Shown one piece after another: positions 1-64,000 of a DNA stretch of 64,000 nt. This stretch comes from a bacterium (lineage in GTDB: Bacteria; Patescibacteriota; Saccharimonadia; CAILAD01; JADZBC01). The first letter of the stretch is position 1; each line of letters begins with the position of its first letter. Below the pieces are notes generated by a model. The model ran no database searches and was not told the DNA's origin. It saw nothing but the letters and a program-made list of their open reading frames with translations. The stretch spans positions 216,058-280,057 of the forward strand of contig JADZBC010000009.1 of NCBI GenBank assembly GCA_020852295.1, read 5' to 3'. The translations under genes were made by a program, and so were the position numbers.

Positions 1-990
1 TCTGAGATCGTTCTGACAAGCGGGGGTAGTGAATCTGACAATTTGGCGATTTTTGGTTTGCTCAAAGATATCGGGCGTGGCGAGATTATCACCATTCCAA
101 CAGAGCATGTCGCCGTATTGAGCCCAATCGCTCAGCTTGGGCAAACTGGTTTTGTGCAGAAAATGGCAACCATTGATGAGACTGGTATGGTTGATTTGAG
201 CAAACTCGAAACTACTATTACCGATCAAACTGTATTGGTTGCGATAGCCTATGCAAGTAGTGAAATCGGCACGATACAGCCAATCGCTCAGATTGCTGAA
301 CTGGTACAGCAGGAGCGAGCCCGTCGGAAGCAGGCAAATGAACAGACGCCAATATTCTTACACTGTGACGCTTCGGCAGCAGCCGGCCGACTCAGTCTTG
401 ATACAAATAGACTCGGTATCGATACGATGAGTCTCAATGCTGCCAAGATCTACGGCCCAAAAGGCGTGGGTCTGCTGTATGTTCGTCGCGGCCTCAATCT
501 CTCGCCGATCATGCTGGGTGGTGGGCAAGAAGCTGGTCGACGAGCTGGCACGGAGAACGTACCGGGAGCTGCCGCTATGGCAAAATCTTTACAGATCGCA
601 GAACAAATGCGCAAAGCCGAAGTTAGTCGGCTCACTGCTATGACACAACAGCTGGCCAGGCGTTTAACCGAAGAATTGCCCAATGTGTTGATAAATGGGC
701 ATGCCAAAATGCGTCTGGCAGGACATCTGAGCTTTAGTCTCGATGGCTACAACGGTGAAGACCTTGTGGCGTATTTGGACACCGAAGGCATCATGGTCGG
801 TACTGGTGCTGCTTGTGAGGCGGCCAATCGTAAGCCGAGCCGAGCCGTCATGGCACTTGGTCGCAGTCAAACTCAAGCCCAAGGAACACTGCGACTGAGT
901 ATGGGTCGGGCGACTACTGAAGCTGATTTGACCAAGTTCCTAGAAGTACTTACGTCTATTTGTAAGACTCTTGATACAATAAAGGTATGA
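1..990 (+). CDS. cysteine desulfurase (NifS/IscS-like class V aminotransferase), 5-prime partial
   Basis: Frame 1 is open from base 1 (EIVLTSGGSESDNLAIFG precedes the first Met). HCDASAAAG and SLNAAKIYGPKGVGLLYVRRG motifs are typical of PLP cysteine desulfurases. The gene sits directly upstream of mnmA. Confidence 0.85.
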   Translation, partial: SEIVLTSGGSESDNLAIFGLLKDIGRGEIITIPTEHVAVLSPIAQLGQTGFVQKMATIDETGMVDLSKLETTITDQTVLVAIAYASSEIGTIQPIAQIAELVQQERARRKQANEQTPIFLHCDASAAAGRLSLDTNRLGIDTMSLNAAKIYGPKGVGLLYVRRGLNLSPIMLGGGQEAGRRAGTENVPGAAAMAKSLQIAEQMRKAEVSRLTAMTQQLARRLTEELPNVLINGHAKMRLAGHLSFSLDGYNGEDLVAYLDTEGIMVGTGAACEAANRKPSRAVMALGRSQTQAQGTLRLSMGRATTEADLTKFLEVLTSICKTLDTIKV

Positions 991-1583
991 CCGAAGTCAA
1001 AAAATCACATGGTGGTTTATGGGTCCTTGGCTTTTTAGTTGCGAGCCTGATTGGCTTGGGTGTGTGGCTGAGTTTTTATCTGTCGCCACAGGACCCGATC
1101 GCCAAGGCTGACGCTATTGTGGTGGTGTCGGGCGGCCAGACCACAACCCGCGCCCAGCATGGTATTGATTTGTATAAGCAAGGCTATGCGCCACTTCTTA
1201 TTTTTTCCGGTGCGGCAATTGACGATGGGCCAAGTAACGCCCGAGAAATGAAGCTCCAGGCCCTCACTGCCGGAGTGCCACATCAGGCGATTGAAGTCGA
1301 TGAGGCAGCACAGAACACCTATGAAAATGCCATTAATGTTCAGAAAATCGCTCAAAACCGGTCTATCAAAAGTATGATTCTCGTGACCTCTCCGTACCAT
1401 CAGCGACGCGCTAACCGAACGTTTGTGCAAGTATTTGGTGATAACTTTCCGATTATCAACTCAAGTTCGTACGACAGTCGCTGGAGTAAGTCTGGCTGGT
1501 GGAGCAATCCATTTGGCGTGCGCATCACCATGAGTGAGGCACTCAAGCTACTTTTTATTCAATTCACTGGTAATTATCGATGA
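987..1583 (+). CDS. DUF218 / YdcF-SanA-ElyC-like membrane-anchored protein
   Basis: N-terminal TM helix followed by a VVVSGG...YEN...LVTSPYHQRRA pattern characteristic of the DUF218 family. Ends in an ATGA overlap with the next gene. Confidence 0.55.
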   Translation: MTEVKKSHGGLWVLGFLVASLIGLGVWLSFYLSPQDPIAKADAIVVVSGGQTTTRAQHGIDLYKQGYAPLLIFSGAAIDDGPSNAREMKLQALTAGVPHQAIEVDEAAQNTYENAINVQKIAQNRSIKSMILVTSPYHQRRANRTFVQVFGDNFPIINSSSYDSRWSKSGWWSNPFGVRITMSEALKLLFIQFTGNYR

Positions 1584-2617
1584 GTCAAGTTGTATTCGTT
1601 GGTTTGTCGGGGGGAGTTGATAGCTCAGTCGCTGCGGCACTGCTCAAAGTTCAGGGCTACCATGTGACGGCAGTTTTTATGAAAAATTGGACGGCAGATG
1701 TAGCGGGCAACAAATGCCCCTGGGAGGAGGACCTCGCAAGTGCCCGGGCGGTGGCGGCACATCTGCACATACCGCTCAAGATCTATGATTTCCAAAAAGA
1801 GTATCGCGCCAAGGTCGCCGACTATATGGTCGATGCCTATCGTCGTGGCCTGACGCCAAATCCTGATGTGATGTGCAACCAAGAGATAAAGTTTCGTACG
1901 TTTTATGATATGTGTCGCAGTGAAGGCGCTGACTTTGTAGCAACGGGGCACTACGCACGGATGCACGATGGTCAGCTGTTGCGCGGCGTTGATCGCAACA
2001 AGGACCAAAGCTATTTTCTCTATCGCATGCCCCATGATGCAGCCGAGCATGCACTCTTTCCAGTTGGCGAATACGAAAAGTCAGAGATTCGACGCTTAGC
2101 AGAACGCTTTGACTTGCCGACAGCAAAACGACCTGACTCACAGGGGCTTTGTTTCGTAGGCAACGTAAGCCTCAAAGATTTTCTGCATGAGTTTATCGAC
2201 TATAAGCCTGGGGATATTGTTGATGACCAGGGTCACAAAGTTGGCCAACATGACGGTGCGTTTTTTTACACCATCGGTCAGCGGCATGGTCTCGGCGTCG
2301 GTGGCGGCAAGCCGTACTTTGTGTATGACAAGGATATGGCTAAAAATGAAGTCTATGTTACGACCGATCCTGACAGTGCACTGCTCAATAAAGATAGATT
2401 GATGGCCGCCGATGAGTATTGGTGGCAAGCGGTGGAAGCCGACAAAGTCTATGACGTGCAAGTGAGATATCGCAGCACGCCAGTTGAGGGTAGGATTATG
2501 CGACACAGTGACAAATTTGAAGTCGTTTTCAGCCAGACTGAGCGAGCCATCGCACCCGGTCAATCGGTCGTGATCTATGACGGCGATGTTGTGATTGGTG
2601 GTGGCATTATTCAATAA
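1580..2617 (+). CDS. mnmA: tRNA-specific 2-thiouridylase MnmA
   Basis: N-terminal PP-loop VGLSGGVDSSVAA. Conserved MnmA blocks (CNQEIKF, ATGHYAR, DQSYFL) are present. Synteny with the cysteine desulfurase supports the call. Confidence 0.9.
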   Translation: MSQVVFVGLSGGVDSSVAAALLKVQGYHVTAVFMKNWTADVAGNKCPWEEDLASARAVAAHLHIPLKIYDFQKEYRAKVADYMVDAYRRGLTPNPDVMCNQEIKFRTFYDMCRSEGADFVATGHYARMHDGQLLRGVDRNKDQSYFLYRMPHDAAEHALFPVGEYEKSEIRRLAERFDLPTAKRPDSQGLCFVGNVSLKDFLHEFIDYKPGDIVDDQGHKVGQHDGAFFYTIGQRHGLGVGGGKPYFVYDKDMAKNEVYVTTDPDSALLNKDRLMAADEYWWQAVEADKVYDVQVRYRSTPVEGRIMRHSDKFEVVFSQTERAIAPGQSVVIYDGDVVIGGGIIQ

Positions 2618-2640
2618 TGCTTGTGCTATAATATTCGCAT

Positions 2641-3327
2641 ATGCAGCCACAAGTATTTCATCCAGATCCAGATAAGAAACGCGATGATGCACCGCCACTC
2701 AATGCCTCAACGCCCGTCAGTCAAATGCGACCAAACAACCTTGGTCGCCCACGCAAACCATGGGGGCGCATTGTCGTCACGTTGTTAGTGCTAGTTGGCC
2801 TCGGTGTTGGCGGTTGGTATGGTTACCGCTGGTACCAGAACAATAATAAAGAGAAGGCAGATCTAAAGAGCCAGGTTGCAGATTTGCAGAAACAGAATGA
2901 GTCCCTTAAGTCTAGCGTGCAGCCAAGCCCAGCCCTTTCACCTGTCAATGACTTCTTTAATATCTCGGAGTTTTCAATTAAGTTTCGGCCAGGTACGACA
3001 CTTCCGGATTTAACCTACATTTATGACGGAAAAGATGACGTGAAATTTTCAACAAGAAGTTTAATGGCTGCTGCCTATAAGGCGCCCTCCGAGCTAACTG
3101 CTTGCTCTCCAGGCGATAATCCAATTGGACACATTGTTCGTTCTACTAAGCAAATAGAGAAAGCTGCCGGAATTATCGCTGTAAAGAAAATTGACGATAA
3201 ATACTATGCTCTTGAATCTGCGAACAATGGACCGGCATGCAGCCAGAATAAAGGAGTGTCAGATTTGCTTTTAAAGCAACAGAAGGCTCTAGAGTCCGCT
3301 TTCGAGACGCTTGCGTCATCTAAATAG
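2641..3327 (+). CDS. hypothetical membrane-anchored protein (N-terminal TM helix, coiled-coil, C-terminal domain)
   Basis: ORF with hydrophobic helix VVTLLVLVGLGVGGW and a KADLKSQVADLQKQNESLK coiled-coil stretch. A TGcTATAAT extended -10 lies immediately upstream. Confidence 0.45.
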   Translation: MQPQVFHPDPDKKRDDAPPLNASTPVSQMRPNNLGRPRKPWGRIVVTLLVLVGLGVGGWYGYRWYQNNNKEKADLKSQVADLQKQNESLKSSVQPSPALSPVNDFFNISEFSIKFRPGTTLPDLTYIYDGKDDVKFSTRSLMAAAYKAPSELTACSPGDNPIGHIVRSTKQIEKAAGIIAVKKIDDKYYALESANNGPACSQNKGVSDLLLKQQKALESAFETLASSK

Positions 3328-3359
3328 CCAACTACAGCACTATCTAGTATAATTTCAGC

Positions 3360-5240
3360 ATGAATACATCTGAAATCCGTCAGAAATACTTAGATTACTT
3401 CGCGCAGCGAGGCCATGCTGTTGTGCCACGGTCCAACATTGTACCCAAAGAAGATCCCACGACACTTTTTACCGGCTCCGGCATGCAGCCAATGGTGCCG
3501 TATTTGCTTGGCGAAGATCATCCCAAGGGCAATCGCATCGTTGATAGCCAAACATGTTTTCGAGCCGAGGATATTGATGAAGTGGGTGACAATCGTCACA
3601 CGACTTTTTTTGAGATGCTCGGCAACTGGTCGCTCGGTGACTACTTCAAGAAAGAACAGCTACCATGGTTTTGGGAGTTTTTGACCAAAGAAGTTGGCTT
3701 GGATCCAAAGCGGCTGTACGTGACGACATTTATCGGCGATGAGAAAAATAGCATTCCAAAAGATACCGAGGCTGCTGAGATCTGGAAGGGATTGTTTAAG
3801 GAAGTCGGCATTGAGGCGCAAGTGGCCGAGATCGGCTCAGAGGAAGACGGCTACAAACGAGGCGTCAAAGACGGTGAGCGTATCTTCTACTATGATGCCA
3901 AAAAGAACTGGTGGAGCCGCGCAGGTGTGCCGGAGAATATGCCAGCAGGTGAACCGGGCGGCCCCGATAGCGAAGTTTTCTACGAGTTTACTGATGTTGA
4001 GCACGATCCAAAGTGGGGTGAGCATTGTCATCCAAACTGTGACTGTGGACGATTTTTAGAAATCGGCAATTCCGTCTTTATGCAGTACCAGAAGCAAGCT
4101 GACGGTAGCTTCAAAGAGCTGCCGCAGCTCAATGTGGACTTTGGTGGGGGCTTGGAGCGCATTGGTATGGCGGCTCTGGACACCAACGATATCTTTCGGC
4201 TCGACAATATGTGGCCGATTATCGAAAAGCTACAAGAGCTGAGCGGTAAGAAATATGAAGATCATGTTGAGGCCAAGCGGGTCATTGCCGATCACTTGCG
4301 AGCCGTAGTTTGGCTGGCCAACGATGGCGTGGTACCAAGCAACACCAAGCAGGGTTACGTCATGCGTCGCTTTGCCCGCCGTGCCATTCGTCGCGGGCTC
4401 GAGCTCGGTATTTACCAGGACATGTTCAAGCATGTGGCAGGCGTTGTGGTTGAGATCTACAGATCAGCTTATCCGGAAATGGTTGAGAATTTGGCTGAAA
4501 TCGTGCGTGTGCTCGATGCTGAAGAAAAGCTCTTTCGTCAGACACTCAAAAAGGGCCTCAAAGAATTCAACAAACTTGTTAATGATAAAAAAGCGCTCGA
4601 TGGTGAGACTATCTTCCGCCTCTATGACACCAATGGTTTTCCGACTGAGCTCACCATCGAAGAGGCTGAAGCTCGAGAGATCCCTGTCGAGAAAGACTGG
4701 GAGAAGGTTTTCGATCGTGAGATGAAGGCACAAAAAGAGCGCTCTCGCACCGCTGCCGCCGGTATGTTCAAGGGTGGTCTGCAGGACAACTCAGAGATCG
4801 TGACACGCTATCACACCGCGACTCACCTTATGTATCGTGCCCTCAAAAATATTCTTGGCGACCACGTCACGCAGCGTGGCAGCAACATCACTCACGAACG
4901 AGCTCGTTTCGACTTTTCGCATCATGAAAAAATGACACCTGAGCAGATCAAGGCAGTCGAAGATATGGTCAATGAAGCGATCGTCAAAGATTACCCAGTG
5001 AGCTTTATGGAGATGCCGACCGATAAGGCGTTTGAGAGTGGCGCTATCGGCGCTTTTGGCGACAAGTATGGTGACAAAGTGAAAGTGTACACGGTGGGTG
5101 ACCCTGACGGGGATTGGTATTCACGCGAGATATGTGGTGGTCCGCATGTCACGCACACAGGCGAGATTGGCAAGTTCAAGATTGTCAAAGAAGAGAGCTC
5201 GAGTGCCGGGGTGCGTCGCATCAAGGCCGTTATTGAGTGA
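3360..5240 (+). CDS. alaS: alanyl-tRNA synthetase, short form lacking the C-terminal C-Ala domain
   Basis: Class II core motifs are present (FTGSGMQP, FFEMLGNWSLGDYFK). The editing-domain motif HTATHLMYRALKNILGDHVTQRGS is present. Length is only 626 aa. A TATAAT sits 6 nt before the ATG, suggesting a leaderless transcript. Confidence 0.85.
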   Translation: MNTSEIRQKYLDYFAQRGHAVVPRSNIVPKEDPTTLFTGSGMQPMVPYLLGEDHPKGNRIVDSQTCFRAEDIDEVGDNRHTTFFEMLGNWSLGDYFKKEQLPWFWEFLTKEVGLDPKRLYVTTFIGDEKNSIPKDTEAAEIWKGLFKEVGIEAQVAEIGSEEDGYKRGVKDGERIFYYDAKKNWWSRAGVPENMPAGEPGGPDSEVFYEFTDVEHDPKWGEHCHPNCDCGRFLEIGNSVFMQYQKQADGSFKELPQLNVDFGGGLERIGMAALDTNDIFRLDNMWPIIEKLQELSGKKYEDHVEAKRVIADHLRAVVWLANDGVVPSNTKQGYVMRRFARRAIRRGLELGIYQDMFKHVAGVVVEIYRSAYPEMVENLAEIVRVLDAEEKLFRQTLKKGLKEFNKLVNDKKALDGETIFRLYDTNGFPTELTIEEAEAREIPVEKDWEKVFDREMKAQKERSRTAAAGMFKGGLQDNSEIVTRYHTATHLMYRALKNILGDHVTQRGSNITHERARFDFSHHEKMTPEQIKAVEDMVNEAIVKDYPVSFMEMPTDKAFESGAIGAFGDKYGDKVKVYTVGDPDGDWYSREICGGPHVTHTGEIGKFKIVKEESSSAGVRRIKAVIE

Positions 5241-5243
5241 CCG

Positions 5244-7253
5244 ATGGGTGCAGAAAAGCCGACCAACCAAGAAGCAGATCCAATGCATGGTCAGTCGGGC
5301 AACTTCTATGCTGACTTAGCAAAATCCGTCGAGCAACAGCGTTCGTTGCGAGAGCGCACCGCCGAGGCGTGGAAAAAGTATGCAGGCTATGGCCCTGACT
5401 ATCAGCGACGCAACGCCGAGCGTGCACAATCTGCTCGTGTAAAGATTGACCAGTATGGTGGCGATCAACTTACTATCATTGCCAGCATTAACACGAAAAA
5501 ATTCAATAGCGCTGGCGTTGAGGTAAAGGGCGATGCGGCTAAGCAGCCGGGTCTGACCGAAGGTGAGGCGACAGACCTGCATGACTACAATCCAGAGTCG
5601 CGTAATCACGCCGATATTGAGGCTGCTTACAATGACTATCTCGCACGGACGAAACCAGAGGAGCGACTTGTGATTTTCGAGGGTCGCGTGCGCCCCGACG
5701 AGTTCATCTCAGATCGCGCTACGGCAATTCGCCAAGCATCCGAATCCGGATTACTGCAGTACCTCGCGCGCCGCGATGGCGTGGAGGCTACTTCTGGTGA
5801 GCCAACTGATGAAGCAGTCGCACGGTACTGCTACGAACGCGGTGTCCAGCCCGAGGAACTTGCATTGGTATTGGTGATTCGTGGTCTGACTCACGATCTG
5901 ACGAAAGACCTACCCGACGACATTAGTATGGATATTTATGGTGAGGCGGTCGTTAATGGCCTAGAGGGTTTTGTTGATTATTCCAATGAACAGAAAGCGG
6001 AGATATCGAAAGATCCCGTTCGGATGGCAAAGCTTCAGCAGCAGGCAGTTGAGCTCGCCAAGCGTCAAAACGAAATACTTAGTAGTCTTGGCTTACCGCA
6101 ATTTGAGATTGATGAGCAGGCAAATACGGTTCGCTTTGCATCAGCCGAAGATCGTGCTGCCCTTGCCAAGGCGTGGGATCCGAGTAGTGAAGGGCGCTTG
6201 TCGGACATCCACACCATCATGACCGAAGCGCGCGACAAACATATTCTGGAGACTATCGTGAGTGCCACGGAAGACGGCAAGAAAGTCTTCATGGCCTACG
6301 GCGGCTCGCACGTTGTGAGCCTCGAACCTTGTCTAGATGAATTCTATGGCAAGGCGGAAGCTGCAAGTCAGCCGTCGTCTGATAAAGAATCAGAGCTTGT
6401 TGGTCTTATTGACTCGATCACTCCAGTCGCCGACAAATCAGCAATGCTGTCGGTGCTGAAAGATCCGCGACTTGTTATGTCAAAAGAGGGCAGGGAAGAA
6501 ATCAAAAAGCTAATAAATGTTGATGATCTTCAGCCTGAACAGGTGCGACGATTGGTTGATGCGGGTGCCAAGGAAAAATTGAATGAGATAATCAGTCTGC
6601 GCATGAAGGAGGCGCTCGAGCAGATCTTGCCGCTCGAAGCGCTGCGCAGTGACAATATCATTATCGATCAAAAAGAATCTGCCGATATCGATCCGATCGA
6701 AGAAATTCGCCAAATCGTCACCGACCCAGAACTTACTGCCAACCAGGGAGCAATGCAGAATGTCCTCATTTCTGAACGATCGCAGTACGTATTGAAAGTA
6801 TTGAAGAGTGATCTCCAGGATAATCCTTACGCAAGAGAAACGCTCGCTCATTACGATGAAGTACTAAAGGCATTTGGTCATGATTTTCTGCCTCGTCAAA
6901 TTGGCTTTGAGTTGAGAAATCCTCCGCTTGCCGGCACCTTGCAGGAAAAAGTAGCCATCGATGAATATCAAGTCCTCAATGCCGTGACAGATTTGGAGCA
7001 ATTTGATGATCAGACACAAAGCCCCCAGAACAAAGAAAAAGTAAAAGAGTTTATTGCTGGGTTTGATAGATTGGCTCAGCAGGGCCTTACACTTGATGTG
7101 TTGGGTGATAATGTTTTGTGGAAAAAAGGGACAAACGGTGAGCTGGAGATTCTCATTGTAGACACTGGTTCCTTTAGTAATGACTATGAGGGCAGTGCTC
7201 AAAGTGTACAAGAGGCCAATCGCTTAATAGATCGTTTGCGTCAATTGGTGTAG
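5244..7253 (+). CDS. large hypothetical cytoplasmic protein (669 aa)
   Basis: Long uninterrupted ORF with native-like codon usage. No recognisable motif. Starts 4 nt after the alaS stop. Confidence 0.5.
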   Translation: MGAEKPTNQEADPMHGQSGNFYADLAKSVEQQRSLRERTAEAWKKYAGYGPDYQRRNAERAQSARVKIDQYGGDQLTIIASINTKKFNSAGVEVKGDAAKQPGLTEGEATDLHDYNPESRNHADIEAAYNDYLARTKPEERLVIFEGRVRPDEFISDRATAIRQASESGLLQYLARRDGVEATSGEPTDEAVARYCYERGVQPEELALVLVIRGLTHDLTKDLPDDISMDIYGEAVVNGLEGFVDYSNEQKAEISKDPVRMAKLQQQAVELAKRQNEILSSLGLPQFEIDEQANTVRFASAEDRAALAKAWDPSSEGRLSDIHTIMTEARDKHILETIVSATEDGKKVFMAYGGSHVVSLEPCLDEFYGKAEAASQPSSDKESELVGLIDSITPVADKSAMLSVLKDPRLVMSKEGREEIKKLINVDDLQPEQVRRLVDAGAKEKLNEIISLRMKEALEQILPLEALRSDNIIIDQKESADIDPIEEIRQIVTDPELTANQGAMQNVLISERSQYVLKVLKSDLQDNPYARETLAHYDEVLKAFGHDFLPRQIGFELRNPPLAGTLQEKVAIDEYQVLNAVTDLEQFDDQTQSPQNKEKVKEFIAGFDRLAQQGLTLDVLGDNVLWKKGTNGELEILIVDTGSFSNDYEGSAQSVQEANRLIDRLRQLV

Positions 7254-7270
7254 AAAAAGTGTAATCGCGA

Positions 7271-7333
7271 AGGCCCGCGAAAAAATCACGGGCCCGGGGC
7301 CGGGGGACAGGACTCGAGAGCCCCGTCCCCCGG
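7271..7333. terminator. bidirectional GC-rich hairpin pair between convergent genes
   Basis: Hairpin GGCCCG-cgaaaaaatca-CGGGCC at 7272-7294. Hairpin CCGGGGGAC-17 nt loop-GTCCCCCGG at 7300-7333. Both lie between the stop codons of the 5244..7253 (+) and 7377..8273 (-) genes. Confidence 0.55.
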
Positions 7334-7376
7334 CGGGTGTCGACGCGGTTCCCCCTGTGCACCGCGCGACACGATC

Positions 7377-8273
7377 TCACACCGTCGGGAAGCGCATCCC
7401 CAGCTTGCTGCCCAGCAGGTGCCGGAACGGCGGCTGCTGGTAGGGCTGCTGGAACTTGGCGACATGGTCGCGCATCATCTGGCGGTACTCCTCGGTGTGC
7501 AGACCGAGGCTTCGCGTTGCCAGAGGACGCGCCATCACGGTGATGACTCCCACGGCCCACATGAAGCAGGCCGGGTTGTCGATCGACCAGATGGCCAAGC
7601 TCCAGGCGCCAGCCATGGCGAGAAGTTGTGCGAAGAACTTCTTCTTGCCGTAGTGGTTGGCGCCGGGGACCTCTTGCCCGAGCTTCTGGCAGATGTGCTC
7701 CGTCGGCAGGCTGAGCTTGACCAGTGCCAGCTCCTCCTTGAGCGCCCACAGGGCAGTTCCGGTGAAGACCAGGCCGGCCACGGTGCCGTGGTACGACCAG
7801 GTCAGCCACCAGAACGCGCCCAGCAGGCTGATGAAGTACACCTTGTCGGCGAGCGGGTCGATGCCCTTGCCGATGTCGGTGACGCAGTTACGCCGCGCCT
7901 GATCCGGCGGGCGGTCCAGCATGTCTGGCCAGTTGGGGGCTCCCTTGGGCAGGTAGAGGTTGCGGGCAACCGGTCCGTCCAGCCCATCGAGCAGGGCGAG
8001 TCCGGCGGTCGCGACCAGCCACCAGATGGCAGCATTGGTCGATCCCTTCATGGTCGCGATCGCGAGCTGAGCCACCACGTAGGGCGACACCAGCATGCGG
8101 CCGATGCTCATGATGTTGGCGGACTGCCGCAGGATGGGGCGGAGTCGGGGGAAGCGCATCAGCGGCTGCATCCAGGAGAGGAAGAGCAGCTGAGCGATGT
8201 TGTCAAGGAGCTGGCGGAAGCCAGCCTCGATAGTTGCACCCAGTCCTTGCGGCTGGGAGTTGTCGATGGACAT
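7377..8273 (-). CDS. CDP-alcohol phosphatidyltransferase family protein (high-GC, foreign composition)
   Basis: Matches the signature D-G-x2-A-R...G-x3-D-x3-D (LDGPVAR...GKGIDPLADKVY). Multiple TM helices. About 65% GC with G/C-dominated third codon positions. The ATG at 8273 is preceded by a GAGGAGG RBS. The GTG at 8306 is an alternative start. Confidence 0.7.
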   Translation of the reverse strand: MSIDNSQPQGLGATIEAGFRQLLDNIAQLLFLSWMQPLMRFPRLRPILRQSANIMSIGRMLVSPYVVAQLAIATMKGSTNAAIWWLVATAGLALLDGLDGPVARNLYLPKGAPNWPDMLDRPPDQARRNCVTDIGKGIDPLADKVYFISLLGAFWWLTWSYHGTVAGLVFTGTALWALKEELALVKLSLPTEHICQKLGQEVPGANHYGKKKFFAQLLAMAGAWSLAIWSIDNPACFMWAVGVITVMARPLATRSLGLHTEEYRQMMRDHVAKFQQPYQQPPFRHLLGSKLGMRFPTV

Positions 8274-8309
8274 GGGGAAAGCCTCCTCGGCCGGGGATAG
8301 GTTCACATA

Positions 8310-8337
8310 ACATTATCAAAAAAAGTCAATATTTTCA
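8310..8337 (-). promoter_or_regulatory. candidate sigma70-like promoter (TTGAAA-16-TAATGT on the minus strand) for the phosphatidyltransferase gene
   Basis: An AT-rich -35/-10 pair sits upstream of a GC-rich leader and the GAGGAGG RBS. Confidence 0.4.
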
Positions 8338-8406
8338 AGTCTAACCCTGGCACAACGCCTACTGACGCGTTACAATAAAAGCGGTTATGCCAATCATAAT
8401 CTAACT

Positions 8407-9672
8407 TTGGGTAATTATTTGAAGCTTCCTCGTTTTCTAAAACCAAAAAGTACATCACAGTATCTTGTCGCGCTCGACATCGGTACGGAGTATGTGAAGG
8501 CTCTGATCGGACAGGTGGCTGGTGACAAGGTCGAGATCATCGGCGTTGGCCGGCAGCGACAACGCCTTACGGACATGAGCTCTGGTGCGGTGACCGACAT
8601 CGCCGGTGTCGTAGAGAATTGCGACGCGGCGCTGAAGCGGGCCGAGCAGATGGCAGGTGTCGTCGCCAAAGATGCTGTGCTTGGTATTGCCGGCGAGCTG
8701 GTCAAAGGCGGCTCGACTTCTATCAGCTATCGTCGCGCTCGGCCAAATATCCAGATCGATATGGTTGAGCTGAAGGATATTATTGAGCGAATCCAAAACG
8801 AAGCATTTGAACGTGTCCGTAAGGAACTGGCTTGGGAAACTGGCTACAAGGAGCTCGAAGTGAAGCTTGTCAACGCGGCGGTGGTCGATGTGTACATCGA
8901 TGGCTATCGCGTGACGAATCCAATCGGTTTTCAGGGGCGCGATGTTAGTATCCAGATTTTCAACGCGTTTGCTCCGATGGTGCATCTTGGCGCTCTACAA
9001 TCTGTCGCCAAGGATCTTGATCTCAATCTGATCAACATCGCTGCTGAGCCGTTTGCGGTCGCGAAGAGTGTTGGCGCAGAGGACTCGACAGAGTTTTCAG
9101 CCATTTTCATCGACATTGGTGGCGGTACCAGCGATATTGCAGTCGTCAACAATGGCGGGGTTGAGGGGACCAAGATGTTTGCAATCGGTGGCCGGAGTTT
9201 TACTAAGCGAATAGCCAGCAATCTCGGTGTGTCATTTGAAAAAGCTGAGCAGCTCAAGCTTGATCACTCAGCGGGTAAGCTGGGTGCCAAGCAGGAAAAA
9301 GATGTTGCGGCTGCTTTGGCTGGCGACATCGAAGTCTGGTTGAGTGGGGTTGAGCTGAGCTTGAGTGAATTTGATAAACTGGATCACTTGCCGAACCGTA
9401 TCATGCTCTGTGGAGGTGGTTCGGCTCTGCCAGAGATCAAGCAGGCTCTGATGGGCAGTACTTGGTATAAAAATCTTGGTTTCGCTCGTAAGCCAAAAGT
9501 TGATTTTGTTTCACCAAGTGAAGTGAGTCGCGTGGTTGATAAGACCGGCAAGTTGGTCAATCAGCAAGACATTACTCCGATGGGCTTGGCGAATCTCGGT
9601 CTTGATATCGTTGGCACGGAAAGCATTGGTGAAAATGTCTTACAGCGGCTAAGCCGGACGCTCAGCTTGTAG
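8407..9672 (+). CDS. ftsA: cell division protein FtsA (actin-like ATPase)
   Basis: The motifs LVALDIGTEYVKALIG, FIDIGGGTSDIAVV and LCGGGSALPEIKQAL match the FtsA/actin fold. Apparent TTG start at 8407. Confidence 0.8.
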   Translation: MGNYLKLPRFLKPKSTSQYLVALDIGTEYVKALIGQVAGDKVEIIGVGRQRQRLTDMSSGAVTDIAGVVENCDAALKRAEQMAGVVAKDAVLGIAGELVKGGSTSISYRRARPNIQIDMVELKDIIERIQNEAFERVRKELAWETGYKELEVKLVNAAVVDVYIDGYRVTNPIGFQGRDVSIQIFNAFAPMVHLGALQSVAKDLDLNLINIAAEPFAVAKSVGAEDSTEFSAIFIDIGGGTSDIAVVNNGGVEGTKMFAIGGRSFTKRIASNLGVSFEKAEQLKLDHSAGKLGAKQEKDVAAALAGDIEVWLSGVELSLSEFDKLDHLPNRIMLCGGGSALPEIKQALMGSTWYKNLGFARKPKVDFVSPSEVSRVVDKTGKLVNQQDITPMGLANLGLDIVGTESIGENVLQRLSRTLSL

Positions 9673-9714
9673 TAAAGCATAACATTGATCAAATTTTAGG
9701 TTATAATAACGCAT

Positions 9715-11331
9715 ATGAGTGATATCATTTATCTCGAATCTGACGCCGAGATCACCGAGGCGATCGACAAGCTCAAATCTGCGAAAAAAGACTCTGTGAA
9801 GTTGGTTGTGCCAGCACGATCCTCGTTGCTTCAGAGTGTGGTCAATCTTAAGCTTCTCAAAAAAGCTGCCGCAGATCACAAGCGAGAGCTAATTCTTATC
9901 ACCAACGACAAGACTGCGAAATATCTTGCTGGTGGTGTTGGTCTGGCGGTCGCAGCCAATCTGAAGGCCGAAGCGAAGATCCCTGAAGCCATCAAAGAAG
10001 AGCCGACACCGGACATCATTGAGCCTGATAAATCGCCGCTCGAAGATGATGATTTGCCTATCCACGATGGCAACAAAGCCAAATCGTCCGAGCCAGATGA
10101 ACCGGTAGTCCGGAGCCGATCCCTGACTGACGATCAGCCAGCCGTCGAGCCAAAAAAATCCAAAAAGTCATCGAAGCAGCCGAAGGTGCCAAACTTTAAT
10201 AACCTGCAGAAGCGCACTTGGATTGCTCTCGGTGCAGTTGTGGGTGTAGTCCTACTAATTGTACTGGCGACAGTTGTGCCGTCGGCACAAGTAACCCTAA
10301 AGGTGAATGCCAAAAAGCTCCCGCTGGATCTGAAATTCATCGCTGATAGTAGTATCACCAAGAGCGATTACCCGAACCGCATTGTGCAGGCTACTAAGCT
10401 GCAGACTGAGAAGGATTTGACAGGCAATTTCACAGCTACCGGCAAGAAGGACGTTGGTACGAAGGCGAGTGGTAGTGTGACAATTTCTAATGCATCCAAT
10501 TCGGACCCTATCTCAATTCCTGGTGGTACTACTTTGACCGCAGAGAATCTACGCTTCACGCTCAATGGCAGCACAACTGTGCCGGGTGCTAAGCTGCAGG
10601 GCGGGAACATTATTCCTGGTACTATCAAGGCCGATATTACGGCAAGTGGAAATGGTGATCAGTATAATCTCGGTAATGCCGTTTTCACGATTGCCGGCTT
10701 CAATGGCAAAGTAACCGCAACCGGCTCGACCAGTGGCGGTACATCCAAGCAGGTCACAATTGTGTCTCAGGATGATATCGATAAAGCCAAGGCGACATTG
10801 CTCGATCAGGGCAAGGATCAGCAGAAGAGCGATCTTGTCGAGAAAGCGGGCAAAGATGCCAAGGCTTTTGAGGAGAGTTTTGCGGTAGAGGTACAGAGTT
10901 TTAGTTCCTCGGTAGCGGCTGACAGCGAGAACAGTAGCGGCACCGTGACTGCCAAAGTCCGCTATAGTCTTTTGGCGGTAAAGAAAACTGAACTCGGCAG
11001 TCTTTTTGAAGCAAGCATTAAGTCAGATTTAGAGAAAGGTAGCGAGATCTATGACAATGGTGTGGAATCAGCAAAGTATGCGTTCATCAAATCGGCCGGT
11101 GACGGCAAGGCACAGATTAGTGCTACCGGAACTGCCTATTATGGCGTACCGCTGGATCTAAAGAAAATCGCCTCAGACCTCAAAAATAAGCCAAAAAAAC
11201 AGGTCAATAGCCTTGTGCAGGATTACCCTGATGTCACCGGGGCAACCGTCGACAGCTGGCCACCACTCTTTCCAAATATGCCGGCACTCGACGGCAATAT
11301 CAAGATCAAACTAAGTGTTTCCCAAGATTGA
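9715..11331 (+). CDS. hypothetical bitopic membrane protein in the division gene neighbourhood
   Basis: A roughly 85-aa N-terminal cytoplasmic domain, a charged Pro/Glu/Lys linker, one TM helix (WIALGAVVGVVLLIVLATVV), and a roughly 340-aa Ser/Thr/Gly-rich extracytoplasmic domain. A TATAAT sits 7 nt before the ATG. Confidence 0.5.
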   Translation: MSDIIYLESDAEITEAIDKLKSAKKDSVKLVVPARSSLLQSVVNLKLLKKAAADHKRELILITNDKTAKYLAGGVGLAVAANLKAEAKIPEAIKEEPTPDIIEPDKSPLEDDDLPIHDGNKAKSSEPDEPVVRSRSLTDDQPAVEPKKSKKSSKQPKVPNFNNLQKRTWIALGAVVGVVLLIVLATVVPSAQVTLKVNAKKLPLDLKFIADSSITKSDYPNRIVQATKLQTEKDLTGNFTATGKKDVGTKASGSVTISNASNSDPISIPGGTTLTAENLRFTLNGSTTVPGAKLQGGNIIPGTIKADITASGNGDQYNLGNAVFTIAGFNGKVTATGSTSGGTSKQVTIVSQDDIDKAKATLLDQGKDQQKSDLVEKAGKDAKAFEESFAVEVQSFSSSVAADSENSSGTVTAKVRYSLLAVKKTELGSLFEASIKSDLEKGSEIYDNGVESAKYAFIKSAGDGKAQISATGTAYYGVPLDLKKIASDLKNKPKKQVNSLVQDYPDVTGATVDSWPPLFPNMPALDGNIKIKLSVSQD

Positions 11332-11744
11332 GCAATACCGCAAAAATAGACGCGACCAGACTTGCAATTGATTATGGCGAAAAGCGTATTGGTCTGGCGA
11401 TCAAAAAGTCGGGCCATAGTACGGTTGCTACCTTAAATTATCTCCCCAATCAGGAGCGAGCTCTTGATGATTTGCAAAAAATTGTGGACGATTTCAAGAT
11501 TGAGTGCATAGTGTTGGGCTTGCCGCGCGGGCTCGATGGCCAAAAGACCAATCAGACCGATGCTGTGGAGGCCTTTGGTGAACGGCTAGCGAAGGTCGTT
11601 GGTGTGGATATTGTCTACCAGGACGAGACGCTGTCGAGCGAAGAGGCGGTCAGGAGATTGCCGAAAGGCCTAACCGCAAAACAGCAGCGCGAACGCATTG
11701 ATAGCGAGGCGGCGAAAGTGATTTTAGAGGACTATCTGTTATGA
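11328..11744 (+). CDS. ruvX: YqgF/RuvX-like Holliday-junction resolvase family nuclease
   Basis: N-terminal IDYGEKRIGLAIKKSG is the RNase H-like YqgF motif. Size is 138 aa. TTG start overlapping the previous stop. Confidence 0.8.
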   Translation: MSNTAKIDATRLAIDYGEKRIGLAIKKSGHSTVATLNYLPNQERALDDLQKIVDDFKIECIVLGLPRGLDGQKTNQTDAVEAFGERLAKVVGVDIVYQDETLSSEEAVRRLPKGLTAKQQRERIDSEAAKVILEDYLL

Positions 11745-12739
11745 AAAAACCAGTAAAACTCGTGCTGGCACTTGTCGGTGTTGTGGCGGCTGCTTTGCTG
11801 GTCGTTAGTTTTTATCTTACATACAAGATTACGACATCACGTAATAATCAGAGCGTCGAAACGCAAATAGTAGAGATAAAGAGCGGGAGCTCAATTGGCG
11901 ACATCGCACGACAGCTTGCTGATAAAAAGCTGATTGATTCAACAGTTGCCTTTGAGTTTTATGCTCGTTTTGGTCCCGCAAGAGGGAGGTTGTTGCCGGG
12001 GCCGTATGCTTTGAGCGCCAACATGAGCATCAAAAAGATAGTCGAGAAACTTGCAGCGGGTGATTTGGCAGTGGCGAAAATAACCATTCCAGAGGGGGTC
12101 ACGGTCAATAGGATTGCGCGATTATGGGTGGCGTCTGGCGCCGGCAATGAAGCTGACTTCAAGGCAGCGCTCAAGTTAGACTACGGCTATGATTTCCTGA
12201 AAGACCGAATGAATCCTAGTTCGCTCGAAGGTTACCTGGCACCAGCAACCTATCGGGTTGGTTATCAGGCGAAACCACGTGAGTTGATAGAAAAGATGTT
12301 GCAGCAGTTCGAAAAGACAGTTCGGCCGGTGCTGTATGGCGCAAATGAATCTGGGCTTAGCCCAGCGCAAGTGCTGACACTTGCTTCAATCGTCGAGGCA
12401 GAAGCCAATAATACGGTCGATCGTAAGCTGGTCGCTGGTATCTTCCTCAATCGACTCGAGCAGGGTATAAAGCTTCAGAGTGATGTGACGGTCAACTATG
12501 TCACCGGCAAAACGGCAACGCGTCCAGAGGATCTGTTGGTAGACAGTCGATACAATACTTATATCTACAAGGGTCTTACGCCCGGACCGATCAATAATCC
12601 GAGCCTTAACGCGATCGAAGCCGTTCTGCGCCCAACTCGTACAGATTATCTTTTCTTCATCGCCGGTAAAGATGGCAAGATGTACTATGCTCGTACAAAT
12701 GACGAGCACGAAGCGAATATAGACCGATACTTGAAATAA
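11741..12739 (+). CDS. mltG: endolytic murein transglycosylase MltG (YceG-like)
   Basis: N-terminal TM helix and a YceG domain. Conserved C-terminal block YLFFIAGKDGKMYYARTNDEHEANI. Confidence 0.85.
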   Translation: MKKPVKLVLALVGVVAAALLVVSFYLTYKITTSRNNQSVETQIVEIKSGSSIGDIARQLADKKLIDSTVAFEFYARFGPARGRLLPGPYALSANMSIKKIVEKLAAGDLAVAKITIPEGVTVNRIARLWVASGAGNEADFKAALKLDYGYDFLKDRMNPSSLEGYLAPATYRVGYQAKPRELIEKMLQQFEKTVRPVLYGANESGLSPAQVLTLASIVEAEANNTVDRKLVAGIFLNRLEQGIKLQSDVTVNYVTGKTATRPEDLLVDSRYNTYIYKGLTPGPINNPSLNAIEAVLRPTRTDYLFFIAGKDGKMYYARTNDEHEANIDRYLK

Positions 12740-12772
12740 AAAAAACGCTTTAAACTAAGCATTTTTCGTAGC

Positions 12773-13039
12773 TTGACGCCCCATACTCACCATGCTAGAC
12801 TACTTGGCGTACCTTGAAATAAGCACAAGCAGTTTCCGTTTAACTGTTTTTGCTTAATTCTCGTTACCTGCATCAACCTTTCAGATTTAAGAGAGTCCAT
12901 AATTAATTTAACTTCAGGTCGAAGCTCTTGGTCCGCTTGCGGAGACAGAAAGGTCGCAGTAGAGACGCATTACCGTAACTGATGTTTCGCGTCTGGGAGA
13001 AGTTTTATAAGTAGAAAAGCGCTTGGCCTAGTTCTTAAA
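12773..13039 (+). promoter_or_regulatory. candidate promoter (TTGACG-17-TAGACT) plus a roughly 230-nt untranslated leader upstream of the LysM-CHAP gene
   Basis: A 300-nt ORF-free gap with several stem-loops. These include CAGTT-tccgttt-AACTG followed by TTTTT, and TCCG-CUUG-CGGA. Confidence 0.35.
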
Positions 13040-14194
13040 GTGCGCCGCGAAGCATTCGCTGGTGTGAACGTCGACCAGACACTTTCGAAAATAAAAAACC
13101 CACAGTCAGTAGGAACTTCCTACTTTCCAAAGAAAAATACATCTGAAATACTCAATTCTGGCATCCAGAATATTAGTCGTTCGATAAAAGCTGAGCGAAC
13201 GTTTGCAAAACGTTTCGCTGGTCACAGCCTTGTGCTTGTGGCAGCAGCATTAATTTTAGGGTTTAGCCACTTTAGCGGCGGTAATTCGCTTGCCATCGCT
13301 AACCAAGGTGGTGGCGTCGGCGTGGCCGATGATCAGGTTAGCTTAATACAGACTGGGGCTATTTTGGCTGCCAGTACCAACAGCATGATCGCTTCTGACA
13401 TCAAGTCAAAAGCTGAAACGATGAGCTCACAAGTTTATCTCGCAACCGCAGGTGATAACTTTTTGGCAAAGCGCCAGCCTATTACAACCGCCGGCAGTAT
13501 TACCCGTGACATCACCACCTACCAGGTGCAAAACGGTGATACTATCTGGAGTATTTCGGCGAAGTTTAATATCACGACTGACACGGTGAAGTGGGCAAAT
13601 GACCTCAATGATGACAGTGTGCTCAAGCCAGGCGCAAACCTTACCATTCTACCGGTTAATGGTCTGCTGTTTACCGCTCAGGGTGGCGATGATGTTGCAG
13701 CGATTGCTACCAAGTATAAATCAAGCGCATCATTGATCGACAGCTACAACAACCTTGAAGGCAATGCACCGGCGGCAGGTCAAAAACTGATTATTCCTGA
13801 TGGAGTTATGCCAGAAGAGCCAAAGCCTGTCGTGCAAGTCGCCGTGGCTGCTCCACGAGCAACCACACCGAGCTTCACCCCAACCTATGGTGGCTACAAT
13901 GGCTACGCCTACGGTTACTGTACATGGTATGTCGCGTCGCGCCGTTCGGTACCAAGCAACTGGGGCAATGCTGTGAGCTGGTATTACAATGCGCAGTACT
14001 CGGGTTATGGAGTTGGTAGTGCACCGACACCGGGGGCAATTGCCTGGGAGCGTAGTAATCACGTTGCGCTCGTTGAAAGCGTCAGCGGTGGTATGGTCAC
14101 TGTATCTGAGATGAACTACTACGGTAATGGTGGCGGTTGGAACCGCGTATCGCGCCGCACTGTACCGGCTAGTACCTTCCTCTATATCTACTAA
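13040..14194 (+). CDS. secreted peptidoglycan hydrolase with two LysM domains and a C-terminal CHAP domain
   Basis: Two LysM repeats (YQVQNGDTIWSISAKFNITTDTVKWANDL and a second copy). CHAP catalytic Cys (YGYCTWYVA) and His (NHVALVE). Signal-anchor helix present. GTG start; exact start uncertain. Confidence 0.75.
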   Translation: MRREAFAGVNVDQTLSKIKNPQSVGTSYFPKKNTSEILNSGIQNISRSIKAERTFAKRFAGHSLVLVAAALILGFSHFSGGNSLAIANQGGGVGVADDQVSLIQTGAILAASTNSMIASDIKSKAETMSSQVYLATAGDNFLAKRQPITTAGSITRDITTYQVQNGDTIWSISAKFNITTDTVKWANDLNDDSVLKPGANLTILPVNGLLFTAQGGDDVAAIATKYKSSASLIDSYNNLEGNAPAAGQKLIIPDGVMPEEPKPVVQVAVAAPRATTPSFTPTYGGYNGYAYGYCTWYVASRRSVPSNWGNAVSWYYNAQYSGYGVGSAPTPGAIAWERSNHVALVESVSGGMVTVSEMNYYGNGGGWNRVSRRTVPASTFLYIY

Positions 14195-14237
14195 AAGCCA
14201 TAGCTTTTTGAGGCCAAATACTATATAATCATTTCCT

Positions 14238-15494
14238 ATGTTTGTCGATATAGCAAAAATTAGTGTTGCTGCCGGAAGCGGTGGTAATGGTCGCATGAGC
14301 TTTCGCTCTAGTCGAGGCAACCCAAAAGGCGGTCCCGATGGTGGCGACGGTGGGAATGGTGGCAGTATCATTGCGCGTGCTGATCACAATAGCGCTACGC
14401 TCAGTAAATACCGCACCAGCAAGCTCTGGAAGGCCGAAGACGGTCAGCAGGGTGGCAAGAGCCGTGCCCATGGCCGCAACGGCAAAGACTTAATCCTCCC
14501 AGTAGCACCTGGGACTATTGTGCGCCTCGGTGACCAGATCATTGCCGATTTGCCCAACGATGGCGATGAAGCGATAATCGCCAAGGGTGGCAAGGGCGGC
14601 TATGGGAACGCACACTTTGTCAGCTCGACCCGTCAAGCTCCCCGCATCGCTGAACTCGGCGAAAAGGGCGAGGAGCGTGAGCTTGTGCTTGAGCTGAAGT
14701 TGGTGGCAGACGTTGGTCTGGTTGGTTTGCCGAATGCTGGCAAGTCGACGCTGCTCTCAGTGGTGAGCAATGCGCGACCACAAATTGCTGATTATCCCTT
14801 TACTACACTGGTGCCAAATCTAGGCATTATGGAGGTGGGCGACCAGAGCTTAGTCCTAGCTGATATACCTGGACTTATCGAGGGTGCCGCTGAGGGTAAA
14901 GGACTGGGTGATGAATTCTTGCGCCATGTCGAGCGCAACCGAGTGCTGCTACATCTGATTGATGCTTCGAGTGAAGATGTTGCGAACTCATATAGAGTAA
15001 TTATGGGCGAACTCAAAAATTACCAAGTCGATTTGTCTGATCGTCCTCAGGTTGTAGCCCTTTCCAAGGTTGAGTTGGTTGAACCAGCCGAGCTCAAGCA
15101 AAAGGTGGCTCAGCTGGCTAAGGCGGCCAAACTCAAACAAAAAGACATCATTTGCTTCTCAGCACAGACCCATCACAATCTTGATCAGTTAAAAAACCGA
15201 CTCCTTTTGGTGGCCAGCCAATCACAGCAAGAGGTTCACATTGAGGATGAAATGCCAGTTATTTCACTAAAAGCTGACGATGATTTTTGGGAAGTTAGTA
15301 AGGTGGATGATGGCTACCGAGTGGATGGGGTCGCGATCGAGCGTTTTGCTGCACGGACGAACTTTGATCAGCCACAGGCCGTCCTCCGACTGCGCGATAT
15401 CCTCATCAAGCGGGGTGTCGGCTATGAGCTCGAACGGCAAGGCGCATCATATGGCGACATAGTGCATATAGGCGACAAGGAGATTCGATGGTAG
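14238..15494 (+). CDS. obg: GTPase Obg
   Basis: Glycine-rich Obg fold (GGNGGMSF...GGDGGNGG). G1 motif GLPNAGKSTLL, followed by a C-terminal extension. A TATAAT sits 8 nt before the ATG. Confidence 0.9.
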   Translation: MFVDIAKISVAAGSGGNGRMSFRSSRGNPKGGPDGGDGGNGGSIIARADHNSATLSKYRTSKLWKAEDGQQGGKSRAHGRNGKDLILPVAPGTIVRLGDQIIADLPNDGDEAIIAKGGKGGYGNAHFVSSTRQAPRIAELGEKGEERELVLELKLVADVGLVGLPNAGKSTLLSVVSNARPQIADYPFTTLVPNLGIMEVGDQSLVLADIPGLIEGAAEGKGLGDEFLRHVERNRVLLHLIDASSEDVANSYRVIMGELKNYQVDLSDRPQVVALSKVELVEPAELKQKVAQLAKAAKLKQKDIICFSAQTHHNLDQLKNRLLLVASQSQQEVHIEDEMPVISLKADDDFWEVSKVDDGYRVDGVAIERFAARTNFDQPQAVLRLRDILIKRGVGYELERQGASYGDIVHIGDKEIRW

Positions 15495-16033
15495 ATTTCA
15501 CAATTGATGACATCGCTATCGAGGCCAAGACCGAGCCAGATTTGTTCTCACCCAAAGCACTCGACAGTGGCACGAGGCTACTCATTGAGCAGGCAGTCAA
15601 AGTGGAAGCTCAAACAATTTTAGATTGGGGTTGTGGCTGGGGCGCTATCTCACTGTATATGGCAAAAAGCCGGCCGCAGTCACGCGTCATGGCGCTGGAT
15701 AGCGATATCGCTGCTATTAGCACGACTCGGGCAAATGCTGAGCATAATGATGTGCGCAATCTTGAAGTGATCGCCAGCCACGGTTTCTCCGAGGTGCCGG
15801 CCGATCTCAAGTATGATCTGATTCTGAGTCACCCGCCAACACATCGTGGTCGTCAGGTTGTAGATCAGATGGTCGCTGATAGCCTGGAGCGCTTAAATGA
15901 CGGTGGTCAGCTGCTTGTTGTTTCGGAGGCGAGGATAAAGCCGTGGTTGGCACGGACTATCAAAAATGTCTTTGGTGACTACAAGATCCTCAAGCGCAAT
16001 CCAAAATATGTGGTTTTGCGCGGCATCAAGTAG
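15488..16033 (+). CDS. class I SAM-dependent methyltransferase (RsmC/RlmG small-domain type)
   Basis: SAM-binding motif DWGCGWGAISL and the N-methyltransferase motif SHPPTH. Confidence 0.7.
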   Translation: MVDFTIDDIAIEAKTEPDLFSPKALDSGTRLLIEQAVKVEAQTILDWGCGWGAISLYMAKSRPQSRVMALDSDIAAISTTRANAEHNDVRNLEVIASHGFSEVPADLKYDLILSHPPTHRGRQVVDQMVADSLERLNDGGQLLVVSEARIKPWLARTIKNVFGDYKILKRNPKYVVLRGIK

Positions 16034-16034
16034 C

Positions 16035-16063
16035 TTGTAGTCTTTATCTTTTACTATTACAAT
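16035..16063 (+). promoter_or_regulatory. sigma70-like promoter TTGTAG-17-TACAAT driving the high-GC 143-aa gene
   Basis: AT-rich hexamers with a 17-nt spacer. Located 50 nt upstream of a GAGGGGGG RBS and the ATG. Confidence 0.45.
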
Positions 16064-16112
16064 CTGGGCCAGGTGGATCTACCGCCGCACATGCAACCGA
16101 GGGGGGTGACGC

Positions 16113-16544
16113 ATGAATGTACATGGCAATATGGCACATCGACACTTCAAGCCAGAAGTGACGGCTCGTGTCGTGGCCGATCGAGTGGTGGCAGCCGGGG
16201 GAGATGCGGTGGTGGTGCCAGAGTTGGTCAAGCACCGCAAGGGTGGCCTGGAGATCGTGGGCTGGCAAGTTCACTACGCACCGAGCTACCTGCCCGACTG
16301 GGTACTCGATCCGCGCTGCAAGGAGGAGCCGAAGGTAATGAAGCTCCTCAAGGTGCTCAGCCAGTGGCACGACTGGATCAACGTTCAGCGCATCCGCAAC
16401 GAGCTGTACCTCGATGAGCGCGAGTTCCAGCGCACGGTTGATCTGGCACGCATGCTTCACCTGGTGGAGCACCCAGGAGGTTCGCAGTCGCGGCTCGTGC
16501 TGCTGTCGGCAGGCAGGGCGCGCGTTGAGGCGGCTTCCGCCTAG
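16113..16544 (+). CDS. hypothetical protein, high-GC foreign cassette (143 aa)
   Basis: Third codon positions are almost all G/C. The GAGGGGGG RBS is 6 nt upstream. Has its own promoter and a perfect terminator. The opposite-strand ORF 16044..16751 is a GC-shadow frame. Confidence 0.55.
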   Translation: MNVHGNMAHRHFKPEVTARVVADRVVAAGGDAVVVPELVKHRKGGLEIVGWQVHYAPSYLPDWVLDPRCKEEPKVMKLLKVLSQWHDWINVQRIRNELYLDEREFQRTVDLARMLHLVEHPGGSQSRLVLLSAGRARVEAASA

Positions 16545-16570
16545 AGACCCGGTGCTTCGGCACCGGGTCT
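16543..16570 (+). terminator. intrinsic terminator hairpin GAGACCCGGTGC-TTCG-GCACCGGGTCTC
   Basis: A perfect 12-bp stem with a UUCG tetraloop. Overlaps the stop codon of the 143-aa gene. Confidence 0.6.
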
Positions 16571-16597
16571 CAACCCGTTTATGATATAATTTATTCA

Positions 16598-16789
16598 ATG
16601 GTAAACGTAAAAAAAGCAGACGAGTTTTTTCGCAAAGAGATCGATACTGCCGAGATAGAGCGCAGTGCTCATTACACGTTTCGTGATGGTTTTCGACTTG
16701 GCTTCGGCATCTTCTGCGGGTTTTTACTTGGCAGTGTGATTTTAGTCGCAATTGTCTGGCTACTTGGCAGCGTCTTTAAGATCGGCTAG
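16598..16789 (+). CDS. small hypothetical membrane protein (63 aa)
   Basis: A single C-terminal TM helix. Native composition. A TATAAT sits 7 nt before the ATG. Confidence 0.4.
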   Translation: MVNVKKADEFFRKEIDTAEIERSAHYTFRDGFRLGFGIFCGFLLGSVILVAIVWLLGSVFKIG

Positions 16790-16833
16790 GCTCGATTTTT
16801 TTTATCAATTCTGCTAGTATTACTATCTGACAT

Positions 16834-16910
<77 letters not shown>

Positions 16911-16945
16911 TTTGTTCTTATCCAGCAACCCAGGAGGGTGAAGCA

Positions 16946-17188
16946 ATGGCTGATCAGCCAGATGAAACAACCGAGCCGGTCATCCGGCTCACTGGTGGCA
17001 CCATGGAGGTCCACCAGCTCGGTGGAGACGGTGAGGCGCCTCTCGTCGATCGTCCAGATGTCGCCCTACACGGCCTCGGCATCTTCGACCAGGCGGTCGA
17101 GGCGGCCGGTGGGCAGATCGAGGGAGATGTGCACCTGCGCACTCCGGGAGGCCTCCGACTCATCCGAGGCGGAAACGCCGACAACTGA
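16946..17188 (+). CDS. hypothetical small protein (80 aa), high-GC, immediately 3-prime of tRNA-Ala
   Basis: An AGGAGGG RBS is 7 nt upstream of the ATG. G/C-rich third positions. Followed by a hairpin terminator. The overlapping ORFs 16862/16866 (+) and 16954 (-) are artefacts. Confidence 0.45.
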   Translation: MADQPDETTEPVIRLTGGTMEVHQLGGDGEAPLVDRPDVALHGLGIFDQAVEAAGGQIEGDVHLRTPGGLRLIRGGNADN

Positions 17189-17211
17189 GACACAGGGGCT
17201 CGGGAGCTTCC

Positions 17212-17241
17212 GAAGAGGGGCCTTCGGGCTCCTCTTCATTT
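17212..17241 (+). terminator. hairpin GAAGAGGGGCC-TTCG-GGCTCCTCTTC followed by ATTTT
   Basis: A 10/11-bp stem with a UUCG loop and a U-rich tail. Terminates the tRNA-adjacent high-GC ORF. Confidence 0.5.
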
Positions 17242-17257
17242 TAGCTATAATAATAAT

Positions 17258-17692
17258 ATGAAACCTGACCAGACTATCGCGCATGTCTTGCAGTTGGATC
17301 TGCAGGCGCTACGGATCGCCAATATCTCAACGATCGCCTTTGATGCCGATCGCACGCTTGGACATTTCTTTTTTCGGCAACCAGAGAAGAATATTGAGGA
17401 TTTTATCACTCAAGTATCGCAGGACTTCGGAATAATCCTGGCGACCAATCGTCGCCGACCCATAATCTTTGCAAATCTTTTTGGTGCAAGCATAGTGCAA
17501 CCGGTGCTGGGTCTCAAACCCAAACCCCATGCAGAATTCTTCCAAAGGATTATTGACACCGCAGGAGTGCCAGTGAACCAGATTGCGATGGTTGGTGATA
17601 GCATGCGTAAGGATATTGAACCGGCGCAGCGGTCTGGCATGTATACTGTGTGGGTTGATTCCAGGCGCGGTGATGCTAAACACATAGTATAA
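17258..17692 (+). CDS. HAD-superfamily phosphatase (YqeG-like HAD-IIIA)
   Basis: Motifs IAFDADRTL and MVGDSMRKDIEPA. A TATAAT sits 6 nt before the ATG. Confidence 0.6.
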   Translation: MKPDQTIAHVLQLDLQALRIANISTIAFDADRTLGHFFFRQPEKNIEDFITQVSQDFGIILATNRRRPIIFANLFGASIVQPVLGLKPKPHAEFFQRIIDTAGVPVNQIAMVGDSMRKDIEPAQRSGMYTVWVDSRRGDAKHIV

Positions 17693-17699
17693 TGTTGGC

Positions 17700-18161
17700 A
17701 TGGTAGATCATGATCCAACACAAGATCCTGCTTTGGTCGAGACAGCGCATGCTTCCTTGAGCCCAGTCGAAGTGATCGAAAAGAAATTTAGTGAGATATA
17801 CGAACTTCATATGAGTCATCCGGATCGAAACTATGTATCGGCGAGTGGCGAGGCAGAAGTCGCCCGACTGAGTACACCGGAGGGTCAGCTGATTGATGTC
17901 ATGCGACCTTCGCTTGACCGTCTGCCGGGAGATGTACGCGTTTTTCATATTTATGAATATCAGCGGGCGATCAATCTAGAAACTGGACAGCCATCGCAGG
18001 ATAAGGTGTATCGTGAGTTTGCAGTACAAGATGGCGGCGTCTTTGGTGAGATTCTCACAGATCGTAGCGGCCAAGCCTACTTCGTGGAGATGACGGAGGG
18101 TGCCGCAGAACTTGCCCAAAGGGTTGCTCAGGCCAATCTGGTGCCCTACCCAGAAGCTTAG
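17700..18161 (+). CDS. hypothetical protein (153 aa)
   Basis: ORF with native composition. No recognised motif. Confidence 0.4.
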   Translation: MVDHDPTQDPALVETAHASLSPVEVIEKKFSEIYELHMSHPDRNYVSASGEAEVARLSTPEGQLIDVMRPSLDRLPGDVRVFHIYEYQRAINLETGQPSQDKVYREFAVQDGGVFGEILTDRSGQAYFVEMTEGAAELAQRVAQANLVPYPEA

Positions 18162-18215
18162 CCTAATCTTTGTTATAATAACCCTAGCCCAACACAAGAT
18201 TGGGCGTAACTATCT

Positions 18216-19502
18216 ATGGTAAAAGCAGCAGCATCCAAACTTATCGCTCGACGACTCCGCACAAAGATGGAGCAGCTTTTGGCTAAGCATAATTTTTCGG
18301 TCATCTGTGTCACGGGCAGTGTTGGCAAAACAAGTGCAAAATACGCCATCGCCAAAGTATTATCGACCAAGTATCGCACCTATGTCAGTGACGAAAGCTA
18401 CAATTGGGACATCGGTTTACCACTCTCGCTTTTTGGCCTGAAGGCACCAGACAGATTGGCTAGCGTGGCTGCCTGGCAGAAGATCTTCCGTCAGATTAAC
18501 AAGCTCATCCGTAATTATCCCTATGAAGTCGTAGTACTTGAGATCGCCGAAGACGAGCAGCAGACGATGCAGGAGTATGTTGATTTACTCAAGCCTGACT
18601 TCTTTGTCGTGACGGGTGCCACGGCAGTACACATGGCCCGTATGCACTCGGTGAAGAATATCGAGCGTGACATTATTGAGCTGGCGAGTTCGGCGAAGCG
18701 AGTCATCTACAATGCCGATTTTCCAGTTTTTAGTAAGGCATTTGGCAAACAGAAGCACAACCTTAGTTACGGGATCGCCAAGGGGCAGGCGCATTTTGGT
18801 CAGCTCAAGCGGAGCCGCGAAGGGTTGCTCAAGGGCGAGCTCATTCTCGGACACAACCGCAAGCTACTCATCACTCAGCAGGTTATGCAAGCCGGGCTTT
18901 ACTCGCTGCTAGCTGCCTCGTTGATCGCCCACGAGTATGATATCGAGGTAAGCCCACTGGTCGAGACACTATCGCAGCTCCAGCCGCTCCGCGGGCGGGG
19001 TCGGTTACTTGCGGGGATCAATGATGCAAAGTTGATTGACGATAGCTATAATAGCTCGCCTGAAGCGACAGTGGCGGCACTTAATACACTCAATGAGTTC
19101 AAGGGTCGCAAGATAGCAGTACTTGGCAGCATGAATGAGCTCGGTAGTTATAGCAGTACTGCTCATGCGCAGGTTGGCGAGGTGGCTGCTCGGACGGCTG
19201 ATATGCTGGTGACTATCGGAGCTGATGCCGAGCGCTATCTTGTATCGGCCGCCCAAACTGTTGGTATGTCGGCCAGTAACATCAAGCGGTTTGATTCACC
19301 ATACGTTGCCGGTCACTTTCTCAAAAAAACACTCCGAGCCGGGGACGTGGTTTTGATTAAGGGTTCACAGGATAGAGTTTTTAGTGAAGAGGTAACACGA
19401 ATAATCCTCGCCAAGCATCTTGACCCAGCTCAAGAGCTTGTTCGCCAGACGAGTTTTTGGCAACGTAAAAAGAAACGAGCTTTCCCAAATGAATCGTACT
19501 AA
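18216..19502 (+). CDS. Mur ligase family protein (MurF-like)
   Basis: P-loop VTGSVGKTSAKY. Mur ligase middle and C-terminal blocks. Confidence 0.7.
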   Translation: MVKAAASKLIARRLRTKMEQLLAKHNFSVICVTGSVGKTSAKYAIAKVLSTKYRTYVSDESYNWDIGLPLSLFGLKAPDRLASVAAWQKIFRQINKLIRNYPYEVVVLEIAEDEQQTMQEYVDLLKPDFFVVTGATAVHMARMHSVKNIERDIIELASSAKRVIYNADFPVFSKAFGKQKHNLSYGIAKGQAHFGQLKRSREGLLKGELILGHNRKLLITQQVMQAGLYSLLAASLIAHEYDIEVSPLVETLSQLQPLRGRGRLLAGINDAKLIDDSYNSSPEATVAALNTLNEFKGRKIAVLGSMNELGSYSSTAHAQVGEVAARTADMLVTIGADAERYLVSAAQTVGMSASNIKRFDSPYVAGHFLKKTLRAGDVVLIKGSQDRVFSEEVTRIILAKHLDPAQELVRQTSFWQRKKKRAFPNESY

Positions 19503-19842
19503 AAGATTTTTCAGCCAATATGGTCCGCAGTTTCCGGCTACGCTTGCGAACATAGCTGCCAGGTCGGAGGGTAATCCGCAAAAGTATTTGCTTAGCTATC
19601 GGCGAACCGAGGATTTTTTCGAAGAGGCCAAGCATATAAAAGCGAACCCACAAACACGATATTACCAGCTGTTGGTTTATGCCATGATTGTGCCGGCTTG
19701 GATTGTGATGGCGTTGCTACTCTTTGTACTTCGAATATCTGTATTGAGCTGGGTGATTTTAGCCGTGATAGTATGCGCCCTCGCACCTACCATACTTGCG
19801 TATGGTCTGGCGGCCGCCATCAAATTGCTGCCCAAGAAATAA
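19489..19842 (+). CDS. hypothetical membrane protein (117 aa)
   Basis: Two C-terminal TM helices. The start overlaps the previous stop (ATG at 19489). Confidence 0.4.
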   Translation: MNRTKRFFSQYGPQFPATLANIAARSEGNPQKYLLSYRRTEDFFEEAKHIKANPQTRYYQLLVYAMIVPAWIVMALLLFVLRISVLSWVILAVIVCALAPTILAYGLAAAIKLLPKK

Positions 19843-19875
19843 TGCCCTTTTAGCGGCCGCTGCTATAATACTCTT

Positions 19876-21123
19876 ATGAAAAAGCGCCTGTATTTTATCG
19901 CGGCCCGTTACTTTAGCTTCTTTGCCCGACTTAAACTGCAGCGCTGGCATCCACGGATCTTTGTCGTTACCGGATCGAGCGGAAAAACCACGACGCTTCA
20001 TCTGCTAGAAGCGCAGTTTGGTTCATTAGCTCACTTCTCGCATCATGCCAACAGTGCCTTTGGGATTCCGTTTGATATTCTTGGGCTTCGTAGGCGTTCG
20101 CTGAAACGAGTTGAGTGGCTGAACCTTTTTCTATCCGCACCAATCAAGTGTTTGTTACCAACGCGTTCCGAGAAAATATATATTGCTGAAGTTGACTGCG
20201 ATCGTCCAGGGGAAGGAGAATTTCTCGGGCAGCTTCTTCGGCCAGAGGCTTTGATCTGGCTTTCGAGTACCCAGACCCATGCCAAGAACTTTGACCACCT
20301 CGTCGGTGATAAATATAGCACGGTCGAAGAAGCGATCGCCGACGAGTTTGGTAACTTGGTTTCCGCCACGACCGGTGTTGTTATCGCAAATGCCGATAAT
20401 ATCGGCATCGCTGCGCAGCTACAACGCACCAAGGCGCGCATTGTCGAGGTGACGGATGACATGATTGAAGTTTTTCGCCCTAGTCTTGATCGGACTCACT
20501 TCACCATCGAATCAGTTAAATGTAGCGTGCCAGCGCTGGTGCCGCGTGAAGTTGGCTTATCGGTCGCGGCGATTAAGAAGCTTGCTGAGTACGCAGAGCA
20601 GGATTTTGATGAGGCGTTTGGCCAATTTGTGTTGCCACCGGGCAGAAGTTCGGTTTTTCGAGGCAAGAAAGACACAGTACTAATCGACAGTACATACAAT
20701 GCCTCACTTGATGCAGCGGAAGCCATGATTGAGCTTTTTGCGCAGCTGAAGGCCGACAAAAAATGGCTCGTCATAAGTGATATTCTGGAGCAGGGTCGCT
20801 CTGAGGCCGCAATACATCGTCGGCTCGCTGAGGCGATTGGCAAGTTAAAAGCTGATAAAATAATTGTGATGGGGCCGCGCGCTGGTAAACACACTGCTCC
20901 AGTACTCGATCAGCTTGGCGTTGACTACATCGCAGTCGATGGGCCAAAGCAGGTGCTTGATGTGCTGCGACGCAACATCAAGGGCGGCGAGACAATCCTT
21001 TTTAAGGGTACTCGTTTTTTAGAGGGGGTTGTCGAAAAGCTCCTCGCCAATCCAGATGACGCGCAGCTCCTGTGTCGCCGTGAGCCAGTCTGGCAAAAAC
21101 GAAGAAAGCGATTTGGAATATGA
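19876..21123 (+). CDS. Mur ligase family protein (second paralog)
   Basis: P-loop VTGSSGKTTTLH. A TATAAT sits 6 nt before the ATG. Confidence 0.65.
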   Translation: MKKRLYFIAARYFSFFARLKLQRWHPRIFVVTGSSGKTTTLHLLEAQFGSLAHFSHHANSAFGIPFDILGLRRRSLKRVEWLNLFLSAPIKCLLPTRSEKIYIAEVDCDRPGEGEFLGQLLRPEALIWLSSTQTHAKNFDHLVGDKYSTVEEAIADEFGNLVSATTGVVIANADNIGIAAQLQRTKARIVEVTDDMIEVFRPSLDRTHFTIESVKCSVPALVPREVGLSVAAIKKLAEYAEQDFDEAFGQFVLPPGRSSVFRGKKDTVLIDSTYNASLDAAEAMIELFAQLKADKKWLVISDILEQGRSEAAIHRRLAEAIGKLKADKIIVMGPRAGKHTAPVLDQLGVDYIAVDGPKQVLDVLRRNIKGGETILFKGTRFLEGVVEKLLANPDDAQLLCRREPVWQKRRKRFGI

Positions 21124-21809
21124 AGAAAATCTATATCATACATGGCTGGGCATACAACCTCGATAAGTGGAATGACTTTTGTAAACACCTCAAGCAAGCA
21201 GGTTATGAGCCGGTCCAGTTAAGAGTACCGGGCCTAACAGAACCAAGCGATCAGACCTTCACGATTGATGATTATGTTGGATGGCTCGATGAACAGCTCA
21301 AGCACGAGAAGGGCGAGCGCGTCGTAATGGCACACTCAAATGGCGGCCGTATCGCATTGCACTATCTAGCACAGCACCCCGGTGCGATTAGCAAACTCAT
21401 ACTGGTTGATAGCGCGGGTAATGATATTGCGGGGCGCGTCGGGTGGAAGCGACGTGTCATAACGCCGCTTGCAAAGGTCGCGAAACGGTTTATTCGCTCG
21501 GCCGGTTATCGCAAGGCGGTCTATAAATTTATCAAGGCAACTGATTACCACAATGCACCGCAAAACATGAAGGCCACGATGCAAAATATGCTCGAGTCAG
21601 ACCGAGGTTTTGATGAGCAGATACGGGACATACATGTGCCGTGCTTGATAGTATGGGGCGAACGTGATCAGTTGACTCCGCTGCGCGACGGCAAGAAGTT
21701 GGCCGAATTACTACGCGCCAAGCTACATGTGATCAAAGAAGCGCGCCATGCACCATTTGCAACTCATCCTCGTGAGGTTCTTGCGCTGGTAAAGGAATTC
21801 TTACAATGA
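21120..21809 (+). CDS. alpha/beta hydrolase (esterase-like)
   Basis: Nucleophile elbow MAHSNGG with His and Asp positions consistent with the fold. Confidence 0.6.
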   Translation: MKKIYIIHGWAYNLDKWNDFCKHLKQAGYEPVQLRVPGLTEPSDQTFTIDDYVGWLDEQLKHEKGERVVMAHSNGGRIALHYLAQHPGAISKLILVDSAGNDIAGRVGWKRRVITPLAKVAKRFIRSAGYRKAVYKFIKATDYHNAPQNMKATMQNMLESDRGFDEQIRDIHVPCLIVWGERDQLTPLRDGKKLAELLRAKLHVIKEARHAPFATHPREVLALVKEFLQ

Positions 21810-23002
21810 TCTTTCAGTCGCTCGGCTCAAACTATACCTTCAATGACGTCTTGCAGGCCTTATTTGGTCTGGGCTCAAAGTCTGACAACAAAAAGCTCGC
21901 CAAGCTATTGGCCGAGCGCTACGGCGGCGAAGTGCGGCTGTTTTATAAGGGGCGTGAGGCAATGGCGGTTGGTCTTGGTGCGCTGCCTGTCAAAGGCAAG
22001 AAAGTCGCCATCCTAGGCTTCACCTGCTATGCCGTTTATCAGGCCGTGGAGTCGGCCGGAGCAGAGGCTGTTTATATCGATTTGCCCAGCGATAGTCTCA
22101 ACTTTACAGTCGATGAGTTGCAAAAAGCTTGCAAGAAACACAAAGATATCGCAGCGGTGATCGTCCAGAACACGCTTGGTGTGCCAGCGCCGATTACGAA
22201 GATTGCAGAATTTTGCCGTAAGCATGATGTGGTCCTCGTGGAGGATCTTGCCCACAGTATTGGCGCGCGCTATAGCTCGGGCGAGGAAGCGGGGACAGTT
22301 GGTGACCTGGTTTGTCTTTCTTTTAGTCGCGATAAAGTGATCGATGCTGTCTCAGGTGGTGCACTGGTAGTACGCAATGAAAAGTTGCGCGCTAAAGTTG
22401 GCGATGTGGCAGTGCGGCGACTGAGTAAAGCCTTGGGCTGGCGAGATCGGATCTATCCATTGCTCGCGACACTGGTTCGTCAAAACTATATGATCGGACT
22501 TGGTAAAATCTTTCATGCAATCTTTATTCGGCTTGGTTTTATGCAGAAGGCGACTGATTCCTCAGCAGCAAATCCAGCCCAGCAGCTACCGGCTTGGAAT
22601 GCACGCGCGGCGCTCAACTGCTATTCCGATCTAGAAACCAATCTTAATCATCGCCGCCTTATCGCCACCATTTATGCTGACAACTTGCCAGTCCGATTGC
22701 TGGTTGGCGATGTTGAGGCAGCCGTGACGCGGGGGACAAACCTACGCTTTCCGATTGCAGTTACGGATCGTGATGGGCTTGTGGCGGATTTGAAAAAATT
22801 CGGTATCCACGTGAGCGATACTTGGTACGATAGCCCAGTTGCGCCACCGCGGCACCTTAGTAAGACCAACTACCAAACCGGAGACTGTCCGAATGCTGAG
22901 CGGCTGTGCGACACAATCATCAACCTACCAACCCACATTGGGGTATCCAAGATGATGGCCAAACTTATCTGCGAAAGGATCGAGCGGTGGCAGTCAAAAT
23001 AG
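21806..23002 (+). CDS. DegT/DnrJ/EryC1/StrS-family PLP aminotransferase
   Basis: Fold blocks GFTCYAVYQAV, VVLVEDLAHSIGARY and SFSRDKVID (PLP-lysine). Confidence 0.75.
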   Translation: MIFQSLGSNYTFNDVLQALFGLGSKSDNKKLAKLLAERYGGEVRLFYKGREAMAVGLGALPVKGKKVAILGFTCYAVYQAVESAGAEAVYIDLPSDSLNFTVDELQKACKKHKDIAAVIVQNTLGVPAPITKIAEFCRKHDVVLVEDLAHSIGARYSSGEEAGTVGDLVCLSFSRDKVIDAVSGGALVVRNEKLRAKVGDVAVRRLSKALGWRDRIYPLLATLVRQNYMIGLGKIFHAIFIRLGFMQKATDSSAANPAQQLPAWNARAALNCYSDLETNLNHRRLIATIYADNLPVRLLVGDVEAAVTRGTNLRFPIAVTDRDGLVADLKKFGIHVSDTWYDSPVAPPRHLSKTNYQTGDCPNAERLCDTIINLPTHIGVSKMMAKLICERIERWQSK

Positions 23003-24009
23003 TTAAAGATCTATCGCAGGCTGCCTGGGAAAAATTCATTGCTGCCCATCCAGACGCAAATTTTTTGCAATCTTGGTGGTGGGGTGAATTTAACGAGCAG
23101 ATTGGGCGCTCGGTGTATCGACTTGGCTATGAAAAATCTGGCAAGTTGGTTGGCGTGATGCTGGCGGTAGTAGAACCGGCGCGACGTGGCCGTTATCTGA
23201 CCGTTGCCGGTGGCCCGATACTAGATTGGCGTGATGGGTCGACAGTTGCAGCCTGGGTTGATTCACTGAGGGATTTGGCTCGTCGGGAGCGCTGTGTGTT
23301 TGTGCGCGTGCGGCCGCAGCTTTTAGCTGATACATTCTCTCGTGAGCTTTTTGAGCGACAGGGGTTTCGATCGGCACCGATGCATCTCAGTGCCGAATTA
23401 ACATCCCAGCTTCAGCTCGATCGATCAGAAGAAGATTTACTCGCCAATATGCGGCAACAAACGCGCTATGAGATTCGGCGTGCCCAAAAAATCGGTATCG
23501 AGGTGATCGTCACCAAAGACAGCGCTGCACTTCATGATTTTTACAAACTGCAACTCGAGACTGCACAGCGACAGGGCTTCGTGCCGTTTAGCGAGAAATT
23601 CCTAACCACCCAATTTGCAGTCTTTGCTCAGGCAGATAGCGCACTGCTCTACACCGCGTCCTACGAGGGTAAAGTCCTGGCTCAGGCTTTTGTTATTTTC
23701 TATGGAAAGGAAGCGGCTTATCACTATGGTGTTTCGACTCTCGATGGCCGGAAGTATCCAGGGGCGTATCTCATTCAGTGGGAGGCGATCCGAGAGGCCA
23801 AGCGGCGCAATATGTCGCGCTACAATTTTTGGGGAGTTGCACCACACGGCGAGACCCAGCATCGTTTCCATGGCGTGTCTGTTTTTAAGCGCGGCTTTGG
23901 CGGCGAAGACGTCGAGTATCTGCATGCCCGGGATCTTGTGATTGCACCGGCACGCTATGGCGCTAGTTGGTCTATTGAACAAATTAGGAAGCGCTTGAGG
24001 CGGGTGTAG
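22987..24009 (+). CDS. FemAB-family peptidoglycan aminoacyltransferase
   Basis: FemX-like N-terminal and C-terminal blocks (FLQSWWWGEF, YHYGVSTLDGRKYPGAYL). Start placed at an in-frame GTG. The longest ORF begins at 22906, inside degT. Confidence 0.6.
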   Translation: MAVKIVKDLSQAAWEKFIAAHPDANFLQSWWWGEFNEQIGRSVYRLGYEKSGKLVGVMLAVVEPARRGRYLTVAGGPILDWRDGSTVAAWVDSLRDLARRERCVFVRVRPQLLADTFSRELFERQGFRSAPMHLSAELTSQLQLDRSEEDLLANMRQQTRYEIRRAQKIGIEVIVTKDSAALHDFYKLQLETAQRQGFVPFSEKFLTTQFAVFAQADSALLYTASYEGKVLAQAFVIFYGKEAAYHYGVSTLDGRKYPGAYLIQWEAIREAKRRNMSRYNFWGVAPHGETQHRFHGVSVFKRGFGGEDVEYLHARDLVIAPARYGASWSIEQIRKRLRRV

Positions 24010-24464
24010 TGAATCCGACTAATCAAACTGGTAAGTTGCCCGAAACTGCGCCCGACCAACAGGCTCAGTGGATATACCGCTGGAATTGGGGCGCGTTTGT
24101 TTTTGGATGGTTATGGGGCATATTCAACAGAGTATATATTGAGTCAATGGTCCAGTTTGGGGTTATCACATTTTTTGCCGGCATACTGTTGATAGACCAT
24201 ATGGTAGCGCATTTCGCAAAGCTCGTTTGCTTGATAGTGATAATGTGGAGCGCAATATATTTCGGGATGCGTGGCACTGAGCTAGCATGGCGCAAAGATC
24301 TGGTGAAGGATGTGGAACAATTTTTAAAACGCCAGCGGGGTTGGATGTATGCCGCCCCATTTGGCATCGTACTAATTCCGATTTTCGTAGTTGCGATGGT
24401 TTATCTTGTAATGATGGTGTTATTGGTGCTCGTCGCAATTTGGATGCTTGGCAAGACGGGCTAG
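24009..24464 (+). CDS. hypothetical polytopic membrane protein (151 aa)
   Basis: Four predicted TM helices. Native composition. Confidence 0.4.
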   Translation: MNPTNQTGKLPETAPDQQAQWIYRWNWGAFVFGWLWGIFNRVYIESMVQFGVITFFAGILLIDHMVAHFAKLVCLIVIMWSAIYFGMRGTELAWRKDLVKDVEQFLKRQRGWMYAAPFGIVLIPIFVVAMVYLVMMVLLVLVAIWMLGKTG

Positions 24465-24510
24465 TGGTGCACGGAGGCAAAATTAACCTGATTTTGATAC
24501 AATTACAGCT

Positions 24511-26922
24511 ATGACAAACTATGAACCGCAAAAAGTAGAGAAAAAGTGGCAAAAGGTCTGGGAGGAAACCGGACTCTATAAGACTACGCAGCACCCCAAG
24601 AAAAAGTTTTACAACTTAGTAATGTTCCCATATCCATCGGGTAACCTGCACATTGGTCACTGGTACAACTTCGCACCGGCCGATACACTGGCTCGCTATG
24701 CCCGGATGCGAGGCCATGACGTACTGAGCCCTATTGGGTTTGACAGTTTTGGTTTGCCGGCAGAAAACGCGGCGATCAAGCGAGGCCTCAAGGCCGACAA
24801 GTGGACTGATCAAAATATTGCCGATATGACTGAACAGCTCAAGGCAATCGGAACCATGTACGACTGGGATAAAACTCTCAAGACGTCGGATCCAGAATAT
24901 TATCGCTGGACGCAATGGATGTTTTTACAGCTATATCATGCCGGTAAAGCCTACCAAAAAGATGGCTTAGTCAATTGGTGCCCAAATGACAAGACAGTGC
25001 TCGCCAATGAGCAAGTCATTCATGGTAAGTGCGATCGATGTGATGCCGTGGTGGAGCGCAAGAATCTGAAGCAGTGGTACTTCAAGATTACCGATTATGC
25101 CGAACGGCTCATTAAGGACCTCGATGCGGTTGAATGGCCTGAGCGTATCAAACAGATGCAGCGCAATTGGATTGGTCGAAGCCAGGGCGCGCGCATCAAA
25201 TTCCCCGTCGATGGCACTGAAGAAGTTCTTGAAGTTTTTACGACTCGACCGGACACAATCTTTGGTGTGACGTATATGGTTGTCGCGCCGGAGCACCCGC
25301 TAGTCGACGTGATTACTACTGAAGAGCAGCGGTCAGCTGTAGTACAATATATTGAGAAAGCTGGCAGTAAAACGGATGTTGATCGCATGGAGGCCAAGCA
25401 AAAGACAGGCGTTTTTACTGGGCGCTATGCGGTGAATCCGGCAACGAACGAACAGATCCCAATTTGGGTTGGCGATTATGTCTTGATGGGCTACGGCACT
25501 GGAGCAATCATGGCCGTTCCAGCGCATGACGAACGCGACTTCGAGTTTGCCACCACGCACGGGTTGGAGATACGACAAGTTATTGCCGGTAAGCAACTAC
25601 CTCATCTTGAGAATGGCAAGCTGATCAATTCAGCGAAGTTTGACGGCCTGAGTGTTGACGATGCAAAGTCTGAGATAACTGCTTGGCTCGGTGAAAAGCA
25701 TGTCGGCCACGCTGAAGTGCAGTATCGTCTGCGCGATTGGCTGATCTCTCGACAGCGCTATTGGGGCGCGCCAATTCCGATCATCTACTGTGATAGCTGT
25801 GGCGTAGTGCCAGTACCGGTGAAGGACCTGCCGGTTGTGCTGCCACTCGATCAGGAGTTTGATAAGTCAGGCCGATCACCACTGCTAGACCATCCTGACT
25901 ACACGCACGCGAAGTGCCCAGAGTGCGGGAAAGACGCTCGACGCGAAACCGACACCATGGACACATTTGTAGATTCGAGCTGGTACTATCTGCGCTATGT
26001 TGATCCAAGCTATCAGGATGGTCCGTTTGACCACAAGGCTGTGTCGCGATGGCTGCCAGTTGATCGTTATATCGGTGGTGCGGAACACGCCGTCATGCAT
26101 TTGCTGTACGCGCGCTTCTTCACAAAATTCTTGCACGATGAAGGCCATGTTGATTTTGTAGAGCCTTTCGCGAAGCTCATCAACCAGGGGATTATCTTGG
26201 GGCCTGATGGCAATAAGATGAGTAAATCCAAAGGCAATGTCGTTGATCCCGATGACTACGTCAGCAAGTATGGTTCCGACGCCGTCCGCGTGTATATTAT
26301 GTTCATGGGCCCTTATGACGAAGGCGGCCCATGGGATCCAAACCGATTCGAGGGTAGCTATCGTTTCATCAAAAAGATCTGGGATATGGTTGGCGGGGAA
26401 TACGAACCCACCAAGATTGACGGTGTAGCCTCGACAGAACTAGATAGCCGACTTCATAAAACGCTTGCGCGCGTCACCGATGATCTTGAGAATGTGAAGT
26501 TCAATACCGCTATTGCCGCCCTCATGGAGCTGGTAAATTATGCCGGTGGTATCCGAGCGGCCGGTTCGGTGGATTCGGCACAGTGGCAGGAATTTCGTCT
26601 CACACTAACACGGATGATGGCGCCGTTTGCGCCACACCTGAGCGAAGAGCTCTGGGAGATGCTCGGTCAAACCGAGAGCGTCCATAAAGAGGCTTGGCCA
26701 GCATTTGATCCAGCGAAGCTCGTTGAAGAAAGCCTCACGATAGTTGTGCAGGTCAATGGGAAGCTGCGTGGTCAATTTATGGTTGCGCGTGATACTGAGC
26801 GAGCGGTTGTTGAGAAGCAGGCACTCGAACTTGCCGAAGCGCAAAAATGGACACAAGATCGAGAGATCATCAAAGTTATTTTGGTACCAAACAAGCTCGT
26901 CAACATCGTTACAAAATCATGA
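24511..26922 (+). CDS. leuS: leucyl-tRNA synthetase
   Basis: HIGH motif (PYPSGNLHIGH) and KMSKS motif (GNKMSKSKGNVV). The CP1 editing domain is present. A TACAAT sits 7 nt before the ATG. Confidence 0.9.
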   Translation: MTNYEPQKVEKKWQKVWEETGLYKTTQHPKKKFYNLVMFPYPSGNLHIGHWYNFAPADTLARYARMRGHDVLSPIGFDSFGLPAENAAIKRGLKADKWTDQNIADMTEQLKAIGTMYDWDKTLKTSDPEYYRWTQWMFLQLYHAGKAYQKDGLVNWCPNDKTVLANEQVIHGKCDRCDAVVERKNLKQWYFKITDYAERLIKDLDAVEWPERIKQMQRNWIGRSQGARIKFPVDGTEEVLEVFTTRPDTIFGVTYMVVAPEHPLVDVITTEEQRSAVVQYIEKAGSKTDVDRMEAKQKTGVFTGRYAVNPATNEQIPIWVGDYVLMGYGTGAIMAVPAHDERDFEFATTHGLEIRQVIAGKQLPHLENGKLINSAKFDGLSVDDAKSEITAWLGEKHVGHAEVQYRLRDWLISRQRYWGAPIPIIYCDSCGVVPVPVKDLPVVLPLDQEFDKSGRSPLLDHPDYTHAKCPECGKDARRETDTMDTFVDSSWYYLRYVDPSYQDGPFDHKAVSRWLPVDRYIGGAEHAVMHLLYARFFTKFLHDEGHVDFVEPFAKLINQGIILGPDGNKMSKSKGNVVDPDDYVSKYGSDAVRVYIMFMGPYDEGGPWDPNRFEGSYRFIKKIWDMVGGEYEPTKIDGVASTELDSRLHKTLARVTDDLENVKFNTAIAALMELVNYAGGIRAAGSVDSAQWQEFRLTLTRMMAPFAPHLSEELWEMLGQTESVHKEAWPAFDPAKLVEESLTIVVQVNGKLRGQFMVARDTERAVVEKQALELAEAQKWTQDREIIKVILVPNKLVNIVTKS

Positions 26923-27458
26923 TCTATTTCGTGCGTCATGGTGAATCGGAGGCGAATGCGGCCGACGTGCTGGCTGGTTCGCAAATAGACTCACCAATGA
27001 CCGAAAAGGGCCGTGCCCAGGTGGGCCAAGCCATAGAGTACATAAAGCAACATGGCATCAAAATAGACCATATCGTAAGCTCGCCCATGATACGAACGCG
27101 GGAGACGGCAGAAATGATTGCACAAGCGATAGGGATCAACCCCAAATCGATTACATATGATCCACGGTTAATCGAGCATGATTGTGGTAGCTTGACCGGG
27201 CACAGTACGCAGGTGAGCTCGGTCGAACTTGTCACCGCCCCAGGCGCGGAGAGCGCCGAGGCTCTGTTGCGTCGTGTGCAGGCTGCACTACGCGACATTA
27301 TGAAGTTCGACGGCAATACGCTTATTGCCAGTCACGCAGGAGTTGGCCGCATGATAATTGCGAAGCATCGCGGTATGGACCTGAATCATTACAACGATGT
27401 TGAAGGGATTACAAACGGCGCAGTCGTGGAGCTTGATCTGACGGGCGTCGTTGACTAA
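26919..27458 (+). CDS. histidine phosphatase (phosphoglycerate mutase family)
   Basis: Catalytic motif IYFVRHGESEAN. ATGA overlap with the leuS stop. Confidence 0.7.
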   Translation: MIYFVRHGESEANAADVLAGSQIDSPMTEKGRAQVGQAIEYIKQHGIKIDHIVSSPMIRTRETAEMIAQAIGINPKSITYDPRLIEHDCGSLTGHSTQVSSVELVTAPGAESAEALLRRVQAALRDIMKFDGNTLIASHAGVGRMIIAKHRGMDLNHYNDVEGITNGAVVELDLTGVVD

Positions 27459-27640
27459 CAGCAACCCATTGCCACTTTCGCCTAAATCTGGTATTATGAG
27501 CCAGAAGTTATGCTTGAGTAGCATACTGGCTGCGGCCAAACAAAGCTAAAAGACATAGCCGACTTATGAGGTGATCTTCCTTCCAGGTGAAGGACGCTTT
27601 GTCGCTACTCCCAAGCTTCTGAATTAAAAAGGAGATAACC

Positions 27641-27808
27641 ATGCCGGTACCAAAGAAGCGTACGACTGCTGCTACCAAGGGTCAGCGTCGTAGCCACGAC
27701 AGCTTGAAGAGCGCAGCTCTTATCCTCGAAAAAAGTAGTAATGTGCGTGTGCCACGCCGACTCCACAAAGCCGCCAGTCTCGGTATCGCTCGCGTTCGCA
27801 AAGGTTAG
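27641..27808 (+). CDS. rpmF: 50S ribosomal protein L32
   Basis: MPVPKKRTTAATKGQRRSH is the L32 signature. GGAG RBS. Confidence 0.85.
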   Translation: MPVPKKRTTAATKGQRRSHDSLKSAALILEKSSNVRVPRRLHKAASLGIARVRKG

Positions 27809-27816
27809 GTGCCAAT

Positions 27817-28299
27817 ATGGCGTCAAATCGTCATCTCGGTCGAGTCGTCGCCCTACAGACACTCTATGAGTATGATTTTCGACAAAGCCTAGCTTTACCT
27901 GAGCTTACTAGTGACATCAACAAGATGCTCGAGCGCAATCTAGCGGTCTATGCGGATAATTTCGAAGAAAATGATTTTGTTCGAGACCTAGTAGAGGGTG
28001 CCATGAAGAACCAGCAGAAAATTGACGATATGATCGCGCCGGCAGCTCCGGAGTGGCCGATCGATCAGATTGCCAAGATTGATAAAGCTGTGTTGCGATT
28101 GAGCCTCTACGAGCTGATGATTAAGCGTGAAGTACCACCAAAGGTTGCGATCAACGAAGCCGTTGAGCTCGCCAAGGCATTCGGTGGCGACAACTCAAGC
28201 AAGTTTGTAAATGGCGTACTTGGCACAATTTATCGACAGAGTGATTTTTATGAACCAGAAGAAGACACCAAAGCGTCCAAACAAAAAGACGCGAAATAG
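27817..28299 (+). CDS. nusB: transcription antitermination factor NusB
   Basis: NusB block RHLGRVVALQTLYEYDF. Size is 160 aa. Confidence 0.85.
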   Translation: MASNRHLGRVVALQTLYEYDFRQSLALPELTSDINKMLERNLAVYADNFEENDFVRDLVEGAMKNQQKIDDMIAPAAPEWPIDQIAKIDKAVLRLSLYELMIKREVPPKVAINEAVELAKAFGGDNSSKFVNGVLGTIYRQSDFYEPEEDTKASKQKDAK

Positions 28300-28756
28300 C
28301 CAAAATCAGAAAGCACGGGCCGTACGCGAATACTCGGCGGGTGGTATTATTTTTCGTCGTTCCGAAAAAGGGCTCGAGTTTTTGCTAATCCAGGACCTCA
28401 AGAATCGCTGGACGATAGCGAAGGGTCATGTCGAATCTGGTGAAACGCTTGAACAAACAGCCCTACGTGAGATTACCGAAGAAACCGGCCTACGTAGTCT
28501 GCGCATCATCGATCAGCTTGATAAGTTACACTTTTTCTATCGTATGAAGGGCAAGCTCATCTTCATGACCAATTTTGTATTCCTGATTGAGGCAACAGAT
28601 CCAAGCGAAGAGTTGGTTCCCGAAGAGTCAGAGGGGATTATTGATGTACGCTGGTTTGATGAAGCAACCGCGCGAGCAATGATAGAATATAAAGCAACCA
28701 AAGTATTGTTTGACTCAGCGATTCGAAAGATTCGCGATCTGGAGCCAAAGGCCTAA
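28250..28756 (+). CDS. NUDIX hydrolase
   Basis: Nudix box GHVESGETLEQTALREITEETGL. The only ATG start overlaps nusB by 50 nt, so the start is uncertain. Confidence 0.6.
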   Translation: MNQKKTPKRPNKKTRNSQNQKARAVREYSAGGIIFRRSEKGLEFLLIQDLKNRWTIAKGHVESGETLEQTALREITEETGLRSLRIIDQLDKLHFFYRMKGKLIFMTNFVFLIEATDPSEELVPEESEGIIDVRWFDEATARAMIEYKATKVLFDSAIRKIRDLEPKA

Positions 28757-29439
28757 TGTTTGACCACAAATCAATTGAAAAAATACTCGGTATCGAGTTT
28801 TCAAAACCAGAGCTGATCCGCCAGGCATTTATTCATCGCAGCTATATCAACGAGCATAGCAGTTCAGGATTGTCGCATAATGAGCGACTGGAGTTCTTGG
28901 GTGATGCGGTGCTCGAGCTGGTCGTGACTGATCATCTGTATCGCAATTTTGATAATCCAGAAGGTGAGCTGACGAGCTGGCGGAGTGCTCTGGTGAAGAC
29001 CGAATCGCTGGCTGCCCAGGCGCAAAAACTTGAGCTCGGCCAGTACTTGCAGATGAGCCGCGGTGAAGCCAAAAATGGTGGCCGTGAACGCGTTGCCCTT
29101 CTGGCTAACTTATTTGAAGCCATCATTGGTGCGATTTATCTTGATCATGGCTATGAAGCCGCCAAGAACTTTGTGCACGAACATATTATTGCTCAGCTGG
29201 ATCAGATTTTGAGCTCACGAAGCTACATTGATGCCAAGAGCCAATTCCAAGAACTTGCCCAAGAGCGTGAAAATACTACGCCACATTATCGAGTGGTCTC
29301 CGAAGAGGGTCCTGATCACAACAAGATTTTCGAAGTAGCAGTGTTTCTTGGTGCAGTGGAGAAAGGTCGCGGCAAGGGTAACTCTAAGCAATCTGCTCAA
29401 CAGGCTGCCGCGGCTGACGCCCTAAAGTCTTATTCATAG
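28756..29439 (+). CDS. rnc: ribonuclease III
   Basis: Signature ERLEFLGDAVLELVVTDHLY and a C-terminal dsRBD. Confidence 0.9.
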   Translation: MFDHKSIEKILGIEFSKPELIRQAFIHRSYINEHSSSGLSHNERLEFLGDAVLELVVTDHLYRNFDNPEGELTSWRSALVKTESLAAQAQKLELGQYLQMSRGEAKNGGRERVALLANLFEAIIGAIYLDHGYEAAKNFVHEHIIAQLDQILSSRSYIDAKSQFQELAQERENTTPHYRVVSEEGPDHNKIFEVAVFLGAVEKGRGKGNSKQSAQQAAAADALKSYS

Positions 29440-29528
29440 CGCACAAGGTTGACCCTGTCTGGCGATGGGGCCATCATAGATTCTAGGCATAGTGCCAACC
29501 GGAATGGCCGAACTGAGGGGGTGAACTC

Positions 29529-29999
29529 ATGGCACGGAAATCCGGTGATCTAATTGATATCCATGTGTCGGTCGACTCACTCGTACCGTCTGAGGTAGTG
29601 GTAAGGGAGACGAGCTTTCCGATCTCGGCGGGTCGAGTTGTCGCGCTGATGAAGCGGGGGGAGTGTTGGCGCAACCAGCTTGAGCCCCATGACGCGAGTG
29701 AAGGTGTCGAACTACCCGAATTCGGTCCCGTTGCTGACGCGATCAACCGTGCGTTGGCAGATGATGATCGGATCAGTGGCTGGTTTATCGTCGATGCTCA
29801 CACACTCATTGTCCAGCTCAATGACTTAGGCTGGGATGATGAGCGGACCAACGGCGCACTCGAGGTGGCGCAGTGGCTGTGCGAGGTGCTGCAGCGCGCA
29901 CTAAGCGCAACTGGCAGTCGACGCCACATCAAGTTCGCACCACCGGCCTTCACGCTGTTCGCGGACTACCACTGCACTCCCATGGATGTCACAACCTAG
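29529..29999 (+). CDS. hypothetical protein (156 aa), high-GC island gene 1
   Basis: GAGGGGG RBS. G/C-dominated third positions. Lies between rnc and smc. Confidence 0.5.
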   Translation: MARKSGDLIDIHVSVDSLVPSEVVVRETSFPISAGRVVALMKRGECWRNQLEPHDASEGVELPEFGPVADAINRALADDDRISGWFIVDAHTLIVQLNDLGWDDERTNGALEVAQWLCEVLQRALSATGSRRHIKFAPPAFTLFADYHCTPMDVTT

Positions 30000-30127
30000 A
30001 TCTCTCTAGTCCTGGAGGGGTCTAGAGAACGCAATTATATTTCTCGATACTTGACCAGGGCACCAACTACTCCTATGCTTAGGGCGAGCGACCGCTCGCA
30101 CCATCTACAATCTGGAGGTACGTCACG

Positions 30128-31159
30128 ATGACGCCCACCCTCATGCGACGGGTCGGCGCATCTGCCGGCACGATCGTTGACGCACTCACTCATCCGCCCT
30201 ATGGCTGGGGTGAGCATCGCGACTTCGAGTCGCACGCCGATCATGGCTCGGTTGCCGTTACGTTTGAGGATCAGCCGGTGGTGGTGGAGTACTACCACTT
30301 CCCGGCCGGTCCGCATGCGCCGACGGTCTTCATCTGCAACGGCTTCACGGCCAATGCAGGGGTGTATGGCCCACTCGGCAAGGCTGTCTGGCACCACGAG
30401 CACAACGTTGTGCTATTGAGCCTGCCTGGTCACGGCGGCACTACGCTGCCAATGCATCGTCCACTTGGCTATGCCGACACTGCCGAGATCATGATCTCGG
30501 CGATCGAGGCAATCCGTCATGAGACTAGCATGGTCGGGGAGATCATCCTGGCCGGTCACTCTCACGGTGGCGGTGTAGCGATGGCGATCGCGGTGCGGCT
30601 GGGTCAGCAGGCCAATCGGCTGATCTTGCTGGCTTCGGTCGGTGGGCCCGAATGGAGCCGGATCACAACCCACATGCAGCAGAGCCTTGATGGCATTCGC
30701 GCTTGCCACCCCAATCTCGGACAGGTGAGTCGGGACCTACAAGTCCTGGCCATGCTGTTCGGAGAGGGGCTGCTGATGGTGCCACCACCGTGGGATGCCG
30801 TCAACGCCGGCAAGGAGCTGATCCTGCCGTTCGCCCGTGGCTTCCGCGGCTGGCGTCGTCCGCTTGAACTGTGGAGTGTGGCAATCGACACCATCGTCGG
30901 CGACGCTTACTCGCTCGAGAGCGATCTCGCGCAGGTGAAGCGACTGGGTATCCCAACGGCCTGTGTGGCGGGCAAGCTCGATGGCGTGATCAACCGCAAG
31001 GTCATCCGGCAACAGGCCAAGCTGGCGGGTGCTGGGGAGTTTCACTACACCACCACCCATGCCAGCTTCCTCGCACCGGAGGCACGTCGTCGTATCGCCG
31101 AGCTCATCACTCTGCCAGATGATTCGTTCAAGTTGGCCGTCGAGAAGCATCTTCGCTGA
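30128..31159 (+). CDS. alpha/beta hydrolase (high-GC island gene 2)
   Basis: G-x-S-x-G nucleophile elbow (AGHSHGG). A CTGGAGG RBS sits upstream. Confidence 0.65.
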   Translation: MTPTLMRRVGASAGTIVDALTHPPYGWGEHRDFESHADHGSVAVTFEDQPVVVEYYHFPAGPHAPTVFICNGFTANAGVYGPLGKAVWHHEHNVVLLSLPGHGGTTLPMHRPLGYADTAEIMISAIEAIRHETSMVGEIILAGHSHGGGVAMAIAVRLGQQANRLILLASVGGPEWSRITTHMQQSLDGIRACHPNLGQVSRDLQVLAMLFGEGLLMVPPPWDAVNAGKELILPFARGFRGWRRPLELWSVAIDTIVGDAYSLESDLAQVKRLGIPTACVAGKLDGVINRKVIRQQAKLAGAGEFHYTTTHASFLAPEARRRIAELITLPDDSFKLAVEKHLR

Positions 31160-31179
31160 TCGGTCTCTGCCCACTCGGG

Positions 31180-31207
31180 GAACCCGCCCCCGGGTGGGTT
31201 CTTCGTT
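31180..31207 (+). terminator. hairpin GAACCCGCC-CCCG-GGTGGGTTC followed by TTCGTTG
   Basis: The stem contains one G-U pair. Lies directly after the island hydrolase stop. Confidence 0.45.
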
Positions 31208-31254
31208 GTACTTGCATACCGCAGACCGCTACAATGGTAGGTAATGAGGGTGAC

Positions 31255-33711
31255 ATGCTACTTCGAAGAATAGAAATATCTGGCTTTAAGTCTTTTGGTG
31301 CGCGAACCAAAGTTGATGTGTCGAGTCGGATTGTTGGTATTGTGGGCCCGAATGGCGCAGGGAAAAGCAATGTTGTCGATGCAGTCCGTTGGGTACTAGG
31401 TGAGCAGTCGATCAAGGCCTTGCGACTGAAAAAATCAGAAGAAATTATTTTTGCCGGTACCCCCAAGAAGTCGCGTGCCAGCATGGCTGAAGTGACGATT
31501 CGGCTCGATAACTCTGATAATAAAATTCCGATTGAACTCACCGAGATAGAGCTCACCCGGCGTCTCTATCGATCCGGTGAAAGTGAGTATTTGCTCAACG
31601 GCCGCAAGACTCGGCTTGGGCAGATCGAGCTTCTCTTGGCACGGAGCGGATTTGGTACCGGCAGTTACAGTGTTGTTGGTCAGGGTATGATCGACCAGAT
31701 CTTGCTTGCCAATCCGGCTGAACGCAAAGCAATGTTCGATGAAGCTAGTGGCATAAAAGCCTATGAACTGGATCGAGCGCAGCATTTGAAAAAGATTGAG
31801 AAGAGCCGCTCAAACTTATCGAGTGTTGAGGCAATTCTGCGCGAGCTGGCGCCTCAGCAGCAGGCACTGAAGGCGCAGGCTGAGCTTTTGCAGCGTCGAA
31901 GTGAGATACGGGTGCAGCTGACGGAGTCTCGACAGCACTACATTGCCCAGCAGGCACTTGCGCAGCGCGAACGCCTATCGCAAGTTGATCGCGACATGAA
32001 AGCCGATACAAAGAAACTGGAAGCGATTCGCTCACAGGAAAAAGCGGTGCGTACCGCAATCACTGAGCTTGAGAAGAAGCAGTCAGATGCGATACGGCAA
32101 ATATCCACAAATAGTAAAAGTCTAAAGCGAACCGAGCAATTGCGTGACGATACCGTACGTCAGTTAGCACAGTTGCAGGCTGAGCATAGTAGTTTGCTCG
32201 GTCAAGTGCCGGATAAGCGCAAGGAGGAGTCTCAACTCACGCGTGAACTGACAGCCAAAACCACCCAGCTCGAAAAGATTACCGCTCGGCTTATAAAGAT
32301 CAATCAGGCAATTGCGAACTATCAAACAAAAATATCTGAGTACGACGACAAGCTGAAGAAAGTGCATGCCGAACAGTCGAAAGTGAGGAGCCAGATACTG
32401 CGTAATAGTAAAAACCGTTATTTGCAGCATGCCCTTGGTCTCACGCAGCTATTGTCTGATCATTTGAGTAAGAAGCACGTCGTTGACGAACAGCAGCTCA
32501 ACTTGGCGGTGCATAAGTTGGCTCGTTTTCTACGGCTCGCCATTGACCTTCAGCCCGAAGAGCTGCCAGCAAAACTTACTCGGCTCCAAAATAGCGCCAA
32601 TCGTCTGATGGCGCATCGCGATGAGGTCAACGAGCAGCAGACGGCTGAGATAATTCGCTTGCGAGCTCTGGAGCTTGATCAGGCCACGATAGAGGCTGAA
32701 ATGGCGGAAATTAAAGAAGACCTACAGAGCCTGGCGGATCCCAAAGTAACAACCGAGCAGAGCAAGCTTGCCGACAAAATCAAGCAACTACAGTCAAAAC
32801 TCGATGATTACGACAGTCAACTTGAGCAATTGCGTGGCAGTTTTGTGCAAACCCAAGAGACGACAGGTGCCGCAGACCTCGCTGCGCTGAACACCAAGCT
32901 CCAGGGCATTATCGTCGAGCGAGTTCAGCTAGAGGCACAACTCAAAGATCGGGAAGCTGACAAGAAGTCTCTTATTGCAGAGGAGCAGCAGTGGCTGGAA
33001 CAAGCCAAACAGTGGGGAATTGCGCTCAGTGCTGTACCAAAGCAGCCGCGCCCAACGACACTGGCCGAGATCAATCGGCTGGAGGGTGAGCTCGAAGCTA
33101 TCGCTGAGATCGATCCGGCGCTGCTCGAGGAGGTAGCTGCGATTGATGAACGGGTGGATTATCTCAATCGGCAGGTAGCCGACTTGGCTCAAGCAATCGT
33201 CGATACAGAGGCGATCATTTCGAAGCTCGAAAAGAAGATTGCCAATCAATTTGAAACACGATTTCGGAAGATCAATAAGCAGTTCGCACACTATTTCGGG
33301 ATTTTGTTTGGTGGCGGCGATGCGCAGCTCAGTCTTGTGCAGGGGGATGAGTCGGAGTATGGCATCGAGATCCTGGTGACGCCACCCAATAAGCGCCCCG
33401 GGGTACTGAGTAGTCTATCTGGTGGTGAAAAAGCGTTGAGTAGTATTGCTCTCCTAGCTGCCATCTTATCGGTCAACCCGAGCCCGTTTGTGATTCTTGA
33501 TGAGGTTGATGCAGCGCTCGATGAGGCCAATTCGGTCAAATTCGGCAAAATCATACAGGAGATTTCTCGATTCTCGCAGGTGTTAGTGATTACACACAAC
33601 CATCAAACCATGCAGGTAGCAGGTGAATTGATGGGGGTAACGGCCGGTCCTGATGGTAGCTCAACCATTCTCAGTGTCCAGCTCGCCGTGGCCGAAGCCC
33701 TGAGTCATTGA
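31255..33711 (+). CDS. smc: SMC-like chromosome segregation ATPase (unusually short, 818 aa)
   Basis: N-terminal Walker A (GPNGAGKSNVVDAVRWVLGEQS). C-terminal signature LSGGEKALSSIAL and Walker B ILDEVDAALD. A long coiled-coil middle. The first in-frame ATG after the RBS-like GGTAGGTAATGAGGG was taken as the start. Confidence 0.8.
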   Translation: MLLRRIEISGFKSFGARTKVDVSSRIVGIVGPNGAGKSNVVDAVRWVLGEQSIKALRLKKSEEIIFAGTPKKSRASMAEVTIRLDNSDNKIPIELTEIELTRRLYRSGESEYLLNGRKTRLGQIELLLARSGFGTGSYSVVGQGMIDQILLANPAERKAMFDEASGIKAYELDRAQHLKKIEKSRSNLSSVEAILRELAPQQQALKAQAELLQRRSEIRVQLTESRQHYIAQQALAQRERLSQVDRDMKADTKKLEAIRSQEKAVRTAITELEKKQSDAIRQISTNSKSLKRTEQLRDDTVRQLAQLQAEHSSLLGQVPDKRKEESQLTRELTAKTTQLEKITARLIKINQAIANYQTKISEYDDKLKKVHAEQSKVRSQILRNSKNRYLQHALGLTQLLSDHLSKKHVVDEQQLNLAVHKLARFLRLAIDLQPEELPAKLTRLQNSANRLMAHRDEVNEQQTAEIIRLRALELDQATIEAEMAEIKEDLQSLADPKVTTEQSKLADKIKQLQSKLDDYDSQLEQLRGSFVQTQETTGAADLAALNTKLQGIIVERVQLEAQLKDREADKKSLIAEEQQWLEQAKQWGIALSAVPKQPRPTTLAEINRLEGELEAIAEIDPALLEEVAAIDERVDYLNRQVADLAQAIVDTEAIISKLEKKIANQFETRFRKINKQFAHYFGILFGGGDAQLSLVQGDESEYGIEILVTPPNKRPGVLSSLSGGEKALSSIALLAAILSVNPSPFVILDEVDAALDEANSVKFGKIIQEISRFSQVLVITHNHQTMQVAGELMGVTAGPDGSSTILSVQLAVAEALSH

Positions 33712-33714
33712 CAT

Positions 33715-33751
33715 TTACCCTGGTTTTCAGGTAAAATACTCTGGTATTTTT
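33715..33751 (+). terminator. two consecutive hairpins (TTACC..GGTAA; ATAC-tctg-GTAT followed by TTTT) after smc
   Basis: Stem-loops followed by a U-run, directly after the smc stop codon. Confidence 0.45.
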
Positions 33752-33762
33752 AGAAGGAACCT

Positions 33763-34227
33763 ATGCTTGTAATTCGATTGGCCCGTGTGGGTCGCAAAAA
33801 ATATCCGGTCTACCGTATCGTTGCTGCTGACAAACGTCGAGCGGCTACTTCAAAATTTGTTGCTGTACTTGGTAACTACAACCCTCACACCAAAGAGTTG
33901 GTTATCAAGAAAGAGCAGCTCATCGACTTCGTGAACAAAGGCGCCCAGCCGAGCAACCGAGTACTCCAGCTTATGCAACAGGAGAAGATGGAGCTGCCAA
34001 AGTGGGCCAGCATCAAGACTCGTAATCGTAAGCCAAAGAAAGAAGCTGAAGAAGGCGAAGCTACTGCCGAAGTGGCTACCGAATCAGCCGATGCCAAGAC
34101 TGCACCAGCTGATGCTGATGCTACCGAAACCGCTCAGAGTGCCGAAGCTGCACAGACAAATGACGCTGATGCTCAAGAAGCTGCTGCCGAAGCCGCTGAA
34201 GCTGCCAACGACGAAGCTGCCGCCTAA
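33763..34227 (+). CDS. rpsP: 30S ribosomal protein S16 with a long Ala/Glu-rich C-terminal tail
   Basis: MLVIRLARVGRKKYPVYRIVAADKR is the S16 signature. AGAAGGA RBS. Confidence 0.85.
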   Translation: MLVIRLARVGRKKYPVYRIVAADKRRAATSKFVAVLGNYNPHTKELVIKKEQLIDFVNKGAQPSNRVLQLMQQEKMELPKWASIKTRNRKPKKEAEEGEATAEVATESADAKTAPADADATETAQSAEAAQTNDADAQEAAAEAAEAANDEAAA

Positions 34228-34320
34228 TCAAGGCCTACTCTGGTAAATCTCAAAGATTAGATTTACAATAAACCCATTAGTACCTTTTGTTATCACTACT
34301 AAAAACTGAGGAGAAGAGAT

Positions 34321-34710
34321 ATGGCTGAAGCCGATCAAGCATTTGTCGAGTATGTCGTCAAAGCAATTGTTGATAATCCTGATAAAGTAGAAATCAAACG
34401 TACGGTAGATGAGCGGGGTGTTTTGCTCGAGCTCAGTGTTGACCCAGATGATATGGGTAAGATCATCGGAAAGGCTGGGGCTACGGCCAAGTCAATCCGG
34501 ACACTTTTGCGTGTGCTCGGTGCCAAGAGCGATGCACGATTCAATCTCAAGATTGTTGAGCCAGAGGGCAGTGAGCATGCTGCAGCTAGCCACGAAGAGC
34601 CGCAGTCGGCTCAGGCTGAGGCGCCAGTCGATGAAGGTGACGCCAAGCTAGACGCCATCAAGGCTAAGGCCAAAGAAGGTCTCGAAGATCTCGACGATCT
34701 GGACATCTAA
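34321..34710 (+). CDS. KH-domain RNA-binding protein (YlqC/UPF0109-like) with an acidic C-terminal tail
   Basis: KH GxxG loop in IIGKAGATAKSIRTLL. Position between rpsP and trmD is conserved in monoderms. Confidence 0.75.
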   Translation: MAEADQAFVEYVVKAIVDNPDKVEIKRTVDERGVLLELSVDPDDMGKIIGKAGATAKSIRTLLRVLGAKSDARFNLKIVEPEGSEHAAASHEEPQSAQAEAPVDEGDAKLDAIKAKAKEGLEDLDDLDI

Positions 34711-34716
34711 TATTCC

Positions 34717-35124
34717 ATGGCCGACCTATCTAGCCATGGGGTTGTCGCAGTAGTAGTTAAGGACGGTAAATACTTACTACTCAATGACGTTAGAGATCTA
34801 ATGTACGGAAAGTGGGCTCCACCTCATGGCAGATGTGAGTCAACTGACACCTCAGAAGAAGATGCGGTTAAGCGAGAAACTACCGAAGAAACCGGACTAC
34901 GCGTAACCCCAATTCGAAAATTACTTACTCAACCCGCTGATACAAAAGTAAAAACAGTCTCTTTTTGGCATTGTGAAGTGGAGGGTGAGAGCGAAGTGGT
35001 GCTTGATGCCACTGAGTCATCTGAATACAAATGGTGCAGTGTGGACGAGGCTCTCGCATTGCCACTGTATCCTGGCACACAAATATTTTTTGAAAAGATA
35101 AAGAACGACGAAATTCAAATTTGA
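34717..35124 (+). CDS. NUDIX hydrolase (135 aa)
   Basis: Nudix box GRCESTDTSEEDAVKRETTEETGL. Confidence 0.65.
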   Translation: MADLSSHGVVAVVVKDGKYLLLNDVRDLMYGKWAPPHGRCESTDTSEEDAVKRETTEETGLRVTPIRKLLTQPADTKVKTVSFWHCEVEGESEVVLDATESSEYKWCSVDEALALPLYPGTQIFFEKIKNDEIQI

Positions 35125-35795
35125 AGATACATATAATCACACTTTTTCCAGAAATGTTTGAGGGGCCGTTTGCGCACTCTATGATTTGGAAGGCGCAGGA
35201 CAAAGGTCTGGTCGAGATCAAACTCGTCAATCTACGTGACTTTGGTATTGGTCCGCGCAAGACGGTCGATGATACGCCATATGGTGGCGGGGATGGTATG
35301 GTGCTGCGGGTTGAGCCAGTCTTTGCAGCGGTTGAGTCGATAAAGGAAACAGGGCCCGAAGCAAAAGTACTCCTCATGACGCCACGCGGCAAGCCATTTG
35401 TGCAGGCTGATGCACAAAAGCTCAGTACCGAGCAATCGCTTATTATTTTGTGTGGTCACTACGAAGGTTTCGATGAGCGCATCATGAGCCTCGTCGATCT
35501 AGAGATATCGATGGGAGACTTTGTACTGACTGGCGGTGAGATTCCGGCGATGGCGGTGGTCGATAGTGTGGTGCGATTGATACCGGGCGTACTCGGTGGT
35601 GAGATGAGTGCGCACGATGAGTCGTTTAGCCACGGCCTGCTGGAGTATCCACAATACACACGGCCAGATGAGTGGCGGGGGATGAAGGTACCCGATGAGC
35701 TCAAGTCGGGGAACCATGCGCAGATCGCCCAGTGGCGCAAAGACCAGGCGATTCGTAAAACAGGTGAAAATCGACCCGAGCTACTAGATTTTTAG
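35121..35795 (+). CDS. trmD: tRNA (guanine37-N1)-methyltransferase
   Basis: TrmD blocks IHIITLFPEMF, YGGGDGMVL and LTGGEIPAM. Confidence 0.9.
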   Translation: MKIHIITLFPEMFEGPFAHSMIWKAQDKGLVEIKLVNLRDFGIGPRKTVDDTPYGGGDGMVLRVEPVFAAVESIKETGPEAKVLLMTPRGKPFVQADAQKLSTEQSLIILCGHYEGFDERIMSLVDLEISMGDFVLTGGEIPAMAVVDSVVRLIPGVLGGEMSAHDESFSHGLLEYPQYTRPDEWRGMKVPDELKSGNHAQIAQWRKDQAIRKTGENRPELLDF

Positions 35796-35799
35796 GGTG

Positions 35800-35856
35800 G
35801 AGCAGGGGATCAACCTCCCCTAGCGCTCTCCCCTGCTTCCCTGCGATTTTTTTTAC
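35800..35856 (+). terminator. trmD terminator: GAGCAGGGGA...TCCCCTGCTTC hairpin followed by T8
   Basis: A 10-bp GC-rich stem with a 19-nt loop, followed by TTTTTTTT. Confidence 0.6.
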
Positions 35857-35899
35857 TTCTTGCCCTCCCCGCACCCTAGCTCTCCCCTGTTTGGATATA

Positions 35900-35928
35900 T
35901 TGACAAATCCCCTATTTTATGCTAATAT
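35900..35928 (+). promoter_or_regulatory. consensus sigma70 promoter TTGACA-17-TAATAT (cassette copy 1)
   Basis: Perfect -35 and a near-consensus -10 with a 17-nt spacer. Duplicated at 36580-36608. Confidence 0.6.
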
Positions 35929-36034
35929 TTCTTCTAATTCCTACCTGTATGGATAGGTGGAGGAGCCCTCGGGTAACTCAGCGGCGTAGCTCTGGCGCCA
36001 CCCCAGAGCACTTGAAATGGAAGGAGGTGCTCGG
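35929..36034 (+). promoter_or_regulatory. structured roughly 105-nt leader, copy 1 (mutually exclusive hairpins GGCGU..GCGCC and GCTCTGG..CCAGAGC)
   Basis: Conserved against copy 2 at about 75% identity, with compensatory substitutions. Ends in an AAGGAGG RBS. Confidence 0.5.
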
Positions 36035-36463
36035 ATGAGCACCACCGAACTGAAGAAGGTCAACCTGCTCGAGTTCTTCGAGAAGGTGATCAACGGTCCC
36101 TCCCGCGAGGAGCTGTTCGACAGCCTGCGGCTGTTCAACCTCCGCCAGACGCTGGTCGAGTTCACGCTCGAGCAGAAGCGGCTGCGCGGATCGATGGTCA
36201 AGCCGACGGTCATCAAGGCCCGCGTCATGGGCATCCGTCCCGAGGACGGGTCGTCCAACCGCTGGCTGGTGGACCTGCTGGTCAACCAGATCGTCAACAG
36301 CGACACCGAGCCGGAGGACCCGTACGTCTCGATCTACTTCGACACCCAGGTGCGAGCAGGGCACATCATCGTCCCGCCGCAGCGCGAGGTCGTCGTGCGA
36401 GACGGACAGATCGTGCTGGACGGCACGGTGATCGGGAACCTCCCGGCCGCCACGTTCAGCTGA
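36035..36463 (+). CDS. hypothetical protein A (142 aa), high-GC cassette cargo, paralog of the 36713..37075 protein
   Basis: AAGGAGG RBS 8 nt upstream. Shares GPSREELFD(S/A)L and GI(R/S)xEDGSxNxW(L/I) blocks with protein B. G/C-rich third positions. Confidence 0.55.
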   Translation: MSTTELKKVNLLEFFEKVINGPSREELFDSLRLFNLRQTLVEFTLEQKRLRGSMVKPTVIKARVMGIRPEDGSSNRWLVDLLVNQIVNSDTEPEDPYVSIYFDTQVRAGHIIVPPQREVVVRDGQIVLDGTVIGNLPAATFS

Positions 36464-36469
36464 TCTTCG

Positions 36470-36577
36470 GCAAGCCAGGCCACTGGGGCCCGTGAAGATT
36501 CTACGCTTCAACGATCCGATACGTTAATTCGGGTCACCACCCAAGTTCATAACTCGTTTGTGAGTTTAGGTGGAAAG
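36470..36577 (+). repeat. 3-prime flank repeat copy 1 (about 108 nt, 97% identical to 37079-37184)
   Basis: Direct repeat containing an AACTC-gtttgt-GAGTT hairpin. Immediately followed by the next promoter. Confidence 0.7.
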
Positions 36578-36579
36578 TA

Positions 36580-36608
36580 TTGACAATATGTATTAAATAT
36601 GCTAATAT
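36580..36608 (+). promoter_or_regulatory. consensus sigma70 promoter TTGACA-17-TAATAT (cassette copy 2)
   Basis: Same hexamers and spacing as copy 1. Confidence 0.6.
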
Positions 36609-36712
36609 TTCTTCGATTCTTACCTGCATGGGTAAGTGGAGACGCCTTCGGGCATCTTAACGGCGCAGCTCTGGCGCCATCCCAGAGCACAAAACAGAAA
36701 GGGGTGTCTCGT
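36609..36712 (+). promoter_or_regulatory. structured leader, copy 2
   Basis: Hairpins CTTACC-tgcatg-GGTAAG and GCC-TTCG-GGC. Alternative pair GGCGC..GCGCC and GCTCTGG..CCAGAGC. RBS AAAGGGG. Confidence 0.5.
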
Positions 36713-37075
36713 ATGAGCACCGCCACCATCCACCCCGAAGACAAGTTCTTCGGACCCTCCCGCGAGGAGTTGTTCGACGCACTCGAACACGACCGAACCC
36801 TTCGCATGACACTGGAGAAGGACTGGTCGCAGACCAGCGATCCGCGGCAGATCGTCTTCCGGGTCATCGGCATCAGCCGCGAAGATGGTTCGAACAACTC
36901 CTGGATCCTGGAGATCGCCCTCGTGTCTGCCGTGGAGGAGCGGTTCTACCAGGGGGTCGAGGCATCGCTCAACTTCGGTGATCGCGGAGGTAAGAAGTTC
37001 GCCTCCGTCCTCGGTCGCAAGATCCGGGTGCACTACTCCTCAGCGAAGGCTGAAGGCCGATTCCTGGAGTTCTGA
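36713..37075 (+). CDS. hypothetical protein B (120 aa), paralog of protein A
   Basis: The ATG follows the leader. Conserved blocks are shared with protein A. High GC3. Confidence 0.55.
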   Translation: MSTATIHPEDKFFGPSREELFDALEHDRTLRMTLEKDWSQTSDPRQIVFRVIGISREDGSNNSWILEIALVSAVEERFYQGVEASLNFGDRGGKKFASVLGRKIRVHYSSAKAEGRFLEF

Positions 37076-37078
37076 GTG

Positions 37079-37184
37079 CAAGCCAGGCCACTGGGGCCGT
37101 GAAGCTTCTACGCTTCAACGATCCGATACGTTAATTCGGGTCACCACCCAAGTTCATAACTCGCTTGTGAGTTTAGGTGGAAAA
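37079..37184 (+). repeat. 3-prime flank repeat copy 2
   Basis: Near-identical to 36470-36577 (one indel, three substitutions). Confidence 0.7.
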
Positions 37185-37194
37185 TACTAAAACG

Positions 37195-37237
37195 GTACAA
37201 GCCCCCGACAAGATTGCTCTCGTCGGGGGCTTTGTAC
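37195..37237 (-). terminator. strong hairpin GTACAAAGCCCCCGAC-12 nt-GTCGGGGGCTTGTAC with a U-rich tail on the minus strand
   Basis: A 15-16-bp stem abutting the stop of the minus-strand ligase gene. May act bidirectionally. Confidence 0.6.
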
Positions 37238-38508
37238 TACACCAACACCGTGCCGGTCAGGATGGCATCCTTCGCGCCGTGCACGGCCTTGTTCGGCCGA
37301 GCCGTGATGGCGATGTCCTCCACGCCGGTTCGGCTGAAGTAGGCGGTGAGGCGCAGCTGCCATTCACCCGGCGGATCGAGCTGACCGCGCTCGTCGAATC
37401 GCTGCCAGGCGAACCGGCGGTTGGTCACCTCGCGCTGGAGGATGTTGGCGCCCCGCTGCCGACTGGCCGCCAGCAGCGCCTCGCCGAACTCCGGCTCGTC
37501 GCCGAAGTAGATGCCGCGCATTCCCGAAGCCACTGACTGCTTGAGCACCAGACCGTGGTGGTTCGACAGCTGGGGCGTTGTCCAGTCGCGGCCGATGATG
37601 TGGGTCATCGGCAAGTGCGACCGCACGACACGCAGAGCCGATTCACTGATCTGACTGCGCACCAGCGCTTCGATGGCCGGGTCGCCCACCGCGTTGCTCA
37701 CCACCCCGAGCAGCGACTTGCTCGCCAAGAAGTGCTTGGGGGAGATGAGGCACTGCAGCGTGCCACTCTTCAAGCCGGCGCGGAGCCAGTCGATGAGCGG
37801 CTTGTTGTAGTTCATCGGCGGCATGTCGATGAGGGTCGGCGGCAGCACCTCGCCCGTGCGGGCGTGACGCATGACGCCGGAGTGCACATCGACCTGCAGC
37901 TCGTTGATCACAGCCATCTCGATGCCCAGGAGCTTGAGCTCGCGAGCGATGATCGCAAACTCCGGCTCGTAGAAGCGCTGCGTGTCACCGAACAGGAACG
38001 TCACCGCGTCAATGCGGCGGCGCCGGCACTCAGCGGCGATGTAAGCAGCGACACCCGGGAGCTGTGCGGCCTCGGGCCGGAGCACCTGGCAGATGCGTCG
38101 ACCGATGATGGAGTAGCCCCAGCTGCGGGGGTTCGTCGCATCGATCTCGGCCAACCAGATGTGGCCCTGCTCGTCGATGAGCAGGTCGCACTTGCGCAGG
38201 ATGGGGAGGTTGCGCGGCCGGTTGTTGGGCAGCTTGTAGGGCGTGCCCTGCTTGAGGGTGTTGCCGATGCGTCCGTACGGCAGCATCTTGCCACACAGAT
38301 CCGGCTGCTCGCTGATGGCGACGATCCGGCTGATACCACCCAGCACCTCGTCGATGGCGGGGGCCAGCTGGTTGAGCTGGTTGAGCTGGTCGCTACCCAG
38401 TTCGTATACGTCCGGTGAGAGCTGGAAAGCGTGCGACCGCTCCTGCTCGCCGTTCCAAATGCCCGTCTCACGGACAGTTTCTTGCAACTCCGCAAACATG
38501 GTGTCCAT
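37237..38508 (-). CDS. glutathionylspermidine-synthase-like (YgiC/YjfC family) ATP-grasp amidoligase, high-GC
   Basis: Motif order matches the GspS-like family. The N-terminal block LIDEQGHIWLAEIDATNP matches YgiC LDLAWDG..LLENNADTP. The C-terminal lysine block GLVLKQSVASGMRGIYF matches YgiC YVVKPIFSREGANVSI. Start taken at the second ATG, which has an AAAGGA RBS. The longest ORF starts at 38541. Confidence 0.6.
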   Translation of the reverse strand: MDTMFAELQETVRETGIWNGEQERSHAFQLSPDVYELGSDQLNQLNQLAPAIDEVLGGISRIVAISEQPDLCGKMLPYGRIGNTLKQGTPYKLPNNRPRNLPILRKCDLLIDEQGHIWLAEIDATNPRSWGYSIIGRRICQVLRPEAAQLPGVAAYIAAECRRRRIDAVTFLFGDTQRFYEPEFAIIARELKLLGIEMAVINELQVDVHSGVMRHARTGEVLPPTLIDMPPMNYNKPLIDWLRAGLKSGTLQCLISPKHFLASKSLLGVVSNAVGDPAIEALVRSQISESALRVVRSHLPMTHIIGRDWTTPQLSNHHGLVLKQSVASGMRGIYFGDEPEFGEALLAASRQRGANILQREVTNRRFAWQRFDERGQLDPPGEWQLRLTAYFSRTGVEDIAITARPNKAVHGAKDAILTGTVLV

Positions 38509-38575
38509 GGCGGGTCCTTTCGGGTTGGGGTGCGTGTGCACCGATGTGAAGGTGTAGTCCTGCTGAATCGCAGGC

Positions 38576-38607
38576 TACCGGCAGATACTGCAGTGAACTA
38601 CCGGCAA
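38576..38607. promoter_or_regulatory. direct repeat CTACCGGCA(G/A) x2 with 22-bp periodicity upstream of the ligase gene
   Basis: Two 10-mers two helical turns apart, in the 103-nt gap between the HAD stop and the ligase start. Confidence 0.35.
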
Positions 38608-38611
38608 ACTG

Positions 38612-39049
38612 TTATTCAGTGATGAGTTTTTGAAATTGCGAAAGAGTGGTGATGGTATGCTCGGGCGTAAAGCCAACTGGTTCTTCGTCGGCGAAGCGAC
38701 CCTGGCGATACCAGACGGTTGGCCAGCCAGCTTTATGGCCGAACGCGATCTCGCCAAGCGCGCGATCGCCAATGACAAACGATTTGCTTAAGTCGGTGTC
38801 ATACTTTTGAGCGAGTTGGCGAAATACTTTTTGCGACTTGGTATCCATCAAAATAATTTCGGCGAAGTACTCTGCAATACCGAGCTGCTCAATCAGTGCC
38901 TGGCGTGACGGTGCAGCCATGGCAAGCAGGATGAGTGTATAGCCTTGATCGCGTGCGGTATCAAGTAGCGATTGTGCGCCGTCGATGAGCTGATTTGTGT
39001 CTGGATCGTAAAGTGTTCGATTGAAGTCGAAGATGATGAGTTGGTTCAT
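38612..39049 (-). CDS. HAD-family hydrolase
   Basis: Motif I IIFDFNRTLYD and C-terminal motif VIGDRALGE. Native composition. AGGAA RBS. Confidence 0.65.
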   Translation of the reverse strand: MNQLIIFDFNRTLYDPDTNQLIDGAQSLLDTARDQGYTLILLAMAAPSRQALIEQLGIAEYFAEIILMDTKSQKVFRQLAQKYDTDLSKSFVIGDRALGEIAFGHKAGWPTVWYRQGRFADEEPVGFTPEHTITTLSQFQKLITE

Positions 39050-39282
39050 GATTGTTCCTTTCGTTAGACTAAAAAACCTCTTGGAGGCCAAGAGGTCGTC
39101 GGTTTTTTAGATTTTGCGTATAGCTAAAATGACCTCTCGGCTGAGTGGCTGTTCCAAAAGTGATAGTGAAACTGGTTGGCTGTTTGCTTCATGTTGCGAC
39201 AAATACTAACAATCATTTTCGGTTATGTCAACAGTCAATGTATTTGTGCTAGAAGCCGAGTAGTTGTTATGCTTTATATAGC

Positions 39283-40404
39283 ATGAATCCGGACGACCAA
39301 ACACAACCAGACGTTTTAGCGACTCCACCAGCGCAGCCGACAGATATGCAGGCGGGGGTTGAGCAGACTATTTCGCAGCGCCCAACGATTATCCCACCAC
39401 CACAATCAGGTCCACCAACACCACCGCCGGCGCCCAATACTTCATCGATTATCCCGCCACCTGTCACTCCGGCGTCAGCTCCGCAGCCTGTAGAGCATAT
39501 GGCTACGCCTGCACCAACTGTCGAGAGCCCAGCCCCAAGTTTGCCAACAAGAGCCGAGCCTATTGTGCCTCAGCCGCAGCCAGACCCAGCGGTGGGTTTG
39601 CCAGAAGGTGGCCCAGCCGCTCCGAGTCCGCTCGAGCAGATGGTTTCTCATCCTGTGGGGTCAGCTCCTCAGCCGCAACCTGCCACAATGCCAACCACGT
39701 CTGAGCCCGCATCCAATGCAGCTCCGGTAGCAGCATCTCTACCATCGGCAACGCCGTCATCCCAGCACGTCGCCTTACCGATGAAGCCATCAAAAATACC
39801 ATTGATACTCGGTGTGGTCTTCGCGGCTCTGCTCCTTATATCGGGTGCGGTATATGCCTTCTCGTTGCTCTTCGGCGGCTTTAGTAAGGTGTCAAAACCG
39901 GTAGCTTCGACCAGCACCTTGCCATCGAAGACCGCATCTTCGCTGGCCGACTATTCAGCACTCTGTAATCGCACGACGATATCAAACTCAGCTGGTTTTG
40001 GTGCGAAACCGCACAAAGCGATATTCTTTCAGTCGTCAGCGGTGTCTGAAGACGACTATACACAAAGCGTCTTGAGCTTTGCCGATAAGACTTGGGAGGC
40101 GACCACGAAGGATCTTGCGTCAATTCAGCTGGTTGGCTGTCTGAAGCGGACCAATCCCGTCAAGGCCAAGCAGTGCAGCTTTACCAGTAGTGGCAAGCAA
40201 GTGAACATCAACTACTACTCGGTCACCTACCAGCTCAGTGTGTTTGAGGCCAAGACGGGGAAGTCGCGGGTGAGCGGCACGATAAGCGGCACTGCGGATA
40301 AGTGTCCAAGCTCCGTTTTGTACAATCCATCGGATCCAAAGGTGTTCGCCAATCCAGATAGTAAAGCGGTCGAAGATGCGATAAAGGAGCTCATGAATTC
40401 GTAA
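39283..40404 (+). CDS. hypothetical Pro-rich bitopic membrane protein
   Basis: A roughly 170-aa Pro/Ala/Gln-rich N-terminus, one TM helix (IPLILGVVFAALLLISGAVYAF), and a roughly 170-aa extracytoplasmic domain. Confidence 0.45.
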   Translation: MNPDDQTQPDVLATPPAQPTDMQAGVEQTISQRPTIIPPPQSGPPTPPPAPNTSSIIPPPVTPASAPQPVEHMATPAPTVESPAPSLPTRAEPIVPQPQPDPAVGLPEGGPAAPSPLEQMVSHPVGSAPQPQPATMPTTSEPASNAAPVAASLPSATPSSQHVALPMKPSKIPLILGVVFAALLLISGAVYAFSLLFGGFSKVSKPVASTSTLPSKTASSLADYSALCNRTTISNSAGFGAKPHKAIFFQSSAVSEDDYTQSVLSFADKTWEATTKDLASIQLVGCLKRTNPVKAKQCSFTSSGKQVNINYYSVTYQLSVFEAKTGKSRVSGTISGTADKCPSSVLYNPSDPKVFANPDSKAVEDAIKELMNS

Positions 40405-40418
40405 TGGGTAGTCGATTG

Positions 40419-41000
40419 CTAATCGCCGGATGGAGTCCGGAGACACTCACTGCGATCGGACTGTTCTTTATGGGATGGATAGCGCTTTTGGTAGTCTGTG
40501 CCCTTTGTATTGCAGGACTTCTGCTTTTTTTGGTCAATAGTTACAGTTAGGGTGCCTGGGGCAGCCTGGACAAAACTAACCATCCCAAAGGTAAAGACCA
40601 CAATAGATAAAATAGCACTAGCTGTGCCGAAACTTAACCAGTAGACTATATCCTTCCAGGTATGGCGGGCTCTGGGTATGATAACTACCTTAGCATGATG
40701 CAGGGCAGTATAGTGAACGTCTGGTAGCTCTTGGCGAAGTGGCATTAGGTGCTGTCGGTAGTCTATATAGGTATATAACGCTAGACCTAGTAGGCCGCTG
40801 ACAGGAATCAATAGATGGATATACCACTGATCATACAGTACTGATGGTTGATAAAAGAGCTGGTAGAGGAAGTTGTTGATGGGAGCGAGCCGGGTAGAAA
40901 CAGCAAACAGACCAAGCACTAAAATTAGCATCAAAGCAAACACAGCAAGTGCTCGTGCTTTATTGGATGTCATTTTGTCTCGTAAAGTCTTGATCTTCAT
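40419..41000 (-). CDS. hypothetical polytopic membrane protein
   Basis: Four predicted TM helices. Native composition. Confidence 0.4.
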   Translation of the reverse strand: MKIKTLRDKMTSNKARALAVFALMLILVLGLFAVSTRLAPINNFLYQLFYQPSVLYDQWYIHLLIPVSGLLGLALYTYIDYRQHLMPLRQELPDVHYTALHHAKVVIIPRARHTWKDIVYWLSFGTASAILSIVVFTFGMVSFVQAAPGTLTVTIDQKKQKSCNTKGTDYQKRYPSHKEQSDRSECLRTPSGD

Positions 41001-41150
41001 GTTTATAATATTTCTCTTCGAGCCACGAAAGCCTCAGCTCGCTTGAAAATCCTCCTCCCGGCCTTTTTATAGGATATCTGCCCCATGGGAGTACGATACC
41101 TCAGATTACCAGGGTAGATTATAAAATGCCTATTCAGCATTTATTATAGC

Positions 41151-41507
41151 TTAAGCTTGATTACCTAACCACTGCTTCAGCGCAACGGCTTGATTATTCT
41201 CTGTGTCACGGGCCGAGTACACGAGCGTCACCGCTTGCTTATCTGCCGATTGGCGAAGAAGATCCTTGGCTGCGTTGGATTTGTCCAACTCTACAAAATA
41301 CTTAGCCTTAAATTCCTCAAACCTAGCAGGGTCATGGTTGAACCATTTACGCAGCTCATTACTAGGGGCGATGTCCTTACACCATTCATCGATTTGCAGA
41401 TCTTCTTTCTTGATGCCGCGCGGCCACAATCTATCCACGAGTATCCTATACCCGTCATCGTCGGCAGGCTTTTCGTAGGCTCGCTTAATACGGATGTTCA
41501 TACTCAT
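41151..41507 (-). CDS. DUF488-family protein
   Basis: RAYEKPADDDGYRILVDRLWPRG...KDIAPSNELRKWFNHDP matches the DUF488 pattern. AGGAG RBS. The ORF-track start at 41708 is an upstream extension. Confidence 0.65.
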   Translation of the reverse strand: MSMNIRIKRAYEKPADDDGYRILVDRLWPRGIKKEDLQIDEWCKDIAPSNELRKWFNHDPARFEEFKAKYFVELDKSNAAKDLLRQSADKQAVTLVYSARDTENNQAVALKQWLGNQA

Positions 41508-41708
41508 TATTATACTCCTAGTTGGGTATAGGTAGTCTTGTGTCCGATCCTTAGATATTAGGAAAATGGCGTATTTTAGATGCCTAATCTTGCAAAAAAC
41601 TAAAAATACTTTTTCAAAAACACTAGCCTTACACAATATGTAGCGTATATAATACTTAAGCAAACACCACATACGGTGTAGTACCTCGACACGAGAAAGG
41701 CAAGTCAA

Positions 41709-44363
41709 ATGACTTCAACGAACCAGGTAAAGCTGGGAATAGGACGCCACTTCACGGAGGCGTCGGTTCACCCCTACGATATGGTGGAGTGGGAGCTGCG
41801 TGATAGTCGGCTCATGAACCACGCTACCGGTGAGGTAGCGTTTGAGCAGGCCGGCGTGGAAGTTCCGCTAGTCTGGTCGCAGAGCGCTACAAACATCGTG
41901 GCGCAGAAGTACCTGCGTGGCTCACTTGGCTCTGATGGGCGAGAGAGCAGCTTGCGCGATCTGATCGATCGAGTCGTCAACACCATCACCGCATGGGGGG
42001 ACGCCGATGGTTATTTTGCCGACGATGATGAGCGCGAAGCCTTTAGGGCTGAGCTGAGCTTCATTCTGTTGACACAGCGAGCAGCGTTTAACTCACCGGT
42101 GTGGTTCAATATCGGTGTGGCTGATTCGCCGCAGCAGGCTAGCGCTTGTTTCATTTTGTCGGTGGAGGATTCGATGGAGTCCATCAAGGATTGGTGGGCT
42201 CAGGAGGCGATCATCTTTCAGGGAGGATCTGGCGCCGGCGCGAATCTCTCGCATCTGCGCGGTTCGAGCGAGCCGATTGGCGGCAGCGTCAATACTAGCT
42301 CCGGGCCGTTGGCATTCATGCAAGCGGCAGATGCGGCAGCTAACGCTATCAAGTCCGGTGGCAAGACGCGCCGAGCAGCCAAAATGGTCATCCTCGACGT
42401 CGATCATCCAGACATCGTCGAGTTTGTCGCAGCCAAGAAAGCGGCCGAAGACATGGCGCGCGCTTTGAGCGTGTCGGGCTTTGACATGAGTTTTGATTCG
42501 ACGCACGCTAGCTGGATTCCGTATCAGAACGCCAACAACAGCGTTCGGGTGACCGATGAGTTCATGCAAGCGGTGGAGGAGAACGAGACTTGGCGGCTGA
42601 AGGCTCGGCTGGATGGTCACGTGGTGGCTGAGATGCCGGCTCGCGAGCTGATGTGCATGATCGCCGAGGCCGCTTGGGCTTGTGGTGATCCTGGATTGCA
42701 GTTTGACACCACTGCCAACAAGTGGCATACCTGCCCGAGCGCTGGGCGCATCAATGGGTCAAATCCTTGCAGCGAGTACATGCATCTGGACGATTCCAGC
42801 TGCAATCTCGCCAGCTTGAACCTGCTGAAGTTTCTCGATGAGGATGGTGGCTTCGAGCTCGATGATTTTCTGCAAACTGTCACGGTGATCTTTATGGCTC
42901 AGGATATCCTGACCGGTCATGCTGACTACCCGACGGAGAAGATCGCCGAGACCAGTCGTCGTTTTCGGCAGCTGGGCATCGGCTACACCAACTTGGGCGC
43001 GCTTCTGATGGCGACCGGTCTACCCTACGACTCGGAAGAGGGTCGTTATCTGGCGGCGACGATCACGGCGCTGATGACCGGTCAGAGCTATCTGGCTAGC
43101 GCGCAGATGGCAGAGCGATTGGGAGCCTTTGAGGGCTTTGAGGCTGATCGAGGTTCGGTCCTCAAGGTGTTGCGTAAGCACACCAAGGCTCTCAAGGGCG
43201 TTGGTAAGTGTCAGCTGCCTTTGGCTGACAGGCTTTATGCGCAGGCAATGGTCATCTGGGAGGATGTCAACTGTTTGGCTCAGAGGCACGGCATTCGTAA
43301 CGCTCAGGCTTCGGTGCTGGCTCCGACTGGTACCATTAGCTTTATGATGGACTGCGACACCACTGGCATCGAGCCGGATTACGATCTGGTCAAGACCAAG
43401 CTTTTGGTCGGTGGTGGCAGCATGAAGATAGTCAATCAGACCATCGAGCGGGCCTTGCGGAATCTGAAGTATTCAGAGGCTGACATCGTGGGTATCATCG
43501 ATTACATCGAGGAGAACTCGACGGCGGTCGGCGCGCCCAAGCTGGAAGGCCACCACTTGCCGGTATTCGCAACTGCCAATGGCGAAAACGCGATTTCGGC
43601 AGAGGGTCATTTGCTCATGATGGCGGCAGTGCAGCCGTTCCTCTCGGGCGCGATTTCCAAGACGGTGAACTTGCCTAACGATGCGACGGTGGAGGATATC
43701 GAAGCCGCGTACGTGGAGGCATGGCATCTGGGCCTGAAGGCTGTCGCGGTGTACCGCGATGGTTGCAAGGTCGCGCAGCCACTGTCGTCGACGGTGCAGC
43801 TCGCATCAATAGAAGCCGTCGGTAAGCGTGAGCTGCCCAAGCAGCGCGAGTCTCGGACATACGAGTTTAGCGTTGCTGGCACCAAGTGCTTCGTGCATGT
43901 CGGTCTTTTTGCCGACGGTAGCCCGGGTGAGATTTTCTTTCATGTCACCAAGCAGGGCTCGACGATGTCAGGCATCATGGACAACTTCGGTATAGCCCTC
44001 TCGCTGGGTTTGCAGCAGGGAGTACCGCTGGAGTCGTTCGTGAAGCGCTACGTCGGCACGAAGTTTGAGCCACATGGCATGACGGATGATCCGGAGTTGA
44101 GGATCGCCAACAGTATTCTCGACTACGTTTTCCGGCGCTTGGCTCTGGACTTTCTGTCGCCCGAGGCGCGGACAGCGCTGAACATCTTCTCGAGCGCTGA
44201 GAGGACTGAGGCGCTGGAGGCAGAGGTGTCGGGTGTGTCGACTGCTAAGGCGACGGTCGCCGATCCAAACGCGCCGATGTGCCAGTCCTGTGGCTTGCAG
44301 ATGCGTCGAGCTGGCAGTTGCTACGTTTGCGAGCAGTGCGGCACTACCAGTGGCTGTAGCTGA
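41709..44363 (+). CDS. nrdJ: class II (adenosylcobalamin-dependent) ribonucleotide reductase
   Basis: Monomeric class II core with the active-site NPCSE block. C-terminal Cys4 zinc ribbon CQSCG...CEQCG. About 57% GC, slightly above native. Confidence 0.9.
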   Translation: MTSTNQVKLGIGRHFTEASVHPYDMVEWELRDSRLMNHATGEVAFEQAGVEVPLVWSQSATNIVAQKYLRGSLGSDGRESSLRDLIDRVVNTITAWGDADGYFADDDEREAFRAELSFILLTQRAAFNSPVWFNIGVADSPQQASACFILSVEDSMESIKDWWAQEAIIFQGGSGAGANLSHLRGSSEPIGGSVNTSSGPLAFMQAADAAANAIKSGGKTRRAAKMVILDVDHPDIVEFVAAKKAAEDMARALSVSGFDMSFDSTHASWIPYQNANNSVRVTDEFMQAVEENETWRLKARLDGHVVAEMPARELMCMIAEAAWACGDPGLQFDTTANKWHTCPSAGRINGSNPCSEYMHLDDSSCNLASLNLLKFLDEDGGFELDDFLQTVTVIFMAQDILTGHADYPTEKIAETSRRFRQLGIGYTNLGALLMATGLPYDSEEGRYLAATITALMTGQSYLASAQMAERLGAFEGFEADRGSVLKVLRKHTKALKGVGKCQLPLADRLYAQAMVIWEDVNCLAQRHGIRNAQASVLAPTGTISFMMDCDTTGIEPDYDLVKTKLLVGGGSMKIVNQTIERALRNLKYSEADIVGIIDYIEENSTAVGAPKLEGHHLPVFATANGENAISAEGHLLMMAAVQPFLSGAISKTVNLPNDATVEDIEAAYVEAWHLGLKAVAVYRDGCKVAQPLSSTVQLASIEAVGKRELPKQRESRTYEFSVAGTKCFVHVGLFADGSPGEIFFHVTKQGSTMSGIMDNFGIALSLGLQQGVPLESFVKRYVGTKFEPHGMTDDPELRIANSILDYVFRRLALDFLSPEARTALNIFSSAERTEALEAEVSGVSTAKATVADPNAPMCQSCGLQMRRAGSCYVCEQCGTTSGCS

Positions 44364-44404
44364 CTCAAGCGCTTGATCGGCTGCGGATAGCTAGTCAAGC
44401 CAAC

Positions 44405-44457
44405 TCTCTCCCGAGTTTACCCCATTGAGGGGTAGGCTCGGGAGTTTTATTTTTTTA
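44405..44457 (+). terminator. nrdJ terminator: nested hairpin CTCTCCCGAG..(CCCC-attga-GGGG)..CTCGGGAG followed by TTTTATTTTTTT
   Basis: A 10-bp outer stem, an inner 4-bp stem, and a long U-tract. Confidence 0.65.
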
Positions 44458-44598
44458 CGCCTCAAGACAAAACACGCATTTGCTACCGCGCCTAAGTAAC
44501 CAAAAATCACTATCCTGCAATCATCGTATTTACGTATCTGGGCGAATCTGACATAATGCCTACGTTTTGTACCTCCTCACAAGGAAAGGATTGGTAAC

Positions 44599-45585
44599 GT
44601 GTCAGAACTTCGTACTCAAGCTGAGTTGGAAGCAGTATTGCACCGCTTCGATGCTGAAGAAGTCTTTCATATGCAGGCGCGTCTCTCTGATAGACACACT
44701 GAAAAAAGTATATTACGGACGATGCCATTTGATAGCCATAAGGATTTTCATCGACCCGAAAGGGTAGTTTTCGCACCATTTCAGCCAGCTTGGTCCAACA
44801 CGGCACTTCAGCCATTTGGCCCAGCGGTTCATTCCGGATTTGACCTGATCATGGAGGCTTGGCGACGAGTACCATCGCTTCTGGCGATTATCGCCGGAGA
44901 GATGCGCAACCACGGCCGCAATTTTACATTGGTGACAAATCACGGCGCCCTCTTCGACATCGGTCTGGTGCATGGCGCCTTGCGGATAGTCATCGAAGAT
45001 TGCCTGCCTGCCGATGTTTTCACCGAGCAAAGTACGGTGATCGTGAGTGGTGGAGTGCGAACTTTGGAGGCAGTATTGGTCGTTGACGGCGTGGAAGTCG
45101 TGATTCCAGCCATAGAAGTATTGCAGTTTTTCACTCGTGTACTGACCAGTTTTCCCACGACTATCACTGTCAAAAGTCTCAATTTCGATCCGGATTTAGT
45201 ATCGGCTTCTAATGAGCTGGTACGCTTGTCGCATCGCCAGATCTTGGAGCGGGGCGGACAACTCTTGGCGGTGGCGCCTAGTGCGTCCGAAGATCGCTTG
45301 CTGCTCAATGGTAAGCATATGCAACCATTGAAAAATGGCACCATGGATCTGATGATGGGTACGTGGGCGCTTCCGGTAGCTGTGACGCTGGACGGTGAAG
45401 AGCCGTCAGCTTGTACTATTTTGGAGCCACACTGGCTTGACACACATGAGTCGTGCCATGCGATGATGGAGGCGATTGCTCGTCAGTGTCATCGCCAGTC
45501 ACTAGTGGAGCACACCTATCACCGTAAGCCCAGGCTCTACGAAAAAGCCCTGGCAGCGTATAGTCGTCGCCACCATCGATCTTGA
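44599..45585 (+). CDS. hypothetical protein (328 aa), possible HxxxxD acyltransferase-like
   Basis: GTG start with an AAGGAAAGGA RBS. TNHGALFD resembles acyltransferase motif I. The family call is weak. Confidence 0.4.
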   Translation: MSELRTQAELEAVLHRFDAEEVFHMQARLSDRHTEKSILRTMPFDSHKDFHRPERVVFAPFQPAWSNTALQPFGPAVHSGFDLIMEAWRRVPSLLAIIAGEMRNHGRNFTLVTNHGALFDIGLVHGALRIVIEDCLPADVFTEQSTVIVSGGVRTLEAVLVVDGVEVVIPAIEVLQFFTRVLTSFPTTITVKSLNFDPDLVSASNELVRLSHRQILERGGQLLAVAPSASEDRLLLNGKHMQPLKNGTMDLMMGTWALPVAVTLDGEEPSACTILEPHWLDTHESCHAMMEAIARQCHRQSLVEHTYHRKPRLYEKALAAYSRRHHRS

Positions 45586-45590
45586 TCAAT

Positions 45591-45624
45591 AGCCGCAGCT
45601 CCTTCGCGGACTGCGGCTTTTTTA
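45591..45624 (+). terminator. hairpin AGCCGCAG-11 nt-CTGCGGCT followed by TTTTTT
   Basis: A perfect 8-bp stem and U-tract, 6 nt after the stop. Confidence 0.6.
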
Positions 45625-45646
45625 TTAACTCGACTTACGCAATGCA

Positions 45647-45679
45647 AAAGGTTCGACCACGATAAGGGGCCGAACCTTT
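45647..45679. terminator. bidirectional hairpin AAAGGTTCG-14 nt-CGAACCTTT
   Basis: Flanked by A-run and T-run on both sides. Serves the minus-strand DUF308-like gene. Confidence 0.5.
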
Positions 45680-45702
45680 ATTAGGATTTTTGTAAGATGG
45701 GT

Positions 45703-45951
45703 TTATTTTTTCTTGTTGGTTGCCGACTGCTCTTGCAGCTGCTTGACTTGTAGACCCAGCGCGATGGCGACCGGTCCGGCGATCAAGCCGTAGATGCCCA
45801 AGACCCACGCGAAAGCAATGCCGCCCGTTAGTGGGTGGCGCAGCACGAAGACTCCAGCCAGTGCGGTAATGATACCGACTACTACGAGCAGGGCGCGCAT
45901 GGAGCCGTGATAGTCGAAGGCAGCGATAAACTCAAACAAACCGCGGACCAC
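45703..45951 (-). CDS. DUF308/HdeD-like membrane protein, apparently N-terminally truncated
   Basis: GTG start at 45951 gives 82 aa with two TM helices. Family-like sequence (SAWWLTLLLGVVQVAAGAYIAQRPGITLAVLILVIGFVL) continues upstream in frame to 46119. This upstream extension contains no ATG/GTG/TTG. Confidence 0.4.
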   Translation of the reverse strand: MVRGLFEFIAAFDYHGSMRALLVVVGIITALAGVFVLRHPLTGGIAFAWVLGIYGLIAGPVAIALGLQVKQLQEQSATNKKK

Positions 45952-46127
45952 CAGTACAAAACCGATTACCAGTATCAGTACGGCTAGGGTGATACCTGGT
46001 CGTTGGGCGATATAAGCGCCAGCCGCGACTTGGACAACTCCCAGAAGCAGTGTTAGCCACCAGGCGCTATTGGTGCGCGATGTTGGATCGAGATCATCAA
46101 CAGGTTGATACCACGGCGGTTATTTAC

Positions 46128-46787
46128 ATGGGGACTTTTTGTCCGCCGGCCGCAGCTATGGCTTACCGGAGTCTGGCTAGCTTGTTTGAGGCGAGAGGGT
46201 ACTCAGTCTCGATCAAAGCCATTCCTAAGCTGGGGTTAGGCAGAATCGACGAGGCGGCTAGGCAGCTTGCGGACGAGGTATTTCATACTTCACGTGCTGA
46301 GCGCTATGTTTTAGTCGGTCATAGTCAAGGCGCGTTGATTGCCCTGTATCATGCTCGCAGATATCCGTCCTTGGTCGAGGCGGTGTTTGGTTTTGGCGGT
46401 CCGTTCCACGGCACTTGGCTGGCAAATCTTGGCCGCTTGTCGAGGTTGCCAGCGGTCCGCACTATGGCCGCGCATTCGCGGTTTTTGCGTGAGTTGCGTG
46501 AAGATTCATCGTATGAGGCCGAGAATATTCATTCATTATACTCGGTCTTCGATGAGCTGGTCGTGCCGTGGTTCGCATCAACGGTAAGTGGGGCGAATAA
46601 CGTCGTCTTGGCGCCAGCTCGACTGCATCCATTGCTGGTGCGGCTGGGGCTAACTCGTAGTCGGGGAATCGAGTTAGTCGATGGTTGGGCGGATCATTTG
46701 GGCGTGATATGGCACCCGGCACTGCATCGGCAGGTTGATTTAGCGCTGGACCGGCTAGAGACAGATCGACTCGTGTTGGCGGCGTGA
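46128..46787 (+). CDS. alpha/beta hydrolase, lipase-like
   Basis: GHSQG nucleophile elbow (VGHSQGALIALY). The start is an internal Met of the 46050 ORF, so the start is uncertain. Confidence 0.5.
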   Translation: MGTFCPPAAAMAYRSLASLFEARGYSVSIKAIPKLGLGRIDEAARQLADEVFHTSRAERYVLVGHSQGALIALYHARRYPSLVEAVFGFGGPFHGTWLANLGRLSRLPAVRTMAAHSRFLRELREDSSYEAENIHSLYSVFDELVVPWFASTVSGANNVVLAPARLHPLLVRLGLTRSRGIELVDGWADHLGVIWHPALHRQVDLALDRLETDRLVLAA

Positions 46788-46847
46788 ATTCTCGCGATAT
46801 GTTGGATTTGTACCGTATTCTTTTATAGATGTCGCCGCCGCGGCATT

Positions 46848-46877
46848 GCCCCGCACTTTTGTGTGGGGCTTTTTTTT
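46848..46877 (+). terminator. hairpin GCCCCGCAC-TTTT-GTGTGGGGC followed by T8
   Basis: A 9-bp stem with one G-U pair and a long U-tract. Confidence 0.65.
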
Positions 46878-47071
46878 GGGTCAGATAGCTGGAAAATTAC
46901 TCGAGAATAAGCTATAATTCAGCGGTACTTTGAAAGTGGGTATTGATGGGGTGCGCGCTAAGTTGGTGTCTTGTCATTTATGACAAGCTATAAAATCTTC
47001 AGGTGCCTTACCATCGCTAAAAACACAAAAGTAACGAAGTGATTAGAGAACATGCTTTGTTTGATAGATTA

Positions 47072-47147
47072 TGGGGTGTGGCCAAGTTGGTAAGGCGCCT
47101 GTTTCTGGCACAGGAGATCATAGGTTCGAGTCCTATCACCCCAGCCA
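47072..47147 (+). tRNA. tRNA-Gln (anticodon CUG), CCA encoded
   Basis: Cloverleaf: acceptor TGGGGTG/CACCCCA with a U1-A72 pair typical of bacterial tRNA-Gln. Anticodon stem CCTGT/ACAGG with loop TTCTGGC. T-arm ATAGG-TTCGAGT-CCTAT. Discriminator G plus CCA. Confidence 0.85.
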
Positions 47148-47306
47148 AATATATCAACAGAATATATAACCTATGCCTCATATTCTCATTGACGTCATTC
47201 GAAAGAGACATAAAGAACAGAGTTGAAAAAGAGTCGTTTATCCGGCTCTTTTTGCTTGCCCATATCCACACTTGCGGCTCTATTCCGCTTATGAAATGAT
47301 AGTGAA

Positions 47307-47942
47307 ATGATGCAATCTGTACTATCGTACCTAGAATCGATCTCAGCTATCTTGCCGCTACCATTGTTTGTACTCATTGGTTCTCTGGCCGAAGAAATTA
47401 TCGCTCCAATACCATCGCCGTTCGTACTTACATTGGCAGGATCGTTGGCAGCTGCACAAAATGTCAACTTTATCTCCCTGATTGGCCTTGCCTTGATCGC
47501 GGCACTAGCCAAGACCGCCGGAAGCTATCTTTTCTATGTCGTGGCCGACAAAACAGAGGATATCCTAACCGGAAAATTTGGACGTCTGATAGGTTTTAGC
47601 CACAAAAGCATTGAGTCGATCGGTAAGAAACTTGAAAAAAGCTCACGGGATGAGATCGCCATATTTCTCTTGCGAGCCACGCCGCTCATTCCTACAGCAC
47701 CCGTTTCTGTCGTAGCCGGCCTTGTAAAACTCGAAGTAAAAAGATATCTCATCGCGAGTTTTGCTGGGCTCTGGGTACGAGCAATCTTTTTTCTATATAT
47801 GGGATATACCGCTCAGGGCACGTTATCTGACCTGACGAATCAGCTGTCAGGCTACGAGACGTATGGAAAAATATTTCTTTTGCTGATGGGGGTAGTAGGT
47901 GTTGTATATTTTTATAGAAAGCGCAAAAAGATACATTCGTAA
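47307..47942 (+). CDS. DedA/TVP38-family membrane protein
   Basis: A 211-aa polytopic protein with a VTT-like G-rich motif region. Confidence 0.55.
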   Translation: MMQSVLSYLESISAILPLPLFVLIGSLAEEIIAPIPSPFVLTLAGSLAAAQNVNFISLIGLALIAALAKTAGSYLFYVVADKTEDILTGKFGRLIGFSHKSIESIGKKLEKSSRDEIAIFLLRATPLIPTAPVSVVAGLVKLEVKRYLIASFAGLWVRAIFFLYMGYTAQGTLSDLTNQLSGYETYGKIFLLLMGVVGVVYFYRKRKKIHS

Positions 47943-47969
47943 TCATACAAACACAATCATGAAAGCATT

Positions 47970-49412
47970 TTGCTCTGTGGACGGGAGAGACACGTGAAGA
48001 TTTCGCAGCTAAAACTTAAGCCCTTACCGGTGCCGCCTGCGCTACGAAAGATTATCGGGCCTAGTTTTATCATTCTCGGCATGGGGCTCGGTACTGGTGA
48101 GATCATTCTGTGGCCATATTTAGTGAGTAACTATGGCATGGGCATCATATGGGGTGCTGTTCTGGGAATTTCCTTCCAGTTCATTATCAATATGGAGATC
48201 AGTCGCTATGCCCTAGCGCGTGGCGAAAGCGTTTTTGTTGGATACTCTCGTATGTTACGACGTTTGCCGATCTGGTTTGTGATCTCAACATTTATTCCCT
48301 GGATGTGGCCCGGCATTGCGGCTGTCTCGTCCGTCATCGTGGTGCATTTATTGAGACTAAGCCCCTCGAGTACGAAATGGGTCACCATCATCATTTTGCT
48401 TACAATCGGCATGATTTTGTCCTTCAGTAAGCTCATCTACTCAACGGTGGAGCGATTCCAGAAAGCGATTATTGCAATTGGTGTACCATCGCTGCTCGTC
48501 ATTAGTTATTTGGTGAGCGACCAAAGAACCGTCAATGCAACCCTCAACGGCTTGGTTGGCGTAGGGGAAGGCTACCTATTCTGGCCGCCAACAATAGCAG
48601 TTGCTACATTCTTGGCGGCAATGGCGTATTCGGGTGCGGGCGGTAATTTGAATCTGGCTCAATCTCTGTATGTTAAAGAGAAAGGCTATGGCATGGGGCG
48701 TTATTCTGCCAAACTAGCCAGCCTGTTTACGGGCGCAAGTCAGTCAAAAAAAGATGTCGCCCTCACCGGTGCTCGTTTTGCGATAAATAGACGTAATCTT
48801 GATCGTTATAATAGGTGGTGGCGAGTCATTAATATTGAGCATTTTATTGTTTTTTGGCTCACCGGAGTTATCACTTTGATTCTACTGGCGATTCTAGCGT
48901 ATGCAACCACGTATGGGATTAGTGGTGCCAGTAATAATATTAGCTTCGTGATTAGTGAAGCCGGTCTGATTGCTCAAAAGATCTCTCCACTTATCGGCAC
49001 TTTGTTTTTAGTAATTGTTGCTGCAACGTTATTTGGCACCCAGCTGAACATCTATGATGCCACGAGTCGGATCATAACAGAAAATGTTTTGCTTCTGATG
49101 CGGTCTGATGCGAAAGCATCCTCAAGGCAATTATCGCTCACTTACTACACGAGTCTGTGGCTATTTATCGTATCCGGAATCATCATTTTTCTACTTGATT
49201 TTGCTCAGCCGCTCCAGCTCATAATTATTGCTGCCGTTCTAAATGCAATTAGTATGTTTGTTCATACGGGTCTAACACTATTACTTAATAAAACAAAACT
49301 ACCAAGGCAAATACAGCCCTCAACTGCACATACGATAGCGATGCTTGTTGTTTTTGTATTCTACGGTGGCCTGAGTATGTATGTTGTGGTAGCAGAGCTA
49401 ATGAAGTTCTAG
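47970..49412 (+). CDS. Nramp-related divalent metal ion transporter (divergent)
   Basis: A roughly 11-TM protein. N-terminal IGPSFIILGMGLGTGEII resembles the Nramp GPG/DPGN region. Start uncertain (GTG at 47994 is possible). Confidence 0.45.
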   Translation: MLCGRERHVKISQLKLKPLPVPPALRKIIGPSFIILGMGLGTGEIILWPYLVSNYGMGIIWGAVLGISFQFIINMEISRYALARGESVFVGYSRMLRRLPIWFVISTFIPWMWPGIAAVSSVIVVHLLRLSPSSTKWVTIIILLTIGMILSFSKLIYSTVERFQKAIIAIGVPSLLVISYLVSDQRTVNATLNGLVGVGEGYLFWPPTIAVATFLAAMAYSGAGGNLNLAQSLYVKEKGYGMGRYSAKLASLFTGASQSKKDVALTGARFAINRRNLDRYNRWWRVINIEHFIVFWLTGVITLILLAILAYATTYGISGASNNISFVISEAGLIAQKISPLIGTLFLVIVAATLFGTQLNIYDATSRIITENVLLLMRSDAKASSRQLSLTYYTSLWLFIVSGIIIFLLDFAQPLQLIIIAAVLNAISMFVHTGLTLLLNKTKLPRQIQPSTAHTIAMLVVFVFYGGLSMYVVVAELMKF

Positions 49413-49478
49413 TTGGCAAAAACGATGTATGGCGCTTAGTCTCAATCTAGCTACTGAGTGTGTCAAACAATAAGAATC

Positions 49479-51152
49479 CTATACTTCGGGTTGTGGTACA
49501 AATCCGGTGTGCTGTGGATCTCCTTCGGGCGTGGTGTTGACCAGCGGGATGGAGTTGGCGCGCAGGTCGCGTACCCACTGGCGATCGCCACTAAATCCCG
49601 GCTGCGTCATCAGGGTATGACTCAAAAAGAGCCAGTTGAGTGCATTGGGGACGGTGGTGAATTCATAGTTGTGAGCCTTGGCGAGCAGGCGAGTTGATTC
49701 GCAGAGCCGTTCGTAGGCGATATGATCCGTCATGAGAGCATAGATTTTATCCACCCAGGCCTGAATATCTTCAGGATCGAGTACGTAGCCTGACTGCCCT
49801 GGGACGATCTGTAGTGGTATGCCGCCGCGCGATGAGCCGAGCACTGGGATGCCCTGCAGAATGGCATCAGTCACGCGCGATTCAAAACCCTCCTTGGTAG
49901 ATGGCTGCAGGGCGAGACTGCTGTGGCGCAAAAGGGCATTGATAGCAATGTCGTTAGCGGGGACGCGGGCGATCTTGATGTCATCTTTGATGTGCCAGTA
50001 TTTCTCGCGTCGCAGACGCATCATTTCATCAAGCAACGGCTTGCCATCAGGATCGTCAACCGAACCGTTGCCAATAATCGCAAGCTGAGGAATTTGTTCG
50101 GTTCGGAGTCCGTGGCTGCGCATCATGTCATGCGCTCGCGCGTAGGCTTCGAGGGCAATTGGCATACCCTTGGAGGGGTCGAACCGGGCAATCAGGGCAA
50201 TGTAGCGGCGACTAGTAGTGAGCGGTTTCTGTTGTTCGTTTTTCTGGAGTTGGGCGTTGATAAAACCAAGTCCGACGAGCGACTCGATATGGGTGAGTGG
50301 TCGATTGAGATCGTCGAGCGGATCGCTGGTGGCCGGCATGAAGACAACCTTTTCGTTGGGCACATCGGGCGGTACAAATTCATCTTTCGGGTGGGTAATA
50401 AAGACGTCCGCTCGCTTCACTTGGTTGTGATTCCATATAAAATCCCAAGTGGTGTGTTGTGGTGTGCCGGGCGTACTCATGAGCTTGCCTTCAGTCTGGA
50501 TGTGGTCACGAAATAGAATCTTAGCACCCGGGTTGTAGCCAGGTTTTTTGGTGCTGCCCTTGATGAACGGGATTAATCCTGAGGGCTGCCAATCATCTAT
50601 CACGATCACGTCGGCTGAGCTGAGAGGCTCGCGTAGAGTCCGAGCATTGTGCTCGATCCACCGATTGTAGATCTCTTTGTCCTCCGCGGTGAGGTGCACT
50701 TCGGGATCAGCTACACCCTGAAGGACGTTGTGGAATTTGTGCTTGGTGATATCAAACGCCGCCTGGTCGGGCGTGAGGACATACCAATGGGCATCGATGC
50801 CGACCAATTGCAGAAGGGCGATCAGTGGCGCGCGCATGATGGCAACGCCGCCACCCTCGGCTGTCGCGTTGACGAAGATGATTTTTTTACCGCGCAGCGC
50901 TTCGCTGTAGGTTTTGAGCAGGGCAATGTCGCGACCTGACCCGGCTGCATTATAGTCGTTGGCGCTGATCTTGCTGCGAATATGTACTTCACGCGTTTGC
51001 TCGTCAAGCAATTTCTCAAACGTATGATGTTTAACTACAGAAAAGCTGCCTCTTGTGTGAGGTGGCTGCTGTCTTGATTGAAGTCGATTTTTTATTTTGG
51101 CGAGCATTTTTATTTTGGTTATGTTACCTACAATTATACGCTCTTCAGTCAA
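49479..51152 (-). CDS. GT4-family glycosyltransferase with an N-terminal extension
   Basis: C-terminal GT-B domain with an E-x7-E motif (EGFESRVTDAILQGIPVL). Size is 557 aa. Confidence 0.65.
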   Translation of the reverse strand: MTEERIIVGNITKIKMLAKIKNRLQSRQQPPHTRGSFSVVKHHTFEKLLDEQTREVHIRSKISANDYNAAGSGRDIALLKTYSEALRGKKIIFVNATAEGGGVAIMRAPLIALLQLVGIDAHWYVLTPDQAAFDITKHKFHNVLQGVADPEVHLTAEDKEIYNRWIEHNARTLREPLSSADVIVIDDWQPSGLIPFIKGSTKKPGYNPGAKILFRDHIQTEGKLMSTPGTPQHTTWDFIWNHNQVKRADVFITHPKDEFVPPDVPNEKVVFMPATSDPLDDLNRPLTHIESLVGLGFINAQLQKNEQQKPLTTSRRYIALIARFDPSKGMPIALEAYARAHDMMRSHGLRTEQIPQLAIIGNGSVDDPDGKPLLDEMMRLRREKYWHIKDDIKIARVPANDIAINALLRHSSLALQPSTKEGFESRVTDAILQGIPVLGSSRGGIPLQIVPGQSGYVLDPEDIQAWVDKIYALMTDHIAYERLCESTRLLAKAHNYEFTTVPNALNWLFLSHTLMTQPGFSGDRQWVRDLRANSIPLVNTTPEGDPQHTGFVPQPEV

Positions 51153-51177
51153 GGATTCAACCGCACAATAGATGCAG

Positions 51178-51711
51178 CTACATGCTTGGCATGGACATAA
51201 AGTTGACGTTCGAAGGAATACTTAGCTTTGCTTCATCGACGGTCCAGCTGGAACATTTAAGTTCAAATTTCTGGTTTGGGTCGGCAGCGTTTGAATTTCC
51301 GTTCGAACCCTTACCGCTTGTGAGTGTTGACTTATTGTAGATAAAACCAACAGTTTTGCCATCTGTCTCGGTCCATCCGTAGACCTTGTCATTGAGCAGT
51401 AGCGTATTGATCGTACCGCTATTTCCCTTGGTAGCCTTTACGTCTATCGTCATGAGGCCGCGTGCTTTGCCATCAGTGTACATCTTACCTAGCCCGTTAC
51501 CGCTGCTGCTGGTGTAGCTGAAGGTACATTGACGGGCGCTGCCCGCATCGACGATCGAGAAGATATTGCCGCTTTCAGACGTCTGCTCGGTACTTTGCTT
51601 GCTAGTGCTCTCAGTTGTTTGCTGGGCTGGCTTTGCAAAGACAAAATAGCTCATCAGACCAGCTACGATACCAACTACGAAAATCGCCCCAATGATAAGT
51701 TTAGACTTCAT
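51178..51711 (-). CDS. hypothetical secreted protein
   Basis: N-terminal signal peptide MKSKLIIGAIFVVGIVAGLMSYFVFA. Ser/Thr-rich region. Confidence 0.45.
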   Translation of the reverse strand: MKSKLIIGAIFVVGIVAGLMSYFVFAKPAQQTTESTSKQSTEQTSESGNIFSIVDAGSARQCTFSYTSSSGNGLGKMYTDGKARGLMTIDVKATKGNSGTINTLLLNDKVYGWTETDGKTVGFIYNKSTLTSGKGSNGNSNAADPNQKFELKCSSWTVDEAKLSIPSNVNFMSMPSM

Positions 51712-51825
51712 ATTTTTCTCCTTACATATAGACTCAGGATACTCCCGAGGAGAGAATTATTAAAGACTAGAATGCTTAAGTATTTACCCGCGGAGTATAA
51801 TAGTAAGTAGGAAGAGAGGTGCATT

Positions 51826-52332
51826 ATGAAGCTACCAAATACCTACACAGACAAAAATGAAACAGGTTGCTGCGCTGTGCCAAATGTCTCGGCGTGGAAC
51901 GAGAAAGAGGTGAGTTTTGAGGATAAGAAATTTATCCGGCAGTACACCCGTAGTTTTCTGTTTATACCTCTCAACATGGCTAAAGTCATGACTCAGCTGC
52001 AGAAAATTGCCGCCGAAGCTCACGTCGAAGTGGATCCAAAGGAAGTGATGATATTGAGCCGCGATCTATTGCCGTGGAAAGCAGAGCAGCTCTATGCGGT
52101 GAGCAAAGAGGTGCCCGGGGCAGATAACGTGACATTGTCAGGAGATTTTCTGACCCAAACGTTCGAAGGTCCATATAGTGATGCAAAAAAATGGTATGAC
52201 AGTCTGACGGCGTTTGCGAAAAAGAAAGCCAAGACAGTGGAGCGTGTTTATTTGTTTTACACCACGTGCCCAAAATGTGCTAAGCACTATGGCAAAAACT
52301 ATACGATCGGCCTCGCGAAGATAGCCAGCTAA
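51826..52332 (+). CDS. hypothetical protein (168 aa)
   Basis: ORF with native composition. Cys pairs CC...CPKC. Confidence 0.4.
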   Translation: MKLPNTYTDKNETGCCAVPNVSAWNEKEVSFEDKKFIRQYTRSFLFIPLNMAKVMTQLQKIAAEAHVEVDPKEVMILSRDLLPWKAEQLYAVSKEVPGADNVTLSGDFLTQTFEGPYSDAKKWYDSLTAFAKKKAKTVERVYLFYTTCPKCAKHYGKNYTIGLAKIAS

Positions 52333-53249
52333 TCGCGTCTGCGCAGAAAATACCAGGCTAAGGCGGCGCTCATGGCGCCGGCGATGAGTGCTATGATCCA
52401 AAAAGTCATCGGGTGGCTTTCGTCGCCCGGTAGTTTGACGTTCATGCCATACAGTCCGGAAATCATGGTCGGAATGGTCAGTGCTAGTGTGATGACAGTA
52501 AGTAGCCGGATGGTCTCATTGAGTCGTGTATCCATAACTGCTCGAAACGAATCGCGCACGTTCGTGATAGTACGTAGCAAGCTCTTACAGCGGGCGATAA
52601 CCTGCTCGAGCTCGATCGACAAATCCTCAACTAAATCTTTGTCTTCATCAAATTTCTTTAACTTGCCGCCAAGCAGTCTCTCGACAACTTCATTGGTCGG
52701 CAGGAGTGCATCAAGAAAGTCATTGAGCTGACGCTCATACTCTACAAACACAGCAATATCCTCGGAGCGGAGGCTGGTAAACTTGCGAATCGCCACGCGT
52801 AATTGCCGATTGATTGCAGCAACTTTTTGCTGGTACTCAACCACAACTCGCTCAAGTAGCAGCAGTACCAGCTGTGACTGCATGGTGGTAGCGATCGGGA
52901 CCTTTTCTACTAGTGGTTGCCACAGACTGCCCAGTGAATCGTGGCAAACTGTTACGACGCAATCTTTGTGGACGATAAACATGATCGGGGTAGTAAAGTC
53001 ACCTTGGCTCTCATCGAGCATTGGTGCACGAATGATGAAATAAGTATTTGGGCCGACCGTCTCTAGGCGGGGAATCTCATAGGGGTCAAGCGCGTCAGTC
53101 ACGAGATCCTGGTCGACGCCGAGCTGATCGACGAGCTGACTTACCTCGGTCTCATTTGGGTTTTCAATGCGCACCCAGCAACCCTTCTGCAGCTCCTTGA
53201 TGGTCTGGGGGTGGGGCGAGGCGAGCGAACTAAAAAGAATCTTTTGCAT
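52329..53249 (-). CDS. corA: magnesium transporter CorA
   Basis: Two C-terminal TM helices with the YGMNV (GMN) signature. Confidence 0.85.
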   Translation of the reverse strand: MQKILFSSLASPHPQTIKELQKGCWVRIENPNETEVSQLVDQLGVDQDLVTDALDPYEIPRLETVGPNTYFIIRAPMLDESQGDFTTPIMFIVHKDCVVTVCHDSLGSLWQPLVEKVPIATTMQSQLVLLLLERVVVEYQQKVAAINRQLRVAIRKFTSLRSEDIAVFVEYERQLNDFLDALLPTNEVVERLLGGKLKKFDEDKDLVEDLSIELEQVIARCKSLLRTITNVRDSFRAVMDTRLNETIRLLTVITLALTIPTMISGLYGMNVKLPGDESHPMTFWIIALIAGAMSAALAWYFLRRRD

Positions 53250-53257
53250 AAGGAGCC

Positions 53258-53746
53258 CTAAACTTTAAAGACAAGCCCGACGAGTACGCCGAGCAGTGCT
53301 GCCATGCCACCGACAAACAAAATCTTAAGGCCACCTTTGATGGGACTAACATGAATTAGTTTGCCTTTGACGTAGCCAAGCAGAAACAGGCCGATAAGTG
53401 CAAAGACAATTGAAAAGATCAGTGAGCCGGGGTAGTTAAAGAACACCACTGGCAGGAGCGGTACGAGCCCGGCCAGGAAGTAGGATACGAGCATGAGCAG
53501 CCCACTGAGTAGTGGACCCTGGCTGTGGCGTTTTATCTTATCAATTTCCTGGACTGCATCATCACTCAGGTATTCACCAGCCCCCATTGAGAGGGCTTCA
53601 ATCGCGATCGCCACCGCGCCACCCAGCAACACTACCTTGCGGTCAGCTCCTACACTGAGGCCCGCAATCAGACCAGTGGTCGAGACTAGGCTGTCTTCGA
53701 TCCCAAAAATTACGCTTCGGACATACTCAAGGTTTGTTTTTTTCAT
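53258..53746 (-). CDS. VIT1/CCC1-family iron/manganese transporter (short form)
   Basis: FGIEDSLVSTTGLIAGL and GAGEYLS blocks. Four TM helices. Confidence 0.6.
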   Translation of the reverse strand: MKKTNLEYVRSVIFGIEDSLVSTTGLIAGLSVGADRKVVLLGGAVAIAIEALSMGAGEYLSDDAVQEIDKIKRHSQGPLLSGLLMLVSYFLAGLVPLLPVVFFNYPGSLIFSIVFALIGLFLLGYVKGKLIHVSPIKGGLKILFVGGMAALLGVLVGLVFKV

Positions 53747-53767
53747 ACTGATATCTTAGTGCAATCC

Positions 53768-54208
53768 CTACTTGCTGCCAAATAGTAGGTATATCGTTGG
53801 CATAAGTATAAAAAATAGAAACCCGAACATGCAAAGCATGGAAATAATAAATGAGAGAAAACCTTTAATAGGAACCGCATTATATTCGAATGGTTCATCG
53901 TCGAGTGGGGCAAACGGGCCTCGCCATCGTCGGATAGATAATGACCAGTACAAAAACCGGCCTGTTTTACGGATAAAGATAATATATGGGATGTAGAAAA
54001 AAAGGAGATATTCGACGAAAAACACATTCATGAAAATAATGAGCGGTACATACTCAGCTTGTTCAGTAGAGTTGGTTTCGCCGAGCTTGATGTAGAAGTA
54101 GCCAAGAATACCCATTACGACCGCATAATACAAAAGAAACGCTGCGATGCGTCGCCCAGTAACGAACGGGAAGTCCTTTGGTTGTTTGGCTATGTTTTTT
54201 GTTGCCAT
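53768..54208 (-). CDS. hypothetical polytopic membrane protein
   Basis: ORF with four hydrophobic helices. Confidence 0.4.
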   Translation of the reverse strand: MATKNIAKQPKDFPFVTGRRIAAFLLYYAVVMGILGYFYIKLGETNSTEQAEYVPLIIFMNVFFVEYLLFFYIPYIIFIRKTGRFLYWSLSIRRWRGPFAPLDDEPFEYNAVPIKGFLSFIISMLCMFGFLFFILMPTIYLLFGSK

Positions 54209-54261
54209 AGTAAAAGCTTAAGTGGTTCGCATGATAAAGGCAATTGCTCTTGTCAAAAGTA

Positions 54262-54343
54262 TTGCAATATTGCCTAATTTATGTTAGAGTATATTTTCCG
54301 CTCAATCCCGAGTGGTAACCCGTTCCCCGACAACTGGAGTGAC
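54262..54343 (+). promoter_or_regulatory. cassette 1 promoter (TTGCAA-17-TAGAGT) and leader with hairpin plus conserved CCCGTTCCCCGACA box
   Basis: The box at 54319-54332 is shared verbatim with cassettes 2 and 3. GGAG RBS. Confidence 0.5.
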
Positions 54344-54712
54344 ATGCCCAAGAAGAAGAACAACCCCAAGCTCGTGACCGGTGAGGTCAAGTGGACCCTG
54401 ACGGACCGAGGCAAGGCTGGTCGTTGCCACCACCTGGTGGACATCGATGGCAAGCGAGTGCGCGGCACCGCCGGCATCAAGCTGGACGGCTACTGCACCA
54501 TCGTCTACAACCCCGCCAACGAGACCATCCGCTTCGTCGAGCGTTCGATCATGGACATCGACGAGGTGCCGCGTGGCGCCAAGCTGGTCCTCGAGCACGT
54601 GGGCGACCCGGTCGCCCGCTGGGGCTTCCTCCCGGCCGATCTCGGCGGCAACCCGCCGGAGGGCACGGTCGTGATCATCGGCTCCTCGGAGCTGGCCACG
54701 GCCAACGCCTGA
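54344..54712 (+). CDS. hypothetical protein P1 (122 aa), high-GC cassette cargo
   Basis: GC3 about 90% by eye. GGAG RBS 6 nt upstream. Unique sequence. Confidence 0.55.
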   Translation: MPKKKNNPKLVTGEVKWTLTDRGKAGRCHHLVDIDGKRVRGTAGIKLDGYCTIVYNPANETIRFVERSIMDIDEVPRGAKLVLEHVGDPVARWGFLPADLGGNPPEGTVVIIGSSELATANA

Positions 54713-54732
54713 GACCTTCGGGTCGAACGGGA

Positions 54733-54804
54733 CCCGGGACGCAGTTGCGTCCCGGGGATCCCCCTGAGCTATCTTATGCAAAGATGGTTGAGGGGGATTT
54801 TTTG
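54733..54804 (+). terminator. conserved 3-prime element 1: CCCGGGACGC-AGTT-GCGTCCCGGG hairpin, then ATCCCCC-(TGAGC..GGTTGA loop)-GGGGGAT hairpin, then T6
   Basis: The two-hairpin module is repeated after each of the three cassettes. Confidence 0.6.
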
Positions 54805-54817
54805 TAGCTATACAATA

Positions 54818-54894
54818 TTGAAATTACATTATAAATATGTTAAAGTGATATGACCCTCTCACGAGGGCCCGTTCCCCGACACAAGGAGGCAGCA
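54818..54894 (+). promoter_or_regulatory. cassette 2 promoter (TTGAAA-17-TAAAGT) and leader with CCCTC-tcac-GAGGG hairpin plus CCCGTTCCCCGACA box
   Basis: Same architecture as cassettes 1 and 3. AAGGAGG RBS. Confidence 0.5.
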
Positions 54895-55269
54895 ATGCCC
54901 GAAAGCACCCAGACAATCCTCGCGGTTGTCAGCGAAGTCCATGCCCGGCACGCTCCGCACACCTTCGACGCCATGGGACTGTTCATTCTCGACAGTGATC
55001 AGCCCCACGACGCGTCGTATCGCGGTTTGCGTCCGCTCGGCTTCCGCTGTTCGCACTTCGATGAGCAGACAGGTCGAGTCTGGTTCGGTGACGTCGATGA
55101 GGCACACCGTGTCTCGGCGCCGTCCATCCGCGACCTGGAAGCCGGCCAACAGTTGGTCCTTATCCAGGAGCAGGCTGGTGAGTTGCTGTGGGGTCTGCCC
55201 ACGCCCACTCTCAAGGCGGCCCTCGACTACATGTTCGATGGGTTCATGCAGCTGGCCTACGGTGGCTGA
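54895..55269 (+). CDS. hypothetical protein P2 (124 aa), high-GC cassette cargo
   Basis: Perfect AAGGAGG RBS 7 nt upstream. GC3-rich. Unrelated to P1 and P3. Confidence 0.55.
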   Translation: MPESTQTILAVVSEVHARHAPHTFDAMGLFILDSDQPHDASYRGLRPLGFRCSHFDEQTGRVWFGDVDEAHRVSAPSIRDLEAGQQLVLIQEQAGELLWGLPTPTLKAALDYMFDGFMQLAYGG

Positions 55270-55288
55270 CACCTCGGCTGGAACGGGA

Positions 55289-55358
55289 CCTGAGGCGCGC
55301 AAGCGCCTCGGGAGTCCCCCTGAGCTATCTTATGCAAAGATGGTTGAGGGGGATTTTT
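55289..55358 (+). terminator. conserved 3-prime element 2: CCTGAGGCGC-GCAA-GCGCCTCGGG (GNRA loop), then TCCCCC-(TGAGC..GGTTGA)-GGGGGA, then T5
   Basis: The second hairpin is identical to element 1. The first hairpin is structurally equivalent with sequence covariation. Confidence 0.6.
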
Positions 55359-55362
55359 AGTA

Positions 55363-55449
55363 TTGAAAAAATTGTGTAATCATGCTATAGTATCAAAACT
55401 CTCTCAGCCGAGAGGGTATCCGTTCCCCGACAGATTAGATTGGACCCCG
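55363..55449 (+). promoter_or_regulatory. cassette 3 promoter (TTGAAA-17-TATAGT) and leader with CTCTC-tcagcc-GAGAG hairpin plus CCGTTCCCCGACA box
   Basis: The -35 starts right after the U-tract of element 2. The box lies at 55420-55432. Confidence 0.5.
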
Positions 55450-55926
55450 ATGACCCAACGCAATTCATCCTCCCGCCGTCCACGAGGTGATCAGCCTCGT
55501 CGTGCTGGAGGTACTCCCTCCCGTGCCGATGCCCGAACGGGCGGCACACGTACGGGCCAACCGCCGCGTCGCAAGATGTCGGCTACCACCCATCGAGCCA
55601 TCGTCAAGGTGCTCGACCCCCGCAACGAGGGTCAGTACTTCGGCTTCGTTCGACTGCTCGACGAGCAGGGTGTGCAGACCGGCGAGGAGGTCTACTTCCG
55701 CTGGAATGACGGCAGCCCCGTCGAGTACAAGCCGGGCGGCCACGTCTGGTTCGTCGACCCGAACAACAAGGGCGACCACAAGCGCAAGCCGGTGGTCGAG
55801 CGACCCATGCCGGGCGACCACATCGTCTGCCGTGTCGTGGTCACGCATCGCGGCAAGAAGGTCCTGATGTGGGGCTTCTACGACCGCGACCTCCACGAGG
55901 CAGCGATTCGTCAGGGTTGCGACTGA
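55450..55926 (+). CDS. hypothetical protein P3 (158 aa): Arg-rich disordered N-terminus plus OB-fold (cold-shock-like) domains
   Basis: AIVKVLDPRNEGQYFGFVRLLDEQG...EVYFRWNDG resembles the CSD signature GxVKWFNxxKGFGFI...DVFVHxS. High GC3. Confidence 0.5.
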   Translation: MTQRNSSSRRPRGDQPRRAGGTPSRADARTGGTRTGQPPRRKMSATTHRAIVKVLDPRNEGQYFGFVRLLDEQGVQTGEEVYFRWNDGSPVEYKPGGHVWFVDPNNKGDHKRKPVVERPMPGDHIVCRVVVTHRGKKVLMWGFYDRDLHEAAIRQGCD

Positions 55927-55943
55927 TCCAAGTCGGGGCAACG

Positions 55944-56005
55944 CCCGGAGCGCGCAAGCGTTCCGGGTAGCCCCTGAGCCAATAGTCATGTTGGTTGAGG
56001 GGCTA
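55944..56005 (+). terminator. conserved 3-prime element 3: CCCGGAGCGC-GCAA-GCGTTCCGGG, then TAGCCCC-(TGAGC..GGTTGA)-GGGGCTA
   Basis: Same two-hairpin topology as elements 1 and 2, with compensatory stem changes. No U-tract. Confidence 0.5.
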
Positions 56006-56046
56006 GAGATAATCATTAAAAAGTGCTATAGTTGAAGCCTAATTAG

Positions 56047-57897
56047 GTGGCGACTGTAGACACGCAGGCGCTTATTTTTATGGCACAAAATCCCCAAAAC
56101 ATTCGAAATATTGCAATTATTGCCCACGTTGACCACGGTAAGACGACCTTGGTCGATGGTCTGCTCAAGCAGTCCAAGACATTTCGCGATAACCAGGCCG
56201 AGATGGAGCAGTCGCTCATCATGGACAGTGGTGATCAAGAGCGCGAACGGGGTATTACTATTACTGCCAAGGTAACTGCCGTCTCGCATGGCGATTACCG
56301 AATCAATATTATCGACACACCGGGTCACGCGGATTTCTCAGGTGAAGTGGAGCGAACGCTGAACATGGCTGATGGCTGTATTCTTGTCGTCGATGCTCAA
56401 GAGGGGCCAATGCCGCAGACGAAGTTTGTGCTCCAGCAGGCTTTGGTCAACAACCTCAAGCCAATCGTTGTTATCAATAAGATCGACAAGCCAGCCCGAC
56501 GTATCGCCGAGGTTGAGAATGAATTGGCCGATCTCTTTTTGGAGCTGGCAGTTCATGAGGATCAGCTCCATTACCCGATTTACTACGCGGTGGGTCGCGA
56601 AGGGAAAGCCTGGGCTCAGATGCCAGACGACCCAGAGTCGGCGGGCGACCTTGAAGTCCTGTTTGACGCTATCATCAAAGATATCCCGGCTCCAACGGTT
56701 GAGCTCGATAAGCCGCTCCAGATGCTCGTAACTGCCCTGAGCTATGATTCGTATAAAGGGAAGTACGCGGTCGGCCGTATTAACCGCGGTCAGGTCAAGG
56801 CCGGTGACAGCGTGATGATTTGTAAACTCGATGGCAAACAGGTCCGCGCCAAGATCGAAGGCGTTTTCATGAGTCACGGCCTCAGTCGGTTTGACGTACC
56901 AGTCGGTGTGGCGGGCGATATCGTCCAGCTCACTGGACTTGGCGACATCAAGATCGGCGAGACGGTGGCGGATGCAGAAAAGCCTGAGGCCCTACCGGTC
57001 ATGCAGGTTGAAGAGCCAACACTTAAGATCTACATTGGTCCAAACACCAGTCCATTTAAGGGTCAAGAGGGCGAATTTGTTACTAACAACCAGATTGGCG
57101 AGCGTCTACACAAAGAGCTCGAGACCAACATTGGTCTGCGCGTTGAAAATGAAGGCCTTGGATATCTTGTATCGGGTCGCGGTGAGTTGCACCTGAGCGT
57201 GCTGATTGAGAATATGCGCCGAGAAGGCTTTGAGATGGAAGTTGGTCGCCCGCAGGTCGTGACCCGCCAAGTCGACGGGAAGACTGAGGAGCCGCTGGAG
57301 GAGCTCATCATCGAGGTGCCGGCTGAGCACGTTGGAGCTGTGCAGATGGAGCTGGGAGCTCGACAGGCTCAGGCCAAGGAGCAGTTTGTGACGAGCAAAG
57401 GTGTTACCAAGCTCGTTTATGAAGTGCCTACTCGCGTGCTGCTTGGTTTGCGCAACATTTTAGTCACCAAGACCAAGGGTACGATTATTATGAACTCGCT
57501 CGTCATCGGCTATCAGCCACAGGGTCCAGCCCTCCGACAGCTTCGCAATGGCGTACTGATCGCCTATGAATCCGGCACTACCACACCATACGCGTTGCAG
57601 AGTGCTCAAGAGCGCGGCACCGTCTTCGTCGGGCCAGCCGTTAAGGTGTACGCTGGGCAGATTGTTGGCCTCAATGCTCGTAGTGACGACTTAGAAGTGA
57701 ATGTCTGTAAAGAGAAACACCTTACCAACATGCGTAGTAGTAGCAGTGATGGTGTTGTGCAGCTCACGCCGCCAACCATCTTAAGCCTTGAAGAGTGCAT
57801 CGACTTTATTGAGAATGATGAGCTGGTCGAGGTTACGCCAAAATCACTTCGTCTGCGCAAGCGTGAACTCAGCGCGAATCAGCGCAAGAAGCGCTAG
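56047..57897 (+). CDS. typA: translational GTPase TypA/BipA
   Basis: G1 motif AHVDHGKTTLVD, G3 motif DTPGHADF, and the BipA C-terminal domain. The start may be GTG at 56047 or ATG at 56080. Confidence 0.9.
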   Translation: MATVDTQALIFMAQNPQNIRNIAIIAHVDHGKTTLVDGLLKQSKTFRDNQAEMEQSLIMDSGDQERERGITITAKVTAVSHGDYRINIIDTPGHADFSGEVERTLNMADGCILVVDAQEGPMPQTKFVLQQALVNNLKPIVVINKIDKPARRIAEVENELADLFLELAVHEDQLHYPIYYAVGREGKAWAQMPDDPESAGDLEVLFDAIIKDIPAPTVELDKPLQMLVTALSYDSYKGKYAVGRINRGQVKAGDSVMICKLDGKQVRAKIEGVFMSHGLSRFDVPVGVAGDIVQLTGLGDIKIGETVADAEKPEALPVMQVEEPTLKIYIGPNTSPFKGQEGEFVTNNQIGERLHKELETNIGLRVENEGLGYLVSGRGELHLSVLIENMRREGFEMEVGRPQVVTRQVDGKTEEPLEELIIEVPAEHVGAVQMELGARQAQAKEQFVTSKGVTKLVYEVPTRVLLGLRNILVTKTKGTIIMNSLVIGYQPQGPALRQLRNGVLIAYESGTTTPYALQSAQERGTVFVGPAVKVYAGQIVGLNARSDDLEVNVCKEKHLTNMRSSSSDGVVQLTPPTILSLEECIDFIENDELVEVTPKSLRLRKRELSANQRKKR

Positions 57898-58060
57898 CCA
57901 AAGTTAATAGAGCCTTACGCTGAAAATAACACCCAGTTAAAACAGGGTGTTATTTTTTTAGAAAACTATTGTCGCGAAGTCTTAAAATGATGGTATTATT
58001 GAAATAACATAAGCACAATGTGCCTTATAATAGTATTGATTTTAGGAAGGATACATATCT

Positions 58061-60424
58061 ATGGCATTACGCCGCAAGTCACGTAAGCACAAGACTACTC
58101 ATAAGGCAGCATTGCATCCACATCACGCCAAACCATACCGCAAGCGACATCTGTTTGCGCTTGGCTTCTTTACCGCTTCAGTATTGGCGGTTGCTTTCTT
58201 TGGTGCTCAAAATCTAGCCAATAACGCGGCGCTCCGAACTAGTGCACAGGATGCCGCCCAGAGCATTGCAGCGAAGAACACGTTGAATACCAGCCCAATC
58301 GTTATGCGCTCAAATCTTGGTTTTGAATTAACTTACGATCCGGGAATGTTTAGTGTTACAGCAACATCCATAGAAAAAGATGGTAAACCAAAGACTTATG
58401 ATTATGCTGCTAACACCCCAACACGAGATTATTCACTGGTGCAGTTTGTACCAGCCGACACAAGCAATCAGTATGACAAGTCAGCGTTGACAGTCTATGC
58501 GCCACAGGACAAAACAGTCATACAGGCGGATCTGGCCGGTGTTGCACAAAGTTACGCCGATCGATCTGATGCCACCTTCAATGTTATTACCTCAAAAACT
58601 GAGACAGCCACCATCAACGGTCAGTCGTACCAAAAGATCACCTACGACAGTGTACCAAAGGCACGTGCTGGTAAAACAAATCTGGCAACCGTACGATCTG
58701 TTATTTATGTCGGTATTCTCGGCAATAAAAAGCCGATCATTCTCAAGATTAGTGATGTTACCGATACGATTAGTCCGCTGTCCAAATACGAAGAAGTTGT
58801 GGGTAGTCTGAAGCAGACCGGTGCGGTGGCTGCAGCGGCAAGCTTTGATCGCCAGGTGCTCATGACGGCTGCCGACATTGTCACAAAACGTAGTGGCAAG
58901 TTGAGCCTGGCAAGCGCAAATGCGTTTACTGATCGCGCTGAGGCAGCTACGTTACCTGATGCTAGCTCACGTGTCACCAACGAATACACACCGGCAGTGA
59001 CGAAGATTTATCACCTCAACTGTGGGTCGATTACCTATCAGGGGCAACCGCTCCTGCGAGATGGCTGCCTTGGCGTTACCGGCACAGGCTTCTTTGTCTC
59101 GGCAGACGGCTACATTGCCACCAACGGCCACGTTGTTTCTACGACTGCCAAGGATATCGTAGCGTACTCACTCAGCGAAGAAGTGCTGCGTCGTATCTTT
59201 GAGATTGAAGGCTACTCGCCAGCGGAAATCGATGAGCTCATTAACACAGTGTTGTCTGATCCAACCGCAGCTGCTGCAGTGCTCGCCGCGATCTATAAGT
59301 TGCCCGAAGGCTACCTCAAGATCAATAATCAGCTTGATGTGTATCTAGCGACACTTGGGAAAGATGCCCCAGATACGAAGAGCTTCCTGCGATCCCGTAG
59401 CTATAGTGATACATCAACTATTAAAAATGCGAAGCTTATCGGCTATGACTACGACAGCGCCGATCTCGTATCGACCAAGTTCACGCACTCCGATGTGGCC
59501 TTGCTGAAGCTGGATGGCAAAGACTTTCCAGTTACGACTCTCGGTAGTATCGACGGTGTTTCCAAGGGTTCTAAGTTGACGGTTATCGGCTTCCCAGGAA
59601 TTGCCGATCAGGGTGGTGGCTTAACTGATGCTACCAAGATCGAAGCGACTGCTACAACCGGCACTGTCAGTGCGATTCGCGACAGTAATGACGGTAAGCG
59701 CAAGTTGATCCAGTCTGACGCGAAGATAAGTCACGGCAACAGTGGTGGTCCAGTATTTGACGAGTCAGGTAAAGTCTTCGGGCTCGCTACCTATGTTTTG
59801 ACCGGTGAAAATGGCGATAGTAACTACTCATATATGCGCGACATCAAAGACCTCAAGGACCTAGCGCGCGATAAGGGCGTTACGTTTGATACCAATAGTG
59901 CCACCCAAAAGGCTTGGTCGGCTGGTCTCGACAGCTTCTATAAGGCGCACTACACGGCTGCCATTAACAAGTTCAAAGAAGCTCAGAAGCTCTACCCGTC
60001 ACTTGCCTTGGCTGATGACCTTATCAAAACAGCGCAGACTAAGATTGCCAACGGGGAAGAAGTCCCAGAGCCAATTTGGAGCTTCCTGCTCTGGGGTGTT
60101 GGAATTCTCTCGCTGGGCGGTGCAGTCGTCATGGTTGTGATTATCTCCAAGCACCGTGTTAAGCATGCAGTTTACACGGCGACGAATGCTGGTCAGACGC
60201 CATTGGCCGCGGCAGTGCCTGCAATGGCTGGTGCTCCAGCTGCTGCACCAGCAACCGGTTTTTCCGCACCTAAAGTAGCAATGGGGCCAATGCCACCAAC
60301 GGCAGTCCAGCCACAGATGCAGCAACCTGTTGCACCACAACAGCCGCCAGCGCAACCGCCGGTGCAACCTCAGCCGCCGCAGGGCCCTACTCCGCCGCAA
60401 AATCCACCAACCATGCCAGTCTAA
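58061..60424 (+). CDS. membrane-anchored trypsin-like (S1/HtrA-type) serine protease with a large N-terminal domain and a Pro-rich C-terminal tail
   Basis: Catalytic triad context GHVV (His), SDVALLKL (Asp) and GNSGGPVFD (Ser). TM helices near both ends. The C-terminus is Pro/Gln-rich. Confidence 0.75.
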   Translation: MALRRKSRKHKTTHKAALHPHHAKPYRKRHLFALGFFTASVLAVAFFGAQNLANNAALRTSAQDAAQSIAAKNTLNTSPIVMRSNLGFELTYDPGMFSVTATSIEKDGKPKTYDYAANTPTRDYSLVQFVPADTSNQYDKSALTVYAPQDKTVIQADLAGVAQSYADRSDATFNVITSKTETATINGQSYQKITYDSVPKARAGKTNLATVRSVIYVGILGNKKPIILKISDVTDTISPLSKYEEVVGSLKQTGAVAAAASFDRQVLMTAADIVTKRSGKLSLASANAFTDRAEAATLPDASSRVTNEYTPAVTKIYHLNCGSITYQGQPLLRDGCLGVTGTGFFVSADGYIATNGHVVSTTAKDIVAYSLSEEVLRRIFEIEGYSPAEIDELINTVLSDPTAAAAVLAAIYKLPEGYLKINNQLDVYLATLGKDAPDTKSFLRSRSYSDTSTIKNAKLIGYDYDSADLVSTKFTHSDVALLKLDGKDFPVTTLGSIDGVSKGSKLTVIGFPGIADQGGGLTDATKIEATATTGTVSAIRDSNDGKRKLIQSDAKISHGNSGGPVFDESGKVFGLATYVLTGENGDSNYSYMRDIKDLKDLARDKGVTFDTNSATQKAWSAGLDSFYKAHYTAAINKFKEAQKLYPSLALADDLIKTAQTKIANGEEVPEPIWSFLLWGVGILSLGGAVVMVVIISKHRVKHAVYTATNAGQTPLAAAVPAMAGAPAAAPATGFSAPKVAMGPMPPTAVQPQMQQPVAPQQPPAQPPVQPQPPQGPTPPQNPPTMPV

Positions 60425-60438
60425 CAAGATAGGCAGTC

Positions 60439-60471
60439 GAGGCCCATCGTTTGATGGGCCTCGTGTATAAT
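60439..60471 (+). promoter_or_regulatory. terminator hairpin GAGGCCCATC-GTTT-GATGGGCCTC, immediately followed by extended -10 TGTATAAT
   Basis: Perfect 10-bp stem after the protease stop. TGnTATAAT sits 24 nt upstream of the heliorhodopsin ATG, which has an AGAGG RBS. Confidence 0.55.
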
Positions 60472-60495
60472 GTACGTATAAACATAAGAGGTTAC

Positions 60496-61266
60496 ATGGC
60501 GACGCAAAGTCAGAAGATTACAAAACTGGTTCGATTTAATCGCATCATGGCCGCCCTCCATTTCCTTCAGGGCGTAGCAATGGTATTGCTTAGTAAGAAT
60601 TTTACATTGCCCATTCAGGCAAATTTCTTGAGTTTTGACGTAAAGACCCAAAGCCTCGTTCCTGCCACCAAGACTCTCTTTGATCTGCCGTTAGCTTGGC
60701 TCGTAGCTGGCTTTTTATTTATGTCAGCTGCTGCACACCTCATAATCTCGACCATTTATAAGAAGCGCTACGAGAAGGGGCTCAAGCAGGGTATCAATCG
60801 GGCTCGTTGGATCGAATACTCTATTTCAGCCAGTACCATGATGGTGGCGATTGCTCTGCTGGTTGGTATCTATGACGCGGGGCTTTTGATTGCTATCTTT
60901 GCGCTAACTGCTGTCATGAACTTGCTGGGTTTGGTTATGGAGATCCACAATCAAACTACTCAAAAAACAAATTGGGTTAGCTATATCGTAGGCTGCATCA
61001 GCGGAATAGTACCCTGGATTGTGGTAGCACTTTACTTCTGGTCAGCTGCCCAGTACGGTGACGGCAAAATCCCAGACTTTGTGTACTGGATATATGTCAG
61101 TATTTTTATCTTCTTCAACTGCTTTGCCATCAATATGATTCTGCAATACAAGAAGTGGGGCAAGTGGTCAGACTACCTTTATGGTGAGCGCGCCTACATC
61201 ATCCTGAGTCTTGTTGCGAAATCGCTTCTTGCGTGGCAGGTTTTTGCCGGTACACTGCGCCCCTAG
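60496..61266 (+). CDS. heliorhodopsin (7-TM retinal protein)
   Basis: Close match to characterised heliorhodopsin blocks: FNRI near the N-terminus, WIEYSISAS, GCISGIVPWI, and KWSDYLYGERAYIILSLVAKSLLAWQVFAGTL. The Schiff-base Lys sits in VAKS. Seven hydrophobic helices. Confidence 0.85.
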   Translation: MATQSQKITKLVRFNRIMAALHFLQGVAMVLLSKNFTLPIQANFLSFDVKTQSLVPATKTLFDLPLAWLVAGFLFMSAAAHLIISTIYKKRYEKGLKQGINRARWIEYSISASTMMVAIALLVGIYDAGLLIAIFALTAVMNLLGLVMEIHNQTTQKTNWVSYIVGCISGIVPWIVVALYFWSAAQYGDGKIPDFVYWIYVSIFIFFNCFAINMILQYKKWGKWSDYLYGERAYIILSLVAKSLLAWQVFAGTLRP

Positions 61267-61384
61267 CACAAAAAATAGACATTATTTAGAAATTATTGTA
61301 TAATTCTAATCGTATGATGAATGTCGAGCTCTATGAAGGTTTTCTCGCTGTTCATTAGTGAAGAAAACATAACGAAAGGCATTC

Positions 61385-62599
61385 ATGAGAAAGCGATCTT
61401 TTTCGCGTCCAAGCTCACCACGCAGTGGTGGCCAGTTTCGACGTAACGGTAGGGTAGTAAATTTTAACAGTCGACCAAAACGCGGTCCTGCAGCGATTGA
61501 CCCACAGCGGTTCATCAATAAAGCAATAGCGCCAGTTGAGCAAGAGGTCTATGTACCTCATCATCAGTTTACGGATTTTGCTTTTACCGAAGGACTGAAA
61601 GCAAATATTATTAAGCGCGGTTTTACCGCCCCAACCCCAATCCAAGATAAATCCATAACGCCGGTGCTTGAAGGGCGAGACCTGATTGGTCTGGCCAATA
61701 CGGGTACCGGTAAGACGGCAGCCTTTTTGCTGCCCCTAATTGATCACATGCAGCGCCGCAACGGTCGTGGGACCGTACTGATTGTCGTGCCCACACGAGA
61801 GCTAGCAGTGCAGATTGATGATGAGTTTCGAGAATTTGGCAAAGGCTTGCGACTATATTCGGCACTCTGTGTTGGCGGCGCGAGTATGAATCGACAAATC
61901 GAGCAGTTGCGACGCCGGCCGCAGTTTGTGATCGGTACGCCGGGACGTCTCAAGGACTTGGTCCAGCAACGCGTACTGAAGCTTGAGCACACCAACGCGT
62001 TGGTGCTCGATGAGGCTGATCGCATGCTCGACATGGGCTTTATTAACGATATTGAATTTCTGATGAGTAAGCTGCCAGAAGAGCGCCAGTCACTTTGTTT
62101 TTCGGCAACGCTTAGTCCGGAGATCGAGCGCTTAGTGCATCGTTTGCTCAAAGACCCGGTGACTGTATCAGTGCGAACCGCCGAAACAAGTCAGAATGTC
62201 GATCAGGACATTGTGCGGGCTGGCAGCAAAGAGGAGAAGCTGGAGCTTCTTATTGACCTACTTAAGCAAGAAGATTTTGACAAGGTGTTGGTGTTTGGTC
62301 AGACAAAGTGGGGAGTGCAACGCTTGGCCGACACTTTGAAGAAGCACGATATTGTAGCTGAAGCCATTCACGGCGACAAGTCTCAGCCACAGCGCCAGAA
62401 AGCACTGCGGGCCTTCAAGAATAACCAAGCGAAAGTATTGGTGGCGACCGACGTTGCGGCGCGCGGACTCGACATTCCAAATGTTTCGCACGTGATCAAC
62501 TTTGATCAGCCTAATAACTATGACGATTACATCCACCGTATCGGTCGAACCGGTCGTGGTGGCAAGGCCGGCAAAGCACTGACCTTCGTCGCACACTAA
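61385..62599 (+). CDS. DEAD-box ATP-dependent RNA helicase
   Basis: Q-motif, TGTGKTAAF, DEAD, SAT and HRIGRTGRGG motifs. An Arg/Ser-rich N-terminal tail. A roughly 80-nt 5-prime UTR follows a TGTATAAT. Confidence 0.85.
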   Translation: MRKRSFSRPSSPRSGGQFRRNGRVVNFNSRPKRGPAAIDPQRFINKAIAPVEQEVYVPHHQFTDFAFTEGLKANIIKRGFTAPTPIQDKSITPVLEGRDLIGLANTGTGKTAAFLLPLIDHMQRRNGRGTVLIVVPTRELAVQIDDEFREFGKGLRLYSALCVGGASMNRQIEQLRRRPQFVIGTPGRLKDLVQQRVLKLEHTNALVLDEADRMLDMGFINDIEFLMSKLPEERQSLCFSATLSPEIERLVHRLLKDPVTVSVRTAETSQNVDQDIVRAGSKEEKLELLIDLLKQEDFDKVLVFGQTKWGVQRLADTLKKHDIVAEAIHGDKSQPQRQKALRAFKNNQAKVLVATDVAARGLDIPNVSHVINFDQPNNYDDYIHRIGRTGRGGKAGKALTFVAH

Positions 62600-62649
62600 A
62601 AGTCTCTGGCCAATAGGCGTATAATTGAACTGTAAGCAAGGAGAAATAT

Positions 62650-63039
62650 ATGTCGACTTACATTCATGATGCAAAGGACAAAGCCAAAGAAAACAGCTAT
62701 TTCCGCCAAGTAGTAGCACACTCAGACAAGACCCAGGTGGTCTTGATGAGCTTGCTACCAGGTGAAGATATTGGTATGGAAGTGCACCCCAACGAGGATC
62801 AGGTGCTCTACTGCGTAGCGGGTAGCGGTAAATGTGTTTTGGATGGTGCTGAGCACTCGTTTGAGAAGGGGGATGTGGTGCTTGTCAGTGCCGGTACTGA
62901 GCACAACTTTATCAACGGTGACGATGAACCAATGAAGATTATCACTACCTACTCACCACCTCACCACAAGGATGGCACTGTTCACAAGACAAAAGCCGAT
63001 GCCGAAGCAGCTGAGGCTGCAGAACACGGCGACTCCTAG
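62650..63039 (+). CDS. cupin-domain protein
   Basis: Cupin motifs G(x)5HxH-like (MEVHPNEDQVLYCVAG) and GTEHNF. Confidence 0.7.
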   Translation: MSTYIHDAKDKAKENSYFRQVVAHSDKTQVVLMSLLPGEDIGMEVHPNEDQVLYCVAGSGKCVLDGAEHSFEKGDVVLVSAGTEHNFINGDDEPMKIITTYSPPHHKDGTVHKTKADAEAAEAAEHGDS

Positions 63040-63056
63040 TCTTTTACAAAAGACAC

Positions 63057-63085
63057 AAAAAGGCAACCAATTAGGTTGCCTTTTT
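63057..63085 (+). terminator. AAAAGGCAACC-AATTA-GGTTGCC followed by TTTTT
   Basis: Perfect 7-bp stem with flanking A-run and U-tract. Its 3-prime half doubles as the -35 (TTGCCT) of the next promoter (TTGCCT-17-TATAGT). Confidence 0.65.
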
Positions 63086-63143
63086 AGTAAAATTATGTTA
63101 TAGTATCAACCTTCGTTTTGTTCGTCTAGCGGGGAGGTATCCC

Positions 63144-63854
63144 ATGGAAGCGAAGAAGCCATCTGCCCGCGAGCTCGTCTCACTGGCAGTTCTCGTGACG
63201 GTCTTCACTTGGTTGAGCCGTCGTCGTGTTGGACTCGGCCTCAGCCGAGCACGGAGTGGCTGGAAGGCCAACCCGCTGCGCATGGTTGCGCAACTGGTCA
63301 CCTCGGTGATCATCGGCCAGGGCATCTTCTGGCTGGTGGGTTACGACCAGCTTGGTATCAGCATGAACCCGACTCATCAGATGGGTCGACTCAAGCAATT
63401 GGCCGAGCGATTGGCTGAGAAGGTGCCGGATGACCCGCTCTGGGCCTGGCTCCTCAAGGCGCTTGAAATCGCCACCGACTTCGGGAAGTGCCCGATCGAG
63501 GGAGCGGTTTACCTGCGTCACGGCATCGTCAGCGATGCCGTAGCGGCTGGTGTGACGCAGCCATGGTGGAGTGTGGTCGAGGGAGCTGAGAAGTTCAACG
63601 GGGCGCTGATGCATCCCGAGCGGGTCAACACCCGTGAGCAGATCGCGCTCTCGATCGGCTGCACACTCGGCAGCCTATTCCGCTACCTGTTGGCCGCGAT
63701 CGTGTGGTTCGGTGGCGGTGTCATCAATCGCCAGCTGACCGATCGACTCGAACGCGGCTATCGCGAGCTGGACCCCGTGATCATCACTGGTTCTGGTGTG
63801 GTGGTGGCAGTCATCATCGGTCACGGCCTTCGGGTCGGCAACCAGACGAACTGA
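63144..63854 (+). CDS. hypothetical polytopic membrane protein, high-GC island gene
   Basis: GGGGAGG RBS. GC3-rich. Four or more TM helices. Followed by a complex GC hairpin. Confidence 0.55.
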   Translation: MEAKKPSARELVSLAVLVTVFTWLSRRRVGLGLSRARSGWKANPLRMVAQLVTSVIIGQGIFWLVGYDQLGISMNPTHQMGRLKQLAERLAEKVPDDPLWAWLLKALEIATDFGKCPIEGAVYLRHGIVSDAVAAGVTQPWWSVVEGAEKFNGALMHPERVNTREQIALSIGCTLGSLFRYLLAAIVWFGGGVINRQLTDRLERGYRELDPVIITGSGVVVAVIIGHGLRVGNQTN

Positions 63855-63861
63855 AGTACGA

Positions 63862-63919
63862 CCCCGGTGGGCACAGCGATCTCGAATCCGTCCTGCCGGG
63901 GTCGCTGTGCGTTTATTTG
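63862..63919 (+). terminator. nested GC hairpins (CCCCGG..CCGGGG; CACAGCGA..TCGCTGTG) followed by TTTATTT
   Basis: Lie directly after the island membrane-protein stop. Confidence 0.45.
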
Positions 63920-63974
63920 ATACTACTCGAATCTGAGTTGGTTTTGAGTTACAATTGTTGGTATATAACGCTTA

Positions 63975-64000
63975 TGGATATCAAAAAAGTACCAGCTTCA
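63975..64000 (+). CDS. start of an unidentified gene (3-prime partial at window edge)
   Basis: An ATG sits 6 nt after a TATATAAC -10-like element. The reading frame MDIKKVPAS stays open to the end of the window. Confidence 0.3.

Follow-up and report, generated by a model that had tools for sequence, protein, structure and literature searches.

Three GC-rich genes upstream of typA in copies of a probable common expression scaffold

The window, a 64 kb stretch of bacterial DNA analysed at its full length, contains three small GC-rich genes arranged head to tail upstream of typA in units spanning 54262-56005 on the forward strand. The array is real and unusual. On balance we favour its interpretation as a lineage-restricted array on the chromosome, in which three moron-like foreign GC-rich genes with promoters of their own occupy copies of a common expression scaffold. 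The parts of each unit are an extended -10 promoter-like site, a 5' stem-loop, the box CCGTTCCCCGACA, a GC3-rich ORF and two 3' hairpins, the promoters, terminators and folds being predictions from sequence. The intergenic regions are homologous from unit to unit with approximately 71% identity over their whole length, which bears out the conserved flanks reported in a preliminary description that had also located the three units correctly. No further copy of these regions was detected in the window by nhmmer.

The array slot is located between VIT1 and typA, and the Pfam-annotated neighbours within 5 kb on either side were CorA, VIT1, TypA, a trypsin-like protease and heliorhodopsin. Nine of the 57 tabulated window ORFs were compositionally foreign at a GC3 cut-off of 0.72. 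The 48 ORFs under the cut-off had GC3 values of 0.43-0.69, mostly 0.45-0.60, compared with 0.74-0.91 for the array genes, and the foreign composition claimed earlier for the array was therefore upheld. The three genes are as follows.

54344..54712, + strand: P1, 122 aa, GC3 0.91, an orphan (ORF list)
54895..55269, + strand: P2, 124 aa, GC3 0.74, member of a small fast-evolving family (codon-position pattern, L096 ortholog)
55450..55926, + strand: P3, 158 aa, GC3 0.76, an orphan in which 42 Arg-rich N-terminal residues precede a predicted all-beta domain (ORF list, structure prediction)

Substitutions in P2 between the window and the relative L098 were distributed 7/7/23 by codon position, a coding signature from which the small ORFs are real genes as first proposed. 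None of the three products had a family, phage or plasmid match; the Pfam search suggested at the outset found no family for them, nor did NCBIfam, and there was no PHROG match and no phage DNA or protein match. P1 had no match in Pfam, PHROG, PADLOC, NCBIfam or PDB and recovered its own cluster only among 5.8 billion proteins, while an exhaustive profile search with P2 returned its own family plus non-credible matches to repeat proteins. P2 was 45% identical to its ortholog in the relative L096, where VIT1 was 90% identical, and P3 was 74% identical to its L096 ortholog. The Arg-rich stretch noticed earlier in P3 is present, although it is N-terminal rather than a tail, and the cold-shock-like OB fold was dropped as Pfam, NCBIfam and PDB gave no match and the AlphaFold2 pLDDT was 45.8. 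A polymorphic toxin/immunity array was likewise rejected, as P1-P3 had no Pfam, NCBIfam or PADLOC match and conservation falls on non-coding parts instead of an N-terminal coding region.

The description of the cargo as unrelated was sustained in that no significant similarity was found (P1 versus the relative's slot-1 protein: BLASTP E=16). A somewhat unlikely alternative is an ordinary tandem paralog family, in which P1-P3 would be diverged copies of one small beta-rich gene, the flanks would be alike through duplication and gene conversion, and the box complementarity described below would be an inherited coincidence or the remnant of an earlier terminator. All three proteins carry a weak motif in collinear order (F..., G..lVl...WG, L) within the same region (hhalign E=0.003-0.014) and the predicted strand/helix order of P2 resembles that of the P3 domain. 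However, the similarity is marginal, with hhalign probabilities of 3-10%, shuffle P values of 0.01-0.15 and low-confidence structure models, and gives weak hints that P1, P2 and P3 are all very diverged paralogs.

Promoter-like sites and leader stem-loops were identified in each unit.

54262..54290, + strand: unit 1 promoter-like site, TTGCAA-17 nt-TAGAGT with TG before the -10 (sequence reading; aligns with the other units and relatives)
54298..54315, + strand: unit 1 leader stem-loop CCGCUC/GAGUGG near the predicted 5' end (leader and full-transcript folds)
54818..54846, + strand: unit 2 promoter-like site, TTGAAA-17-TAAAGT with TG (promoter scan)
54854..54867, + strand: unit 2 leader stem-loop CCCUC/GAGGG (leader and full-transcript folds)
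55363..55391, + strand: unit 3 promoter-like site, TTGAAA-17-TATAGT with TG (promoter scan, 10/12 positions)
55399..55416, + strand: unit 3 leader stem-loop CUCUCUC/GAGAGGG (leader and full-transcript folds)

The promoter scan returned seven sites against 1.7 expected, including a typA promoter with a TG extension at 56004-56032. The unit 1 site matched at 8/12 positions and was slightly below the scan threshold; ATTG.A and TG.TA..GT were invariant in an alignment of the promoters of the units and relatives. A sigma70-like promoter for each unit, as originally noted, is consequently supported by the scan for units 2 and 3 and by alignment for unit 1. A hairpin with a CUC/GAG core occupied the leader position in the six units folded, three from the window and three from L096. 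Promoterless cassettes read from a common Pc were rejected because each unit has its own extended -10 promoter-like site. The proposal of three monocistronic transcripts is partly backed, since all units have a promoter-like site, whereas terminator-like hairpins followed by a U-tract are confined to units 1 and 2.

In every unit, sequence directly after the stop codon is a complement of the 5' box, a feature absent from the preliminary description.

54319..54332, + strand: unit 1 5' box CCCGTTCCCCGACA (exact 13-mer; MFE pairing with 54718-54731, probability 0.64-1.0)
54718..54731, + strand: unit 1 3' box TCGGGTCGAACGGG, complement of the 5' box (duplex -20.3 kcal/mol; 0/336 own-CDS windows as strong)
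54868..54881, + strand: unit 2 5' box CCCGTTCCCCGACA (exact 13-mer, fold, pair probability)
55274..55287, + strand: unit 2 3' box TCGGCTGGAACGGG (duplex -20.5 kcal/mol; 0/342 CDS windows as strong)
55420..55432, + strand: unit 3 5' box CCGTTCCCCGACA (exact 13-mer, fold, pair probability)
55927..55943, + strand: unit 3 3' box UCCAAGUCGGGGCAACG, from the first base past the stop codon (-19.1 kcal/mol; 0/444 CDS windows as strong; probability 0.98-1.0)

The exact 13-mer CCGTTCCCCGACA occurs in the 64 kb at 54320, 54869 and 55420 only. It had been noted before each ATG and is present in all three units, though the distance differed from that first given, the box ending 11-17 nt upstream of the ATG; the GGAG-type RBS attributed to every unit is not clear in unit 3. 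In the MFE fold of the full transcript the ORF was closed by the box helix in 7/7 units from three lineages, with the 3' box beginning 0-8 nt past the stop codon and the RBS and ORF enclosed in one large loop. The first four box positions (GUUC) had pair probabilities of 0.98-1.0 in 7/7 units, and all seven positions had probabilities of 0.64-1.0 in 5/7. Duplex energies ranged from -14.8 to -20.5 kcal/mol and beat every 30-nt window of the unit's own CDS in 7/7 units. In a null set of chance box-plus-ORF sites from viral contigs, one of 46, with -17.7, passed -15 kcal/mol; five of the seven units had stronger duplexes than this site and the weakest unit (-14.8) was within the null range, while the GAACGG complement was found in none of the best 12 of the 46 null sites. 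In units 1 and 2 a gap of 3-4 nt separates the helix from the GGAG downstream of it, whereas in unit 3 the 3' box pairs in the fold with the box and with the UUGGA immediately before the start codon. Pairing was achieved by different sequences in unit 3 of the window and unit 3 of L096. The helix contains Watson-Crick pairs only and shows little true covariation because the 5' box is almost invariant, and the seven cases are non-independent because the units share ancestry. The box pair may conceivably be an inverted repeat at the DNA level.

Downstream of the 3' box each unit carries two hairpins.

54733..54756, + strand: unit 1 hairpin 1, 10-bp GC stem with AGUU loop (inverted repeat I23; helix 1 covariation)
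54758..54803, + strand: unit 1 hairpin 2, with a G.G mismatch and a G.U pair in its conserved base CCCUGAG/UUGAGGG, then a U-tract, intrinsic-terminator-like (inverted repeat I4, fold, covariation)
55289..55312, + strand: unit 2 hairpin 1, GCAA loop (fold, covariation)
55315..55359, + strand: unit 2 hairpin 2 and U-tract, 41 nt identical to unit 1 hairpin 2 (inverted repeats I1, I6)
55944..55967, + strand: unit 3 hairpin 1, GCAA loop (fold, covariation)
55968..56005, + strand: unit 3 hairpin 2, lacking a U-tract, its 3' end overlapping the -35 of the typA promoter (inverted repeat I13, promoter scan)

The 3' module outlined earlier was found with both hairpins in all units, but the U-tract is missing after hairpin 2 of unit 3. 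The hairpin-2 motif CCTGAG..TTGAGG occurred three times in the window against 0.21 expected, and the fold is + strand-specific owing to an invariant G.U pair. Across eight modules from three lineages, both-side changes were found in 12/25 stem pairs and 97.5% of cells were paired; 0/500 shuffles came up to the real modules in paired fraction or in covariation score, and in slid controls 36-52% was paired. The compensatory stem changes first seen by eye are thus substantiated, and the comparison clearly indicates that compensatory change maintains the 3' hairpins. Structure therefore appears to be selected and conversion alone is insufficient, which also weighs against the flanks of an ordinary paralog family. 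Units 1 and 2 of the window have the same hairpin-2 sequence, whereas five positions differ between the L098 copies, and by this pattern the modules evidently exchange sequence through gene conversion between units, as a paralog family would also have it. The likeness of the scaffold copies is best read as kept by selection on RNA structure together with gene conversion.

In the favoured interpretation each unit would be started by a native-type extended -10 promoter and its transcript would have a stem-loop near the 5' end. The 13-nt box would pair with its complement 0-8 nt past the stop, closing the RBS and ORF into a large loop, followed by a GC tetraloop hairpin and a second long hairpin, behind which the U's in units 1 and 2 should terminate transcription. 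The scaffold would function at the RNA level, and its terminal stem-loops and closing helix may shield the mRNA from exonucleases and/or gate translation. Initiating and terminating ribosomes would have to open the helix because it abuts the RBS and the stop codon. It is plausible that native signals express compositionally foreign ORFs by way of this scaffold.

L098 and L003/L096 likewise have these three slots at this locus (protein identity 95% for typA and 90% for VIT1), and typA DNA was 81% identical between lineages sharing the VIT1-typA array position and the unit number. Slot 1 contains P1 in the window and a P2 paralog in the divergent relative L003/L096, the L003 slot-1 protein being 32% identical to P2 (E=2e-16). 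The 3' flank of the relative's slot 1 is orthologous to that of unit 1 in the window, while the CDS is unrelated at both the DNA and protein level. Cargo variation among relatives was seen in slot 1, whereas the other two slots, the unit number and the locus were constant across three lineages, content differing in one slot between two of them. Cargo was evidently replaced at least once within the scaffold, P1 versus the P2 paralog, as judged from these alignments. A P2 paralog in the relative's slot 1 points to duplication of whole units, which appears well established by the comparison, and it is also what a paralog family would give; the absence of DNA similarity between the P1 CDS and the relative's slot-1 CDS, despite the orthologous 3' flank, counts against such a family. 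In near-identical strains a 13-15-nt block had been replaced that fills exactly the interval from the box to the P1 start codon. The array had a single orientation in all of more than 10 independent contigs.

A fourth box belongs to a GC-rich cytidylate-kinase-like gene that stands by itself approximately 15 kb away, giving four box-bearing genes in ~72 kb. This gene has a 10/11 box complement after its stop codon, and its leader hairpin and terminator differ from those of the array; in a guessed transcript the 3' box folded onto another leader segment and not onto the box. Recurrence of the box beyond the array with unrelated cargo was thus confirmed, and a box pair at a non-homologous solitary gene with other hairpins does not fit a tandem paralog family. 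When 596 Gb of sequence (genomes, JGI metagenomes, IMG/VR) was searched with an exact pattern for the intergenic module, the matches did not exceed chance.

These observations also bear on a mobile DNA-level cassette system, which we consider unlikely, in which the boxes would be recombination sites and a recombinase or transposase encoded elsewhere would act in trans to insert or exchange RBS-plus-ORF units. Inverted repeats of 11-16 bp bracket every ORF, also at the distant locus with unrelated cargo, the slot 1 swap has its right breakpoint at the stop codon, the block replacement in near-identical strains runs exactly from the box to the start of P1, integron cassette ends resemble the GTT...AAC cores of the repeats, and there are four box-bearing genes per ~72 kb. 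However, no integrase or transposase was found among the roughly 48 of 57 window ORFs with Pfam results or within 5 kb of the array, in line with the earlier remark that integrase and attC-like core are absent, and no target-site duplication was visible beside the repeats, which are internal to the promoter and terminator and not at the outer ends. The same slots and locus in diverged lineages, the single orientation and the chance-level pattern in public genomes, metagenomes and viral contigs also speak against mobility. The box pair as a genome-wide portable frame that takes in and expresses foreign GC-rich ORFs without a dedicated integrase is quite unlikely; the boxes would then serve as homology arms or recombination sites and as a protective, translation-gating closing helix, and the typA array would be one visible cluster belonging to a new type of gene-capture platform, dispersed over the reduced genome of a CPR-like bacterium.

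An attC site is one imperfect stem, R'' (RYYYAAC) / L'' ... L' / R' (GTTRRRY), and an integron has an IntI tyrosine recombinase beside the array, not required for CALIN, with mostly promoterless cassettes read from Pc. The array resembles integron arrays, whether sedentary chromosomal ones with VCR-type repeats or integrase-less CALIN, in its same-strand small and mostly orphan ORFs, in conserved ~180 bp repeats with dyad symmetry between ORFs, in the one-slot cargo difference among relatives and in repeat ends of ...AAC and GTT.... An attC reading was rejected because the boundary cores, (G)GAACGGG and CCCGTTCCCC, have GTT followed by pyrimidines (GTTCCCC), unlike GTTRRRY, and because hairpins 1 and 2, an AT-rich promoter-like site and a leader hairpin, each folding separately, fill the intergenic interior in place of a single attC-type stem. 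With no IntI found among the Pfam-scanned ORFs, a promoter-like site in each unit and an array that is short, syntenic and stable in locus and unit number, the integron-like cassette logic put forward initially was not supported, and there was no sign of a mobile integron-like system.

Mobile insertion cassettes and MITEs with cargo have IS-type terminal inverted repeats around passenger genes. The array is similar in having inverted repeats around a transposase-less passenger and copies at more than one locus with different cargo, but differs in the internal position of its repeats and the lack of visible target-site duplication, and neither a transposase in the Pfam-scanned window ORFs nor presence/absence polymorphism was seen. 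Phage morons, as reported by Hendrix and colleagues, are said to be independent promoter-gene-terminator units with a composition unlike their neighbours. The array units share with them an own promoter-like site, foreign composition and small products, and units 1 and 2 only a hairpin/U-tract terminator; in contrast, they are located in a housekeeping chromosomal region (CorA, VIT1, typA) rather than a prophage, have no phage homolog, and are tandem with homologous UTRs.

The boxes are also complementary across each intergenic region, and a helix between units, in which the 3' box of unit n pairs with the 5' box of unit n+1 some 150 nt away on read-through RNA and RNase III or another nuclease cuts the stalk into stable monocistronic mRNAs, is improbable. 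Read-through is likely because unit 3 and L096 units 2 and 3 have no U-tracts, and RNase III is encoded in the window at 28756-29439. But the array's first 5' box and last 3' box, and both boxes of the cytidylate-kinase-like gene, are conserved although no adjacent unit offers them a partner, a hairpin and U-tract close units 1 and 2 ahead of the next promoter, and a bulged helix of 11-16 bp is short for RNase III. RNase III processing stalks occur in rRNA precursors and phage T7 early mRNA. The array resembles these in its bracketing complements, stable 3' hairpins and signals repeated between cistrons, while its helices are short, its promoters lie within the intergenic elements and processing would be hypothetical.

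In Staphylococcus aureus icaR, pairing between the ends of the mRNA reportedly occludes the Shine-Dalgarno, triggers RNase III cleavage and lowers translation. Base pairing of the 5' UTR with the 3' UTR within one icaR mRNA is described in PMC3868564. The array is comparable in that 3' sequence complementary to the 5' UTR beside the RBS is found in 7/7 units and an RNase III gene is present; it differs in that the helix is predicted mostly just upstream of the Shine-Dalgarno, starts immediately or shortly past the stop, and is a module repeated on several genes. To our knowledge 5' leader/post-stop pairing is known from a few single genes only. If the scaffold works as proposed, it would be a compact repeated case of an mRNA closed by such pairing through a module common to unrelated genes, and it raises the question of how a small-genome bacterium plugs alien ORFs into native expression signals. 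Local duplication versus a genome-wide platform becomes a testable question through the slot 1 swap, the block replaced where box and cargo meet, and the fourth copy at a distance.

A second, unrelated tandem pair of like build, Q1/Q2, was observed in the window at 35900-37190. Q1 and Q2 are clear paralogs (41% identity) with equally conserved UTRs and no special 5'-3' complementarity, so a closing helix is unnecessary for a conserved-UTR pattern, and the same pattern in clear paralogs favours a tandem paralog family for the array as well. P1-P3 and Q1/Q2 are fast-evolving orphans, a pattern typical of conflict or host-interaction genes.

The array upstream of typA consisted of three head-to-tail units, all on the + strand (54250-56005), in each of which an AT-rich promoter-like site was followed by a 13-mer box (CCGTTCCCCGACA), a small open reading frame (P1, P2 or P3) and two hairpins. 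This skeleton had been put forward in the preliminary description and it held, with the exact 13-mer present in 3/3 units and no other mismatch-free copy within the 64-kb window. A U-tract after hairpin 2 and a GGAG-type ribosome-binding site had also been attributed to every unit; unit 3 has neither the U-tract nor a clear GGAG. The elements identified were:

54262-54290, + strand: promoter-like site of unit 1, TTGCAA-17-TAGAGT, matching at 8/12 positions
54344-54712, + strand: P1, 122 aa, GC3 0.91
54818-54846, + strand: promoter-like site of unit 2, TTGAAA-17-TAAAGT, with TG extension (promoter scan)
54895-55269, + strand: P2, 124 aa, GC3 0.74
55363-55391, + strand: promoter-like site of unit 3, TTGAAA-17-TATAGT, with TG extension (promoter scan)
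55450-55926, + strand: P3, 158 aa, GC3 0.76
56004-56032, + strand: typA promoter, with TG extension (promoter scan)

The promoter scan returned 7 promoter-like sites in the array region against 1.7 expected, and the hairpin-2 motif occurred three times in the window against 0.21 expected. Likeness between units extended beyond the boxes to the entire intergenic regions, which were homologous at approximately 71% identity from unit to unit; nhmmer profiles of these regions found no further match in the 64 kb.

The GC content of the P1-P3 reading frames was 62-66%. When P2 of the window was compared with that of a 91%-identical relative, substitutions fell 7/7/23 by codon position, a skew indicating that the array ORFs are real genes. 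Antisense ORFs were dismissed as the usual side product of high GC; in one of them, 54302-54781 (- strand), coordinate arithmetic places the first codon position on the third position of the sense codons. P1-P3 had no match in Pfam, PHROGs, PADLOC, NCBIfam or PDB sequence searches, and three word-index searches of 5.8 billion proteins recovered no homologs outside the very small clusters to which they belong. An exhaustive HMMER search with the P2 profile recovered its own family and multi-stretch matches in giant cadherin/Ig-repeat proteins, the latter rejected as homology because of an hhalign probability of 2%. AlphaFold2 models were of low confidence (pLDDT 45.8 for P3 and 52.1 for P2). 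Scattered OB-like structural matches of the low-confidence P2 model (best Foldseek E 0.56 against the PDB) were set aside, and nothing in Pfam, NCBIfam, the PDB or the AlphaFold2 model favored the cold-shock or OB fold formerly ascribed to P3.

Conservation of the 3' hairpins was examined in eight 3' modules from three lineages. Both sides had changed in 12/25 pairs with 97.5% of cells paired, none of 500 shuffles reached the observed paired fraction or covariation score, and slid controls were 36-52% paired, so that the compensatory stem changes noted earlier were borne out. At the base of hairpin 2 is an invariant stem, CCCUGAG/UUGAGGG, which includes a G.U pair and a G.G mismatch; covariation is seen in the upper stem. 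Owing to the G.U pairs, only the + strand gives this fold. Near the predicted 5' end of every unit is a 5-8-bp stem-loop with a CUC/GAG core.

The 5' box was found to be complementary to a sequence 0-8 nt beyond the stop codon (the 3' box), a relationship not recorded in the preliminary description. For seven units, a transcript running from its predicted start to the 3' end of hairpin 2 was folded, and the 5' box was joined to the 3' box in 7/7 minimum-energy folds. Box positions 1-4 (GUUC) had pair probabilities of 0.98-1.0 in all seven units, and all seven box positions had pair probabilities of 0.64-1.0 in five units; in the second units of the related contigs L098 and L096 (L98_U2 and L96_U2) the last two box positions had a pair probability of approximately 0. 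The box duplex ranged from -14.8 to -20.5 kcal/mol across the seven units, and in every unit 0 of 336-444 30-nt windows from its own coding sequence were as strong. An outside null of 46 chance box-plus-ORF occurrences in viral contigs had a single member beyond -15 kcal/mol (-17.7), so that 5/7 units were stronger than the null maximum and the weakest unit (-14.8) lay within the null range. The GAACGG complement was absent from the twelve strongest of the 46 null sites. The third units of the window (CGUU/AACG, CCCCGAC/GUCGGGG, UUGGA/UCCAA) and of L096 (GUUC/GAAC, CCC/GGG, CAGAU/AUCUG, UGGA/UCCA) appear in the folding model to have taken different routes to the same pairing.

Since the helix consists of Watson-Crick pairs alone and the box is nearly invariant, the data do not separate an RNA helix from a DNA inverted repeat. 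A role of the box pair at the DNA level is the most interesting alternative, and one we regard as improbable. An uptake-signal sequence was rejected because it would be much more frequent in the window than the box is. On a read-through transcript, these boxes might instead pair with each other across an intergenic region, and the RNase III gene in the window (28756-29439, + strand; Ribonuclease_3 and dsrm domains) would be relevant if the closing helix or such an intergenic stalk were a processing site.

The box pair was not confined to the array. The contig of a near-identical strain, L228, runs 8.5 kb beyond the right end of the window and includes, approximately 15 kb downstream of the array, a solitary GC-rich gene in a similar frame (L228:18274-19040, - strand) encoding 221 aa with Pfam cytidylate-kinase matches. 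Its upstream order is a TTGAAA-17-TAGAAT promoter, a leader hairpin, CCCGTTCCCCGAACA, GAGAGG and ATG, with CCCGTTCCCCGAACA 12 nt before the ATG counted after the final CA, and 8 nt past the stop codon is GGTTCGGAGAACC, a 10/11 complement of the box. This indicates that the box pair can carry unrelated cargo of a known family. The leader and terminator hairpins of this gene differ from those of the array, and when its presumed transcript was folded, the 3' box paired with a different part of the leader rather than with the box; closure is thus predicted with an ambiguous partner.

A GC3 cut-off of 0.72 was used to define GC-rich genes among the 57 ORFs tabulated in the window. Nine of the 57 reached it and are compositionally foreign, with the ORFs below the cut-off having GC3 values of 0.43-0.69, mostly 0.45-0.60. 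Besides the array genes, the GC-rich regions included:

36035-36463, + strand: Q1, GC3 0.94
36713-37075, + strand: Q2, GC3 0.81
7377-8306, - strand: GC-rich island
30128-31159, + strand: GC-rich island
37237-38541, - strand: GC-rich island
63144-63854, + strand: GC-rich island

The islands (GC3 0.73-0.88) comprised one CDP-alcohol phosphatidyltransferase, one alpha/beta hydrolase and two genes without a family, and an AT-rich, native-type promoter adjoined 3/3 islands inspected upstream (7377-8306, 30128-31159 and 63144-63854). Q1 and Q2 form a second tandem pair (35900-37190, + strand) unrelated to the array, each with a consensus TTGACA-17-TAATAT promoter and a structured leader of approximately 100 nt. 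Their 5' UTRs were 85% identical and their 3' UTRs nearly identical over the first ~105 nt (84% identity for the repeat, A8, overall, divergent tail included), and the proteins shared only 41% identity over 63 aa. Q1 and Q2 had no family match and no special 5'-3' complementarity; since the other GC-rich genes likewise lacked it, 5'-3' closure was rejected as a general trait of foreign genes. Rfam gave two tRNAs only in the whole window at gathering thresholds and nothing credible over both arrays at E<=10.

Exact-protein look-ups recovered the locus from more than 10 independent metagenome assemblies (ENA, JGI and Logan), always between VIT1 and typA and in one orientation, which shows that the array is no assembly artefact and also led us to reject invertible segments. 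Three lineages were compared: the window type, L098 (P2 91% identical) and L003/L096. Protein identity between the window and L096 was 95% for the typA N-terminus, 90% for VIT1, 74% for P3 and 45% for P2. The L003/L096 array also has three units, and its first position (slot 1) encodes not P1 but a P2 paralog (32% identity, E=2e-16) followed by a 3' flank clearly orthologous to that of window unit 1 (GGGTCGAACGGGACCCGG...GGGGATCCCCCTGAG). The paralog beside an orthologous flank indicates that units multiply by duplication. As neither DNA nor protein similarity was found between the window P1 and L003/L096 slot-1 coding sequences, the cargo has been replaced within a conserved frame. Overprinting was rejected on the same lack of DNA similarity, the off-frame matches being GC-rich compositional artefacts.

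Signs of recombination at the modules were also found at finer scale. In the near-identical strains L001 (6265-6278) and L004, which otherwise differ by approximately 1%, the spacer that separates the box from the start codon of P1 (window 54331-54343) is a wholly different 13-15-nt block that includes the ribosome-binding site (AATGAAAGGCATCAG in place of CAACTGGAGTGAC in the window comparison with L001/L004). Hairpin 2 of window units 1 and 2 (54758-54798 and 55314-55354) was identical over 41 nt, with 5 differences, one a compensated C-G to U-A pair, between the L098 copies (113-150 and 669-707). These alignments indicate recent gene conversion between units.

The cassette logic proposed earlier therefore stood in part: a conserved frame, variable cargo and copies elsewhere were found, but a mobile integron-like system was unsupported. 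No integrase or transposase was among the approximately 48 window ORFs with Pfam results, and no attC site was recognized, the core being GTTCCCC and the interior separate hairpins and a promoter. The window is ordinary housekeeping chromosome (AlaRS, LeuRS, SMC, class II RNR, Mur ligases, Obg, TrmD, S16 and RNase III). Its housekeeping proteins are short (AlaRS 626 aa, SMC 825 aa), orphans are many and a heliorhodopsin gene is present (60451-61266, + strand, Pfam E=1e-100), features that suggest an organism of CPR/Patescibacteria type. The array had no blastn match in phage and plasmid collections, and tblastn of P1-P3 against phages gave nothing below E=0.9. In 596 Gb of GTDB species genomes the pattern CCCTGAG..GTTGAGG..GTTCCCC had 73 single matches in unrelated taxa, taken as chance because there was one per contig and no related lineage among them. 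The intergenic pattern had no match in IMG/VR, two further viral scans gave chance matches only, and in JGI metagenomes the L003 contig was the only real match. These scans cover tandem intergenic arrangements or the exact box and pass over solitary or diverged units.

The best-supported reading is that the array is lineage-restricted and made up of moron-like foreign genes in tandem-duplicated copies of one expression scaffold. Selection on RNA structure together with gene conversion would keep the scaffold alike, with the cargo evolving fast and now and then being replaced through recombination inside it. In the role that we infer as likely for the scaffold, the terminal stem-loops and the 5'-3' closing helix would shield the mRNA and tie the opening of the mRNA to translation, because the helix lies directly against the ribosome-binding site on one side and the stop codon on the other. 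Among documented mechanisms, the icaR 5'-3' UTR interaction (PMC3868564) comes nearest. The array is real, unusual and only partly explained, and falls under known kinds (independent foreign transcription units, conserved-repeat gene arrays and 5'-3' UTR pairing) rather than a new category.

Other differences at the locus included a 146-aa ORF between VIT1 and unit 1 (53768-54208, - strand; 41% GC, hydrophobic stretches), which had no family match and was not at that position in the L003/L096 lineage. Some near-identical strains have an extra 601-aa gene without a Pfam match just past typA, between typA and a trypsin-like protease gene, that the window does not have:

L224:4568-6373: 601-aa gene
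L228:4773-6578: 601-aa gene
L229:1158-2963: 601-aa gene
L230:4773-6578: 601-aa gene

Compared with L001, L004 and L224, P2 carried up to 11 strain substitutions in 375 nt, lying within 55026-55217 and clustered at 55179-55217, and P1 and P3 had sparser strain-level substitutions (0-3). All but one of the substitutions were transitions and they were not adenine-specific.

Follow-up and report, generated by a model that had tools for sequence, protein, structure and literature searches.

A TaHeR-type heliorhodopsin gene in a Saccharibacteria-like Patescibacterium, a candidate light sensor loaded with exogenous retinal

The locus described here lies in a 64-kb stretch of DNA (the whole stretch that was analysed is called the window below) and comprises the genes for a serine protease, a heliorhodopsin (HeR) and a DEAD-box RNA helicase, together with the expression signals between them (Table 1). 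The HeR open reading frame is on the + strand and its stop codon, TAG, occupies positions 61264-61266. A preliminary description of the locus had given the product as 257 aa long and had let the gene start at 60464. The product read from the ATG at 60496 is, however, 256 aa long, and position 60464 is not part of a codon but the first base of the TG that precedes the -10 hexamer. The peptide strings that had been quoted from the product (FNRI, WIEYSISAS, GCISGIVPWI and KWSDYLYGERAYIILSLVAKSLLAWQVFAGTL) all lie within it. Two longer versions of the gene have also been called: a mechanical open reading frame that begins with TTG at 60451 (271 aa) and a public call (P0001) that begins with ATG at 60454 (270 aa). 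We rejected both as over-extended, because both starts are part of the upstream hairpin and precede the -10 hexamer, because 104 of 120 homologue starts fall 0-5 alignment columns past M1 of the 256-aa product (i.e. at it or just downstream), because the orthologue in a relative whose HeR is 88% identical was called at 256 aa, and because the Shine-Dalgarno sequence AAGAGG stands 4 nt ahead of the ATG at 60496. At least 10 metagenome contigs in public data already carry the exact HeR sequence, for which a PF18761 tag has been precomputed; the gene is unannotated on those contigs.

Table 1. Coordinates of the genes and sequence elements at the heliorhodopsin locus (positions in the window)
Feature	Position	Strand	Basis or remark
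Membrane-anchored trypsin/HtrA-like serine protease, 787 aa, upstream gene	58061..60424	+	Pfam Trypsin_2, E 2.6e-25
Hairpin, perfect 11-bp, GC-rich, 4-nt loop	60438..60463	+	Between the protease stop (60424) and the HeR -10
-10 hexamer TATAAT, TG directly before it (60464-60465)	60466..60471	+	Hexamer search; ends 24 nt before the ATG
Shine-Dalgarno sequence AAGAGG	60486..60491	+	Sequence reading; 4 nt before the ATG
Heliorhodopsin (HeR) CDS	60496..61266	+	256 aa plus TAG
Sigma-70-like promoter of the helicase gene, TAGACA-17-TATAAT	61276..61304	+	11/12 match
DEAD-box RNA helicase (CshA/RhlE-like), 404 aa, downstream gene	61385..62599	+	Pfam DEAD, Helicase_C

In front of the HeR gene the hairpin is followed directly by TGTATAAT, and then by 14 nt, AAGAGG, 4 nt and the ATG. 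A sigma-70 scan found no -35-like hexamer 16-18 nt upstream of the -10 hexamer, a region that is occupied by an arm of the hairpin. The gene had been credited with its own extended -10 promoter, and this claim held in part. In the relative (loci L089/L090; HeR 88% identical at the amino acid level) the sequences TGTATAcT and AAAAGG are kept while the intergenic flanks have diverged. Because the -10 and the Shine-Dalgarno sequence are kept in the relative in spite of the divergence around them, we regard a separate promoter for the HeR gene as very probable, a call that we base on sequence and on this one comparison of two species. The term 'extended', in contrast, is inaccurate in the strict sense, since the TG abuts the hexamer (at -14/-13) and the one-base spacer of the canonical TGnTATAAT (TG at -15/-14) is missing: the site reads cgTGTATAAT and a search for TGNTATAAT gave no match there. 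Canonical TGNTATAAT sites are found at four other places in the window (2624, 16582, 18171 and 19861). The hexamer TATAAT occurs 30 times in the window compared to 18.5 expected occurrences (a count of 30 was reached by 1 of 100 shuffles), mostly just upstream of genes on the + strand, and the layout of the HeR gene (a -10 that ends 24 nt before the start, plus a Shine-Dalgarno sequence) recurs at the genes that start at 51826 and 62650.

The 60-nt stretch that contains the hairpin (60421-60480) had a minimum free energy of -24.3 kcal/mol (centroid -20.9, z -4.2) and none of 200 shuffled sequences was as stable. No U-tract follows the hairpin in this strain. In the relative, the same place is taken by a hairpin of unrelated sequence that is followed by UUUU (dG -21.2, z -5.9). 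We therefore rejected the idea of a HeR-specific regulatory element and consider, by the same two-species comparison, that the hairpin probably terminates transcription of the protease gene.

The protease encoded upstream has a Pro/Gln-rich C-terminal tail, and its matches to NCBIfam models of the HtrA type remained below their cutoffs. On the other side of the HeR gene, the promoter of the helicase gene starts 10 nt past the HeR stop codon; it is also kept in L089 and directly adjoins the HeR stop there. The helicase scored 402 bits against the NCBIfam CshA model, which is below the cutoff. Its 5' leader of ~80 nt (61305-61384) is conserved and is predicted to fold in such a way that it pairs with its own Shine-Dalgarno sequence and AUG. 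No terminator was found between the HeR gene and the helicase promoter, and as this promoter begins so soon after the HeR stop, some read-through from the HeR gene into the helicase leader is likely, as far as the sequence can tell. The relative with the 88% identical HeR has these genes in the same order, protease-HeR-helicase.

The product of the central gene is, with virtual certainty, a heliorhodopsin, as had been proposed from inspection of the sequence. The profile search that had been suggested as a check returned a highly significant match to Pfam PF18761 (Heliorhodopsin; E 9e-101, 336.7 bits compared to a cutoff of 26.7) that extends over profile positions 1-242 of 242. The NCBIfam equivalog NF038020 ('heliorhodopsin HeR') gave 348.4 bits (cutoff 100, E 2e-104), so that the NCBI pipeline would name the gene automatically. 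When the PDB was searched with phmmer, the best match was 6is6 (TaHeR, E 4.8e-87) and the next was 48C12 (E ~2e-57); the HeR is 59% identical to TaHeR over 243 aligned residues and 45% identical to 48C12. Matches to all three resources are thus far beyond chance.

The predicted fold agrees with this assignment. The AlphaFold2 model, for which 54 homologues were used (mean pLDDT 92.6), has seven transmembrane helices (TM; residues 4-32, 66-85, 102-123, 128-155, 161-187, 194-218 and 227-254), and it also contains two hallmarks of HeRs, a beta-hairpin in the AB loop (residues 37-65, with strands 37-48 and 53-65) and a helix in the BC loop (residues 89-97). In Foldseek comparisons the model matched 6is6 with a TM-score of 0.95 (rmsd 1.2 Å) and 48C12 (6su3) with a TM-score of ~0.90, while the best type-1 rhodopsin structures reached at most 0.64 at 9-18% identity. 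The type-1 rhodopsin profile PF01036 did not match the protein at E <= 0.01. Because of this, and because of the low structural similarity and a helix-7 motif that reads SxxxK versus DxxxK, we rejected a type-1 microbial rhodopsin. Every property of heliorhodopsins that can be tested at the level of sequence or fold is present in the protein. Within the helix limits of the model we counted 15 Lys and Arg residues in the N-terminus and the BC, DE and FG loops versus 5 in the AB, CD and EF loops and the C-terminus; read purely as a positive-inside count, this distribution is consistent with the N-in orientation of the family. In a rough neighbour-joining (NJ) tree without support values, HeRs from Thermoplasmatales nest among those from Patescibacteria.

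The functional residues are intact as well. The retinal-binding lysine, which the preliminary description had located in the string VAKS, is kept as K242 in the helix-7 motif SLVAK, the motif that was the commonest one in a survey of HeRs from CPR genomes (PMC9166423). This Schiff-base lysine is invariant in all 120 nearest homologues, and the stretch S238-L-V-A-K242 aligns with S237/K241 of 48C12. The counterion E107, together with H22 and H81, aligns with E107, H23 and H80 of 48C12. Moreover, H22, Q25, S77, H81, N101, W105, E107, E149, E231, S238 and K242 are each found in 111-120 of the 120 nearest homologues. At the positions that line the fenestration, a lateral opening between TM5 and TM6 whose list of residues we took from a recent preprint, the protein has Y163, C167, G170, F207, N208 and A211, which at the level of sequence are the residues of TaHeR.

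As to the organism, the placement of the gene in a streamlined genome of the Patescibacteria/Saccharibacteria type was supported both by the relatives of the HeR and by the genes in the window. The nearest genomic relatives of the HeR came overwhelmingly from Saccharibacteria MAGs (60-73% identity); others were from a few other classes of Patescibacteria, from Thermoplasmatales (56-60%) and from Acidimicrobiales (~45%). The best named match of the LeuRS encoded in the window was from Candidatus Saccharibacteria (61%), and BipA and a cupin showed 58-75% identity and loose synteny with two Saccharibacteria MAGs (L008 and L010). The window also encodes FemAB, Mur ligases, a LysM-CHAP protein and a class II RNR, and many of its ORFs are small and have no match in Pfam, a content that fits a reduced Gram-positive-like genome. 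With regard to a monoderm envelope, the ~60 ORFs of the 64 kb included those for FemAB, the Mur ligases and LysM-CHAP, and none of the ~60 ORFs encoded an outer-membrane marker; sortases are present in related HeR loci. The host of the gene is a Saccharibacteria-like Patescibacterium, itself tiny and probably dependent on a host. The GC3 of the HeR gene (0.55) is inside the range of its neighbours, which together with the loose synteny with L008 and L010 argues for a resident gene and led us to reject its recent horizontal import.

We also scanned the ~60 ORFs of the window with Pfam for genes that could make retinal or work together with the HeR. In agreement with the earlier statement that the window lacks blh and crt genes, these ORFs included no Blh, CCD, phytoene synthase or desaturase, or lycopene cyclase. 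Type-1 rhodopsin genes were likewise absent from the ~60 ORFs, as were the known HeR partners glutamine synthetase, photolyase and ABC transporter, and also histidine kinases and response regulators. Rfam at gathering thresholds found only two tRNAs in the whole window.

We then compared the surroundings of the HeR gene in 81 HeR loci (80 GTDB species representatives and this species), in which ORFs within +/-5 kb were clustered de novo. The neighbour that recurred most often was an ABC ATPase (13 of 81 loci); a 168-aa unannotated protein was found at six loci and MsrA at five. MsrA, RsmE, PD-(D/E)XK, SerRS and RmuC recurred only inside sub-clades: in one sub-clade msrA lies upstream and rsmE downstream of the HeR gene, and in another the 168-aa protein adjoins it. 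As nothing exceeded 13 of 81 loci, no partner can be assigned to the HeR by its neighbourhood, and we rejected a conserved partner identified through guilt by association. This result agrees with the published view that HeRs have no consistent gene neighbourhood. Adjacency of the protease and the helicase to the HeR gene is confined to this species and the relative with the 88% identical HeR. The protease was not found near the HeR gene in the other 80 loci, and a DEAD-box homologue within 10 kb was seen only at L037, where it is on the opposite strand.

What does the HeR do in this organism? The explanation that we favour, with a probability of about 0.6, is that it acts as a slow-cycling light sensor that is loaded with exogenous retinal; it would be a seven-helix retinal protein of the TaHeR type, predicted to be functional and to have its N-terminus in the cytoplasm. 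The uptake of retinal, the lack of ion transport, the slow photocycle and the sensory role are all carried over from characterised homologues, the closest of which is 59% identical. TaHeR, 48C12 and most other HeRs do not transport ions and have photocycles longer than 1 s (PMC9385722). The host of TaHeR lacks retinal synthesis, and the fenestration has been proposed to serve the uptake of exogenous retinal (PMC9385722; PMC9296517). For rhodopsin-bearing Saccharibacteria, one study reported the absence of blh and proposed that their retinal comes from the host, with Actinobacteria of the same lakes as the likely source (PMC9296517). Since there are no retinal genes in the window and blh has been reported to be absent from rhodopsin-bearing Saccharibacteria, retinal is probably scavenged through the fenestration. 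Judged by the 64-kb window and this published absence, the cell most plausibly obtains its retinal from outside.

In the mechanism that we propose, the HeR gene would be transcribed from its own -10-dominated promoter just past the protease terminator. The apoprotein would then acquire all-trans-retinal that other organisms have synthesised, the most plausible ones being the host or neighbouring Actinobacteria. The retinal would enter by the TM5/TM6 fenestration and would be bound to K242 as a protonated Schiff base with E107 as the counterion. Light would isomerise the retinal and the proton would move to the cavity formed by E107, H22 and H81 and not across the membrane, and the long-lived O-like state (~1 s) would pass the signal on by directly contacting a partner in the cytoplasm or the membrane. 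The HeR would thus be a light-dependent switch, probably for photo-oxidative stress or housekeeping, and not an energy-conserving pump. The leading published ideas are that HeRs control oxidative-stress defence or housekeeping enzymes in a light-dependent manner by direct binding.

Other roles of the protein have to be weighed against that of a sensor. A 2025 preprint regards HeRs as two-antenna light harvesters rather than mere sensors, and the HeR described here could be such a two-chromophore protein, in which the fenestration binds an exogenous xanthophyll antenna. Its six fenestration residues (aromatic residues at 163 and 207, small residues at 167 and 211, G170 and N208) match the motif of the preprint, and the envelope looks monoderm, as judged from FemAB and the Mur ligases in the window and the sortases in related loci. 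The preprint, however, is based on docking and motif statistics and demonstrates neither a carotenoid-bound HeR nor energy transfer, and without ion transport there is no obvious route by which the harvested energy could be conserved. We consider this role unlikely, and as an antenna is compatible with a sensor, it would modify the main explanation and not replace it; in an episymbiont, a light harvester would mean that both retinal and carotenoid are scavenged from the host. The fenestration motif also bears on the question whether the HeR could be a light-gated proton transporter similar to the viral V2HeR3, given that proton transport is known for some HeRs (PMC9448325). According to the preprint, the viral transporters belong to a group of HeRs that lacks the motif, whereas the protein from the window has it; furthermore, its 59% identity and the NJ tree place it in the TaHeR-type clade, which has been tested and showed no transport. 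We give transport hardly any credence. It is also highly improbable that the HeR catalyses a light-dependent reaction in the conserved polar cavity close to E149 or in that of the Schiff base, or else that it is an inactive apoprotein without retinal. Catalysis by HeRs has been suggested in print and the conserved cavity residues E149 and E231 are kept, but no HeR is known to have a substrate or an enzymatic activity. The apoprotein would be in keeping with the lack of retinal genes in the window, but the strict conservation of K242 and of the entire retinal pocket across the 120 nearest homologues argues for natural binding of the chromophore.

Finally, we asked whether the HeR could be a light-dependent regulator of one of the genes next to it, either of the DEAD-box helicase (via read-through) or of the HtrA-like protease. 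There is a precedent for partners of this kind: every HeR function shown so far uses a partner encoded by a neighbouring gene, the known pairs being HeR-glutamine synthetase, HeR-photolyase and HeR-ABC transporter (PMC9529153, PMC9769723, PMC11109279). The protease, HeR and helicase genes are co-directional, there is no terminator between the HeR gene and the helicase promoter, and the gene order is shared with the 88% identical relative. The adjacency is, however, limited to these two species, with no protease at the other 80 loci; all three genes have promoters of their own; and helicases and proteases are absent from the ten recurrent classes of HeR neighbours (PMC11109279). Regulation of a neighbour is thus quite improbable, and slightly less probable again is its more specific form, in which the HeR and the CshA-like helicase (or the protease) would constitute a light-responsive unit, coupled by read-through into the self-sequestering leader or by binding. 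If such a unit did exist in an episymbiont, the turnover of RNA or proteolysis at the envelope would be adjusted by light or by retinal from the host, the latter standing in for host contact, and the helicase or protease would represent a class of partner not known before for HeRs.

The two questions that the preliminary description had raised, where the retinal comes from and what is being sensed, are not new (PMC9166423, PMC9296517). HeRs of Saccharimonadia and the puzzle of their retinal source have already been published, and the gene described here is a routine further member of the group. Chiriac et al. 2022 (PMC9166423) reported 98 HeRs in 1,326 CPR genomes, 80 of them in Saccharimonadia. 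The HeR from the window shares with these proteins the class of the host, the SLVAK motif and the inconsistent gene context; as far as we checked, neither its sequence nor its species is named in that study. What the gene adds is one more intact HeR of the TaHeR type in a clade that is already rich in HeRs. Its 59% identity to a crystallised homologue makes it a candidate for tests of the capture of exogenous retinal or xanthophyll, as the organism apparently makes neither, and its compact layout of promoter, Shine-Dalgarno sequence and terminator could help to map transcription signals in Patescibacteria.

Among the systems that have been characterised, the type-1 rhodopsins of Saccharibacteria (SacRs, PMC9296517) come from the same group of hosts and likewise depend on exogenous retinal. 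They are proton pumps with a DTS motif that take up retinal rapidly through a hole in the pocket (PMC9296517), and they differ from the HeR in their family, in their opposite topology and in pumping protons. The founding member of the heliorhodopsins, the actinobacterial 48C12 (PDB 6SU3, 6UH3), has the same family, fold and key residues as the HeR from the window but represents a more distant clade, with F162, N138, S112 and Q213 where the latter has Tyr, Thr, Ala and Met. At two of these positions (T138 and M214, N138 and Q213 in 48C12) the HeR from the window matches TaHeR of the Thermoplasmatales archaeon SG8-52-1 (PDB 6IS6, 7U55, 7CLJ), with which S238/K242, E107, H22 and H81 are also identical, and in both proteins the first aromatic residue of the fenestration is Tyr and not Phe. 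The two differ in the EF loop, where the HeR from the window has an insertion of five residues (AAQYGDGKIP compared to AESVP in TaHeR), and in their hosts, which are archaeal for TaHeR and bacterial (Patescibacteria) for the HeR described here, although the host of TaHeR is likewise thought to lack retinal synthesis.

In at least 12 genes of the window, the gap between the end of a TATAAT-like -10 hexamer and the start codon is only 4-8 nt, and a Shine-Dalgarno (SD) sequence is missing; this combination is the signature of leaderless mRNAs. In a second class, which includes the heliorhodopsin (HeR) gene, the -10 hexamer ends 22-29 nt upstream of the start and an SD is present. TATAAT was counted 30 times in the window versus 18.5 expected.

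The DEAD-box helicase gene downstream of HeR has a 5' leader of ∼80 nt that is strongly conserved between the window and L089, a contig of a related species. In both species the leader folds such that UGAUGAAUG pairs with the SD/AUG region to form an outer helix, the inner hairpin contains compensatory changes between the two, and the folding z-scores are -1.9 and -3.6. The leader had no match in Rfam. Its predicted fold could serve as a thermosensor or an autoregulatory leader.

We placed the HeRs of the numbered loci L001-L080 in a rough NJ tree without support values, in which the Thermoplasmatales HeRs (L059, L064 and the crystallised TaHeR) nest within the Patescibacteria HeRs, and Berkelbacteria and Dojkabacteria HeRs form deeper branches. 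This nesting hints at inter-domain transfer. HeR genes were also present on two contigs binned as diderms (Burkholderiales and Deferrimicrobium), which, if the bins are true, would break the 'monoderm-only' rule. L065 is probably mis-binned, because its GC content is 41.7% and its HeR clusters with Saccharibacteria. L070 has a GC content of 56.6% and a 370-aa ORF.

Public contigs of the same species as the window are 97.5-98.5% identical to it in DNA, and their HeR is identical. Between the BipA and protease genes the window has 66 nt, whereas these contigs contain an extra 1.9 kb, in which lies an ORF of 601 aa that belongs to no known family. This difference is a strain-level indel.

Elsewhere, the window contains a GC-rich island (GC 0.61 versus 0.51 for the window) in which ORF assignment is ambiguous, either strand being eligible; a pair of paralogous ORFs and a 434-aa ORF within it gave no family match. 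Three small ORFs in tandem (143, 139 and 187 aa; local GC 0.58) are weakly paralogous, with 22-23% identity and a common N-terminal PRGxPFPD, and had no match in Pfam or NCBIfam. A GC hairpin of very high stability (dG -27 to -34) lies on the 3' side of each ORF, and after it comes a common TGAGCTATCT at hairpins 1 and 2 and AGCCAATAGT at hairpin 3. A direct repeat of 116 nt (78%) is intergenic.

Coordinates of the features (window positions unless a contig is named)
Feature	Position	Remarks
SD-less, short-gap gene starts	987, 2641, 3360, 8306(-), 8407, 9715, 14238, 17258, 17700, 19876, 24511, 41000(-)	
Helicase leader	61305-61384; L089 1278-1366	
HeR contigs of diderm bins	L065 CAZLQP010000022.1, L070 DASRKF010000013.1	Burkholderiales and Deferrimicrobium
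Indel	57898-57963; L081 5632-7507	L081, same-species contig
GC-rich island	35940-38560	
Paralogous ORF pair	36017-36463 and 36599-37075	∼150 aa each, GPSREELFD in common
434-aa ORF	37237-38541	- strand
Tandem small ORFs	54281-55990	
Direct repeat	54718-54833 and 55274-55389	

The LeuRS of the window (24511-27458 region) is 803 aa long and carries no NUDIX fusion, and a histidine-phosphatase gene comes after its gene. In contrast, many of the close LeuRS homologues (among database proteins P0124-P0223) are ∼950 aa long with a fused NUDIX domain.
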